Below are positions 1-41,383 of a stretch of 41,383 nucleotides of DNA, one piece after another; the first letter of the stretch is position 1, and each line of letters opens with the position of its first letter. The stretch is taken from the IMG/VR virus record IMGVR_UViG_3300016476_000410, positions 1 through 41,383 of that record; one strand, 5' to 3'. This DNA comes from a virus (Duplodnaviria > Caudoviricetes). Below the pieces are notes generated by a model. That model had not been told where the DNA came from. It was given only the letters and a program-made list of their open reading frames with translations, and ran no database searches. The position numbers and the translations under genes were made by a program.

Positions 1-1
1 A

Positions 2-784
2 AAGTTATATGTTTACTCAATGAATGCAGTTGCAAACCATAAAGGGGTAAAAGTTTATGCTGAAAGCGGAACTAATACAACAGGTTTATACGTAGAATCT
101 CTTGTGTCAACAGCAGGAGATGGTATAGGAGCAGAAATAATATCAACACAAAATACAGTAGGTGTAACTACTTATGGTGTTAAAGCGTATGGTAAAGGTG
201 CAGGTGGACTTGATTTAGCACGTTCCCTTGTGTCTTATGGTCTTTGGGCGGAATCTAATGGTGGTGTTCAAAATATAGGTTTGTATGCAAAAACTTATGG
301 AACTTCAGGAACAAATTATTCTTGTCAATTGATAGACGGAACAGAAAACGTTGATAAGATATTAAAATCTGTAACAAGTGATGGTAAAGCAAACTGGGCG
401 AACTTTCCTTGTGAAGTTCAATTAGCGTGTTCAGATGAAACAACAGCATTAACTACTGGTGTTAAAACTACAATTAGAATACCTAACAATATGAGAGTAA
501 CAGAGGTTAGAGCATCTTTGACAACACCTCAAACATCAGGTAGTATCTTAACAATTGATTTATTACAAGGGGGTGTGTCAAGTATTTTTGGCACGAAACT
601 AACTGTTGATAATGGAGAAACGACATCGAAAACTGCCTCAACACCTCCTACATTTAGCGCAACTCCCCCAACGTCTTATTATTTAGCAGATGATACTGAA
701 ATTAAGGTGTCAATCACTCAAATTGGAGATGGTACTGCAAAAGGTCTTAAAATATTAATTAAAGGATATAGAGTGTCATGGTAA
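2..784 (+). CDS. Tail fibre protein, 5'-truncated; paralog of the C-terminus of 39243..41135
   Basis: Frame is open from position 2; shares DGTE..K.LKSVT.DGKANWA, QLA.SDETTALTTG, EVRASLTT.Q.SG and QIG.GTAKGLKI with 39243..41135. Confidence 0.8.
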   Translation, partial: KLYVYSMNAVANHKGVKVYAESGTNTTGLYVESLVSTAGDGIGAEIISTQNTVGVTTYGVKAYGKGAGGLDLARSLVSYGLWAESNGGVQNIGLYAKTYGTSGTNYSCQLIDGTENVDKILKSVTSDGKANWANFPCEVQLACSDETTALTTGVKTTIRIPNNMRVTEVRASLTTPQTSGSILTIDLLQGGVSSIFGTKLTVDNGETTSKTASTPPTFSATPPTSYYLADDTEIKVSITQIGDGTAKGLKILIKGYRVSW

Positions 785-1584
785 TTAATCCTTATATATA
801 TGGTGGGTTTGACCCTGATGCTTTGTTATTTATAACTAACGCATCTATTACAGATACAACTCAAAAAAGTGCAATTAATCAGTTAGTTTCAGATTTAAAA
901 TCTGCTAACATTTGGACAAAAATGAAGGCAATCTACCCATTTGTTGGTGGAACAGCAAGTTCTCATAAATTTAACTTAAAAGACCCAAGAGATTTAGATG
1001 CTGCTTATAGATTGGTATTTAATGGAGGATGGACGCACAGCTCAACTGGTGTGTTACCTAATGGTACAACAGCGTATGCCAATACATTCCTATCACCTAA
1101 TTCACGATTAAATTTAACATCAAATCACTTCTCTTATTACAGTAGGTCTAATATTGCAGCGGCACAACAAATAGAAATGGGTGTTGCCGACAATTTAGCT
1201 GAAACTCCACTAATCGCTTTTTCTATACGATTCACTGGTGATATATATAGATATTTTAACCCTGATTATAATGTTACTAATATATCAACATCAAATACGG
1301 ATTCAAGAGGATTCTATGTAGGTTCAAGAACCGCTAATAATTCTCATAAAACATTTAAAGATGGTAATCAACAAGGTGTTAATACTACCACAATAACACA
1401 AAGCACTTTACCATCATCTAACTTATATATAGGTGTTTATAACTTTGCACCTGGTGCGCCAGCGGCTTATTCATCAAAGGAATCAGCATTCGCATCAATC
1501 GGAGATGGTCTAACAGACGCAGAAGTGACAGCATTCTACAACGCAGTACAAAACTTCCAAACTACTTTAGGTAGACAAGTGTAA
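778..1584 (+). CDS. Tail-fibre-associated beta-rich (lectin-like) protein
   Basis: Follows the fibre gene; N-terminus closely matches the partial ORF at 41137. Confidence 0.65.
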   Translation: MVINPYIYGGFDPDALLFITNASITDTTQKSAINQLVSDLKSANIWTKMKAIYPFVGGTASSHKFNLKDPRDLDAAYRLVFNGGWTHSSTGVLPNGTTAYANTFLSPNSRLNLTSNHFSYYSRSNIAAAQQIEMGVADNLAETPLIAFSIRFTGDIYRYFNPDYNVTNISTSNTDSRGFYVGSRTANNSHKTFKDGNQQGVNTTTITQSTLPSSNLYIGVYNFAPGAPAAYSSKESAFASIGDGLTDAEVTAFYNAVQNFQTTLGRQV

Positions 1585-1603
1585 CTAATTAAAAATAAAT
1601 AAT

Positions 1604-1816
1604 ATGCAAGTAGTAAAAATTACACAAGAACAAAAAGACCTTTTAATCGGTCAAACATGGGACGAAGTTACATTCTTCAACCCTACTTTAGATGCTGATA
1701 ACAATTGGTTCGTCTCACAAGAAGAAGTAAATGGTTGTAATAAGCCAGAGTTTCAATGGTTAAAATCATGTGAATTGATTGAACATAACCCTATAGTAGT
1801 AAACTTTCCTTATTAA
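1604..1816 (+). CDS. Small tail-fibre-associated protein (possible assembly chaperone)
   Basis: 70-aa ORF with A-rich leader inside the fibre cluster; function inferred from position. Confidence 0.55.
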   Translation: MQVVKITQEQKDLLIGQTWDEVTFFNPTLDADNNWFVSQEEVNGCNKPEFQWLKSCELIEHNPIVVNFPY

Positions 1817-1818
1817 TC

Positions 1819-3675
1819 ATGGCTTCAGCACTTCCAATAAAAATATATGTTAAAGGTAACTTTCTAATATACAAGAATGAAACAAACCTTTTCTTTGCTG
1901 ATAATGTAGAAAACGTATTATTAAGTAAAAACTCTACTTCATCTACTTCTTATTACTTGTATATGAGAGGTATTAACAAATTAATCAATGATATAGCTTT
2001 TGCTGATATTTCAGATGAAAATGGAAATGCGTATTCAACACAAGCATACTTTGAAAACTACATTTATACTAATACAGGTAATAGAGTTAGTTTACCATTA
2101 GTAAGTATTGGAGAGTTAAACGATGTAGCAATTTCAGCACCTTCTAACGGACAAGTTTTAGAATATAATTCAACTACTGGTAAATGGGAAAATGTATCTC
2201 CTTCTGCATTAGGTGGAGATATGACAAAAGCAGTTTATGATTACGATAATGATGGTGTAGTAGATAGTTCAGAGAAACTTGAATTTATTGGTAAAAACTC
2301 AACTGGCGTAACTATTGGTAAAACTAAAGTAGTTTACATTAGTGGTGCAACAGGTCAGTTACCTAATATTACATTAGCAGATGCAAGTTTAGAAGCTACA
2401 AGTTCTAAAACAATAGGTATAACAAGAACATCTATTGCAAATAATGCTGATGGATATGTTATTACTCATGGTAGAATACACGATATAGATACTTCTGCAT
2501 TTACCGATGGTGATATGTTGTGGTTATCAGAAACAGCAGGTGAATTTACTAATGTAATACCTTCAGAACCAGCTCATTCTGTATTTATTGGTTATGTAGC
2601 ATATGCACACCCAACAGCAGGTAAAATTATTTTACATATTCAAAACGGATATGAGTTAAACGAATTACACGGAGTTAGTGTATCTTCTGAAGTTAACAAC
2701 GATGTTTTACAATTTGAATCATCTACAGGTCTTTGGAAGAACAAACAATTAAGTATAGAACCACCAATAACAGCAGGAACAACTTCTCAATATTGGAGAG
2801 GAGATAAATCTTGGCAGACTTTAAATTCTACAGCAGTTGGATTAGGAAACGTTCCAAATACTGATGCTACAAACCCTGTAAATATTGTGCAAACATCTTC
2901 TTATAGGTTTGTAACTGATGCTGAAAAAGCAACTTGGAATGCTACTAATTTTCTTCCTGATATGAAAGGAAATGAAACATTTAGAGGTGTTAATTATTCA
3001 AATAACTCAACTACAGAAGTAACTTCAGGTGGTATTACTGTTTCTACAACTGCATCAGTCATTGCTCGTTCAGTAGCATCTACAAACTATGCTACAAAAC
3101 AAGTTAGAAAAGGTTTTTATGGTTCAGTTGTTTCAGCAGGTAGATATACTGGACAAAGAGGTACTGCATTACTTTGGTATATTGGTGGTGGATTTAAATA
3201 TACTTGTGATTTTTACATTAGTGATACTGCTTATGGTTCAGGTTGTCGACAATTTTATGGTTTACAAGGTTCTACAGCAGATTTAACTTATTCTGATACA
3301 GTTTTAGTATCTTCATTAATTAACTGTATAGGAGTAGGTTCAGATTCAGCTGATACAAATTTGCAAATATTTTATAACGATGGAACTGGAACAGCAAGTA
3401 AAATTGATTTGGGCGCAAACTTTCCTGCAAATAGAACAGCAGGTTCAGCATTAACAACTGTTTATTCTGTAGAACTATATAATGCACCTGCATCTACTTC
3501 TGTTTTATATCGTGTAACAAATAAAGAAACTGGAGTAGTAGCACAAGGAACATTATCTTCTGATTTACCTGCAACTACACAAGGACTTAATTTCTTTGCA
3601 TCTCGCTGTATGGGAGCAGGTATAACTAACACAGGTCAATTTGATTTATTAATTTTAGGTGTTTATTCAATATAA
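1819..3675 (+). CDS. Modular virion fibre/structural protein
   Basis: Two EL..V..S...N..VL...S.TG.W.N repeats and an ITAGTTSQYWRGDKSWQTL..AVGLGNV motif typical of phage fibres; T/S/G-rich. Confidence 0.7.
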   Translation: MASALPIKIYVKGNFLIYKNETNLFFADNVENVLLSKNSTSSTSYYLYMRGINKLINDIAFADISDENGNAYSTQAYFENYIYTNTGNRVSLPLVSIGELNDVAISAPSNGQVLEYNSTTGKWENVSPSALGGDMTKAVYDYDNDGVVDSSEKLEFIGKNSTGVTIGKTKVVYISGATGQLPNITLADASLEATSSKTIGITRTSIANNADGYVITHGRIHDIDTSAFTDGDMLWLSETAGEFTNVIPSEPAHSVFIGYVAYAHPTAGKIILHIQNGYELNELHGVSVSSEVNNDVLQFESSTGLWKNKQLSIEPPITAGTTSQYWRGDKSWQTLNSTAVGLGNVPNTDATNPVNIVQTSSYRFVTDAEKATWNATNFLPDMKGNETFRGVNYSNNSTTEVTSGGITVSTTASVIARSVASTNYATKQVRKGFYGSVVSAGRYTGQRGTALLWYIGGGFKYTCDFYISDTAYGSGCRQFYGLQGSTADLTYSDTVLVSSLINCIGVGSDSADTNLQIFYNDGTGTASKIDLGANFPANRTAGSALTTVYSVELYNAPASTSVLYRVTNKETGVVAQGTLSSDLPATTQGLNFFASRCMGAGITNTGQFDLLILGVYSI

Positions 3676-3676
3676 T

Positions 3677-3919
3677 ATGGAAACATTTACATTAACTTCA
3701 GAACAAAAAATTATAAATGATGTTGAAGTGCATTTATGTTTATATCCTACTAATACTTATTTATCTGATAAAATTGAGCATTGTCAATTATTAGATAGCA
3801 GTTTAGATATTAATACTCAAATTGCAGATTTAATAGCAATACATACACCATTAATGTTTTATAAAGTATTAGATATGGAAAATATACCACAAAGTATTAA
3901 AGATAATATACAATTATAA
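3677..3919 (+). CDS. Hypothetical protein
   Basis: ATG at 3677 directly after the upstream stop, preferred over the GTG at 3659. Confidence 0.6.
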   Translation: METFTLTSEQKIINDVEVHLCLYPTNTYLSDKIEHCQLLDSSLDINTQIADLIAIHTPLMFYKVLDMENIPQSIKDNIQL

Positions 3920-3931
3920 TACCAGTATAAC

Positions 3932-4804
3932 ATGTCAACAGAAAGATATAATAGAACAAAAAAATGTTTTAAACTAAAAAGAAAAAGGAATAGATTAATA
4001 AATCCTCCTGAAGAATATGCGACAAAAGATTGTTGCAATCCAATGCTTGTGTTAGCAAAAGTTGGCGAATATGAAACATGGAAAAATGATATTACTTCTG
4101 CATGGTGGAAACTTACTGATAAATTAACCGATGGCGTAGATTTTAAGCTATATAAAAAAGGTGATGTATTAGCAAGTTATCAGCCGAGCAAAGTTGAATT
4201 TACTTATGACGATGCTTATTATGCTACAATTAAATGGCAAGAAGTTCTCGGTTTAGATGGGGCAGGGTGTTATTATCTTAAAATTACATACACTATTGAC
4301 GGTCAAAATGGAGAGGTTATTTGGGGTGAATACAACTTACAGCCTTATTCATTAGAAACAGCTAAAGCAACTATCAGAGTTAAAGTAAATCTTAATCAAT
4401 ATTACTCTATTGACGATATTAACTTTAAATCAATGAATGTAGTTGATTGTTTAAGATTTGGAGGTTTCTTTGGTAATATGAATCCAAACTTTAAGATTGA
4501 TAATTTAATCTATGAAAATAGAAAGTTTGAGAACGTTCAAAGAGAGAGAATTGCTACATATACGATGTTTACAGACCCTTTAATGTTTAAATACACTGAT
4601 TTGTTACTAAATGTTTATTTGTTAGCAGAAAACAATATTTGGCTATCAGATTATAATTCATTTAATCATTCATGGTTTTTAAAAGATAAAGAATTAATAG
4701 TTAGTAATTCACCAGAAGTAGATTATAAAGAGTTTTCAAGATTAGCTTCAATAACTTGTGAGTTTACTGATAAAACAAGAAATAACTTAGCAAAATATGT
4801 ATAA
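3932..4804 (+). CDS. Hypothetical, probably structural/tail protein
   Basis: 290-aa ORF at the end of the structural cluster. Confidence 0.6.
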   Translation: MSTERYNRTKKCFKLKRKRNRLINPPEEYATKDCCNPMLVLAKVGEYETWKNDITSAWWKLTDKLTDGVDFKLYKKGDVLASYQPSKVEFTYDDAYYATIKWQEVLGLDGAGCYYLKITYTIDGQNGEVIWGEYNLQPYSLETAKATIRVKVNLNQYYSIDDINFKSMNVVDCLRFGGFFGNMNPNFKIDNLIYENRKFENVQRERIATYTMFTDPLMFKYTDLLLNVYLLAENNIWLSDYNSFNHSWFLKDKELIVSNSPEVDYKEFSRLASITCEFTDKTRNNLAKYV

Positions 4805-4825
4805 TATCAAAGTAAAATATTTAAT

Positions 4826-4833
4826 TAAATTTG
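4826..4833 (+). promoter_or_regulatory. Bacteroidetes-type -7 promoter element (TAAATTTG) for the lysis cassette
   Basis: Matches TAnnTTTG in the intergenic gap upstream of 4867. Confidence 0.5.
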
Positions 4834-4866
4834 CCAACTATATAAATGTTGAATAAAAATTGAATT

Positions 4867-5481
4867 ATGAATGAGATTAAAAATATTTTAGAGCAATTAC
4901 GTAAAACAAAAGTTCAAGTATTAATTATTTTACTTGTTGCTTTTGTTTTATTTTATTATAAATCTTTAATCACTAATGTTGTTGAAAGCAAAGTGAAAAA
5001 AGATGAAATAAAGCATGATATTAATAACAGCATTTTAATTCATCAGTTATTAAATGATTTAATGTTACGTTATAACGCGGATAGAGGTTATATTTTTAGG
5101 TTTCATAATGGTATAATGTATTATGATGGAACTCATAAAAATCATCAAAGTTTGGCGTATGAAGTATGTAATAGAGGGATAAGTAGCGAGGCTATGCAAT
5201 TACAAAATTTACCGACTTCTTTATTTCCACGTTTTTTACAAGAAATAATGCTTAATAAAATGTGTTATAGCGACATTAACGACATTAAAGAGAATGCCAC
5301 ACGAATAGCATTACATGAACAAGGTATAAAGAGTGTTGTAGCATGTCCAGTTTTTAAAAACGGAAAATTCACTGCTTATATAGGATTAGACTTTGTAAAA
5401 GATAGTCTAAGTGAAGATTTCAATTACCATGAATTTAAGAATCAAACAGATGAAATTGGAGCTATATTAAATGGTAAATAA
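4867..5481 (+). CDS. Membrane protein with GAF-like domain (candidate holin/lysis regulator)
   Basis: One N-terminal TM (VLIILLVAFVLFYY), then ADRGYIFRFHNG ... GIKSVVACPV ... YIGLDF GAF-like pattern; first gene of the lysis cassette. Confidence 0.6.
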   Translation: MNEIKNILEQLRKTKVQVLIILLVAFVLFYYKSLITNVVESKVKKDEIKHDINNSILIHQLLNDLMLRYNADRGYIFRFHNGIMYYDGTHKNHQSLAYEVCNRGISSEAMQLQNLPTSLFPRFLQEIMLNKMCYSDINDIKENATRIALHEQGIKSVVACPVFKNGKFTAYIGLDFVKDSLSEDFNYHEFKNQTDEIGAILNGK

Positions 5482-5624
5482 TGGCTAAAAAAAGTATATA
5501 TAGAAGATTTTATGAAGGTCAAAAGCTTGACGAAAGAATAGTCAAAGAAGTGTTTAGAAACATGGCAAAAACTGAATATCTAATCACTTTTACAAATGGA
5601 ACATATCAAATTTATAAATTTTAA
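5481..5624 (+). CDS. Small hypothetical protein (47 aa, MAKKSIYRRFYEG...)
   Basis: TAATG coupling to the upstream stop; fills the gap; below the ORF-track length cut-off. Confidence 0.5.
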   Translation: MAKKSIYRRFYEGQKLDERIVKEVFRNMAKTEYLITFTNGTYQIYKF

Positions 5625-5635
5625 AAATTAAAAAG

Positions 5636-5845
5636 ATGAACATTAAAGAAAGATTCAACGCACCAACTCCTCATTTCTGGAAAAAAGTTCAATCAATAGG
5701 TATAACAATAGGTGGTTTAGGAGCTATATTAATTGCACCTCCAATTGGATTGACAGTAGTAGGTGGATATTTAATCACAGCAGGTAGCATAATAGGAGTA
5801 TTAAGCCAATTAACAGTAGAAGATGGACAAAATAACATTAGATAG
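5636..5845 (+). CDS. Putative holin (two hydrophobic segments)
   Basis: 69 aa, hydrophobic core, overlaps the endolysin start. Confidence 0.6.
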   Translation: MNIKERFNAPTPHFWKKVQSIGITIGGLGAILIAPPIGLTVVGGYLITAGSIIGVLSQLTVEDGQNNIR

Positions 5846-6302
5846 AATAGAACTTGCACACCCTATAATTAGAAAGGAATTAAAGGCTTATTATATTGAA
5901 TGCAATAATTTATTGCCTAAAGGTGTTCGTTTGCGTTTTGCATATGTTTATAGAAGTGTAGCAGAACAAAATGCGTTATATAACCAGAAGCCTAAAGTAA
6001 CTAATGCAAAAGGTTTTCAATCAATTCATAATTATGGTTTAGCATTTGACTATGTTATACTTGAGGATAAGGATAAAAACGGAACTTTTGAATCTATAAA
6101 CTGGGATATAAATTCTAAATATCATAAAACAGTAATAGATTATTTTAAATCCAAAGGGTATGAACATGGTGGAGATTGGAAAAATTTTAAAGATTACCCT
6201 CATTTTCAAAAAGCATTTGGTTTAAATTGGCAAGAATTAAAAAGAAGATTAAGTATTGGATATATTATAGAAGATAAAAACATTAAATATCCTAAGATAT
6301 AA
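5823..6302 (+). CDS. Endolysin, peptidase M15 family (L-Ala-D-Glu peptidase-like)
   Basis: R...EQ..LY, SIHNYGLAFD (SxHxxGxAxD) and GGDW..FKDYPHFQ motifs. Confidence 0.9.
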   Translation: MDKITLDRIELAHPIIRKELKAYYIECNNLLPKGVRLRFAYVYRSVAEQNALYNQKPKVTNAKGFQSIHNYGLAFDYVILEDKDKNGTFESINWDINSKYHKTVIDYFKSKGYEHGGDWKNFKDYPHFQKAFGLNWQELKRRLSIGYIIEDKNIKYPKI

Positions 6303-6313
6303 CATTGATTATT

Positions 6314-6343
6314 AACGCATTTAGAAATATTTGCGTTTTTTTT
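6314..6343 (+). terminator. Rho-independent terminator after the endolysin
   Basis: AACGCA/TGCGTT stem followed by a T-run. Confidence 0.65.
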
Positions 6344-6353
6344 GTGCAAAATA

Positions 6354-6386
6354 TTTGCTTTTAACAATTATAATTGCATAAATTTG
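6354..6386 (+). promoter_or_regulatory. Bacteroidetes-type promoter (TTTG-N21-TAAATTTG)
   Basis: Both -33 and -7 elements upstream of ATG 6407. Confidence 0.65.
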
Positions 6387-6406
6387 TCAAAACAAAAAGA
6401 AAAAAC

Positions 6407-6793
6407 ATGACGAGAGAAAATGTAATTAGACATGTAGTAGGATATAAACCTGACTTTGTAAAAGATTCTGATGTTTCATTTGAGATTATAAATCATTCAA
6501 GACTTAAAATAAACTGGAATGGAATGGAAAGAACTTTTGAGGTTTTTTTATCTGAATGGAATCCAATTGACTTAGATGATGAATTTGATGAAGATGTAGC
6601 ATATTGTTTTACAACAAAAGATTTAATGCAATTATTTAGTCATTTTAGAGAGATTAACGTTTGTAATGACTGTTTAGGAACTGGTTATTACGAACAAAGA
6701 AAAGAGTGTTTTAAAAGTGCCAGTGAATGTTGCGGTGGTTGTTACGAAAACGTATTGTGTGATTGTGTAGATTCAATATTTCCAGTATTATGA
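6407..6793 (+). CDS. Hypothetical protein with Cys-rich C-terminus (CNDCLGTG...CCGGC...CDC)
   Basis: ATG 6407 lies downstream of the promoter; DnaJ-like CxxCxGxG, putative Zn-binding. Confidence 0.65.
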   Translation: MTRENVIRHVVGYKPDFVKDSDVSFEIINHSRLKINWNGMERTFEVFLSEWNPIDLDDEFDEDVAYCFTTKDLMQLFSHFREINVCNDCLGTGYYEQRKECFKSASECCGGCYENVLCDCVDSIFPVL

Positions 6794-7005
6794 AAAAAAA
6801 CATTTTAAAATCAATGTTTCATTTTGATAGGTTTGATGTAGAACAGTATCAAAAAGTAATGAACGCAAAAAATGGGATTGAAGAAATTGAAGAAATAAAT
6901 AAAAAGTTTGACTATCAACTATTTATGCTTAAAGTTTCAATTTTATTTTTCTTATCAGTATTAATCATTTTAAGTATTTTAACCTTATGTTATACAGCAG
7001 AGTAA
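6790..7005 (+). CDS. Hypothetical membrane protein
   Basis: ATGA overlap; C-terminal hydrophobic helix. Confidence 0.6.
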   Translation: MKKNILKSMFHFDRFDVEQYQKVMNAKNGIEEIEEINKKFDYQLFMLKVSILFFLSVLIILSILTLCYTAE

Positions 7006-7484
7006 TGTTTATAGATGATAGTGATGATGTATTTGTTTACAAATTACCAGATTCACTTACAGACAGCGAAATAGATTGGTATTTTAACGACTATTTAAAA
7101 GTAACTGGAGAATGGAAACGTGTTAACGATGTTAAGATACACAGAAGATTAAGTGTAGCTAAATATAAGACGTTATTTGCACCTAAATCATTTACAGAAG
7201 AAGTTAATCTAATTAAAGAGTATTTTTCTAAGAATAAATCGCGTGATGCTATTTGGATTCAAATGAAGTCTTATGCAAGTAAATATCTATACAAAAAAGG
7301 AATGATAATGGCTGATATAACAGAAGTTTTAGGTTATAGAAACCATACATCAATAATCTACTTGATTAATCAATATAAAGATTTTGATAAAAGATTAAAG
7401 TTTGATGATTTTATAGATATAGTAAAAGATGATGTTTATCCTCAGTATATAAATGGAAAATTAGAATATATTAAATTAAAATAA
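7005..7484 (+). CDS. Protein with DnaA domain IV-like helix-turn-helix
   Basis: DITEVLGYRNHTSIIY resembles the DnaA IG..FG.RDHTTV.H signature; TAATG coupling. Confidence 0.55.
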   Translation: MFIDDSDDVFVYKLPDSLTDSEIDWYFNDYLKVTGEWKRVNDVKIHRRLSVAKYKTLFAPKSFTEEVNLIKEYFSKNKSRDAIWIQMKSYASKYLYKKGMIMADITEVLGYRNHTSIIYLINQYKDFDKRLKFDDFIDIVKDDVYPQYINGKLEYIKLK

Positions 7485-7491
7485 AAGCAAA

Positions 7492-8136
7492 ATGAAAGTA
7501 GAATTATTAGAAGTATTTGGAAACGATTTAATGGTTTGCCAATCCGCAAGAGTTAGTTATTCAAAAGATGCAAGTAACTATTCAGTAGAACAAAACGATA
7601 AATTGATTAATTTCTTGGCTAAACACAATCACTGGTCACCTTTTTCACACCCAAAAATTCAGTTTAGATTGGAAATGCCAATATATGTGGAGCGTCAAAT
7701 AATCAAAACACAAGCAGGGGTAGAATATAATTCAATTAGTGGTAGATATGTAGATTTTTCAGATACTTACACTACAATTAAAGAGTGGCGTAAACAATCA
7801 AAAGATAGTAAACAGGGAAGTGCTGAAGCATTAAACAAAAATTTACAGCATTGGTGTAATGATATTGAAAAAAAAGTGATTAACGAATGCAAAACTGCTT
7901 ATGATAAATTAATAGAATTAGGTGTATCAAAAGAACAAGCGAGAACAATACTTCCTTTGAATTTAAACACCACTATGATTTGGACTGGTTCTCTTTACTC
8001 ATTCATTCGATTGTGTAAGCAGAGATTAAAAAAAGATGCTCAACAAGAAACTCGTGAACTTGTTCAGATGATGTTAGAGCAAGTAATAGAAAATGGTAGT
8101 TTTAATCAATCACTTAAAGCATACGAATTATTATGA
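7492..8136 (+). CDS. thyX: FAD-dependent thymidylate synthase
   Basis: SARVSY, HWSPFSH, NSISGRY, EQARTILP, WTGSL and R.K.DAQ.E.R motifs. Confidence 0.92.
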   Translation: MKVELLEVFGNDLMVCQSARVSYSKDASNYSVEQNDKLINFLAKHNHWSPFSHPKIQFRLEMPIYVERQIIKTQAGVEYNSISGRYVDFSDTYTTIKEWRKQSKDSKQGSAEALNKNLQHWCNDIEKKVINECKTAYDKLIELGVSKEQARTILPLNLNTTMIWTGSLYSFIRLCKQRLKKDAQQETRELVQMMLEQVIENGSFNQSLKAYELL

Positions 8137-8501
8137 TATTAGGACATGAAGATGTAACCTATGAATTAACTGAAGGTGAACTTGAAATAGCAAAAAAAAT
8201 CGCACCATTTTTAAAGTTAAAAACAAAAGAAAATCCAGTATTAGCTTCTGAAATAATTAATGGAGTTAATAAGAATTTAAATTTAAAAACTAAATTAACT
8301 GATGCAAGATTAAGAAAGATAATTAACTACTATCGTACAGAATCTATACTACCAGTTATTAGCAATAAAAAAGGGTATTATGTTAGTTATGAAGAAGATG
8401 AAATCAATCTAATGATACAAAGTCTTACACAACGTGCAAATAGCATTATACAAGCAAGTTTTGGAATGGGAAAATTATTAAAGAAAATTAAAGGAGATTA
8501 A
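8133..8501 (+). CDS. Winged-helix DNA-binding protein (putative)
   Basis: LTDARLRKIINYYR....PVIS..KGYY pattern. Confidence 0.6.
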   Translation: MILGHEDVTYELTEGELEIAKKIAPFLKLKTKENPVLASEIINGVNKNLNLKTKLTDARLRKIINYYRTESILPVISNKKGYYVSYEEDEINLMIQSLTQRANSIIQASFGMGKLLKKIKGD

Positions 8502-8511
8502 AGAAAATTAA

Positions 8512-8619
8512 TATTTTTGTAAAAAGTTACAGCATCTCACATTAAGTAACAAAGAAATTTTATTTGCCCTTTTGATGATTTGTGAGGTGAGATGCACAAT
8601 GAATCATTAGGGCTTTTTT
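8512..8619 (+). promoter_or_regulatory. Promoter plus structured leader/terminator (kissing-loop) upstream of replication genes
   Basis: TATTTTTG at 8512; GTTAC/GTAAC hairpin; GCCCT...AGGGC-TTTTTT terminator; loop sequences GCATCTCAC and GTGAGATGC are complementary. Confidence 0.6.
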
Positions 8620-8662
8620 ATTAACTAAAAGTTACTGGTAATCTTAAAACCTTTATTTTATT

Positions 8663-8857
8663 ATGAGTGTTACATTAAAATTTCACGACAAAACAACCCA
8701 ATTAGATTGGATAGAATTAAATGCCGACATTTTAGAAAATGATTTAATCTTTAAATTTTTTGAAAGTGAAAATCAATTGTGTTCGATATTTTTAGATAAA
8801 TCAACAGCTATCAAGTTAAGTAAAGAATTACGTAAACAAATTGCTTTAATAGATTAA
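8663..8857 (+). CDS. Hypothetical protein
   Basis: 64-aa ORF, first gene after the leader. Confidence 0.65.
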   Translation: MSVTLKFHDKTTQLDWIELNADILENDLIFKFFESENQLCSIFLDKSTAIKLSKELRKQIALID

Positions 8858-8859
8858 TT

Positions 8860-9564
8860 ATGCGTGATTCAATGATATTTTATCGTAGTTTTTATGAAGC
8901 AATCAAAGAACTACCATTAGATACACAAGGTGAAATCTATAATGCAATCTTTTGTTATGGTTTAGACTTTCAAGTTCCTGAATTATCAGGAGTTAGTAAA
9001 ACAATTTGGACTTTAATTAAACCACAAATTGATGCTAACATCAAGCGATTTGAGAACGGAAAGAAACCAAAAAATAAGCAAAACGAAAGCAAAATTGAAG
9101 CAAAAGATAAGCAAGATGAAAGCAAAAGTGTAACTAATAACAATAACAATGTAAATAACAATGTAAATGTTAATGTAAATGAAAATAAACCTTCTTTTAA
9201 AAAAGAAGCAAAAAGAGAATTAGCAATCATTTCAGAATCTATTGAAATCATTTATCCATTTCCATCAGAAAAATTTATTAATGCTTGGAATGAATGGAAA
9301 GAATATAAAAAGAAAGAATTGAAACAATCTTACAAAACTACAATTTCAGAAGGTAAAGTTTTAAGACAATTAGCAACTGAAAGTGGGAATAATGAAGAAG
9401 TAGCAATTCAAATGATAGAACAAGCAATTGTTAGAGGTTGGAAAGGAATTTATAAATTACAAAATCAAAATACAAATCAAAATGGAACAGAAACAAGAAC
9501 TGATGGTCAAAACAACGCAGTCGAACAATTTAGACAACGCATTGTTTCTGCGGTTAACAAGTAA
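8860..9564 (+). CDS. Replication initiator (DUF6291-like N-terminus, lambda O-like organisation)
   Basis: MRDSMIFYRSFYEAIKEL N-terminus, low-complexity linker with DNA repeats, C-terminal W..W..YK...IEQAI..GWKGI domain. Confidence 0.75.
   Translation: MRDSMIFYRSFYEAIKELPLDTQGEIYNAIFCYGLDFQVPELSGVSKTIWTLIKPQIDANIKRFENGKKPKNKQNESKIEAKDKQDESKSVTNNNNNVNNNVNVNVNENKPSFKKEAKRELAIISESIEIIYPFPSEKFINAWNEWKEYKKKELKQSYKTTISEGKVLRQLATESGNNEEVAIQMIEQAIVRGWKGIYKLQNQNTNQNGTETRTDGQNNAVEQFRQRIVSAVNK
9076..9189 (+). repeat. Iteron-like repeats and AT-rich tract (putative replication origin)
   Basis: AAGCAA at 9076, 9087, 9098, 9109 and 9120 (exact 11-bp period), then AATAAC/AATGTA hexamer repeats. Confidence 0.65.
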
Positions 9565-10225
9565 ACAATTACCAATTTTAAAATCTGATTGTAACAGGGG
9601 TAATCAAGTTTCAATCAAATATCACCCAGATAAAATTGATTGTGCGGTTGAAATATTCAAAACAATTACAGATAGTGCGGATATTTATTATGGAATTAGA
9701 GCTGGTCAACTATCAGAAGCATTAACGGATAAGGTCGTTAAAACGATTCTAAGCGACTTTAACGAACTTTCGGTATCTGACATTGAATACGCTTATGAAC
9801 GTTTCAGAAAAGAGAAAAATGATTGGAGAAACATTACATTTGATGAATTGATTCAGCCTATCAAACAATATCACAAGATAAAGTATGCTGTAACTAAGGA
9901 AAGATTGCAAATGGAGAAGGAGATTAAAGAGAAGAATGAACGTGATGCAAAAGAGCAAGAATTTCTCCAAAGTTCAATAGATTTGTATAAAGAAAGTCTT
10001 AAAGGAGATTATTACCTTGGTGATATTTTTCATGCAAGAAAGATTTACGGAAATTTCATATCAAAGATTGATGAAACTACATTGAGTGATATGCAAATGG
10101 AAGCAAATGGACAAAGTGTTAAATTAGCAGAAGAAAATCCATTTTTAGGATTGGCGAATACACCTGAAAGATTATATGCTAAATTAGTAGTAGATTATGC
10201 AATTAAAAATAAATTTGAATTATGA
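9482..10225 (+). CDS. Hypothetical replication protein (possible helicase loader)
   Basis: Overlaps the initiator 3' end; lambda P-like position; function inferred only. Confidence 0.5.
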   Translation: MEQKQELMVKTTQSNNLDNALFLRLTSKQLPILKSDCNRGNQVSIKYHPDKIDCAVEIFKTITDSADIYYGIRAGQLSEALTDKVVKTILSDFNELSVSDIEYAYERFRKEKNDWRNITFDELIQPIKQYHKIKYAVTKERLQMEKEIKEKNERDAKEQEFLQSSIDLYKESLKGDYYLGDIFHARKIYGNFISKIDETTLSDMQMEANGQSVKLAEENPFLGLANTPERLYAKLVVDYAIKNKFEL

Positions 10226-10410
10226 ACGAAGAACAATTAAAATTAAAAATTGACGAGTTAAGAGCAATATTAACTGGAAATCTTTTTGAGGATATGCAAA
10301 CTCAACAAACGATTTATGAACTAAAGAAAGAATTATCTGCTTTACAAGGTGTTACGATAGAAGAATACGAAGCAAATGATGATTATATCTGTGAAAATTG
10401 CGGTTCATGA
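10222..10410 (+). CDS. Hypothetical protein with C-terminal CxxC
   Basis: Ends ...CENCGS; overlapping start/stop. Confidence 0.65.
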   Translation: MNEEQLKLKIDELRAILTGNLFEDMQTQQTIYELKKELSALQGVTIEEYEANDDYICENCGS

Positions 10411-10559
10411 GTGTAAAAATAGTATTAACAATAGAATCAGATTTAGAGGGGGATTTGAATGCTATAATTGAAACTCAAGATATTGATGTTCTAACAGCTT
10501 TAGAAATTATCAAAGATGCTCAAGAAGAAATGTATTTAGATAGAATTAGTCTTAATTAA
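10407..10559 (+). CDS. Small hypothetical protein (50 aa, MSVKIVLTIESD...)
   Basis: ATGA and TAATG coupling at both ends; not in the ORF track. Confidence 0.6.
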   Translation: MSVKIVLTIESDLEGDLNAIIETQDIDVLTALEIIKDAQEEMYLDRISLN

Positions 10560-10807
10560 TGCTTTCACCAGAACAAATTACTTTTATAAAAGGCTATCTC
10601 TTTAATGAAATTGGGATAGCCTTAAATTTATCCGTTAAAGATGTTGATAAATGCGTAAAAGAAGATTTAGGAATTGATAAAATTTCTGAACTTGACAATG
10701 ATGGCTTTATGGAAGTTTCTATTTATTGTTTTAAATTAGGCGACAAATTAGGATTGAATTTAAATTTTCCTAATAACGAAGCTGATTTTATTAGAGATTT
10801 ACTATGA
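10559..10807 (+). CDS. Hypothetical protein
   Basis: Coupled ORF upstream of ninG. Confidence 0.6.
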   Translation: MLSPEQITFIKGYLFNEIGIALNLSVKDVDKCVKEDLGIDKISELDNDGFMEVSIYCFKLGDKLGLNLNFPNNEADFIRDLL

Positions 10808-11409
10808 AAAAATGCAAAAATTGTAAGCAACCATTCCAACCAATGCGAAGCAATTTAGAGAAATATTGCTCAAAATCCGAATGTATTAAAGTTTGGGTAG
10901 ATACCGAAAAGCAAAAGCAATGGAACAAAAGAAAAAAGGATTTATCTGTTGATGTGTATTCAAAAGAACATAAAAACACATTACAGAACGAAATAAATAA
11001 ACTGGCAAGAATGATTGATGCTCATTGTGGTTATAATGTTTGTGTTGATTGTGATAGGGTATTAGATAAACAGATTCACGGAGCGCACTATCATAATGTT
11101 AAAGGTAACGAAAATATAAGATACAATCTTTTAAATATTCATTCGTCAAGGTCAGAATGCAACAAATATGATTCAGAACATAAAGCACGTTATAAGGTTA
11201 AGATTGCAGAAAGGTATGGGGATGATTTTTATAATTATTTAGAAAATGAAATACGTTTAAAATATAAAGAAATGCACTTTTCAAATAAACAGATACACGA
11301 TGCTATATCTGTTGTTAGAAAATTACAAAGAGATTTACATACATTTACAACTAAAGACAGTTTGTATTTAAGAAATACATTTAATTCTATTATAGGTCTT
11401 TATAAATAA
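10804..11409 (+). CDS. ninG: NinG/Rap-family recombination endonuclease
   Basis: CKNCK..F.P......CS..C N-terminus; CVDC, HGAHY and NIHS....CN HNH-like core. Confidence 0.8.
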   Translation: MKKCKNCKQPFQPMRSNLEKYCSKSECIKVWVDTEKQKQWNKRKKDLSVDVYSKEHKNTLQNEINKLARMIDAHCGYNVCVDCDRVLDKQIHGAHYHNVKGNENIRYNLLNIHSSRSECNKYDSEHKARYKVKIAERYGDDFYNYLENEIRLKYKEMHFSNKQIHDAISVVRKLQRDLHTFTTKDSLYLRNTFNSIIGLYK

Positions 11410-11433
11410 TTTAGAAAGATAAATAACATTTTG

Positions 11434-11463
11434 TTTGTTTTTAAATATAATTGTGTATATTTG
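11434..11463 (+). promoter_or_regulatory. Bacteroidetes-type promoter (TTTG...TATATTTG)
   Basis: Consensus match upstream of ATG 11486. Confidence 0.65.
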
Positions 11464-11485
11464 CATTATAATTAAAATTAAGCAA

Positions 11486-11767
11486 ATGAAAAAAGTAATG
11501 GCAATTGTAGACTTCATCAATGAAGTTGAAAACACACAGTTTAAATCACAATTATTATCAGAATTAAACGGAATTTTAGATGATGTTGTAAATCAAATTG
11601 ATTTAAAATCTCAAGTAGAACACCCAGCTAACGAACAAATGAAAAATCTAACTAAGGAATTAGAATTAGTTTTTTTGCTTAGAAGTTTAGCTTCGGAAAT
11701 GTTGTTACAAAAAATAAGTTTAAATAGTAAAATAGAATTTGTAGATAAAATTTTAAAACAAAAATAA
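11486..11767 (+). CDS. Hypothetical protein
   Basis: ATG 11486 downstream of the promoter, preferred over TTG 11435. Confidence 0.65.
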   Translation: MKKVMAIVDFINEVENTQFKSQLLSELNGILDDVVNQIDLKSQVEHPANEQMKNLTKELELVFLLRSLASEMLLQKISLNSKIEFVDKILKQK

Positions 11768-11768
11768 G

Positions 11769-11966
11769 ATGAGCAAACCAAAACAAGTAACAATTAAGTT
11801 GCATGATTACGTAGAAAGTGCGATGATTATTTCTGCAAAAGTAGGTCTTCACAAAGGAGTAGACATCACTACAAAGGTAGGTAGAATAGAATACGCTTTA
11901 GAAATGTTAAATAAAGCAGTAGAACAAGGTAAAATTAGTATTGGAGATTTAGTAAACTTAAAGTAA
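11769..11966 (+). CDS. Hypothetical protein (possible small DNA-binding protein)
   Basis: Operon spacing of 1 nt. Confidence 0.6.
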   Translation: MSKPKQVTIKLHDYVESAMIISAKVGLHKGVDITTKVGRIEYALEMLNKAVEQGKISIGDLVNLK

Positions 11967-11967
11967 G

Positions 11968-12291
11968 ATGGAAGATTGGAGAGTGCCTTCTGAATATGAC
12001 AGAGTAATGGAAACAAGAAGTTGGATTAATAAAATCCCGTATATTAATTTTGATTCCAATCATAAAGTAAGAGTTATACCACCATTTTCGGGTGCGACTA
12101 TTAGATTTAATGTAAAAAATGAAGAAACTGATAAGGCTGTATCTGTTTATTTAGATTGTTATAACAATTTAGGATGTATGGACTATCCGTATTGGGAAGT
12201 TTATCCAATAAATGGAGATACTTTTAGATGTAAGTTAGATGATACAGATGATTTGTTACAAGAGATAAGAAAAGAAATAAACACAAAATAA
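11968..12291 (+). CDS. Hypothetical phage protein
   Basis: Operon spacing of 1 nt. Confidence 0.65.
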   Translation: MEDWRVPSEYDRVMETRSWINKIPYINFDSNHKVRVIPPFSGATIRFNVKNEETDKAVSVYLDCYNNLGCMDYPYWEVYPINGDTFRCKLDDTDDLLQEIRKEINTK

Positions 12292-12292
12292 G

Positions 12293-12838
12293 ATGGAAAA
12301 TTTAGGATTAAACGAAGTGGCTTTTTTATTAAGCAAAATTCAAAACGAGATTAAAGTACAAAAGAACAACTATAATCTTTTTGGTAAGTATAAATATCGT
12401 TCAGCAGAGGATATTCAAGTAGCATTAAAACCTATTTTGTTAAAACACGAAAGTTCAGTAATTCTAACAGATGAAAGTTTCGAGTTATGTGGAATACCAG
12501 TAGTAAGAGCAACAGCAAAGTTTATTTGTCCATTTGGTGAATTATCTGTAACAGCAGATGCAGGTGTTCAATTAGAAACTAAGGGAATGAATTACGCTCA
12601 AACTTTTGGAGCAAGTTCAAGTTACGCAAGAAAATATGCTTTAGGTGGACTTTTATTGTTAGATGATGTTGCTGATTCAGATGCTACTGAAAAACACGAT
12701 AGAAACGAGATTAAGGGTTTAACTGATGCTCAAATCAAATCATCTATTGAAAAAGGAACGCAAAAAGCAGTGTTAGAAGGTAACGGAATAAAATGGACAT
12801 TAACGGATAAGCAAGTTGAATTATTAAAAGCAAAATAG
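12293..12838 (+). CDS. erf: ERF-family single-strand annealing protein
   Basis: N.FGKYKYRSAEDI and AQTFGASSSYARKYALGGLLLLDD..DSDA motifs. Confidence 0.9.
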   Translation: MENLGLNEVAFLLSKIQNEIKVQKNNYNLFGKYKYRSAEDIQVALKPILLKHESSVILTDESFELCGIPVVRATAKFICPFGELSVTADAGVQLETKGMNYAQTFGASSSYARKYALGGLLLLDDVADSDATEKHDRNEIKGLTDAQIKSSIEKGTQKAVLEGNGIKWTLTDKQVELLKAK

Positions 12839-12922
12839 TTTTATAACGTTTTAGGGCTATGCGTCAGCCCGACTAACAAACTATGTACTTCGGAGGGTTG
12901 TCGCATAGGACTTGTTAGCACC
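12839..12922 (+). repeat. attC/Flavo-1-like hairpin element 1
   Basis: TAAC (12844) - CTATGCGTCAGCCC / GGGTTGTCGCATAG arms - GTTAGC (12914). Confidence 0.7.
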
Positions 12923-13032
12923 AGTTTTTTTGGTATTTTGATTTTATTTTACCATTTCAAATTACCACTTTTTTAGTAAACTCTTTATTTATAAGGGTTA
13001 CAAGTATGTTTAAATTACCAAATTTTAAAAAC

Positions 13033-13128
13033 ATGACAGAATTTCAAAGATTAATAGATGATTTAGAAGGTAACGGAAGTAAATGGGTGCTAACAGATAA
13101 GCAAGTTGAATTATTAAAAGCAAAATAG
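13033..13128 (+). CDS. 31-aa ORF ending in a duplicate of the ERF C-terminus (MTEFQRLIDDLEGNGSKWVLTDKQVELLKAK)
   Basis: A-rich leader; 13063-13138 repeats 12773-12848 (69/76 identical). Confidence 0.45.
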   Translation: MTEFQRLIDDLEGNGSKWVLTDKQVELLKAK

Positions 13129-13368
13129 TTTTATAACGGAACACAAATAAAAGCAGTAAGATATGAATAAGATAAAAGAACGTAAAAAAGTTGGAGCAAC
13201 TTGCCCCAAATGTAAAAGCCCTGACTACAAATATAACGGTAGGGTTTATGAACCTGATGGTAAGCATCAATTTGAATGTAAAAGTTGCGGAAACTTTTGG
13301 CAATATGGCAAGACCGAAAGTAAATATACAGAACTTGCTTAGTATTGCTTTTATTTGGTGTTAGCAAA
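13129..13368 (+). repeat. attC/Flavo-1-like hairpin element 2 with an ORF in its loop
   Basis: TAAC (13134) - CAAATAAAAGCAGTA / TATTGCTTTTATTTG arms - GTTAGC (13360). Confidence 0.7.
13163..13342 (+). CDS. 59-aa zinc-ribbon protein (CPKC...CKSC; IS1 InsA-like spacing)
   Basis: Manual translation: MNKIKERKKVGATCPKCKSPDYKYNGRVYEPDGKHQFECKSCGNFWQYGKTESKYTELA. Confidence 0.7.
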   Translation: MNKIKERKKVGATCPKCKSPDYKYNGRVYEPDGKHQFECKSCGNFWQYGKTESKYTELA

Positions 13369-13379
13369 TCGTTTTAATG

Positions 13380-13435
13380 TTTGCTAACATTCGTGTAAGA
13401 GATAGTTTTAATTTCTCTTACACTTTGTTATAAAA
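13380..13435 (+). repeat. attC/Flavo-1-like hairpin element 3 (minimal)
   Basis: TAAC (13385) - GTGTAAGAGA / TCTCTTACAC perfect 10-bp stem - GTTATA (13427). Confidence 0.7.
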
Positions 13436-13437
13436 TA

Positions 13438-13467
13438 TTTGATAATTAAAAATAATGTGTATATTTG
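13438..13467 (+). promoter_or_regulatory. Bacteroidetes-type promoter (TTTG-N18-TATATTTG)
   Basis: Consensus match upstream of the exonuclease. Confidence 0.65.
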
Positions 13468-13497
13468 CACAATACTAACAATTAAAAACTTAAAGTA

Positions 13498-14115
13498 ATG
13501 GTAGAAATTAATGTAGAACAAAGAACTCCTGAATGGATTGAATATCGTTTAGGCAAAATAACTGGAACAAGATTAAAAGAAGTATTAAGGTCGGATAACC
13601 TACCTTTAATTTACGAAATGATTGCAGAAGTAGTTAGTAAGCAAATCGAAGAAATTCCAGTTAACAAATCAATGCAAAGAGGTATTGACTTAGAGCCAGT
13701 AGTTAGACAGTTGTATCAAGATAAGTATAACGAGATTATTGAGGAAGTTGGTTTTTGTTTAAGTGATGAAAATGATTATTTAGCATTATCTCCCGATGGA
13801 TTTACATTAGATAGAAAAGGAGCAATTGAGATTAAGTGTCCATCTACTAAAACTCATGTTAAGTATATATTAGATGACAAAATACCTACTGATTATTTAC
13901 CGCAAGTTTGTATGTATTTCATTGTAAATACTGAATTAGAATGGTTAGATTTTATCACTTATGACGATAGATTTATCGAACTACCTATGTATGTTATTCG
14001 CGTTACAAGAGAAGAACTTTTTGATAAGATATTTGAGTTCAAAACGAAGATAGACAAGTTTACAGAGAAGTTTGAAAAGTATTATAGTAAGTTATCAAGT
14101 AAAATGTTGTTTTAA
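13498..14115 (+). CDS. YqaJ/lambda-exonuclease family protein
   Basis: EQRTPEW...RLGKITGT, MQRG..LEP, SPDG and EIKCP motifs. Confidence 0.92.
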   Translation: MVEINVEQRTPEWIEYRLGKITGTRLKEVLRSDNLPLIYEMIAEVVSKQIEEIPVNKSMQRGIDLEPVVRQLYQDKYNEIIEEVGFCLSDENDYLALSPDGFTLDRKGAIEIKCPSTKTHVKYILDDKIPTDYLPQVCMYFIVNTELEWLDFITYDDRFIELPMYVIRVTREELFDKIFEFKTKIDKFTEKFEKYYSKLSSKMLF

Positions 14116-14247
14116 CGGCTGACGCTATACGAAGGCAGGGGTTAAGATGCACTCCCTTTCAGCCTTGCACAAATGATAAATAGATGCGCACCGCTTGTAT
14201 TAGCAGTAAAGCCCCTGCTTTTGTATAGCGTATGTTATAGGGCGTTT
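14110..14247 (+). repeat. attC/Flavo-1-like hairpin element 4
   Basis: TAAC overlaps the exonuclease stop; ACGCTATACGAAGGCAGGGG / CCCCTGCTTTTGTATAGCGT 20-bp stem (2 G.T pairs); GTTATA at 14234. Confidence 0.75.
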
Positions 14248-14259
14248 ATTCTTACAATT

Positions 14260-14592
14260 ATGTCAGTAAATATTTCAAAATTAAAAAAAAGTAAAGTTTT
14301 TGAAAATGAGAAGATAAAAATATCATTTTCGACAGGAGAAGTTAGTGATGCACTTTCTGTTTATATTAAAGATGAGAACGGTAAAAATCACCATATTTTA
14401 TGGGAGATTTCACCTGATAGATGCCATCAAAACTTTGACAAATCCAATGAGAAAATCAGAGCATTTGTTAAAGATAAAATTGATGAATGGGTAAATGAAG
14501 AAGAAGAATCGGAAAGGTTAAGAAATGAAGCTATTAAAAACAGAAAGCATCGGGAAGAAAACGAGTTGCGTAAATTGACGGACTCTTTTTAA
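14260..14592 (+). CDS. Hypothetical cassette-borne protein (110 aa)
   Basis: ATG 14260 preferred (the track start lies inside the hairpin); flanked by GTTATAGGGCGTTT / AAATGCCCTATAAC. Confidence 0.7.
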   Translation: MSVNISKLKKSKVFENEKIKISFSTGEVSDALSVYIKDENGKNHHILWEISPDRCHQNFDKSNEKIRAFVKDKIDEWVNEEEESERLRNEAIKNRKHREENELRKLTDSF

Positions 14593-14663
14593 ATGCCCTA
14601 TAACTAATGGCTAATCGCCATATGTCGCATATACAACAAATAAACAAGTAAAAAAGTAAAATT

Positions 14664-14876
14664 ATGACAGCAGTAGAATGGTTAGAACAGATTTTAAAAC
14701 AAAGCTGCGGTAAAGAGTTTACTGAAGGTTATAAACAGCTATTCGATAAAGCTAAGCGAATGGAGAAAGACTCTGCAAGAAAGATAGCATACACAGCTTA
14801 TTGTGCTGCACAATGGCATGATGATGAAGCTAGTGAAAGTAAGTTTGATAAATTATTTAAAGAAAATTATGAATGA
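14664..14876 (+). CDS. Hypothetical protein (TAVEWL...AKxMEK type)
   Basis: Similar to the next ORF. Confidence 0.65.
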   Translation: MTAVEWLEQILKQSCGKEFTEGYKQLFDKAKRMEKDSARKIAYTAYCAAQWHDDEASESKFDKLFKENYE

Positions 14877-15039
14877 ATTAACACCGGTAGAATGGTTATC
14901 CCAATACATAGAAAAGCGGTGGATGGGATTAACTCCTTCATGGGTTCGTGATGCTATTTCACAAGCCAAAGAAATGGAAAAGGAACAACTGGAAAAAGTT
15001 TATCAGGAAGCATTAAGAGAAATATCAAAAAAAGATTAA
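14869..15039 (+). CDS. Hypothetical protein (TPVEWL...AKEMEK type)
   Basis: Paralog of the previous ORF; ATG 14869. Confidence 0.65.
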   Translation: MNELTPVEWLSQYIEKRWMGLTPSWVRDAISQAKEMEKEQLEKVYQEALREISKKD

Positions 15040-15042
15040 AAT

Positions 15043-15384
15043 ATGAAACTGTTAACTATAATAGTAATATTATCACTTTATTCTTTTGGTTTTGAAGCAA
15101 CATATTACGGAAAAGCGTTTCAAGGCAATTACACGTATTCTGGAGAGGTGTTTGATATGAATGGTATGACTTGTGCATCAAATGTGTTTAGAATGGGTTT
15201 AAACCTCAAAATAACCAATATAGAGAACGGTAAGAGTGTAATAGTAAAAGTAACAGATAAAGGAGCTATGCCGAATCATGTTATAGACTTGTCAGAGGGT
15301 GCGTTTAAACAAATAGCTAACTTGAAACAAGGAAGAATTAAAATAAAAGTTCACCCAATATTAAAAAAGCAATGGAAAGATTAG
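15043..15384 (+). CDS. RlpA-like double-psi beta-barrel protein with signal peptide
   Basis: ATYYG..FQG..T.SGEVFDM..MTCA, NGKSVIVKVTDKG and IDLS..AF motifs. Confidence 0.85.
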   Translation: MKLLTIIVILSLYSFGFEATYYGKAFQGNYTYSGEVFDMNGMTCASNVFRMGLNLKITNIENGKSVIVKVTDKGAMPNHVIDLSEGAFKQIANLKQGRIKIKVHPILKKQWKD

Positions 15385-15770
15385 AAGATATGTATTATAA
15401 CAGCTATACAGACGAGCAAATAGAGCAAGGTATAGCACAATTAATGTCTGAAATAAAAGAATATAAGGGAAAAGCAATTAAACCTAAAAAAAAGTATAGA
15501 CAAGTTTTTAATAAACTGCCAATAAACAAACAGATATTTATAAGAAATTTGATATTTGAAGGTCATAAAATATACGAAATATCAAAGAATCACAATATAA
15601 GAATATCTTGTTTGATAAATCTGAGTAAAGAAAATAATATAATAGCTTCTACAATGATTATAGGCAATAAAACAGAGGAGTATGCAACAGAGCAAGAAAT
15701 GATAAATGGATTTCAATGTAGTTACGATGATTTATCAGAGAGTGAGAAAGTAATTTATAATATGAAGTAG
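15372..15770 (+). CDS. Hypothetical protein (possible HTH)
   Basis: ORF within the operon. Confidence 0.6.
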   Translation: MERLEDMYYNSYTDEQIEQGIAQLMSEIKEYKGKAIKPKKKYRQVFNKLPINKQIFIRNLIFEGHKIYEISKNHNIRISCLINLSKENNIIASTMIIGNKTEEYATEQEMINGFQCSYDDLSESEKVIYNMK

Positions 15771-15771
15771 T

Positions 15772-16035
15772 ATGATAGTTAGACATAATAATAAAGGTGC
15801 TTATTTTTATATAAAATCAAAACCTAACAAGTCTGCGGAAAAATTAGCAAGGCAATTACAAAGTTTTATTGAATATTTAATGTCTCGAAATCCAATTTTA
15901 GAATTTAATAATGGTATAAATATTACTGATGGATATGTAGGAGATGATTTTGTTAAGAATAGAATAACTTATTTAGTAATCTTTAAAGACAATTTTGAAT
16001 TATCAAAACATTTAGAAAAAATCGAGAATTGCTAA
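15772..16035 (+). CDS. Hypothetical protein
   Basis: Last ORF before the terminator. Confidence 0.6.
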   Translation: MIVRHNNKGAYFYIKSKPNKSAEKLARQLQSFIEYLMSRNPILEFNNGINITDGYVGDDFVKNRITYLVIFKDNFELSKHLEKIENC

Positions 16036-16073
16036 GCATATATTAGTAATAATTTAAACCGAAAAAAAATGAT

Positions 16074-16105
16074 TCCCTGCTAATAATATAGTAGGGATTT
16101 TTTTT
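16074..16105 (+). terminator. Rho-independent terminator
   Basis: TCCCTGCTA/TAGTAGGGA stem plus T-run. Confidence 0.75.
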
Positions 16106-16416
16106 GTATAAAAAATTGGAGAACTGCTAAGCAATATATTGTAAAAATTTTTCTGTATAAAAAATGGAATCTTGCTTGGCTATTATGTATAAAAAAATCT
16201 ATAGAAAAATTTCTATACCATAGGAACTGGCCTTGATTAGAAATTAAACAGTCAATGATTAGAAAATAAACTAATTAGAATTAATCTAAATTTATCTTCA
16301 GTATTGCAAAAGTCAAAAAGTTTTTTATTCGTATATGCACGTTCATATTTATATTAGATATGCTTATTTAGAATGAATATAAATAGATAAAAGATTGAAA
16401 AAAAACATTGTGTAAA

Positions 16417-16447
16417 TTTGCACAATGAAATAAAATAACTACATTTG
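16417..16447 (+). promoter_or_regulatory. Bacteroidetes-type promoter (TTTG-N19-TACATTTG) of the A-rich island
   Basis: Consensus match with canonical spacing. Confidence 0.7.
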
Positions 16448-16507
16448 TAAAAGAAAACAACGCCAAAAAGGGCTAAAATTAGTAAAAACACTGTAAATCA
16501 ATAAGTT

Positions 16508-16705
16508 ATGAAAACAAATAGACAAATAATCGAAAACGCAATTAAAAACAACACGAAAGTAAGTTTTTTTGCAGGTAGTTTTTTTGAGAAAAATGTTGAA
16601 ATAGTAGGATATAATACAGATGATGTATCCAACAGAGATTTCCAATACAAAGTTAAAAACGGAAATGTATATACAACTTTTGAAAATAATATCATTTTTA
16701 AATAA
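16508..16705 (+). CDS. Hypothetical protein
   Basis: First ORF after the promoter. Confidence 0.65.
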   Translation: MKTNRQIIENAIKNNTKVSFFAGSFFEKNVEIVGYNTDDVSNRDFQYKVKNGNVYTTFENNIIFK

Positions 16706-16741
16706 CATAAACTAATAAAAACTAAAAAAAACAAAAGCAAT

Positions 16742-16873
16742 ATGAAATCAAAAAATCAATTAATCAAAAACTTCTTCCAGTTAATTAAAGAAGAAGAAAA
16801 AAAAGAAAATAAAGATTTTACTAAAATAATAAGATTTAAAAGAATAATAGAAATAAGAAAAGCAAGTAATTAA
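16742..16873 (+). CDS. Small basic hypothetical protein (43 aa)
   Basis: A-rich leader plus ATG; manual translation. Confidence 0.45.
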   Translation: MKSKNQLIKNFFQLIKEEEKKENKDFTKIIRFKRIIEIRKASN

Positions 16874-16891
16874 TAAATAAAAATAAAAGCC

Positions 16892-17767
16892 ATGAAAAAA
16901 GTATTTAACAATTCCGAAATTTGCCACGTTTACGCACAACAAAGCCAAAATGAAGGTAAAACTTCAAACAATAATATATTTTTTTACGATAATAAAATAT
17001 ATTCGTATGGTTATCATTATAAACTTGCGGAAATAATAGAGAATAACACTATTATAATCAATAATACAGGTTACTCAAATAGCACCGCAAAACATATTAA
17101 TTTAATAACAAACGCAACAAGACAATACAACCAATATTTTTATTCAGATATATGTTTAAATAACGTTTATAATTCAATTATAAGTGCATCAAAAAAAATA
17201 ATTACAGCACGTTTTAAGGAAAGATACGCCAATTTAATTATATCAAAATTTGAAAGCCTTATCAATTTTGCAAATGAATTTAATAAAGTAGTAAAACAAA
17301 ACAACTACACACAAGACAGTTTTTTAACGTTAATTGAATTAAAGAAAAACGAACAATTTAAAGAAATAGAAACAATTTATAATGAAATAGCAAAGGACAA
17401 AGATAAATTCATTGAACAAGGCAAAGAAAGAGAAAGAAAACTAAAAGAGAAGAAACTAAAAGAATTTAATGAAAGTCTGGAAAAGTTTTTCAATTACGAA
17501 TTAAACTATATTACGTTAAAAACAGATACGGACTACTTGAGAATATCAAAAGACAAAACAATGATTGAAACTACACAAGGAATAAAAATAGACATTCAAG
17601 AGGCTAAAAAGCTTTATTTAATGATTAATGAAGGAAAAGACATAAAAGGCGTTAAAATCTCCAATTACACGGTAATTTCAATAAACGGGACTTTAAAAAT
17701 AGGCTGTCACAAAATAAATATTAAAAACGTTCACGAAATAGGGCAAATATTAATTAAAAACTTTTAA
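16892..17767 (+). CDS. Hypothetical phage protein (291 aa)
   Basis: Long ORF with conserved-looking IYSYG.HY, YS.STAKH, ETTQG and IGCH motifs. Confidence 0.75.
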   Translation: MKKVFNNSEICHVYAQQSQNEGKTSNNNIFFYDNKIYSYGYHYKLAEIIENNTIIINNTGYSNSTAKHINLITNATRQYNQYFYSDICLNNVYNSIISASKKIITARFKERYANLIISKFESLINFANEFNKVVKQNNYTQDSFLTLIELKKNEQFKEIETIYNEIAKDKDKFIEQGKERERKLKEKKLKEFNESLEKFFNYELNYITLKTDTDYLRISKDKTMIETTQGIKIDIQEAKKLYLMINEGKDIKGVKISNYTVISINGTLKIGCHKINIKNVHEIGQILIKNF

Positions 17768-17778
17768 AATTTAAAACA

Positions 17779-17967
17779 ATGAAAAGATATTTGAATTTAA
17801 AAACTCAATACGGAATAGAAACAATTGATGAAATTGATATTTATAATTTTAAAAATTATAATGAATTTAAAACAGAATTAAGAAGATTAATAAAAGAATA
17901 TCATTTAATTGGCATGAATGTATATACAAGTACAAGAAGCGCAAAAGAATGGAGAGAAAATAAATAA
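17779..17967 (+). CDS. Hypothetical protein
   Basis: A-rich leader, co-oriented. Confidence 0.65.
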   Translation: MKRYLNLKTQYGIETIDEIDIYNFKNYNEFKTELRRLIKEYHLIGMNVYTSTRSAKEWRENK

Positions 17968-17988
17968 AAACCTTTAAAACTTAAAAAT

Positions 17989-18279
17989 ATGAAAACTTAT
18001 ATAAAATTAAAAAGCCAAGAAAATAACGAATTTTTAAAAATCGTTACAAGATATTCAAAGGAACATAAAGCGTTATTATTATCTATTAATCATGTAATAC
18101 ATACATATATTGAAAAAGATAAGATACAATTTGAACAATTTAAACCAACTAAAGGCATATTAATAAAACTTTTAGATATGCCAAGAGATAACAAAAAGAT
18201 AGTAGAAAACTATCAACCTGAAAATTTAAATATGTATATCGAAAGAATCTGTAAAGAAAATAATTTAATAATTGAATAA
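17989..18279 (+). CDS. Hypothetical protein
   Basis: A-rich leader, co-oriented. Confidence 0.65.
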   Translation: MKTYIKLKSQENNEFLKIVTRYSKEHKALLLSINHVIHTYIEKDKIQFEQFKPTKGILIKLLDMPRDNKKIVENYQPENLNMYIERICKENNLIIE

Positions 18280-18292
18280 AGCTAAAAACAAT

Positions 18293-18499
18293 ATGAAAAC
18301 AATTAAACAAATAAAAAATATTGAAAAAAGTATAATTAAAAGCGGTTCATTAAAACTCCCTTTATTTACCTTATGGTTTGAAGATATGACAAAACTATTT
18401 ATGTATTCAGACAATCAATATAATCATGCAAGTGCAACAAGTTTAATCGAACTAAAAGAAATAGTAAAAGAAGTATACAACATAAACATATTAAACTAA
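18293..18499 (+). CDS. Hypothetical protein
   Basis: ATG 18293 preferred over TTG 18272. Confidence 0.6.
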   Translation: MKTIKQIKNIEKSIIKSGSLKLPLFTLWFEDMTKLFMYSDNQYNHASATSLIELKEIVKEVYNINILN

Positions 18500-18515
18500 A
18501 CATAAAACTAACAAC

Positions 18516-18857
18516 ATGGAAACAATAGGAAAGATAGTAAAGGGAAAAGTAATTAAAGATTACTACAAAAAAGAAGGTTATATCTACAAAAACTTTAAAG
18601 AGTTTAATAATAAAACAAAAAATATATGTTACATTCCAGAAGATTCAGGAGAAAGCGACAAATTAAAAGATAATACAACATATAACTATTTTGATTTTTT
18701 AGATTTAGCACAAGAAAGTTATAATACCAACGAACACATCAAACAAGAAATGGATAATAATTTATATACAGTAGAAGAATTCGCAGAAGCATTGTTCTTA
18801 TCATGCAATTGGCAACACCCTGAAACATTATTGCAAGCATGGGAAGATTCTTATTAA
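18516..18857 (+). CDS. Hypothetical phage protein (..CYIPE...WQHPET..)
   Basis: A-rich leader, co-oriented. Confidence 0.7.
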   Translation: METIGKIVKGKVIKDYYKKEGYIYKNFKEFNNKTKNICYIPEDSGESDKLKDNTTYNYFDFLDLAQESYNTNEHIKQEMDNNLYTVEEFAEALFLSCNWQHPETLLQAWEDSY

Positions 18858-18879
18858 TTAACTAAAAACTAAAAACAAC

Positions 18880-19041
18880 ATGAAGACATTCATAATATTA
18901 AACGGAAGAGAAATATACTTAATTTCAGCCTATAACATGGAACACGCCAAAGAAAAAGCCGTCCATGTATGTAACCAATCAAATGAAATAATAATAAGAG
19001 AATACATAAACATACATGATTTCACAATTAAAACAATTTAA
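18880..19041 (+). CDS. Small hypothetical protein (53 aa)
   Basis: Leader AACTAAAAACAACATG resembles its neighbours; manual translation. Confidence 0.55.
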   Translation: MKTFIILNGREIYLISAYNMEHAKEKAVHVCNQSNEIIIREYINIHDFTIKTI

Positions 19042-19153
19042 AAAACATATAATATAACAGAGTAACAAGGTTATATATTAAGATGAATAAAAAACAAAAT
19101 AAATTATAAGTAAATAAACAGTAATTAAGTAATAGAATAATAAAAATAAAGAT

Positions 19154-19243
19154 ATGATTAAGTTAATTGAAGAGTTGATAAATTTAGCTTTAGTTGTTGT
19201 TGTGATAGGAGTAATTTTATCAATGATTGGTATAAAGTTTTAA
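19154..19243 (+). CDS. 29-aa hydrophobic peptide (single TM)
   Basis: MIKLIEELINLALVVVVIGVILSMIGIKF. Confidence 0.4.
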   Translation: MIKLIEELINLALVVVVIGVILSMIGIKF

Positions 19244-19328
19244 ATAGATAGTTAGTAACCTTTTAAACCTAAAGATATGAGATAAATCAAAAGAAACTTG
19301 TAAACAAATCAAATCAAAACGTATTACC

Positions 19329-19361
19329 AAGTCCTGCATTAATTTGTTAGGACTTTTTTTT
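19329..19361 (+). terminator. Rho-independent terminator closing the A-rich island
   Basis: AAGTCCT/AGGACTT stem plus T-run. Confidence 0.7.
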
Positions 19362-19845
19362 GTCCCATTCTTAAAACATAAAAAAAGTTGTCTCCACCCC
19401 GTGTAACAATGAGACTCAGTAACTGATAATCAAACACTTAATTTTTTAGCTTTTTATCCAGTTTTGACACTCAAAACGCAAAATTTAACCGAAAAAACAA
19501 CCTGAAAAGGAAAAAAAATGACAGACCCTACCCCCAGCTCATGGAAAAATCGTAATTATCTATTTACACCCCTCTAAAAAATTTTCCAAAAAATCCAATG
19601 TAATTTAAAACTCTCCAAAAAACTCAAATGTCATTTAAAAAACCCCCTTAAAAAATTTCTATTTCAAAACAGATGTAAATTAAAAGCATTCTCAATACGT
19701 GTTTTACATACTAAATATTAATTCTAAGAAACTTTAATATAAAAGTTAACACTTAGTATATCTCAAGATATTACAATGTCTTAAATGGCTTTAAATTGCT
19801 TAATGTTTTAAATTAAGTAAAATATTGGTATTTATTAAATTTGAT

Positions 19846-19853
19846 TATATTTG
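19846..19853 (+). promoter_or_regulatory. Bacteroidetes-type -7 element (TATATTTG)
   Basis: Upstream of the DUF3127 gene. Confidence 0.6.
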
Positions 19854-19881
19854 CACATATAACATATAAATAATTGAAATT

Positions 19882-20250
19882 ATGGAAGTAAAAGGATTTT
19901 TGAAGGTCATTAATAAGACAGTGGTTCTTTCGGAGAAGTTCAAAAAAAGAGAGGTTGTGGTTAGTGTTTCTGATGGTAAATACTCTCAGGACTTGTTGAT
20001 TCAGTTTAGTCAAGACAATGTTGATTTGGTTGATGAATTTGCGGTTGGTCAAGAAGTTGTTATTGGAATTAACTTACGAGGAAAGGCTTGGACTAATCCT
20101 AAAGGAGAAGAAAAGTATTTCAATACTATTGAAGGTTGGAGAATAACTGGAGTTGTAGATAGTTCTAAGGGTAATGTTCCAGTTGCTAAACCTAAAAAAG
20201 CACAGAGTATCATTGATGAAACTCAGTCTGATGATGATTTACCATTCTAA
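19882..20250 (+). CDS. DUF3127 family protein (SSB-like)
   Basis: FKKREVV, F.QD, INLRG..W, YFNTIEGWRI motifs; acidic DDDLPF tail. Confidence 0.85.
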   Translation: MEVKGFLKVINKTVVLSEKFKKREVVVSVSDGKYSQDLLIQFSQDNVDLVDEFAVGQEVVIGINLRGKAWTNPKGEEKYFNTIEGWRITGVVDSSKGNVPVAKPKKAQSIIDETQSDDDLPF

Positions 20251-20252
20251 GT

Positions 20253-20501
20253 ATGAGAAAATATAGTGAGTTAGTAGTTTGTTTGTATATGGCTGATAAT
20301 AGTCGAATCATTACTACATTTCCTATAAATCCAAAGATTCCGCATTGTGCGTTTGAAGATTTGATGATTGATATTCTTAATAACAAAGGTCAATTCGTAA
20401 AAGTAAAATCTTATAGGGGTGAAATAGAACTGGAGTTTCAAAAGGAAATAGTAATAAACACAACAAACATAGTTCAAATAGAATCAATAAGTGCAATATG
20501 A
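20253..20501 (+). CDS. Hypothetical protein
   Basis: Operon context. Confidence 0.6.
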   Translation: MRKYSELVVCLYMADNSRIITTFPINPKIPHCAFEDLMIDILNNKGQFVKVKSYRGEIELEFQKEIVINTTNIVQIESISAI

Positions 20502-20686
20502 GTAAGGAAGATGCAATTGCAGATATAATTAGAGCAACAATAGATAGGAGTAAACTTGAAAATCTAAGTAGTGTTAAGACCGCAAAATGTATTGTTGAGA
20601 TAATCATAGAAGTAGAAAAGAATCATAGACACCATTTAAATTTGGATTTATGGGAGAATGTTAAATTAGAATTAGAAAAATTATGA
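20498..20686 (+). CDS. Hypothetical protein
   Basis: ATGA overlaps. Confidence 0.6.
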   Translation: MSKEDAIADIIRATIDRSKLENLSSVKTAKCIVEIIIEVEKNHRHHLNLDLWENVKLELEKL

Positions 20687-20910
20687 AAGTAAAAGTTTTA
20701 AATATCCTAAAGATGGTTTTAGGGTTTATTGTAATGTTTGGGTGTTTTTTACCTATTTACATTATAGATAGATTGATGTGTGTTCCTTTAGTTTGGTTAA
20801 AGGTAGAGAGTTTAGTTTCTTGGTTTAGAAATAACGACATGATATTACAATCAAGTATAAGAGTAGGTGTTTTTGGAATAATAGGATTTATAGTATGGCT
20901 TTTCATCTAA
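20683..20910 (+). CDS. Hypothetical membrane protein
   Basis: Two hydrophobic segments. Confidence 0.6.
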   Translation: MKVKVLNILKMVLGFIVMFGCFLPIYIIDRLMCVPLVWLKVESLVSWFRNNDMILQSSIRVGVFGIIGFIVWLFI

Positions 20911-21038
20911 TAGGTAAATATAGTTTCAGGGAGTTGGACTATATCAGATTTAAATTCAGAGAAAATCGCAAAGGAGTAATAAATCCTTACCATAAATACA
21001 GAAGGGAATTGTATCACTTAACTAATGATGGGAATTAA
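20895..21038 (+). CDS. Small hypothetical protein (47 aa, MAFHLIGKYSFRE...)
   Basis: Fills the gap; TAATG coupling with 21038. Confidence 0.45.
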   Translation: MAFHLIGKYSFRELDYIRFKFRENRKGVINPYHKYRRELYHLTNDGN

Positions 21039-21292
21039 TGGCTAATCAGGTAGGAGTAAATAAGACTCAAACTATTTACATAAAATGGTATGAGAAATTC
21101 TTTTTCAAAGTAATAGCAAGAAGAAGTTATAGTAAAAAATCTATGTCATTGGCTATCGAGATGATGTTTGATTCATTGGATAATCCTGAATACCCCTATC
21201 AGAAACATTATAATAACCCTGATAAATATTGGAAGGAATATCGTAAGTTTTGGAGTTGCCTATATAAAAAAACATTAGATAAAAATAAATAA
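21038..21292 (+). CDS. Hypothetical protein
   Basis: Operon context. Confidence 0.6.
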   Translation: MANQVGVNKTQTIYIKWYEKFFFKVIARRSYSKKSMSLAIEMMFDSLDNPEYPYQKHYNNPDKYWKEYRKFWSCLYKKTLDKNK

Positions 21293-21293
21293 A

Positions 21294-21782
21294 ATGGAAG
21301 TAAAATTTGGAAAAACGTATGTGGCAAAAGAATTACCACAAATAGAGGTGATAGTTTTAGAACTTAACACTTGGCAAGGTCAAAAATGGGTTAAAATTTC
21401 AGATGGTGAAGGTAGTTCTGAAATAAGACAAGATTTGTTTCTTGAAAGATTCATCACCAAAAAAGAATATTACAAATCACATTTGAAACGTAAAGAGAAT
21501 ATTCTTGCATGGGCTGAGCCTAAAAAGTTGCTTAAACCTGAAAATGCTATCACACAATTAGCAAAATTGACTGAGGAAGTAGGTGAATTAGCACAAGCTA
21601 TCTTAAAAGGCAATAAAAATGGTCAAAAAGATGCTTTAGGTGATATTAGAGTGGTTATTACTATTCTTGCTAACCAATTAGGGTTTGATATAGACGAATG
21701 TGAAGAATTTGCCTATAATGAAATTAAAAATAGAACTGGAGTAACAAAAAATGGAACATTCCTAAAAAAAGAAGATTTATGA
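21294..21782 (+). CDS. MazG-like NTP pyrophosphohydrolase with N-terminal extension
   Basis: KLTEEVGELA, DALGD and AYNEIKNRTG....GTF.K motifs. Confidence 0.88.
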   Translation: MEVKFGKTYVAKELPQIEVIVLELNTWQGQKWVKISDGEGSSEIRQDLFLERFITKKEYYKSHLKRKENILAWAEPKKLLKPENAITQLAKLTEEVGELAQAILKGNKNGQKDALGDIRVVITILANQLGFDIDECEEFAYNEIKNRTGVTKNGTFLKKEDL

Positions 21783-22279
21783 GCTTAGATATTAAACAAA
21801 ACGACTTAGTAACTTTCATTAAACCTTACAGAGAGATAGTTCAGGCAGGTGAATCTCATGTTATAGATAAAATTATAAAGATTGATAACGAAGTTAAAGG
21901 AATCTATATAAAACTTGACTATACTTGGATTTATATGTCAGCAGAAATGTTTGATGAACATTGTAAAGTTTTAGCAAGAAAAAAAGGTAATGATAAATTT
22001 TGCGATAAAGTTAAAGAATCTCTTAATTCCAAAACTGAATATGACTTTATAAATCCATCTCATTATAAACTTGGCACAATGGAAACTTTCGATATGATGG
22101 TTTTAATTTGGGGTAAAGAAAAAGCTATTGCTCATTGTGAAATGACTGCTTTTAAATACCGAATGAGAGCAGGTAAAAAACCAGAACAGCCTATTGAAAG
22201 AGATATGGAAAAGGCAAAATGGTATGATAATAAAGCTTCAGAACTTAAAATACAATTAGATAATGAGCAAAATTCGTAG
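21779..22279 (+). CDS. DUF3310 domain protein (T7 gp1.7-like)
   Basis: INPSHY ... AFKY..RAGKK ... D..KAKWY. Confidence 0.8.
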   Translation: MSLDIKQNDLVTFIKPYREIVQAGESHVIDKIIKIDNEVKGIYIKLDYTWIYMSAEMFDEHCKVLARKKGNDKFCDKVKESLNSKTEYDFINPSHYKLGTMETFDMMVLIWGKEKAIAHCEMTAFKYRMRAGKKPEQPIERDMEKAKWYDNKASELKIQLDNEQNS

Positions 22280-22469
22280 AGAAAAGCGTAAATTAAAGAA
22301 ATTGTCTGAAAACCCAAAATATATCAAACAATACAATAAGAAAGTTAAAGAGCATAATCAAAAAGTGTATATGCAACGAAAACAATCAAAAAGGTTTGAA
22401 TACATGGTATTTGCAGGTATTTTAGTGGTGTTTTGTAGTATTTTAGCTTATAAATTATGGCAAAAATAA
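22263..22469 (+). CDS. Hypothetical basic membrane-anchored protein
   Basis: C-terminal TM. Confidence 0.55.
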   Translation: MSKIRREKRKLKKLSENPKYIKQYNKKVKEHNQKVYMQRKQSKRFEYMVFAGILVVFCSILAYKLWQK

Positions 22470-22735
22470 ACAGCAAGGACATAAATATTGATGAAATGGA
22501 CTTTAATTTCGATATAAACCTAAACACAGAAGTAGATTTAGGAGGTAGTGAATCAAAAGAATTTTCATCACATTTTATAGTAACTTGTAAAAACGAAAAA
22601 CAAGATGATTTTATACGAAACTTTTTCAATTTGGGTGTAAAAACTAAATCTGGTAGAGGTAAGTATGAAACAAATGTTATTGAAGTAGAAAAAATAATTG
22701 AACTAATATTAGAATTATGGCAAGACGAGGAGTAA
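22457..22735 (+). CDS. Hypothetical protein
   Basis: Upstream of the terminase genes. Confidence 0.6.
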   Translation: MAKINSKDINIDEMDFNFDINLNTEVDLGGSESKEFSSHFIVTCKNEKQDDFIRNFFNLGVKTKSGRGKYETNVIEVEKIIELILELWQDEE

Positions 22736-23328
22736 AAGAGGGTTCTGTTCGTGGTAAATACAAAACCATAAGAACTCATAAAGATAAAAATGTTCCGCCT
22801 AAACCAGAATTAACAGAGGAAGATTTATTACTATTATTACCTCTTGATGAAAGAAAGCGTAGAATAGAAGCTAAGGAAAAAGGAATGACTGAAGCTGAAT
22901 ATCTTGAAGCAGAGGAAGTTACTAACATTAAAAAAGCAGGTAGACCGAGGGGTTCAAGAAACAGAAGCACAGTTGTAAGAGAAATTTTACAATTAGCTAA
23001 CTGGGGTAGAAACCCATTGACTGGAATGCAAGAAAAACTAAGTCAAGAATATAGAATTACATTGGCTATTCTTGCTAAAGCATTAAAAGGTGATGTAAAT
23101 GCTTACAAGGCTTTAATGGATAATGCTTATAAACCACATGCACAAGAAATAGAAACTAAAATACAAACTATTGACTTGAGCGAATTTTCAACTGAAGAAC
23201 TTAAAGGATTTTTAAACGATGACTACATTGAATCAAATGAACTTGAACGAAATGAACAAGAGCGACTTACCTATGGAGGTGAGGAAGGCTTTGGAAACTC
23301 AAGTGAGAGCGACATTATCGAGGAATGA
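22717..23328 (+). CDS. Terminase small subunit (putative)
   Basis: GRPRGSRNRST, KALKGDV.AYKALMD and DLSEFSTEEL motifs; overlaps the large subunit. Confidence 0.7.
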   Translation: MARRGVKEGSVRGKYKTIRTHKDKNVPPKPELTEEDLLLLLPLDERKRRIEAKEKGMTEAEYLEAEEVTNIKKAGRPRGSRNRSTVVREILQLANWGRNPLTGMQEKLSQEYRITLAILAKALKGDVNAYKALMDNAYKPHAQEIETKIQTIDLSEFSTEELKGFLNDDYIESNELERNEQERLTYGGEEGFGNSSESDIIEE

Positions 23329-24628
23329 TTTTTGGGAGTTCTGTAAGTTTTACGACAAAGAGTTTTTTCTTAAAAGACCGTTTCTACATAAGGTAGCAAA
23401 TGCTTTTATGAAAATTGAAAGTGGAGAGATTAAATCATTATCAGTATCTCTCCCTCCGAGGGGTGGTAAATCTTATATCACCTCACTTTTTTGTGCTTGG
23501 GCGTTAGGTAAAAATCCAACTGAATCAGTAATGCGTAATACTTGCACCGCCACTCTATTTCAAAAATTCTCATACGATGTTAGACAAATAGTAAAGTCAG
23601 AAAAGTTTGCTATGGTATTTCCTCATGTAGAACTTTCATCAGATAAGGCTAATTTGCAAGGTTGGAATACTAACCAATCAAGACAGGTAGGTTATTTTGG
23701 TGCGGGTGTAGGAGGAACGATTATTGGATTTGGTGCTACTATGTTGGCTATTACCGATGACTTGTATCGTGGTATAGAAGATGCCCTCTCAGACGTTACT
23801 AATGAAAGGATTTTACAATGGAAAGAGGGAACACACGATTCTCGTCTTGAACGTAATTGTAAAAAGATTGATATTGGAACAAGGTGGTCAACTTCTGATG
23901 TTATAGGTAAAAATGTTCAAAATAATGAGTATGACTTATCTATTATAGTTCCTGCATTAGATGAAAACGAAAAGTCATTTTGTGAAGATGTAATGTCTAC
24001 TCAGCAATACATGGCAATTCGTAAAAGAATTAACCCTGAAATATGGTCAGCTGAATATATGCAAGAACCAGTAGATATGAAAGGTAGATTATTTTCTAAT
24101 TTACGATTCATTGATAAATCTGATTTTGATGCAATAAAAGGCAAGGCAAGTGGTTCAGTAGCTTATATAGACGTTTCAGATGCAGGTAATGACTTTACAG
24201 CAATGGCAGTAGCAACAATCATTGATAAGGTTGTTTATATATCAGACTATGTATTTAACAAGGGAAATACCGATGTAACTATTCCAATATGTGCTGAACG
24301 AATAAACAGATTAAATGTAGTATATTGTAGAGTAGAATCTAATAGTATGGGTGCTGTTTTTGGTAGACTATTACAAGACAAGGCAAGACGATGTAGGATT
24401 TTAAAGGTTCACAACTCCCAAAACAAACTAACAAGGATAATTATGCAATCATCTACTATTATAAACTCTTTTGTTTTTGTTAAGCATGATTCTAATGAAT
24501 ATCACCAATTTATGAGTAACGTATTGAGTTTCAGTAAAGAAGGAAAAAATAAAAATGATGACGCACCAGACTGTTTAGCAGGTTTATCAATGTTTTTAAA
24601 ATCTTTATTTAAAAAATTGGAATTATAA
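23219..24628 (+). CDS. terL: Terminase large subunit
   Basis: PPRGGKS Walker A, GVGGTIIGFGA..AITDD, IGTRW, YMQEP and nuclease DDAPD motifs. Confidence 0.95.
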   Translation: MTTLNQMNLNEMNKSDLPMEVRKALETQVRATLSRNDFWEFCKFYDKEFFLKRPFLHKVANAFMKIESGEIKSLSVSLPPRGGKSYITSLFCAWALGKNPTESVMRNTCTATLFQKFSYDVRQIVKSEKFAMVFPHVELSSDKANLQGWNTNQSRQVGYFGAGVGGTIIGFGATMLAITDDLYRGIEDALSDVTNERILQWKEGTHDSRLERNCKKIDIGTRWSTSDVIGKNVQNNEYDLSIIVPALDENEKSFCEDVMSTQQYMAIRKRINPEIWSAEYMQEPVDMKGRLFSNLRFIDKSDFDAIKGKASGSVAYIDVSDAGNDFTAMAVATIIDKVVYISDYVFNKGNTDVTIPICAERINRLNVVYCRVESNSMGAVFGRLLQDKARRCRILKVHNSQNKLTRIIMQSSTIINSFVFVKHDSNEYHQFMSNVLSFSKEGKNKNDDAPDCLAGLSMFLKSLFKKLEL

Positions 24629-24720
24629 AAATAAATGTTACTTTTGTAAAGTTATATACTATTTCATTTGCTTTATTTTAGAAAATCCCTCTTGTCTGTT
24701 TAAGATTTGAGGGTTTTTTT
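24617..24720 (+). ncRNA. Candidate ~70-nt small RNA with its own promoter and terminator (hairpin probably also terminates terL and portal)
   Basis: TTG-N19-TACTTTTG (24639); CCCTC/GAGGG hairpin plus T-run; no ORF. Confidence 0.45.
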
Positions 24721-25951
24721 ATTTCTGAACTCCTTTTTTCAATCCAATAAATATTTTCTTTTCTTCATCAGACAAAGTTATTCCGAGTTCTTGTTCTATT
24801 TTGATTAAAGCACTTGCTCTATAATCGAATGCTTGAGATTCTTGAAGTATATCGTTCTGTAATACTGGTAAATGCTCATAATCTGCCACAAGTCTTAAAC
24901 CCTCTTTATCTAAACCTAATTGTTCACTGATATTGTCATATATTCTTTTTGCTTCAGGTATAATTGTAGAAGTATAACATAATCTTTCTCCATAATTCAC
25001 GTTAGAATAAGTTGAGCCACTTTCATTTGAGAAAATATAGTAGTTAAGTCCAAAAGCATCTATAATCGCAAGTTTATCAGCTTTAAGTTCATCAAACAAC
25101 ATTAAATCCTTAGTTGGAAATGACATTGGAGTCCATTTAACATCAGATTCAGAAATTATAAGCTCATCTTTAGAACGATTATACCAATCACGTTGAATTT
25201 GTTGTTTTTCTTCAGGCGACATTGGTAAAGCACCTCCTAAATCAGAGTTTGTTGTGGATAATATACCAATAGCACCAATATTTTCTAAAAGCACATTACG
25301 TTTGTTGTATTGAGCCTTTATATTAGATAATGGGTATTTTAACGATTCAATTCTTGATACAGAGTTTAAGATATTGACACCATCAGTAGTTTGAATGATA
25401 ATAACTTCTTCATTTGTTAATTTTTCTTTGTTGTCCTCGTTGAAATTATAGACATAATCTTTGATTAAACCTCCTTTATCCATTTGTTTCAATGAACGAC
25501 CTGATGTGTTTATTTGAACTTTATGAGTAGCAAGTGGAACAAATAAATTAACTATACCAAAACTTCTTTTTGGTGCATAACATAAAGCAGTAGAATATAA
25601 ACTATCATTAACTGATATAGAGTATATTACGTCTTGCCATGACTGCATTGGATTTGGATTTTTGATAAGGTCAAGCACCCAATGAGAATCAACTTCAGTT
25701 CCATCACTTTCTTTAATTAGTCTTGGTCTACCGTTAGACATCATTTGAGCCTTTTTATCTACAATAGTTCTTAATTCTGGTATTTCTATATACGCTTTAA
25801 ATGGCTTGGAGGTATCGAGCCATACAGCAGTTTTTTTACCGTAAAAGTCATGTTGATAGGCAGAAGTAGTATCGAATAGGTCAGAAATATGCCTAATAGG
25901 CTTTTTTATTTCAGTTCCAAAAAAAGCATTCCAAAAAGAAAGGTTACTCAT
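24719..25951 (-). CDS. Phage portal protein (HK97-like), inverted orientation
   Basis: 410 aa; L.L.KNPNPMQS, N.GAIGIL, W.PM..P.KD and STYSNV motifs. Confidence 0.9.
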   Translation of the reverse strand: MSNLSFWNAFFGTEIKKPIRHISDLFDTTSAYQHDFYGKKTAVWLDTSKPFKAYIEIPELRTIVDKKAQMMSNGRPRLIKESDGTEVDSHWVLDLIKNPNPMQSWQDVIYSISVNDSLYSTALCYAPKRSFGIVNLFVPLATHKVQINTSGRSLKQMDKGGLIKDYVYNFNEDNKEKLTNEEVIIIQTTDGVNILNSVSRIESLKYPLSNIKAQYNKRNVLLENIGAIGILSTTNSDLGGALPMSPEEKQQIQRDWYNRSKDELIISESDVKWTPMSFPTKDLMLFDELKADKLAIIDAFGLNYYIFSNESGSTYSNVNYGERLCYTSTIIPEAKRIYDNISEQLGLDKEGLRLVADYEHLPVLQNDILQESQAFDYRASALIKIEQELGITLSDEEKKIFIGLKKGVQK

Positions 25952-25964
25952 AATAAAATTTTTT

Positions 25965-25996
25965 TATATTTGTGCAAGTATTAGATAACAAATTTA
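25965..25996. promoter_or_regulatory. Overlapping opposed promoters for protease (+, TATATTTG 25965-72) and portal (-, TAAATTTG 25996-89)
   Basis: Two TAnnTTTG elements in the 52-bp gap between divergent genes. Confidence 0.6.
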
Positions 25997-26003
25997 TACA
26001 AAT

Positions 26004-26762
26004 ATGAATAATAAATTTAATTCAGCATATAAAATTAAATCTCAAGGATTAGAAATTAAAGATGTTGATACTACTTCACGTAAGGTTGCGATGTATTTAG
26101 CACACTTTAACAACATAGATTCAGATAATGATATGATTGTAAAAGGTGCTTTTGCAAAATCTTTACAGGAACGTGGTGTTGAATCAAGTTCTAATCGTAA
26201 AATAGCATTTTTAAGACATCATGATTGGAAGTGGCAGATTGGAAAATTTATCGAACTAAAAGAAGATGACAATGGATTGTATGCTGTTGGTGAATTAGGA
26301 AATTCCACACTTGGTAACGATGCTTTATGCGATTATCAAGATGGTATTATCAAAGAACATTCTATTGGATTTAGATACATAAAAGATAAATTAAAGTGGA
26401 TTGACGATGCTACAATGGAATCTAAAGGATATTATCAAGTTAATGAGGTTGCATTATGGGAAGGTTCAGCGGTTACATTTGGTGCTAATGAAATGACTCC
26501 AGTATTAGAAGTTGGTAAATCAGAGAATAAAGCTGAACTTATAACTAACATTACTTCTGAAATGGAAACAATCGTTAAAGCATTGGGTAATGGAAGTAGA
26601 ACTGATGAATCTTTATATTCACTTGAAATGCGACATAAGTTCTTATCATCACAACTTAGTGAAATGGCTAATATGAGTGTAGAAGCAACTGATGTAAAAC
26701 AAAATCTAATTACTGAATTAAAATCGTTTGATTGGAACGAAGTATTTAATAATTTAAAATAA
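26004..26762 (+). CDS. HK97-family prohead protease
   Basis: FNNIDSD.D.I.KGAF, L..HD....IG, EHSIGF and LWEGSAVTFGAN..TP motifs. Confidence 0.92.
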   Translation: MNNKFNSAYKIKSQGLEIKDVDTTSRKVAMYLAHFNNIDSDNDMIVKGAFAKSLQERGVESSSNRKIAFLRHHDWKWQIGKFIELKEDDNGLYAVGELGNSTLGNDALCDYQDGIIKEHSIGFRYIKDKLKWIDDATMESKGYYQVNEVALWEGSAVTFGANEMTPVLEVGKSENKAELITNITSEMETIVKALGNGSRTDESLYSLEMRHKFLSSQLSEMANMSVEATDVKQNLITELKSFDWNEVFNNLK

Positions 26763-26768
26763 GACGTT

Positions 26769-26954
26769 ATGGCGAAGTTAAAACAAGAAAAGGTAGAATT
26801 ACAAGACAAACAAGAAAAAGTATCGTTAGATGCTAAGAAAATGTATGATTTCGAATCAAATGGTTCTTGTTCTTATTTACCAAAAGGAAAATATGAGATA
26901 ACTGGTGAACAAGCAGAAATTTTTAGTCGTTTAGGATATGGCAAAGTTTGTTAG
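26769..26954 (+). CDS. Small hypothetical virion-associated protein
   Basis: Head cluster context. Confidence 0.6.
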   Translation: MAKLKQEKVELQDKQEKVSLDAKKMYDFESNGSCSYLPKGKYEITGEQAEIFSRLGYGKVC

Positions 26955-27441
26955 TAATGCCGATTTTATAGATAAGTTTGAATTATCTACTGGTTTATAT
27001 TCTAACACTAAGATAGACGAATACATAGATAGATATGAAGATATTTATTTAGTAGAATTATTTGGGGTAGAATTATATAATGAATTTATAGCTGATTTAG
27101 ATAACAATAATGTTCCTCAAGACGTAAAATTCACTAAAGTATTTGAGCCATTTAATGAGCAAATTGGTTTTTCTTTGATGATGTCAAGAGGAATAAAAGA
27201 TATGCTTGTTGGGTTTATTTATTTTCAATATCTAAGAGATTTAGCAACACAAACAACAAATGTAGGAGTAGTTAAACCGCAAGAACAAAACTCGAAAGTA
27301 ATTACAGCACATACTCCTATTTATTTAAAGTATAACGAATCAGTAAAAACATATAACGCAATACAAGAATATATCTTGCTAAATATGTCAACTTATGCAG
27401 GTTTTAGAGGTGTTCAAAAATTTTATGCTTATTGGATATGA
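26938..27441 (+). CDS. Putative head-tail connector/adaptor
   Basis: Helical 167-aa protein (I..Y..E..YL.EL.G.ELY); context. Confidence 0.55.
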   Translation: MAKFVSNADFIDKFELSTGLYSNTKIDEYIDRYEDIYLVELFGVELYNEFIADLDNNNVPQDVKFTKVFEPFNEQIGFSLMMSRGIKDMLVGFIYFQYLRDLATQTTNVGVVKPQEQNSKVITAHTPIYLKYNESVKTYNAIQEYILLNMSTYAGFRGVQKFYAYWI

Positions 27442-28127
27442 AAGAAGTTACAGAATTATTTGATGCTATTGTATTAGATATAGATAGTAGTATAAAGATT
27501 TACAGCATTGAAAGTTTGTCTGGAAATACTACTATCAAAACTTGCAATACAAAATGGGCGAGAAAAGGGAAAAAAATATCACTTGAACTTATGGACGATA
27601 GTGTTTTGGAACTTAAAATAGCATCAGTAATTAATAACGAAGAAATTGTAGTGGGTGGAACTCATGACATTAAAAGTGTAATGTTATTAAACCCATTTAA
27701 AATAAGCGGAACTAAAACATCAACTAATAACGAATGGAATAAAGCAGATAGGGATTTGACTAAAAAAACACCGTTAATTTGGTTATATCCTAACTATACA
27801 GAAAAAGTATATGGTGATGAAGCATCACTTGAAAGAACAATCACAATGAGTATTGCATTTCTTGATGAAACCAATCCAAAATTTCAGAAAAACGAAGAAC
27901 ATATAGAAAATGCTGTAATACCAATGAAAAATTTGGTATATGAATTTATTAAAAGTTTTAACAATAAAGCTATTTATAAAAAGTTAAAAGATTACAGTTT
28001 AAAAACTTATAGTAGATTTGGTGTTGAAACTGACAGTGGTATAATTCAAAACATACTTGATGCTGATTTAGCAGGGGTTGTTTTGACTGTAACACTTGAT
28101 AAGTTCAAAGAGCCATGTAAATGTTAG
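27438..28127 (+). CDS. Putative neck/tail-completion protein
   Basis: Context; ATG 27438 overlaps the upstream stop. Confidence 0.5.
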   Translation: MKEVTELFDAIVLDIDSSIKIYSIESLSGNTTIKTCNTKWARKGKKISLELMDDSVLELKIASVINNEEIVVGGTHDIKSVMLLNPFKISGTKTSTNNEWNKADRDLTKKTPLIWLYPNYTEKVYGDEASLERTITMSIAFLDETNPKFQKNEEHIENAVIPMKNLVYEFIKSFNNKAIYKKLKDYSLKTYSRFGVETDSGIIQNILDADLAGVVLTVTLDKFKEPCKC

Positions 28128-28218
28128 TTCAGTCATAGAGCCGATTAAATAATCACTTTATAATTAAACCCAACATAGGTCGAAAGATTTATTGTTTAAT
28201 TATTAAAAATTATTTAAA

Positions 28219-29427
28219 GTGGAAATGACACCAGAACAAGTAGTTGATAAAATCAACTCATTAGTTGCTGAAAAAACAGCAAACTCAGTTTCTAAAGATG
28301 AATTAGAAGCGTTAAAATCTCAATTAACTTCATTAGAGTCTAAATCAGATAACACTGAAGTAAAATCTGCTATTGCTAAATTAGAAGGAATGATTGAAGG
28401 TCTTAAAGAAGCTAAGACTGAAAAGAAAAATGTATTCAAGTCAATGGGTGAAGCTATTGCTGATGCTTTTGAAACTTCAATTGACAAAATTACAGAAGTA
28501 AAAGAAAATGGTGGTTTAATGAATCTTGATGTTAAAGCGGTAGGAACTATGACTATCACTAACAACTATTCAGGTGGAACTGTTGCATTATCTCAATTAG
28601 AAGCAGGTGTTGCTCGTATTGCTCGTAGAATGCCTTTCTTACGTCAGTTAGTTAACACAGCAGGGACAACTTCAAAGTATATCACTTACTTACAGTCTAA
28701 CGGACAAGAAGGTGGTGCAGATATGACTGCTGAAGGTGCATTAAAATCACAAGCAGACTTCAACTTAGTAGAAACTTCAGTTGAGGTTAAGAAAATCACT
28801 GCTTGGATTAAAGTATCTAAAGAAATGATTGCTGATTTACCATTTATGAGAAACGAAATCAACAACGAATTAATGGAGTTGGTTGAATTGAAATTAGATT
28901 CTCAGGTATTATCAGGTGATGGAACAGGAAACAACTTGACTGGTATCTTACAAAACGCTGTTGCTTTTTCAGCTGGTGGTTTTGCTTTATCTATCCCATC
29001 TCCTAACGAGTACGATGCTTTAAGAGTTGCTATTTCTCAAATTCAAGGTAACTTGTTTAACCCTAACTACATTATCTTACACCCTGAAGATGTAGCAAAA
29101 ATGGAATTAAACAAAACTACTACTGGAGAATACACTTATGCTATGCACTATACTGCTGACGGAGTTGTTAGAGTTAAATCTATTCCAGTTGTAGAAAATA
29201 CAGGTATTACAGCAGGAACTTTCTTGGTTGGTGATTTCACTAAATCTAACTTACGTATCAGAGAAGATTTGAACATTCAAGTTGGTTATGTAAATGATGA
29301 CTTTACTAAAAACTTAATGACAATTTTGTGTGAAGCAAGAGCGGTTCATTACGTTAAGTCTAATCACTATAACGCATTTGTTAAAGGAACTTTCTCAACT
29401 GCAAAAACTGCATTGTTAAAACCATAA
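28219..29427 (+). CDS. Major capsid protein (HK97 fold, N-terminal coiled-coil delta domain)
   Basis: AEGALK, KI.AWIKVSKEMIAD, Q.LSGDGTG.NL.GI, HP.D, GDF and F.KN..TI..E.R motifs. Confidence 0.95.
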   Translation: MEMTPEQVVDKINSLVAEKTANSVSKDELEALKSQLTSLESKSDNTEVKSAIAKLEGMIEGLKEAKTEKKNVFKSMGEAIADAFETSIDKITEVKENGGLMNLDVKAVGTMTITNNYSGGTVALSQLEAGVARIARRMPFLRQLVNTAGTTSKYITYLQSNGQEGGADMTAEGALKSQADFNLVETSVEVKKITAWIKVSKEMIADLPFMRNEINNELMELVELKLDSQVLSGDGTGNNLTGILQNAVAFSAGGFALSIPSPNEYDALRVAISQIQGNLFNPNYIILHPEDVAKMELNKTTTGEYTYAMHYTADGVVRVKSIPVVENTGITAGTFLVGDFTKSNLRIREDLNIQVGYVNDDFTKNLMTILCEARAVHYVKSNHYNAFVKGTFSTAKTALLKP

Positions 29428-29433
29428 TTAATT

Positions 29434-29460
29434 GAGGGGTAACCAATCCCCTCTTATTTT
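29434..29460 (+). terminator. Terminator/stabilising hairpin after the capsid gene
   Basis: GAGGGG/CCCCTC stem plus TTATTTT. Confidence 0.6.
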
Positions 29461-29483
29461 CTTAATCTTTAAAATTTAAAAAT

Positions 29484-30386
29484 ATGTCATTAGGTTGTAA
29501 ATGTGATTTAGGTTTATCAAATACTGGTTTACCAAACTGTATCACTATTCAAAGTGTTACATCAAAATTAATTCTTGTTCCAATTTTTAATTCTACTGGT
29601 GCAAAAAACAAAATTGACTTAGCTACTCCTTTAACGGAAACTTCTGTATTAGCATTGTTAAATCAAGCTGATTCAAGCAAAAGATGGTTTCCTCTTGGAA
29701 CATTTGAAAACGTTACTATGGAGAAAGCTGAATCTTCTTTTGAGGAAGCACCTTCAGGTAAAAAAGTTTTCATTAAACAAGGTAAACGTTCATTTGCAGG
29801 TGAACTTTGGTCGGCAACACCTACTTTATTAGGTAAAATTCAAGATAACAGATGTGTTGAGTTCGGGGTTTATGTAGTTGACGTTAACGGAAACTTAATT
29901 GGTTCTAAAAACGGAACTGATTTATATCCAATTCCAGTTGACAATCAGTCATTTGATGCTCGTTTAATGTATGCTACTGATTCTACTGTTCAAAAAATCA
30001 TGGTTGCATTTGACTTTGAAAGATTGTTTGATGAAGGAACTTTATGGATTATCACACCTGCTGATGCTACTAACTATGACTTCAATAATGCTGAAGGATT
30101 GTTAGATGTTAACTTGTCTAAAACTTCTGCTACTCAAACTACTTTAGTTTTGAAAGCAAATCTTGACTATGGAACTGGTGCTAACGGTATTGCTGTTAAA
30201 GGTTTAGTTCAAGCAGATTTCACATTGAAACTTGCTTCTACTTTAGCTTCAATTACATTGACTTCAGTTACAGCAGTAGACAACAACTACACATTAAACT
30301 TTGCATCTCAAACAGCAGGTGCTTCAGTTATTGTAACAGTTGCTAAAACTGGTTATGTAGGAACATTAACTACTACTTTGAACTAA
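29484..30386 (+). CDS. Major tail (tube) protein with C-terminal Ig-like extension
   Basis: Codon usage like the capsid gene; followed by a strong terminator; T/A/V-rich C-terminus. Confidence 0.7.
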   Translation: MSLGCKCDLGLSNTGLPNCITIQSVTSKLILVPIFNSTGAKNKIDLATPLTETSVLALLNQADSSKRWFPLGTFENVTMEKAESSFEEAPSGKKVFIKQGKRSFAGELWSATPTLLGKIQDNRCVEFGVYVVDVNGNLIGSKNGTDLYPIPVDNQSFDARLMYATDSTVQKIMVAFDFERLFDEGTLWIITPADATNYDFNNAEGLLDVNLSKTSATQTTLVLKANLDYGTGANGIAVKGLVQADFTLKLASTLASITLTSVTAVDNNYTLNFASQTAGASVIVTVAKTGYVGTLTTTLN

Positions 30387-30411
30387 TCAATTGTAATAGT
30401 TATGATATTAG

Positions 30412-30447
30412 GGGAGATAGAAATATCTCCCTTTTTTTATACCTTTG
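30412..30447 (+). terminator. Terminator (GGGAGATA-GAAA-TATCTCCC-T7) immediately followed by a TACCTTTG promoter element
   Basis: Perfect 8-bp stem with GNRA loop; -7 element at 30440-30447. Confidence 0.8.
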
Positions 30448-30452
30448 TTTTT

Positions 30453-30941
30453 ATGAGTTTATTTGGTAAAACGGTATTAGGAGAATCTTTTGCTAATTTA
30501 AAGAGATTAGAAACTCTTAGATTATGGGTTGATAGTTTTGATTCAGAACTAAAAGAATTTGTCTTAAAATTGATACAATACGACCAATTAATAATGAAAG
30601 GAATTAGAGATGATGGAACTATAATTGGAAAATATTCAGAGTTAACAGAACAAATAAATCCCAATAAAAAAGCAGGGACTCCTTATACATTATTAGATAC
30701 TGGAGAATTTTTTAATAGTATGTTTGTTCAGGTGCTGGACGATGGTTTTGTAGTAGATGCTGATGATGAAAAAACAGGCAAAAGAAGAGTTGGAGATGAA
30801 ATAACATCATTTACAGTTCATTTATTTGATTTGTATGGTGATGGAATAGTTGGATTGACAGAAGATAGCAAAGAAGAATTTATACAAGAATTAAGAATTA
30901 AAATGATAAATAAATGCAGGGAGTATATTACACAAGCATAG
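30453..30941 (+). CDS. Putative neck/tail morphogenesis protein
   Basis: YTL.DTGEFF.S and YG..I.GLT motifs; the track start at 30402 lies upstream of the terminator. Confidence 0.6.
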   Translation: MSLFGKTVLGESFANLKRLETLRLWVDSFDSELKEFVLKLIQYDQLIMKGIRDDGTIIGKYSELTEQINPNKKAGTPYTLLDTGEFFNSMFVQVLDDGFVVDADDEKTGKRRVGDEITSFTVHLFDLYGDGIVGLTEDSKEEFIQELRIKMINKCREYITQA

Positions 30942-31363
30942 AGGACATGCCATTGTTTAATTGGCACAAATGTCTTAATGGAGATTTTTATTACGTTAGA
31001 GTTGATACTAAGCAATCAGATTTACCTGAATGTGAAAAAGCATTTGAAAAAGTGTATGAATCTTACATGAATGAATTTGGTATAGACAAAACATATAAAA
31101 GGCAAATAGAACTGATTAAGAAAATAGCTTTGTTACAATGTGATTACTTAGTAACAAAAGACCAGTTCAAATTAACTCAAATTGAGGTGGAAAATGCTAA
31201 ATTAGAAATGCAAAAAGGGGATTTAAAGAATAGTATTACTTTACAGCAAACTTTAATATATCTTTCAAAATGGATTGGTTATAGGTTAGACTGGAAGCAA
31301 GTGTCTGTAAGTGAGTATTATACAATATTAAACGAAAGTTCAAAACAAGCGAAAAATGGCTAA
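30914..31363 (+). CDS. Putative tail assembly chaperone
   Basis: Immediately precedes the tape measure gene. Confidence 0.55.
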   Translation: MQGVYYTSIEDMPLFNWHKCLNGDFYYVRVDTKQSDLPECEKAFEKVYESYMNEFGIDKTYKRQIELIKKIALLQCDYLVTKDQFKLTQIEVENAKLEMQKGDLKNSITLQQTLIYLSKWIGYRLDWKQVSVSEYYTILNESSKQAKNG

Positions 31364-34300
31364 AAAAATATCAAGCGAAGATTTATTTGAAAAGGAATTA
31401 TTCAAAGTATTAATTGAAGAAATTAATAAAGCAGAATCAGAAGTTAAAAAACTTGAAGGTAATTTAACTCAATTAGGTTCTAAACTTAAAGAATCATTAC
31501 AAGGTGCTAAAATTGATAATTTAGAAAATATCAACAAAATTCTTAATGGTTCAAAAGAAGCAAATAAAGCACTTGCTGAACAAATTCAACTTGAAAAATC
31601 AATTGCCGAATTACAAGCCAAAAAATTAAAACTACAAGACGAACTTTCTAATAGAGCAGAAAAAAATAGAGTAGCAGAAATAAAATTGCAACAAGCAAGA
31701 GAAAAGGCTATTGATAATTTTAATAAAAAAGAACAACAACAAGCCAAAAAACTTGAAAAAGAAGCAAAAGAAGCAGATAATTTAGCAAATGCTTATAAGC
31801 GTTTAGAGAAAAACACTCGTGAACTTAAAAACGAAAGTAAGCGGTTAGGTGCTGAAATGCTTGAATTAGAAAAAGCAGGGAAAAGAAATACCAAAGAATA
31901 TGCAAATTTAGAAAACCAATATAAACAAACTACAAAATCAGCACAAGAAGGAGATAAAGCACTAAAGAAGTTAGACAATACAGTAGGGGATAATTTCAGG
32001 AGTGTAGGTAACTATGGTAAAGCATTAGGCGGTCTTAAAAAGGTAATGCAAAACATAGGGTATGCTTTTGGTGTATTTGAAGCAATAAACTTTGTAAAAC
32101 AATTAGGTGCAACACAAGTTAAACTTGATAGTCTTAAATTATCATTACAAAACGTAAGTGATGGCACAAATGAGTTTACAAGAAATATGGCTTTTGTGGT
32201 TAATATTTCTAAACAATACGGACAAGATTTACTTTCTACAATAGATACCTATAAAAACTTTATAGCATCTACTAAAGATAGCAATTTAGCATTAGGAGAA
32301 AGACAAATGATATATGAGAGTTTGATTAAGTCAACTGCATCATTAGCATTGTCAAATGAAGATACTGAAGGAACTTTACGTGCTGTTCAGCAAATGTTTG
32401 CTAAGGGTAAAATACAAGCGGAAGAATTAACTCAACAGTTAGGTGATAGACTACCATCAGCAACAAGAATAATGGCAAAAGCAGTAGGCGTTGGTACTGC
32501 CGAGTTGTTTAAAATGATGAAGAATGGGGAATTATTGGCTGATGAAGTAATGCCAAGGTTTGCTCAAATATTAGAAGAAGAAGTAGGTAAAAATGCAGAA
32601 AAAAGACTACAGACTATTGGTGGTGCATTTAACTTATTAAGAACTAATATGACATTATACATTGATGAATTACAAAGTTCGTTTAATGTAAATAGAACGT
32701 TTTCTTGGTTTATAGTTAAAATAGCAAAAAATATAGATGGTATAATCAGTTTAGTTGGTAAAGCAATAAGATATTGGACAGAGTATAAATTAGCAATGGT
32801 TGCTGTAAATACTACTCAATTAATTCTTAATGGTGGATTTAAGCAATTAGCAATGAATTTACTTGGTATATCAAGTAAGTTAAAGAATGTTAGTGATGAA
32901 GCAGAGAAATCAGCAAAAGCATCATCTATGCTTAAAAATGCTATAGCAGGTATTGGTGTTGGTATTTTGGCGGAAGTTGTTTATCAATTGTATCGAATAG
33001 CATCAGGAGCAGAGGTTGCAGAAGATGCTATGAATAAATTAAATTACCAAACACAAAAAGGTGCTGAAAACACTCTTAAAATAGTTAAAAAAGGATATAA
33101 AAAGTATTACGATGAAGTAGCAGAGTTAAGAAAACAAAAGTTAACTCCTAAAGAGTTTGAAGCAGGTCAAAAACAAGCACAGAAAAATTTAGCAGACTTT
33201 TTAAGTGGAAATGCTAAAATCATAAAAGGTCGTAGAGAAGAATACGAGATGGAATATAAACTATTATTGAAATCTCAAAAAGAAATGTTGGCTGGAGAAT
33301 CAAAAGATTTTCCAACATTTACACCTGAAGATTTAAGAGAGTCGTTTTTTAGACAAACACAATCTATTGGTTCTAAATATAATATGGATATCTCTCCTAA
33401 TTTGAAACCTGAAACACAGGCATACGGAATAATCAATCAATTAAAAGCAAATATAGAAGCATTATATGATGAAGAAAAAAACCTAAATCAAGAAACTAAA
33501 AAAGTTACTGATAATATAGGTAAAAACGGAAAAGCAGTTAAAAAAGCAACAACACCTTATATGGAGCATACCAAAGAGGTTGCTGACATGAATACCCAAT
33601 ATAAGGAGTTAAACTTTTTATTAGATGAACAAATTACTTTATTAGAAGAATTAAAACAAACTGAATTAGATTACAAAGCAAGTAGAATAGAGAAAGGAAC
33701 TGAAAAAACACTTACAGATGTTATGGACACAGCATCTAATTATGGTATAGTTGATGAAAATGCTATTAGAGCATCTATAAAAGCAAAGGTAGATGCACAA
33801 TTGGAAGCAGAAGAATCAAGATATAAAGCGGAATCAGGAAAGTTTCTTTTAGAAGCAGAATTAGAAACTCGTAAAGAACTTGATGATTTAAATGAAGAAA
33901 GAGAAGATAAACAACGCAGATTGCAAGAAATGGAATCTGATATTGCAAGATATAAGGCAGATTTAACAGCAAATTATAAAAATGAAGGTAAAAGCGACAA
34001 ACAGATTGCAAAATTAGTTAAGGATAATGAATACATACAAAATTCTACAAAAGCATTAGCAGATTACAGAATAAAAGTACAAGAAGGGTTTGATAAAAAA
34101 TCTGCTGAAATATTAGATAGAGATGAAACACGTAAAAAGAATGCAAGACTAAAAGAAGAAAAACTAACTAAAAAACATAACGAGGATATTAAGAATATTA
34201 ATGATGATGCAAATGAAGAATTATTTAACGCAATAAAAGAAGCAGAGTATCTAAAAGCAGAACATGATTTAAACAAGATAAAACAACTTGCTAACTCTAC

Positions 34301-35057
34301 CAACGAACTAATACAAATGGGTATGGACGCTTATGTAAAATCACTTGAACGTAACATATCATTAGTAGAAGATAGAATGAATCGTTTAAATCAAAGTATT
34401 GACTTCTTACAACAAAAAGCGGCTACTGGTAATATTACTGCAAATGAATCACTTGCAAAGGCACAAGAAGACCAATTAAATGCAGAAAAAGAAAAGGCTA
34501 AATTTCAAAGAACAATACAACGTATGCAATTTGCCATGACAATTTTTAATGCTTACAATTCAAATATTCAAAATGCAAAAGTTGGTGAAAATCCATTTAC
34601 CAAAACTATTACTGATATTTCAGCACTAACTGCATTTGTTGGTTCACTTCCTACATTCTATACAGGAACAAATACAACGGTAGAAGATGCTTTAGGGCAA
34701 GGTCAATTATCAGGTAGAGATGGACATATTATTAGAGTTGATGGTTCAGAGAAAATTTTAAACCCTTATTTATCACAAAAAACTGGTGATTTAACTACTT
34801 TTGAGATAGCAAGAATTGCAGAGGATAGACTTAAAGGTAAATTGGTTTATAATAACGAAAATAATACAGCAAATAACATGTGGGCGAGTATTAAGTTGAT
34901 TGACGAAATTCAAGACCTTAAAAGCATTATAAAGAACAAACCTGAAACTAATATTGCTATGGGAGAGATTGTTGGTGGAGTAATGAAAATTGTAGAATCA
35001 ACAAAAGTAAATAATACGACAACAAGAAACATTCATAGATTTAACAAGAAAATATGA
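31356..35057 (+). CDS. Tail tape measure protein
   Basis: 1233 aa coiled-coil; A.QQM.AKGK.QAEEL..QLGDRLP motif; C-terminal PTFY.GT...GSEKI. Confidence 0.92.
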   Translation: MAKKISSEDLFEKELFKVLIEEINKAESEVKKLEGNLTQLGSKLKESLQGAKIDNLENINKILNGSKEANKALAEQIQLEKSIAELQAKKLKLQDELSNRAEKNRVAEIKLQQAREKAIDNFNKKEQQQAKKLEKEAKEADNLANAYKRLEKNTRELKNESKRLGAEMLELEKAGKRNTKEYANLENQYKQTTKSAQEGDKALKKLDNTVGDNFRSVGNYGKALGGLKKVMQNIGYAFGVFEAINFVKQLGATQVKLDSLKLSLQNVSDGTNEFTRNMAFVVNISKQYGQDLLSTIDTYKNFIASTKDSNLALGERQMIYESLIKSTASLALSNEDTEGTLRAVQQMFAKGKIQAEELTQQLGDRLPSATRIMAKAVGVGTAELFKMMKNGELLADEVMPRFAQILEEEVGKNAEKRLQTIGGAFNLLRTNMTLYIDELQSSFNVNRTFSWFIVKIAKNIDGIISLVGKAIRYWTEYKLAMVAVNTTQLILNGGFKQLAMNLLGISSKLKNVSDEAEKSAKASSMLKNAIAGIGVGILAEVVYQLYRIASGAEVAEDAMNKLNYQTQKGAENTLKIVKKGYKKYYDEVAELRKQKLTPKEFEAGQKQAQKNLADFLSGNAKIIKGRREEYEMEYKLLLKSQKEMLAGESKDFPTFTPEDLRESFFRQTQSIGSKYNMDISPNLKPETQAYGIINQLKANIEALYDEEKNLNQETKKVTDNIGKNGKAVKKATTPYMEHTKEVADMNTQYKELNFLLDEQITLLEELKQTELDYKASRIEKGTEKTLTDVMDTASNYGIVDENAIRASIKAKVDAQLEAEESRYKAESGKFLLEAELETRKELDDLNEEREDKQRRLQEMESDIARYKADLTANYKNEGKSDKQIAKLVKDNEYIQNSTKALADYRIKVQEGFDKKSAEILDRDETRKKNARLKEEKLTKKHNEDIKNINDDANEELFNAIKEAEYLKAEHDLNKIKQLANSTNELIQMGMDAYVKSLERNISLVEDRMNRLNQSIDFLQQKAATGNITANESLAKAQEDQLNAEKEKAKFQRTIQRMQFAMTIFNAYNSNIQNAKVGENPFTKTITDISALTAFVGSLPTFYTGTNTTVEDALGQGQLSGRDGHIIRVDGSEKILNPYLSQKTGDLTTFEIARIAEDRLKGKLVYNNENNTANNMWASIKLIDEIQDLKSIIKNKPETNIAMGEIVGGVMKIVESTKVNNTTTRNIHRFNKKI

Positions 35058-36730
35058 AGCATTTTATAAATGGAACTGAAGTAACACCGAGAAACCTTGA
35101 GGATATAGGAATCTCGGTGGACTTTTCTAAGGACGTTCAACAAGAATCTATAAATATTGACAATGTAATTATTCCTATGGTAGGTAGGGATATTATCATG
35201 AATCATTTAAATACGATAGGAATATCTGAGGGAATACCATACGAAATATCTTTTGGAACTAAAAAACTACCTTACTATATTGATTTAGTCGAATCCTTAA
35301 AGATTAGAACTAACGAAGTAGAAGTTAAAATAAAACAAAGATATGCTCATGATAACTTTATAGAAAATGCAGAATCATTAACATTTGACTTTCTTAATTC
35401 AAAGAAAAAAATAACTGTTTATGATGCAAAATATAGAATTATTCAGCAAGAGCCTTTATTTAAAGCTATTGTTGTAACTACTACTATTTACGCAACAGCA
35501 AGAACAATACAAGACCAGATTAGAGAAGTTTCTAAAACTACAAAGGAATTTACATCAACAATAACTTTTGCACCATTTGCTGTTCAAGGTAAAGCATTTG
35601 AAGCAGGTTTACAGTTAGTTATACAAATTGCATACTTAGTTATATTGGTTATTCAGATTAAAAAATTAGCACAAGAATTAAAAGAGTTAATATTTCCTAA
35701 AACAAGACTTTATAAAGCCTGTAAAGTAATTGATTTAATGAAAGCAGGTTGTGAACATTTAGGATATACCTTTAAGTCATCTATATTAGAAAAAGAATAT
35801 AAAAACTTAGCAATTGTTTCTACACCTCAAAACAAAGGTAAAAAAGGTATATTAGATTATTTAGAATCAGACTTAAACTTTGCATTTAATACAGGCTATC
35901 CAACTATCTCAGATTCAACGCCTACATTAGGTTCATTGATAAAAGCTATGCAAACAATGTTTAATGCTAAAATCAAAGTAAGAAACAAAGTTGTTGAATT
36001 TGAAAGGTGGGATTATTGGTTATCACAATCTCAAGGTTCTTTAAATTTAGGGTTACCATTACAAGATGATGCAGTAGATGAGTTTGAAATTGATACAGAA
36101 AGAATCTATAAAAGATACTTAATACAATATCAGACTGATTTTTCAGATATGACTACACTTGATAATTACCCTAATACAGCAAGTGAATATTCAGCTGAGA
36201 GAAAAACAATTATAAACCCAGATTTAAACCTTTTAAAAGGACTTACGAATGCTAATATACCATTTGCTAAGGCAAAAAGAAAAACACTTGTTAATTGGCT
36301 TGAAAAGAAATATCTTGAAATGTTTAAAAAGATAGATTCAACTTTTGGAACTAACTATGCAAATACTAAATCACCTTTAGGTATAATGGAGGTAACAAGT
36401 CAATATTTTTCAGTTTCTAAATTGATATTAGTTGATAATAGCGGTAAATTATTTGACGATGAAAAAATTAGTCCAACTTACTTATGGAATAAGTTTCATG
36501 TTATTAATGACCCTAACTTATATACATGGATTATTAGGAGAAAGGTTCCTACTGCTATGACAGAAGAAGAATTTTTAAAGTTATTAGACAATAATTACGC
36601 ACCAATAAATGGTAAGGTTAGTGAAATAATATCAGTAGAGTATTTACCTATGCAAAATAAGGCTTTAATAGACTACAAACAAAATGTAAACTTCTATAAG
36701 CAAAATGTTACTATACAAAAAATTTATTAA
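35054..36730 (+). CDS. Tail tip/hub protein (putative)
   Basis: Follows the tape measure gene. Confidence 0.6.
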   Translation: MKHFINGTEVTPRNLEDIGISVDFSKDVQQESINIDNVIIPMVGRDIIMNHLNTIGISEGIPYEISFGTKKLPYYIDLVESLKIRTNEVEVKIKQRYAHDNFIENAESLTFDFLNSKKKITVYDAKYRIIQQEPLFKAIVVTTTIYATARTIQDQIREVSKTTKEFTSTITFAPFAVQGKAFEAGLQLVIQIAYLVILVIQIKKLAQELKELIFPKTRLYKACKVIDLMKAGCEHLGYTFKSSILEKEYKNLAIVSTPQNKGKKGILDYLESDLNFAFNTGYPTISDSTPTLGSLIKAMQTMFNAKIKVRNKVVEFERWDYWLSQSQGSLNLGLPLQDDAVDEFEIDTERIYKRYLIQYQTDFSDMTTLDNYPNTASEYSAERKTIINPDLNLLKGLTNANIPFAKAKRKTLVNWLEKKYLEMFKKIDSTFGTNYANTKSPLGIMEVTSQYFSVSKLILVDNSGKLFDDEKISPTYLWNKFHVINDPNLYTWIIRRKVPTAMTEEEFLKLLDNNYAPINGKVSEIISVEYLPMQNKALIDYKQNVNFYKQNVTIQKIY

Positions 36731-36742
36731 TAATTTTATAGC

Positions 36743-36934
36743 ATGAATGGATTTGAAGAATTACTGGAAAGTTTAGTTTCCGAAACAGAAAAAGCAATAC
36801 TTAATTTGTCAAATATTGAGGGTTCAGAAAGCACTCAAGAATTACTAAGAGAAGTTCAGAATGCTATAAAAAGTAACGATGTAGAAAAGTTAAATCAAAT
36901 AATACAAGAGCATGGCGATAAAATTAAGGGATAG
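36743..36934 (+). CDS. Small acidic hypothetical protein
   Basis: Tail cluster context. Confidence 0.55.
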   Translation: MNGFEELLESLVSETEKAILNLSNIEGSESTQELLREVQNAIKSNDVEKLNQIIQEHGDKIKG

Positions 36935-39239
36935 TGTTTTTTATGACATTTACAATAATTCAACAAATGATTTTAAAGCTAATGCAGGTGATAATATTAT
37001 AGCTTCACATCAATTTGAATTAGAAATTGGATTTGTATCAAGTCTTGAAAATCAATTAAAAATTGATAAATTACAAAATAGATTATCAAGAAGTCAAGGT
37101 TCATTTTTAACCGATGGTTTTAGACATGGACAAATTTGCACTTTAAACATTGTAAACAATACTAATAGCACTACTGAAACTTACACTAATATGACTATTA
37201 CAGCTATTAGTGATTTGGAAATGACTATAACTGGATTGCCTAATAGAAACAACTGGAATACTGGAACTGATTATATTGCAGTATTATTAAGCAACTCAAC
37301 TTATGATTCAGTAAACTTTGCATTTAACTTTGTTGACAATGAATCAGCAACAGAAACTTTAGAATCTCTCATAGACCAAGAAACTTCTAAGTTTGTAGTT
37401 GATGGAATTAATTCAATTGCTGTAAATGATGTTTTAGCAATGACACAAATTGGTAAAAAGTCAGGACAATTTACTGCTTCTGCTTATATCAAAAGATTGG
37501 TTGATGTAGTTAATCCATATACAGCATTTAATTCTACAAGAAAAAGATTTTTAATACAGATTTACGATGTTGTATTTCCTGCAATGTTTGATACTAATAG
37601 TTTTATTGGTGATAACTGCTTAAAATATTACTCTAAAACATCGTTTAAAATTACAAGTAGTGATTCATTAGCACCAACAACTATTGAATATAAACAAAAA
37701 GCTAATACTGGTTTATGGAATGAAGCGTTTAATCAAGACAATCCTCTTTCTAAAACAAGTTCATTAGTTTCAAACTTATATTTTAATCAAGTAAATAACT
37801 TTACGGTTCAATTCACTACTCAAACAAGTGATAATATAACTTCGTTTGAATTAGGGGCTATGTATCTAACTATTGATGATGACTTTAATAAGAACAAAGA
37901 TAACGGACAAGAATATTATTTGCCATTCTTAAAAACTGGCTTAATAAGTGTTGCTGATATAGGTAATGATTGGCTTTCATCAACTACATATCCATTTAAT
38001 ATTGCACTTGATAATTATACTCAAGTAGATTCAGGGGGAACAAGAACACACACATTAACACTTGCTTTAAATACATTTTATGCTAATCCAAACGGATTTG
38101 GAAAATTTATAGAGGGTAGAGGTGATTTAGATAGAAACTTTTTATTATGGGCGAAAGTTGGTAATACTAATAGATTATTTTTTGATGGACAATTAGAATT
38201 ACAAGAGCCAGTTGGTGTTGAATTTGATAATCTTACTGAGTGTATAATAAACCATGATAATAACGGCTATTATAAAAATATTGACTTACTTAATAATTCA
38301 TCAAATTCTGATTTTAATATAGAAGATGATGTTAGTTATGTTTCTGAATTTAAATTGTTTTCAAAGGATTCAAATGAAGCTGTAATTTGTAAAGTAATAG
38401 CACGTAATGATGCTACTGGTGATGAGTTTGTATTAAACAAAGTAGATTTTGATTTAACAAACATAGATTTACAGTATTTTATTAATCAAACATTACCAAT
38501 TTCAAATAATTTACCTGATTCATCTAATAAAAAGGAAGCGTTTTTATATGAAAAAACTCCATTGGCTACTGGTGAAATGACAGTTAGATTATATTATCCA
38601 ATAATTATTGATTGGAGATATTGGGAAGATATATTTAATGCTCACCCTTATTTTATATCTAAAAATAAAAACAATAATAATTGGTTTAATTATGTTGATT
38701 TACCATGGAAAGTAAAAGTAAAAATAGAGATAAGACGAAATGGAGTGTTAGACTACAATTATACTGACTTGCCTTTTAAAAATTATGATGATTGGACTGG
38801 GACATCAACTATTGAACTGTTTAACGATACTGAAACAACTCAATATACAAGTTTACAAGAAAACATGAACATGATGATTAAAGCTACTCATGTATTTCCT
38901 TCAGCTTATGGTGGTTTTCCATGGGGAATGATAACAATTGAGCCTTCAGAAAGTTCACCAAGATATATTATTTCAACAGAGATAGATAGAACTCAGCCTG
39001 AAAACCCTTTAATTGGTATAGCAGACGTAAATAGATGCGACATGGAGTTTGCTACTTCAGACACAATAATATTAAGATGTTTTGTCAATACAAATTTATT
39101 GAATGGAACAAATTTTTGTATAACTTCAAAAATCTCTGAAGAAGGAAAAGATAATAATCACCCACTTCATGATAAATTGACTGAATTAGGCGAGGATAAA
39201 ATTTTAGAAAACGCGTTAGAAACAAAAGTAACAGATTAA
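36912..39239 (+). CDS. Large tail/baseplate structural protein (putative)
   Basis: 775 aa, beta-rich, tail cluster. Confidence 0.65.
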   Translation: MAIKLRDSVFYDIYNNSTNDFKANAGDNIIASHQFELEIGFVSSLENQLKIDKLQNRLSRSQGSFLTDGFRHGQICTLNIVNNTNSTTETYTNMTITAISDLEMTITGLPNRNNWNTGTDYIAVLLSNSTYDSVNFAFNFVDNESATETLESLIDQETSKFVVDGINSIAVNDVLAMTQIGKKSGQFTASAYIKRLVDVVNPYTAFNSTRKRFLIQIYDVVFPAMFDTNSFIGDNCLKYYSKTSFKITSSDSLAPTTIEYKQKANTGLWNEAFNQDNPLSKTSSLVSNLYFNQVNNFTVQFTTQTSDNITSFELGAMYLTIDDDFNKNKDNGQEYYLPFLKTGLISVADIGNDWLSSTTYPFNIALDNYTQVDSGGTRTHTLTLALNTFYANPNGFGKFIEGRGDLDRNFLLWAKVGNTNRLFFDGQLELQEPVGVEFDNLTECIINHDNNGYYKNIDLLNNSSNSDFNIEDDVSYVSEFKLFSKDSNEAVICKVIARNDATGDEFVLNKVDFDLTNIDLQYFINQTLPISNNLPDSSNKKEAFLYEKTPLATGEMTVRLYYPIIIDWRYWEDIFNAHPYFISKNKNNNNWFNYVDLPWKVKVKIEIRRNGVLDYNYTDLPFKNYDDWTGTSTIELFNDTETTQYTSLQENMNMMIKATHVFPSAYGGFPWGMITIEPSESSPRYIISTEIDRTQPENPLIGIADVNRCDMEFATSDTIILRCFVNTNLLNGTNFCITSKISEEGKDNNHPLHDKLTELGEDKILENALETKVTD

Positions 39240-39242
39240 AAA

Positions 39243-41135
39243 ATGGGAAAAAAAATTACAGAATATCCAAACAATGTAAGCACAAATCCTGATGATTTGT
39301 CATTAATGGATTTATCAGAAAAAACTGGACTATCAACTTTTGAAAGTAGAAAATGGACTTTAACTGCATTTAAAGCATGGGTTAATTCATGGGTAGTAGC
39401 AGGTTCAGTAGCATGGAATAATATTACTGGTAAACCTAACGTAGTAGATACTACTGGTGGAACTCCAAACTATGTAGCTAAATTTACAGATACAGACACA
39501 ATAGAAGAAAGTCAAATATTTGATGATGGAACTAATGTTGGTATAGGAACAGCAACGCCTTCAGCTAAACTTGATGTAATTGCAACATCAATACCTGGCG
39601 GTGAAGTTTTAGCGCAATTTAAAATTAGTGATGACGCATCGTCAGGATTGAAAATCTCAAATAATACTGGGACTGATGGCAGGTTTACTCCGAATATTTA
39701 TAGCACAGGAAGTCACCCTCAAACCGCACTTGTTATAACAGGTAATACACTTGACGACAATGGAGCAGTTCCAATAACAGTATTTGACGCTAGAAAAAAT
39801 GGAAGCGCAGAGGTTATAACAAGACCTTTATTTAGCTGGAGGAATTATGGAACTGATATAATGCAGATTAATGCAAATGGTAGGGTAGGTATTGGAACAA
39901 CTTCTCCAGGTGCTAAATTACATATTGTAGGTAATGCTATGGTAGACCATGCAGGGGTTACACCTTTGAGAGTTAGCAATACATTAGTTACTTCAGGTGA
40001 TACATCTGGTGTAACTGGTATTTACTTAGGTGACGCAGCTTCTGGAGTGAACATGATTCAGAGAGAAAAGCATACTGCAAATTCAGCTGGTATTAATTTA
40101 TACTCTGAGTATGGTTATAATACACAATCATTAGTTGCAAAATTTCAATATAACCTTGCTAAAATTTTTGTTGGTGCAATACAAAGGTTTCATATTACAG
40201 GCAATGGTGATGTAGGTATTGGAGATAATATTACTCCTTCAGCAAAACTTCATGTAAACAACACAACAACTGCTTATTCATTTTTAGTTGAAGATGACGC
40301 AAATCCAGATTCAACTCCATTTGTCATTGGTAATAAAGGAAATGTAAGTATAGGTGATTTTCCTGCTGATGAAACTGTAAAGTTAACAATTAAAAAAACT
40401 GAATCTGGAGCTGTATTTAATAGAGGTGAATATATTCAAGTAACTGGAGGTTCAACAGTTGTTGGTTTGGAAATTGAATCAAAAAGTTCAACTGGTGATA
40501 ATGTTGGTGGTTATTTTCATTCACAATCATCACAAGCATCTGCTAACATATATGGAATACAATCATACGCTCAAAGTAACCTTTTTGTAGGAACGCCAAT
40601 ATCAATTGCGTGTTATGGAGTTCACACATCAGCAAGTGGTGCTATATTAAATGTTGGTGTTTATTCTAGTGCTCTATATGCAGGTGCTTCAAATTATTGT
40701 TTTCAGGGTAGAGATGGCACAGAAGATGCAGGTAAATTCTTAAAATCTGTAACAACTGATGGTAAGGCAAATTGGGCTTATATTCCAAAAACAGTTCAAT
40801 TAGCTGTATCTGATGAAACAACTGCTTTAACTACTGGAACTGGCAAAATCACTTTTAGAATGCCACATGCAATGACTTTAACAGAAGTTAGAGCATCATT
40901 AACAACTGCTCAAGCAAGTGGTAATATTTTTACAGTTGACATAAATGAGGGAGGATTTTCAATTTTATCTACTAAATTAACAATTGACAATAATGAAAAA
41001 ACAAGTGTAACCGCAACTACACAGCCAGTTATAAGCGATACATATCTTACAGATGACACAGAAATTACAGTAGATATAGACCAGATAGGTAATGGAACTG
41101 CAAAAGGTTTAAAAATCACTTTAATTGGATATTAA
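39243..41135 (+). CDS. Tail fibre protein
   Basis: Repeated G.VGIGT.TP.AKL.V modules; Gly-rich beta repeats; C-terminus paralogous to 2..784. Confidence 0.85.
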   Translation: MGKKITEYPNNVSTNPDDLSLMDLSEKTGLSTFESRKWTLTAFKAWVNSWVVAGSVAWNNITGKPNVVDTTGGTPNYVAKFTDTDTIEESQIFDDGTNVGIGTATPSAKLDVIATSIPGGEVLAQFKISDDASSGLKISNNTGTDGRFTPNIYSTGSHPQTALVITGNTLDDNGAVPITVFDARKNGSAEVITRPLFSWRNYGTDIMQINANGRVGIGTTSPGAKLHIVGNAMVDHAGVTPLRVSNTLVTSGDTSGVTGIYLGDAASGVNMIQREKHTANSAGINLYSEYGYNTQSLVAKFQYNLAKIFVGAIQRFHITGNGDVGIGDNITPSAKLHVNNTTTAYSFLVEDDANPDSTPFVIGNKGNVSIGDFPADETVKLTIKKTESGAVFNRGEYIQVTGGSTVVGLEIESKSSTGDNVGGYFHSQSSQASANIYGIQSYAQSNLFVGTPISIACYGVHTSASGAILNVGVYSSALYAGASNYCFQGRDGTEDAGKFLKSVTTDGKANWAYIPKTVQLAVSDETTALTTGTGKITFRMPHAMTLTEVRASLTTAQASGNIFTVDINEGGFSILSTKLTIDNNEKTSVTATTQPVISDTYLTDDTEITVDIDQIGNGTAKGLKITLIGY

Positions 41136-41136
41136 T

Positions 41137-41383
41137 ATGTTTATACTTAATCCTTATATATTTGGTGGATTTGACCCTGATGCTTTGGCATTTATAACAG
41201 CTGCAAGTATCACAGATACAACTCAAAAAAGTGCAATCAACACGTTAGTAACTGACTTAAAAACAGCTGGTGTATGGTCTAAAATGAGAGCGTTGTATCC
41301 GTTTGTTGGTGGAACGTCAACAACACACAAATTCAACTTAAAAGACCCAAGAGATTTAGATGCTGCTTATAGATTGGTATTTA
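41137..41383 (+). CDS. Partial paralog of 778..1584 (MFILNPYIFGGFDPDA...), 3'-truncated
   Basis: Manual translation; the last 49 bp are identical to 973-1021. Confidence 0.85.
   Translation, partial: MFILNPYIFGGFDPDALAFITAASITDTTQKSAINTLVTDLKTAGVWSKMRALYPFVGGTSTTHKFNLKDPRDLDAAYRLVF

Follow-up and report, generated by a model that had tools for sequence, protein, structure and literature searches.

We find that this phage genome carries small genes in units that resemble integron gene cassettes in mirror image, and we think it probable that these are moved by an Xer-like tyrosine recombinase supplied in trans. This reading builds on the boundaries and the polarity of the units, on the co-variation of their ends, and on the recombinase itself, which this phage does not encode and which, in sequence comparisons, lies behind the array in other phages. 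The units likely represent a gene-swapping system of viruses that probably infect Bacteroidota, and this system has barely been described so far.

The window, i.e. the whole stretch of 41,383 nucleotides, is a whole virus genome of 41.4 kb (record G000) that is rated complete and encodes terminase, portal, capsid and tape-measure proteins. A profile search of the whole record with PF00589 (Phage_integrase) gave no match, so that no tyrosine recombinase is encoded, as the initial annotation had stated. The host appears to belong to the Bacteroidota, since the minimal-body motif described below has 27 matches in GTDB, mostly in contigs titled Bacteroidota, since sites of this class occur in a Polaribacter phage, and since a promoter-like box is present. 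This box, TTTG-N18-TATATTTG at 13438-13467, presumably fits the Bacteroidota promoter consensus. Elsewhere in the genome, the portal gene (24719-25951, minus strand) lies in inverted orientation, flanked by the terminase and protease genes, and a hairpin resembling a terminator is located near 24680-24722. This inversion is also found in G045, G047 and G049 (three of the four records searched) and is thus a trait of the lineage.

The cassette region spans the early genes erf and YqaJ exonuclease. The TAA stop of the exonuclease gene is at the same time the TAA of the TAAC at site B. The features of the region are:

12293..12838, plus strand: erf, gene of a ssDNA annealing protein, left flank of site A (Pfam ERF 5e-29; PHROG 155)
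12844..12917, plus strand: attC-like A1 hairpin with slight decay, heading a damaged cassette
12914..13062, plus strand: truncated body of A1, GCACC end class, usual closing end missing, runs into the erf duplicate
13063..13138, plus strand: repeated 3' end of erf together with TTTTATAAC, 91% identical to 12773-12848, derived from another erf allele
13134..13388, plus strand: A2, intact inside-out cassette; the arms (13134-13363) enclose a gene and are followed by a 29-base minimal body (13360-13388)
13163..13342, plus strand: 59-aa CxxC...CxxC zinc-ribbon-like ORF inside the A2 loop (weak Pfam zinc-ribbon matches below cut-off)
13385..13430, plus strand: A3, fixed hairpin before the exonuclease promoter region; in L082, L083, L430 and partly L432, absent from L081 and L084
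13438..13467, plus strand: promoter-like TTTG-N18-TATATTTG, called from sequence; TATATTTG box kept in L082, L083, L430 and L432
13498..14115, plus strand: YqaJ-type exonuclease gene (Pfam YqaJ 3.5e-22)
14113..14604, plus strand: cassette B, complete mobile unit of 492 bases; hairpin 14113-14237, body 14234-14604
14260..14592, plus strand: 110-aa cargo ORF, family unassigned; frame open from 14173 within the hairpin
14601..14625, plus strand: candidate array terminus, attI-like, an AAC core without a closing hairpin; closes arrays in relatives

All four TAAC...GTTA hairpins of the initial annotation were recovered where it had placed them, and they exceed chance. In the region 12300-15000, four hairpins pass our test and three of them have a closing end no more than 600 bases away, whereas 500 dinucleotide shuffles of the region gave means of 0.25 hairpins and 0.002 with a closing end, and none of the 500 reached three. 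The remaining 38.7 kb of the window contain five hairpin-like matches, none with a closing end. Folding z-scores are -1.65 for A1, -4.51 for A3 and -2.49 for B on the plus strand, and -2.46 for A2 on the minus strand. The four end matches quoted alongside the hairpins all exist in the sequence, and two of them are true cassette ends, namely 14234/14604 (pairing over 12 bases) and 13360/13388 (over 7). The other two are doubtful: the A1 match is discussed below, and the GTTATAAAA/TTTTATAAC match around A3 is missing from the three relatives that show both sides of A3 (L082, L083 and L430). The attC 7-mer consensus RYYYAAC/GTTRRRY is matched by none of the eight ends in the window, where the triplet alone is kept. 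With four attC-type sites in 1.4 kb and no tyrosine recombinase in the record, the region has the composition of a CALIN.

Related phages differ by whole units at site B. The window, L082, L083 and L430 share the flanks on both sides of this site and carry 1, 1, 5 and 1 different units, respectively; L084 has the right flank of the window and four units. Thus, five phages hold differing units before one shared terminus past the exonuclease gene, in agreement with the swapping site next to this gene that had been proposed. The left end of the array is a different hairpin each time, and the right end is a TAAC followed by the non-hairpin terminus. This terminus closes arrays in L082-L084, L430, L088, L091, L121, L130, L131 and L152, and is found behind unrelated left flanks; a related terminus is empty in L002/L123 and L165. 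Being shared by arrays with different last cassettes and forming no hairpin, it is a candidate counterpart of attI. L152 differs from L002/L123 and L165 by exactly one unit of hairpin and gene with the TAAC repeated, and a PF00589 search of this filled record found no recombinase. Cassette B recurs in L440, where it is 98.8% identical over 14110-14607, from TAAC to TAAC, between unrelated flanks; no match was found among GenBank phages. Its 110-aa cargo ORF has no match in Pfam or PHROG searches and has three relatives, each located after the right end of a hairpin. The hairpin and end pair of B carry three other, unrelated genes in L254, L307 and L312. The site-B alleles, the L152 and L123 pair and L440 all place the boundaries at the AAC/GTT core, as expected from the integron-like logic of core and inverse core, which is thereby supported. 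A scan for the terminus pattern yielded 81 loci, mostly chance gene starts; nine were followed by eye, and three more were repeat contigs.

On either side of site B, L431 and L432 match the window at 98-99% identity, yet they are without the whole island (14113-14962) and without an AAC at this position. The terminus as such was therefore acquired by another route. The span that they lack includes the terminus and the small genes following it, and their exonuclease stop overlaps the next start codon. These short genes (14664-14990 in the window) share a repeated start motif, TAGAATGGTTA, found at 13937, 14674 and 14888, and many contig joints connect 14679-14689 to 14961-14963, a second swapping spot of the homology type. 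In L084 (6001-6456), the match to the exonuclease breaks off at residue 152, where a damaged hairpin follows as the head of the four-unit array; an insertion or deletion has apparently broken a core gene there. In L081, L083, L091 and L430, the left end of an array often coincides with the stop codon TAA of an ordinary phage gene and a C after it, which gives the impression that stop codons are used as secondary target sites. Furthermore, many cargo genes have their start within the hairpin loop, so that their translation continues across the right arm and the GTTA core (e.g. L082 6619-6745; L091; L430). Twenty sequencing runs contain this sequence, with no RNA run listed among them; contigs of four of these runs contained no exact unit-removing joint, and such contigs cannot show rare excised forms.

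To describe the units as a class, we applied a parser to 368 loci and the window and obtained 257 distinct units. Because the search for these loci used the system's own motifs and the parsing is biased towards G·T, the numbers characterise the class and not how frequent it is. Among 134 units we found 34 pairs of near-identical hairpins, in which the right 5-mer is common to both members in 15 and the left 5-mer in none (background sharing 1.9% on the right and 1.6% on the left). Together with the allele comparisons, this defines the unit as a hairpin plus the body downstream of it, and the mobile order is TAAC-hairpin-GTTA-gene-TAAC. In 113 of 117 ordinary units and in 27 of 28 inside-out units, the G·T strand is the one that carries the gene. 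Judging from the unit boundaries, crossover takes place in the left AAC on the coding strand, and the genes are therefore back-to-front compared to integron cassettes; read on the minus strand, a phage array is a classical array with inverted genes. The initial annotation had placed the crossover at the right-hand G/TT with the gene followed by attC; this polarity is not retained, as the unit is a hairpin with its downstream gene, cut at the left AAC. A body can also change its hairpin, as seen in two of three body clusters and in L442, which indicates that right-end or homology-based exchange happens as well; the clustering of cargo is weak, with only these three clusters among 154 units.

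The anatomy of the sites would fit a recombination substrate. The two ends of a body form about 12 base pairs, the eighth of which is G·T in all 118 long-paired bodies. In the inner stem, position 7 is T·A in 145 of 148 cases and position 15 is G·T in 113 of 148. Both arms thus read T-W-N6-G·T, and apart from T-W-N6-G their sequences vary freely. No bulge is present in the first 13 pairs of 163 of 194 units, where the parser penalises bulges. The commonest spacers are 5/1 and 4/1, and G·T pairs outnumber C·A pairs by 309 to 50 in the 257 units, with a scoring that favours G·T. As in attC, the sites are hairpins with an unpaired central spacer and a skew of G·T to one strand. Two-fold arms around an asymmetric spacer would be the layout expected of a tyrosine recombinase site. 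Among short hairpins, 19 of 38 carry the CGTTTTAATG motif core, which is also found in 29-base bodies. There are 39 bodies of this 29-base type with nine co-varying 5-mer pairs around a fixed loop; the cassette ends thus co-vary, in support of the integron-like logic. A scan of viral contigs for such minimal bodies returned 122 stretches, which include many chance rows.

Site A is more difficult to read. The 3' end of erf is duplicated over 76 bases (copies at 12773-12848 and 13063-13138), which the initial annotation had overlooked, and a chimeric 40-aa ORF (13006-13128) ends in the duplicate. In a possible source run, depth over the shared 43-base piece is roughly double that of the adjacent sequence, which supports the duplication. 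The sequence GGTGCTAAC at 13086-94, previously taken as the closing end of A1, sits in this duplicate, pairs over only six bases and is one base off the ordinary erf allele of L083 and L430. Elsewhere, 24 of 26 closing ends of the GCACC type read TTGGTGCTAAC (81 loci examined), which this one does not. We thus doubt that it is a genuine cassette end; the match is probably due to chance, and A1 is most plausibly a cassette that has been truncated. The damage rather likely stems from the joining of two phage genomes through microhomology at TTAGAAGG; such a later event would have cut A1 and duplicated the tail of erf.

A2 has no real relative of its gene in viral contigs, where only three short spurious matches were found, and BLAST of the A1 and A2 pieces against the 368 loci gave no match. 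A contig from another run (X3) links the A2 arms (13134-13158 and 13343-13363) across a different middle, with a side of only 23 letters, hinting at the same A2 frame with other cargo in the loop. Much of the variation of site A in relatives is ordinary gene replacement. The idea of a resident hairpin site holds for A3 only, as site B ends in the attI-like terminus, which is no hairpin.

Some other phages with such arrays do encode a candidate enzyme. PF00589 matches are present in 10 of 49 array-bearing viral records and in 2 of the 15 near-complete ones; the same search found none in the complete related records G013, G045, G047, G048 and G049. Ten of the eleven matches start 36-87 bases past a cassette-closing AAC on the same strand; the end pairings of 6-7 at these AACs are the best of many, and hairpins are visible upstream in most. 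Nine of ten array-terminal recombinases are 263-296 aa long, and the remaining one (L378 1078-1677) has 199 aa with an internal deletion and is likely a decaying copy. For all eight phage enzymes tested, the best match is NF040815 (XerA-like), below every cut-off. The IntI profile TIGR02249 scores at most 164.5 bits with array-linked enzymes (seven of eight listed), compared to a cut-off of 265. One phage enzyme aligned to IntI4 (2a3v) has residues 172-202 where IntI4 has 175-248, i.e. about 43 fewer at the IntI insertion, which is given as the feature defining IntI (PMC4889954). Cellulophaga phage Ingeline_1 encodes an enzyme that is 38.8% identical; a strict scan upstream of it found no intact site, and the remnants there look decayed.

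Bacteroidota genomes contain related enzymes and arrays of their own. All five genomes tested carry a longer homologue that is 33-43% identical to seven of the eight phage enzymes compared. Host arrays lie downstream of the homologue in G050, G051 and G054, in G050 about 3 kb from the best IntI-like gene, past an intervening stretch; the contigs of G052 and G053 end before any array could be scored. All 16 detected host sites are without G·T on the coding strand and 15 of the 16 have the mirror spacer layout, so that the wobbles are on the non-coding strand and the polarity is opposite to that of the phage arrays. Structure hence follows site polarity and not transcription, which favours folded DNA over RNA. 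The G·T wobbles on the top strand, earlier regarded as a caveat, instead likely mark the strand that is folded and recombined. Due to this opposite polarity of the host arrays, the phage cassettes were probably not drawn from them. An enzyme acting in trans may come from the host or from another, co-infecting phage.

From these observations, we propose how the system could work. A unit consists of a hairpin that precedes or encloses a small gene, and related phages have or lack it as a whole, with boundaries at the shared TAAC. An Xer-like tyrosine recombinase from elsewhere would cut the folded coding strand at AAC. Once excised, the unit would be circular, and its coding strand would fold into two arms of 12-13 bp, T-W-N6-G·T, set two-fold around an unpaired spacer. 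The partner of this folded circle in recombination would be either the double-stranded terminus (14601) or the AAC of a further hairpin. Cargo could fill either loop of the folded circle, the outer one in B and the inner one in A2. As the gene follows its hairpin, a new cassette would be read from early phage transcription, so that no cassette promoter is needed.

Three other explanations have to be weighed against this mechanism. Ready-made arrays could be imported as blocks by the phage's own Erf/exonuclease recombination, without any recombinase acting on this genome. This would agree with the lack of a recombinase in the phage and in its five complete relatives (G000, G013, G045, G047, G048 and G049) and with the terminus behind unrelated left flanks, and block exchange is indeed seen in the erf duplicate and in the island-less L431 and L432. 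However, the four alleles with the same flanks hold different TAAC-bounded units, so that the donors must already differ in the same way, and L152 compared to L123 is a clean single insertion in a record without recombinase. We thus consider block import unlikely. Still less probable is that the hairpins are RNA processing or termination signals heading small early genes, with the ends serving as short homology for ordinary recombination: although the phage wobbles are on the transcribed strand and both body ends could pair within one mRNA, the host-array sites have theirs on the non-coding strand, the homology at the joint comprises four bases, no Rfam family matches, and 10 of the 11 recombinase matches adjoin the terminus.

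The least credible alternative, to which we give hardly any weight, is that of classical cassettes (gene, then attC, with a top-strand crossover at the right G/TT) that come from host integrons and enter at a resident hairpin. Inside an array, the pattern would be the same either way, some bodies do change their upstream hairpin, and A3 is a fixed hairpin. Yet the arrays open with a variable hairpin and have none at their far end, near-identical hairpins keep the right flank in 15 of 34 pairs and the left in none, host arrays are mirror-polar, and a hairpin of this class is reported as not recombined by IntI1 (PMC9892861). The empty and filled pair around L152, the linkage of hairpins to their right flanks and L440 contradict the classical polarity, which we therefore rejected.

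Mirror-image cassettes moved in trans remain our preferred reading, and several consequences would follow if the mechanism holds. Bacteroidota phages would own a modular gene-swapping system with a cassette pool separate from that of their hosts, which works even in small phages that encode no recombinase; the locus in the window adds clean boundary evidence from such a group. The system would account for some of the fast turnover seen among small early genes, DNA methyltransferase genes of P12002L among them. Folded-strand recombination would not need the IntI insertion, and its minimal substrates would be hairpins of 45-50 bases, empty bodies of 29 bases and a defined terminus. We also put forward, as a tentative idea that we hold to be possible rather than probable, that cassettes are reusable two-ended DNA frames which take up new genes at one or the other tip of the folded circle. 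The same combination of hairpin and end pair occurs with four unrelated genes (window, L254, L307 and L312), and both tips, when empty, show the same CGTTTTAATG motif. In this view, the recombinase without the IntI insertion would represent a second, possibly ancestral, way to recombine folded single strands. Cassette creation, which is unexplained for integrons, would then be within reach of a phage experiment, for which the cultured phages P12002L and Cellulophaga phage Ingeline_1 are suitable.

When comparing the units to known systems, the resemblance to Flavo-1 (RF01705) that the initial annotation had noted was not borne out. Flavo-1 is likewise an intergenic hairpin repeat of Bacteroidota (PMC2864571); however, a covariance search with Rfam gave no match in the window and 12 array-bearing loci. 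As a control, RF01705 matches are present in four of the five Bacteroidota genomes, and eight real matches have another sequence and no TAAC...GTTA frame. No other Rfam family reached its gathering score either, with only chance matches up to E=10. Xer/dif modules have fixed XerC/XerD binding sequences, whereas the phage arms vary freely apart from T-W-N6-G. Secondary-site insertion at attG could explain the left ends of arrays at TAA stops of phage genes; such insertion has been shown for IntI in E. coli (bioRxiv 10.1101/2022.09.11.507474).

Sites of the same class have appeared in print. Qi et al. 2023 list a cluster in Polaribacter phage P12002L as CALIN (PMC9892861); the sites are on the early coding strand, and no integrase is annotated in that phage. 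We observed two site clusters in P12002L (L435; 29171-32281 and 38879-40949), near methyltransferase genes. In that study, the attC1 oligo is a hairpin of this class with a CGTTTTAATG loop that was not recombined by IntI1. The attC2 site was recombined at the correct core, and only from one strand; according to our mapping it corresponds to the array terminus, and the oligo suggests which physical strand is called bottom there. The accessible text treats the P12002L sites as ordinary attC of divergent direction and does not describe the polarity, an Xer-like partner or in-loop cargo. For integrons as such, IntegronFinder 2.0 gives a single complete one in Bacteroidetes proper (PMC9024848), and a review counts Bacteroidota among the integron-bearing phyla (PMC8618304). 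Our literature search, outside which most subscription papers lay, found no mirror-polar system beyond the P12002L sites and no account of the polarity, the associated enzyme or in-loop cargo.

With integrons, the phage system shares the AAC/GTT core with precise insertion, the conservation of structure rather than sequence, the unpaired central spacer, the skew of G·T to one strand, the self-complementary cassette ends, and arrays whose starting point is no hairpin and lies next to the gene of a tyrosine recombinase, as these are described in PMC5027507 and PMC4889954. In attC, the G:T pairs are enriched on the recombined bottom strand, which is cut in its AAC (PMC5027507). In contrast to integrons, the gene of a phage unit follows its hairpin and is not upstream of it, the associated phage recombinase is without the IntI insertion and below the IntI cut-off, and the 7-mer consensus is absent. 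Furthermore, the phage arms are two-fold symmetric with a fixed G·T and, as parsed, mostly no bulged bases, the ends pair over about 12 bases, and cargo can sit in the hairpin loop. The system thus works like an integron but is not one.
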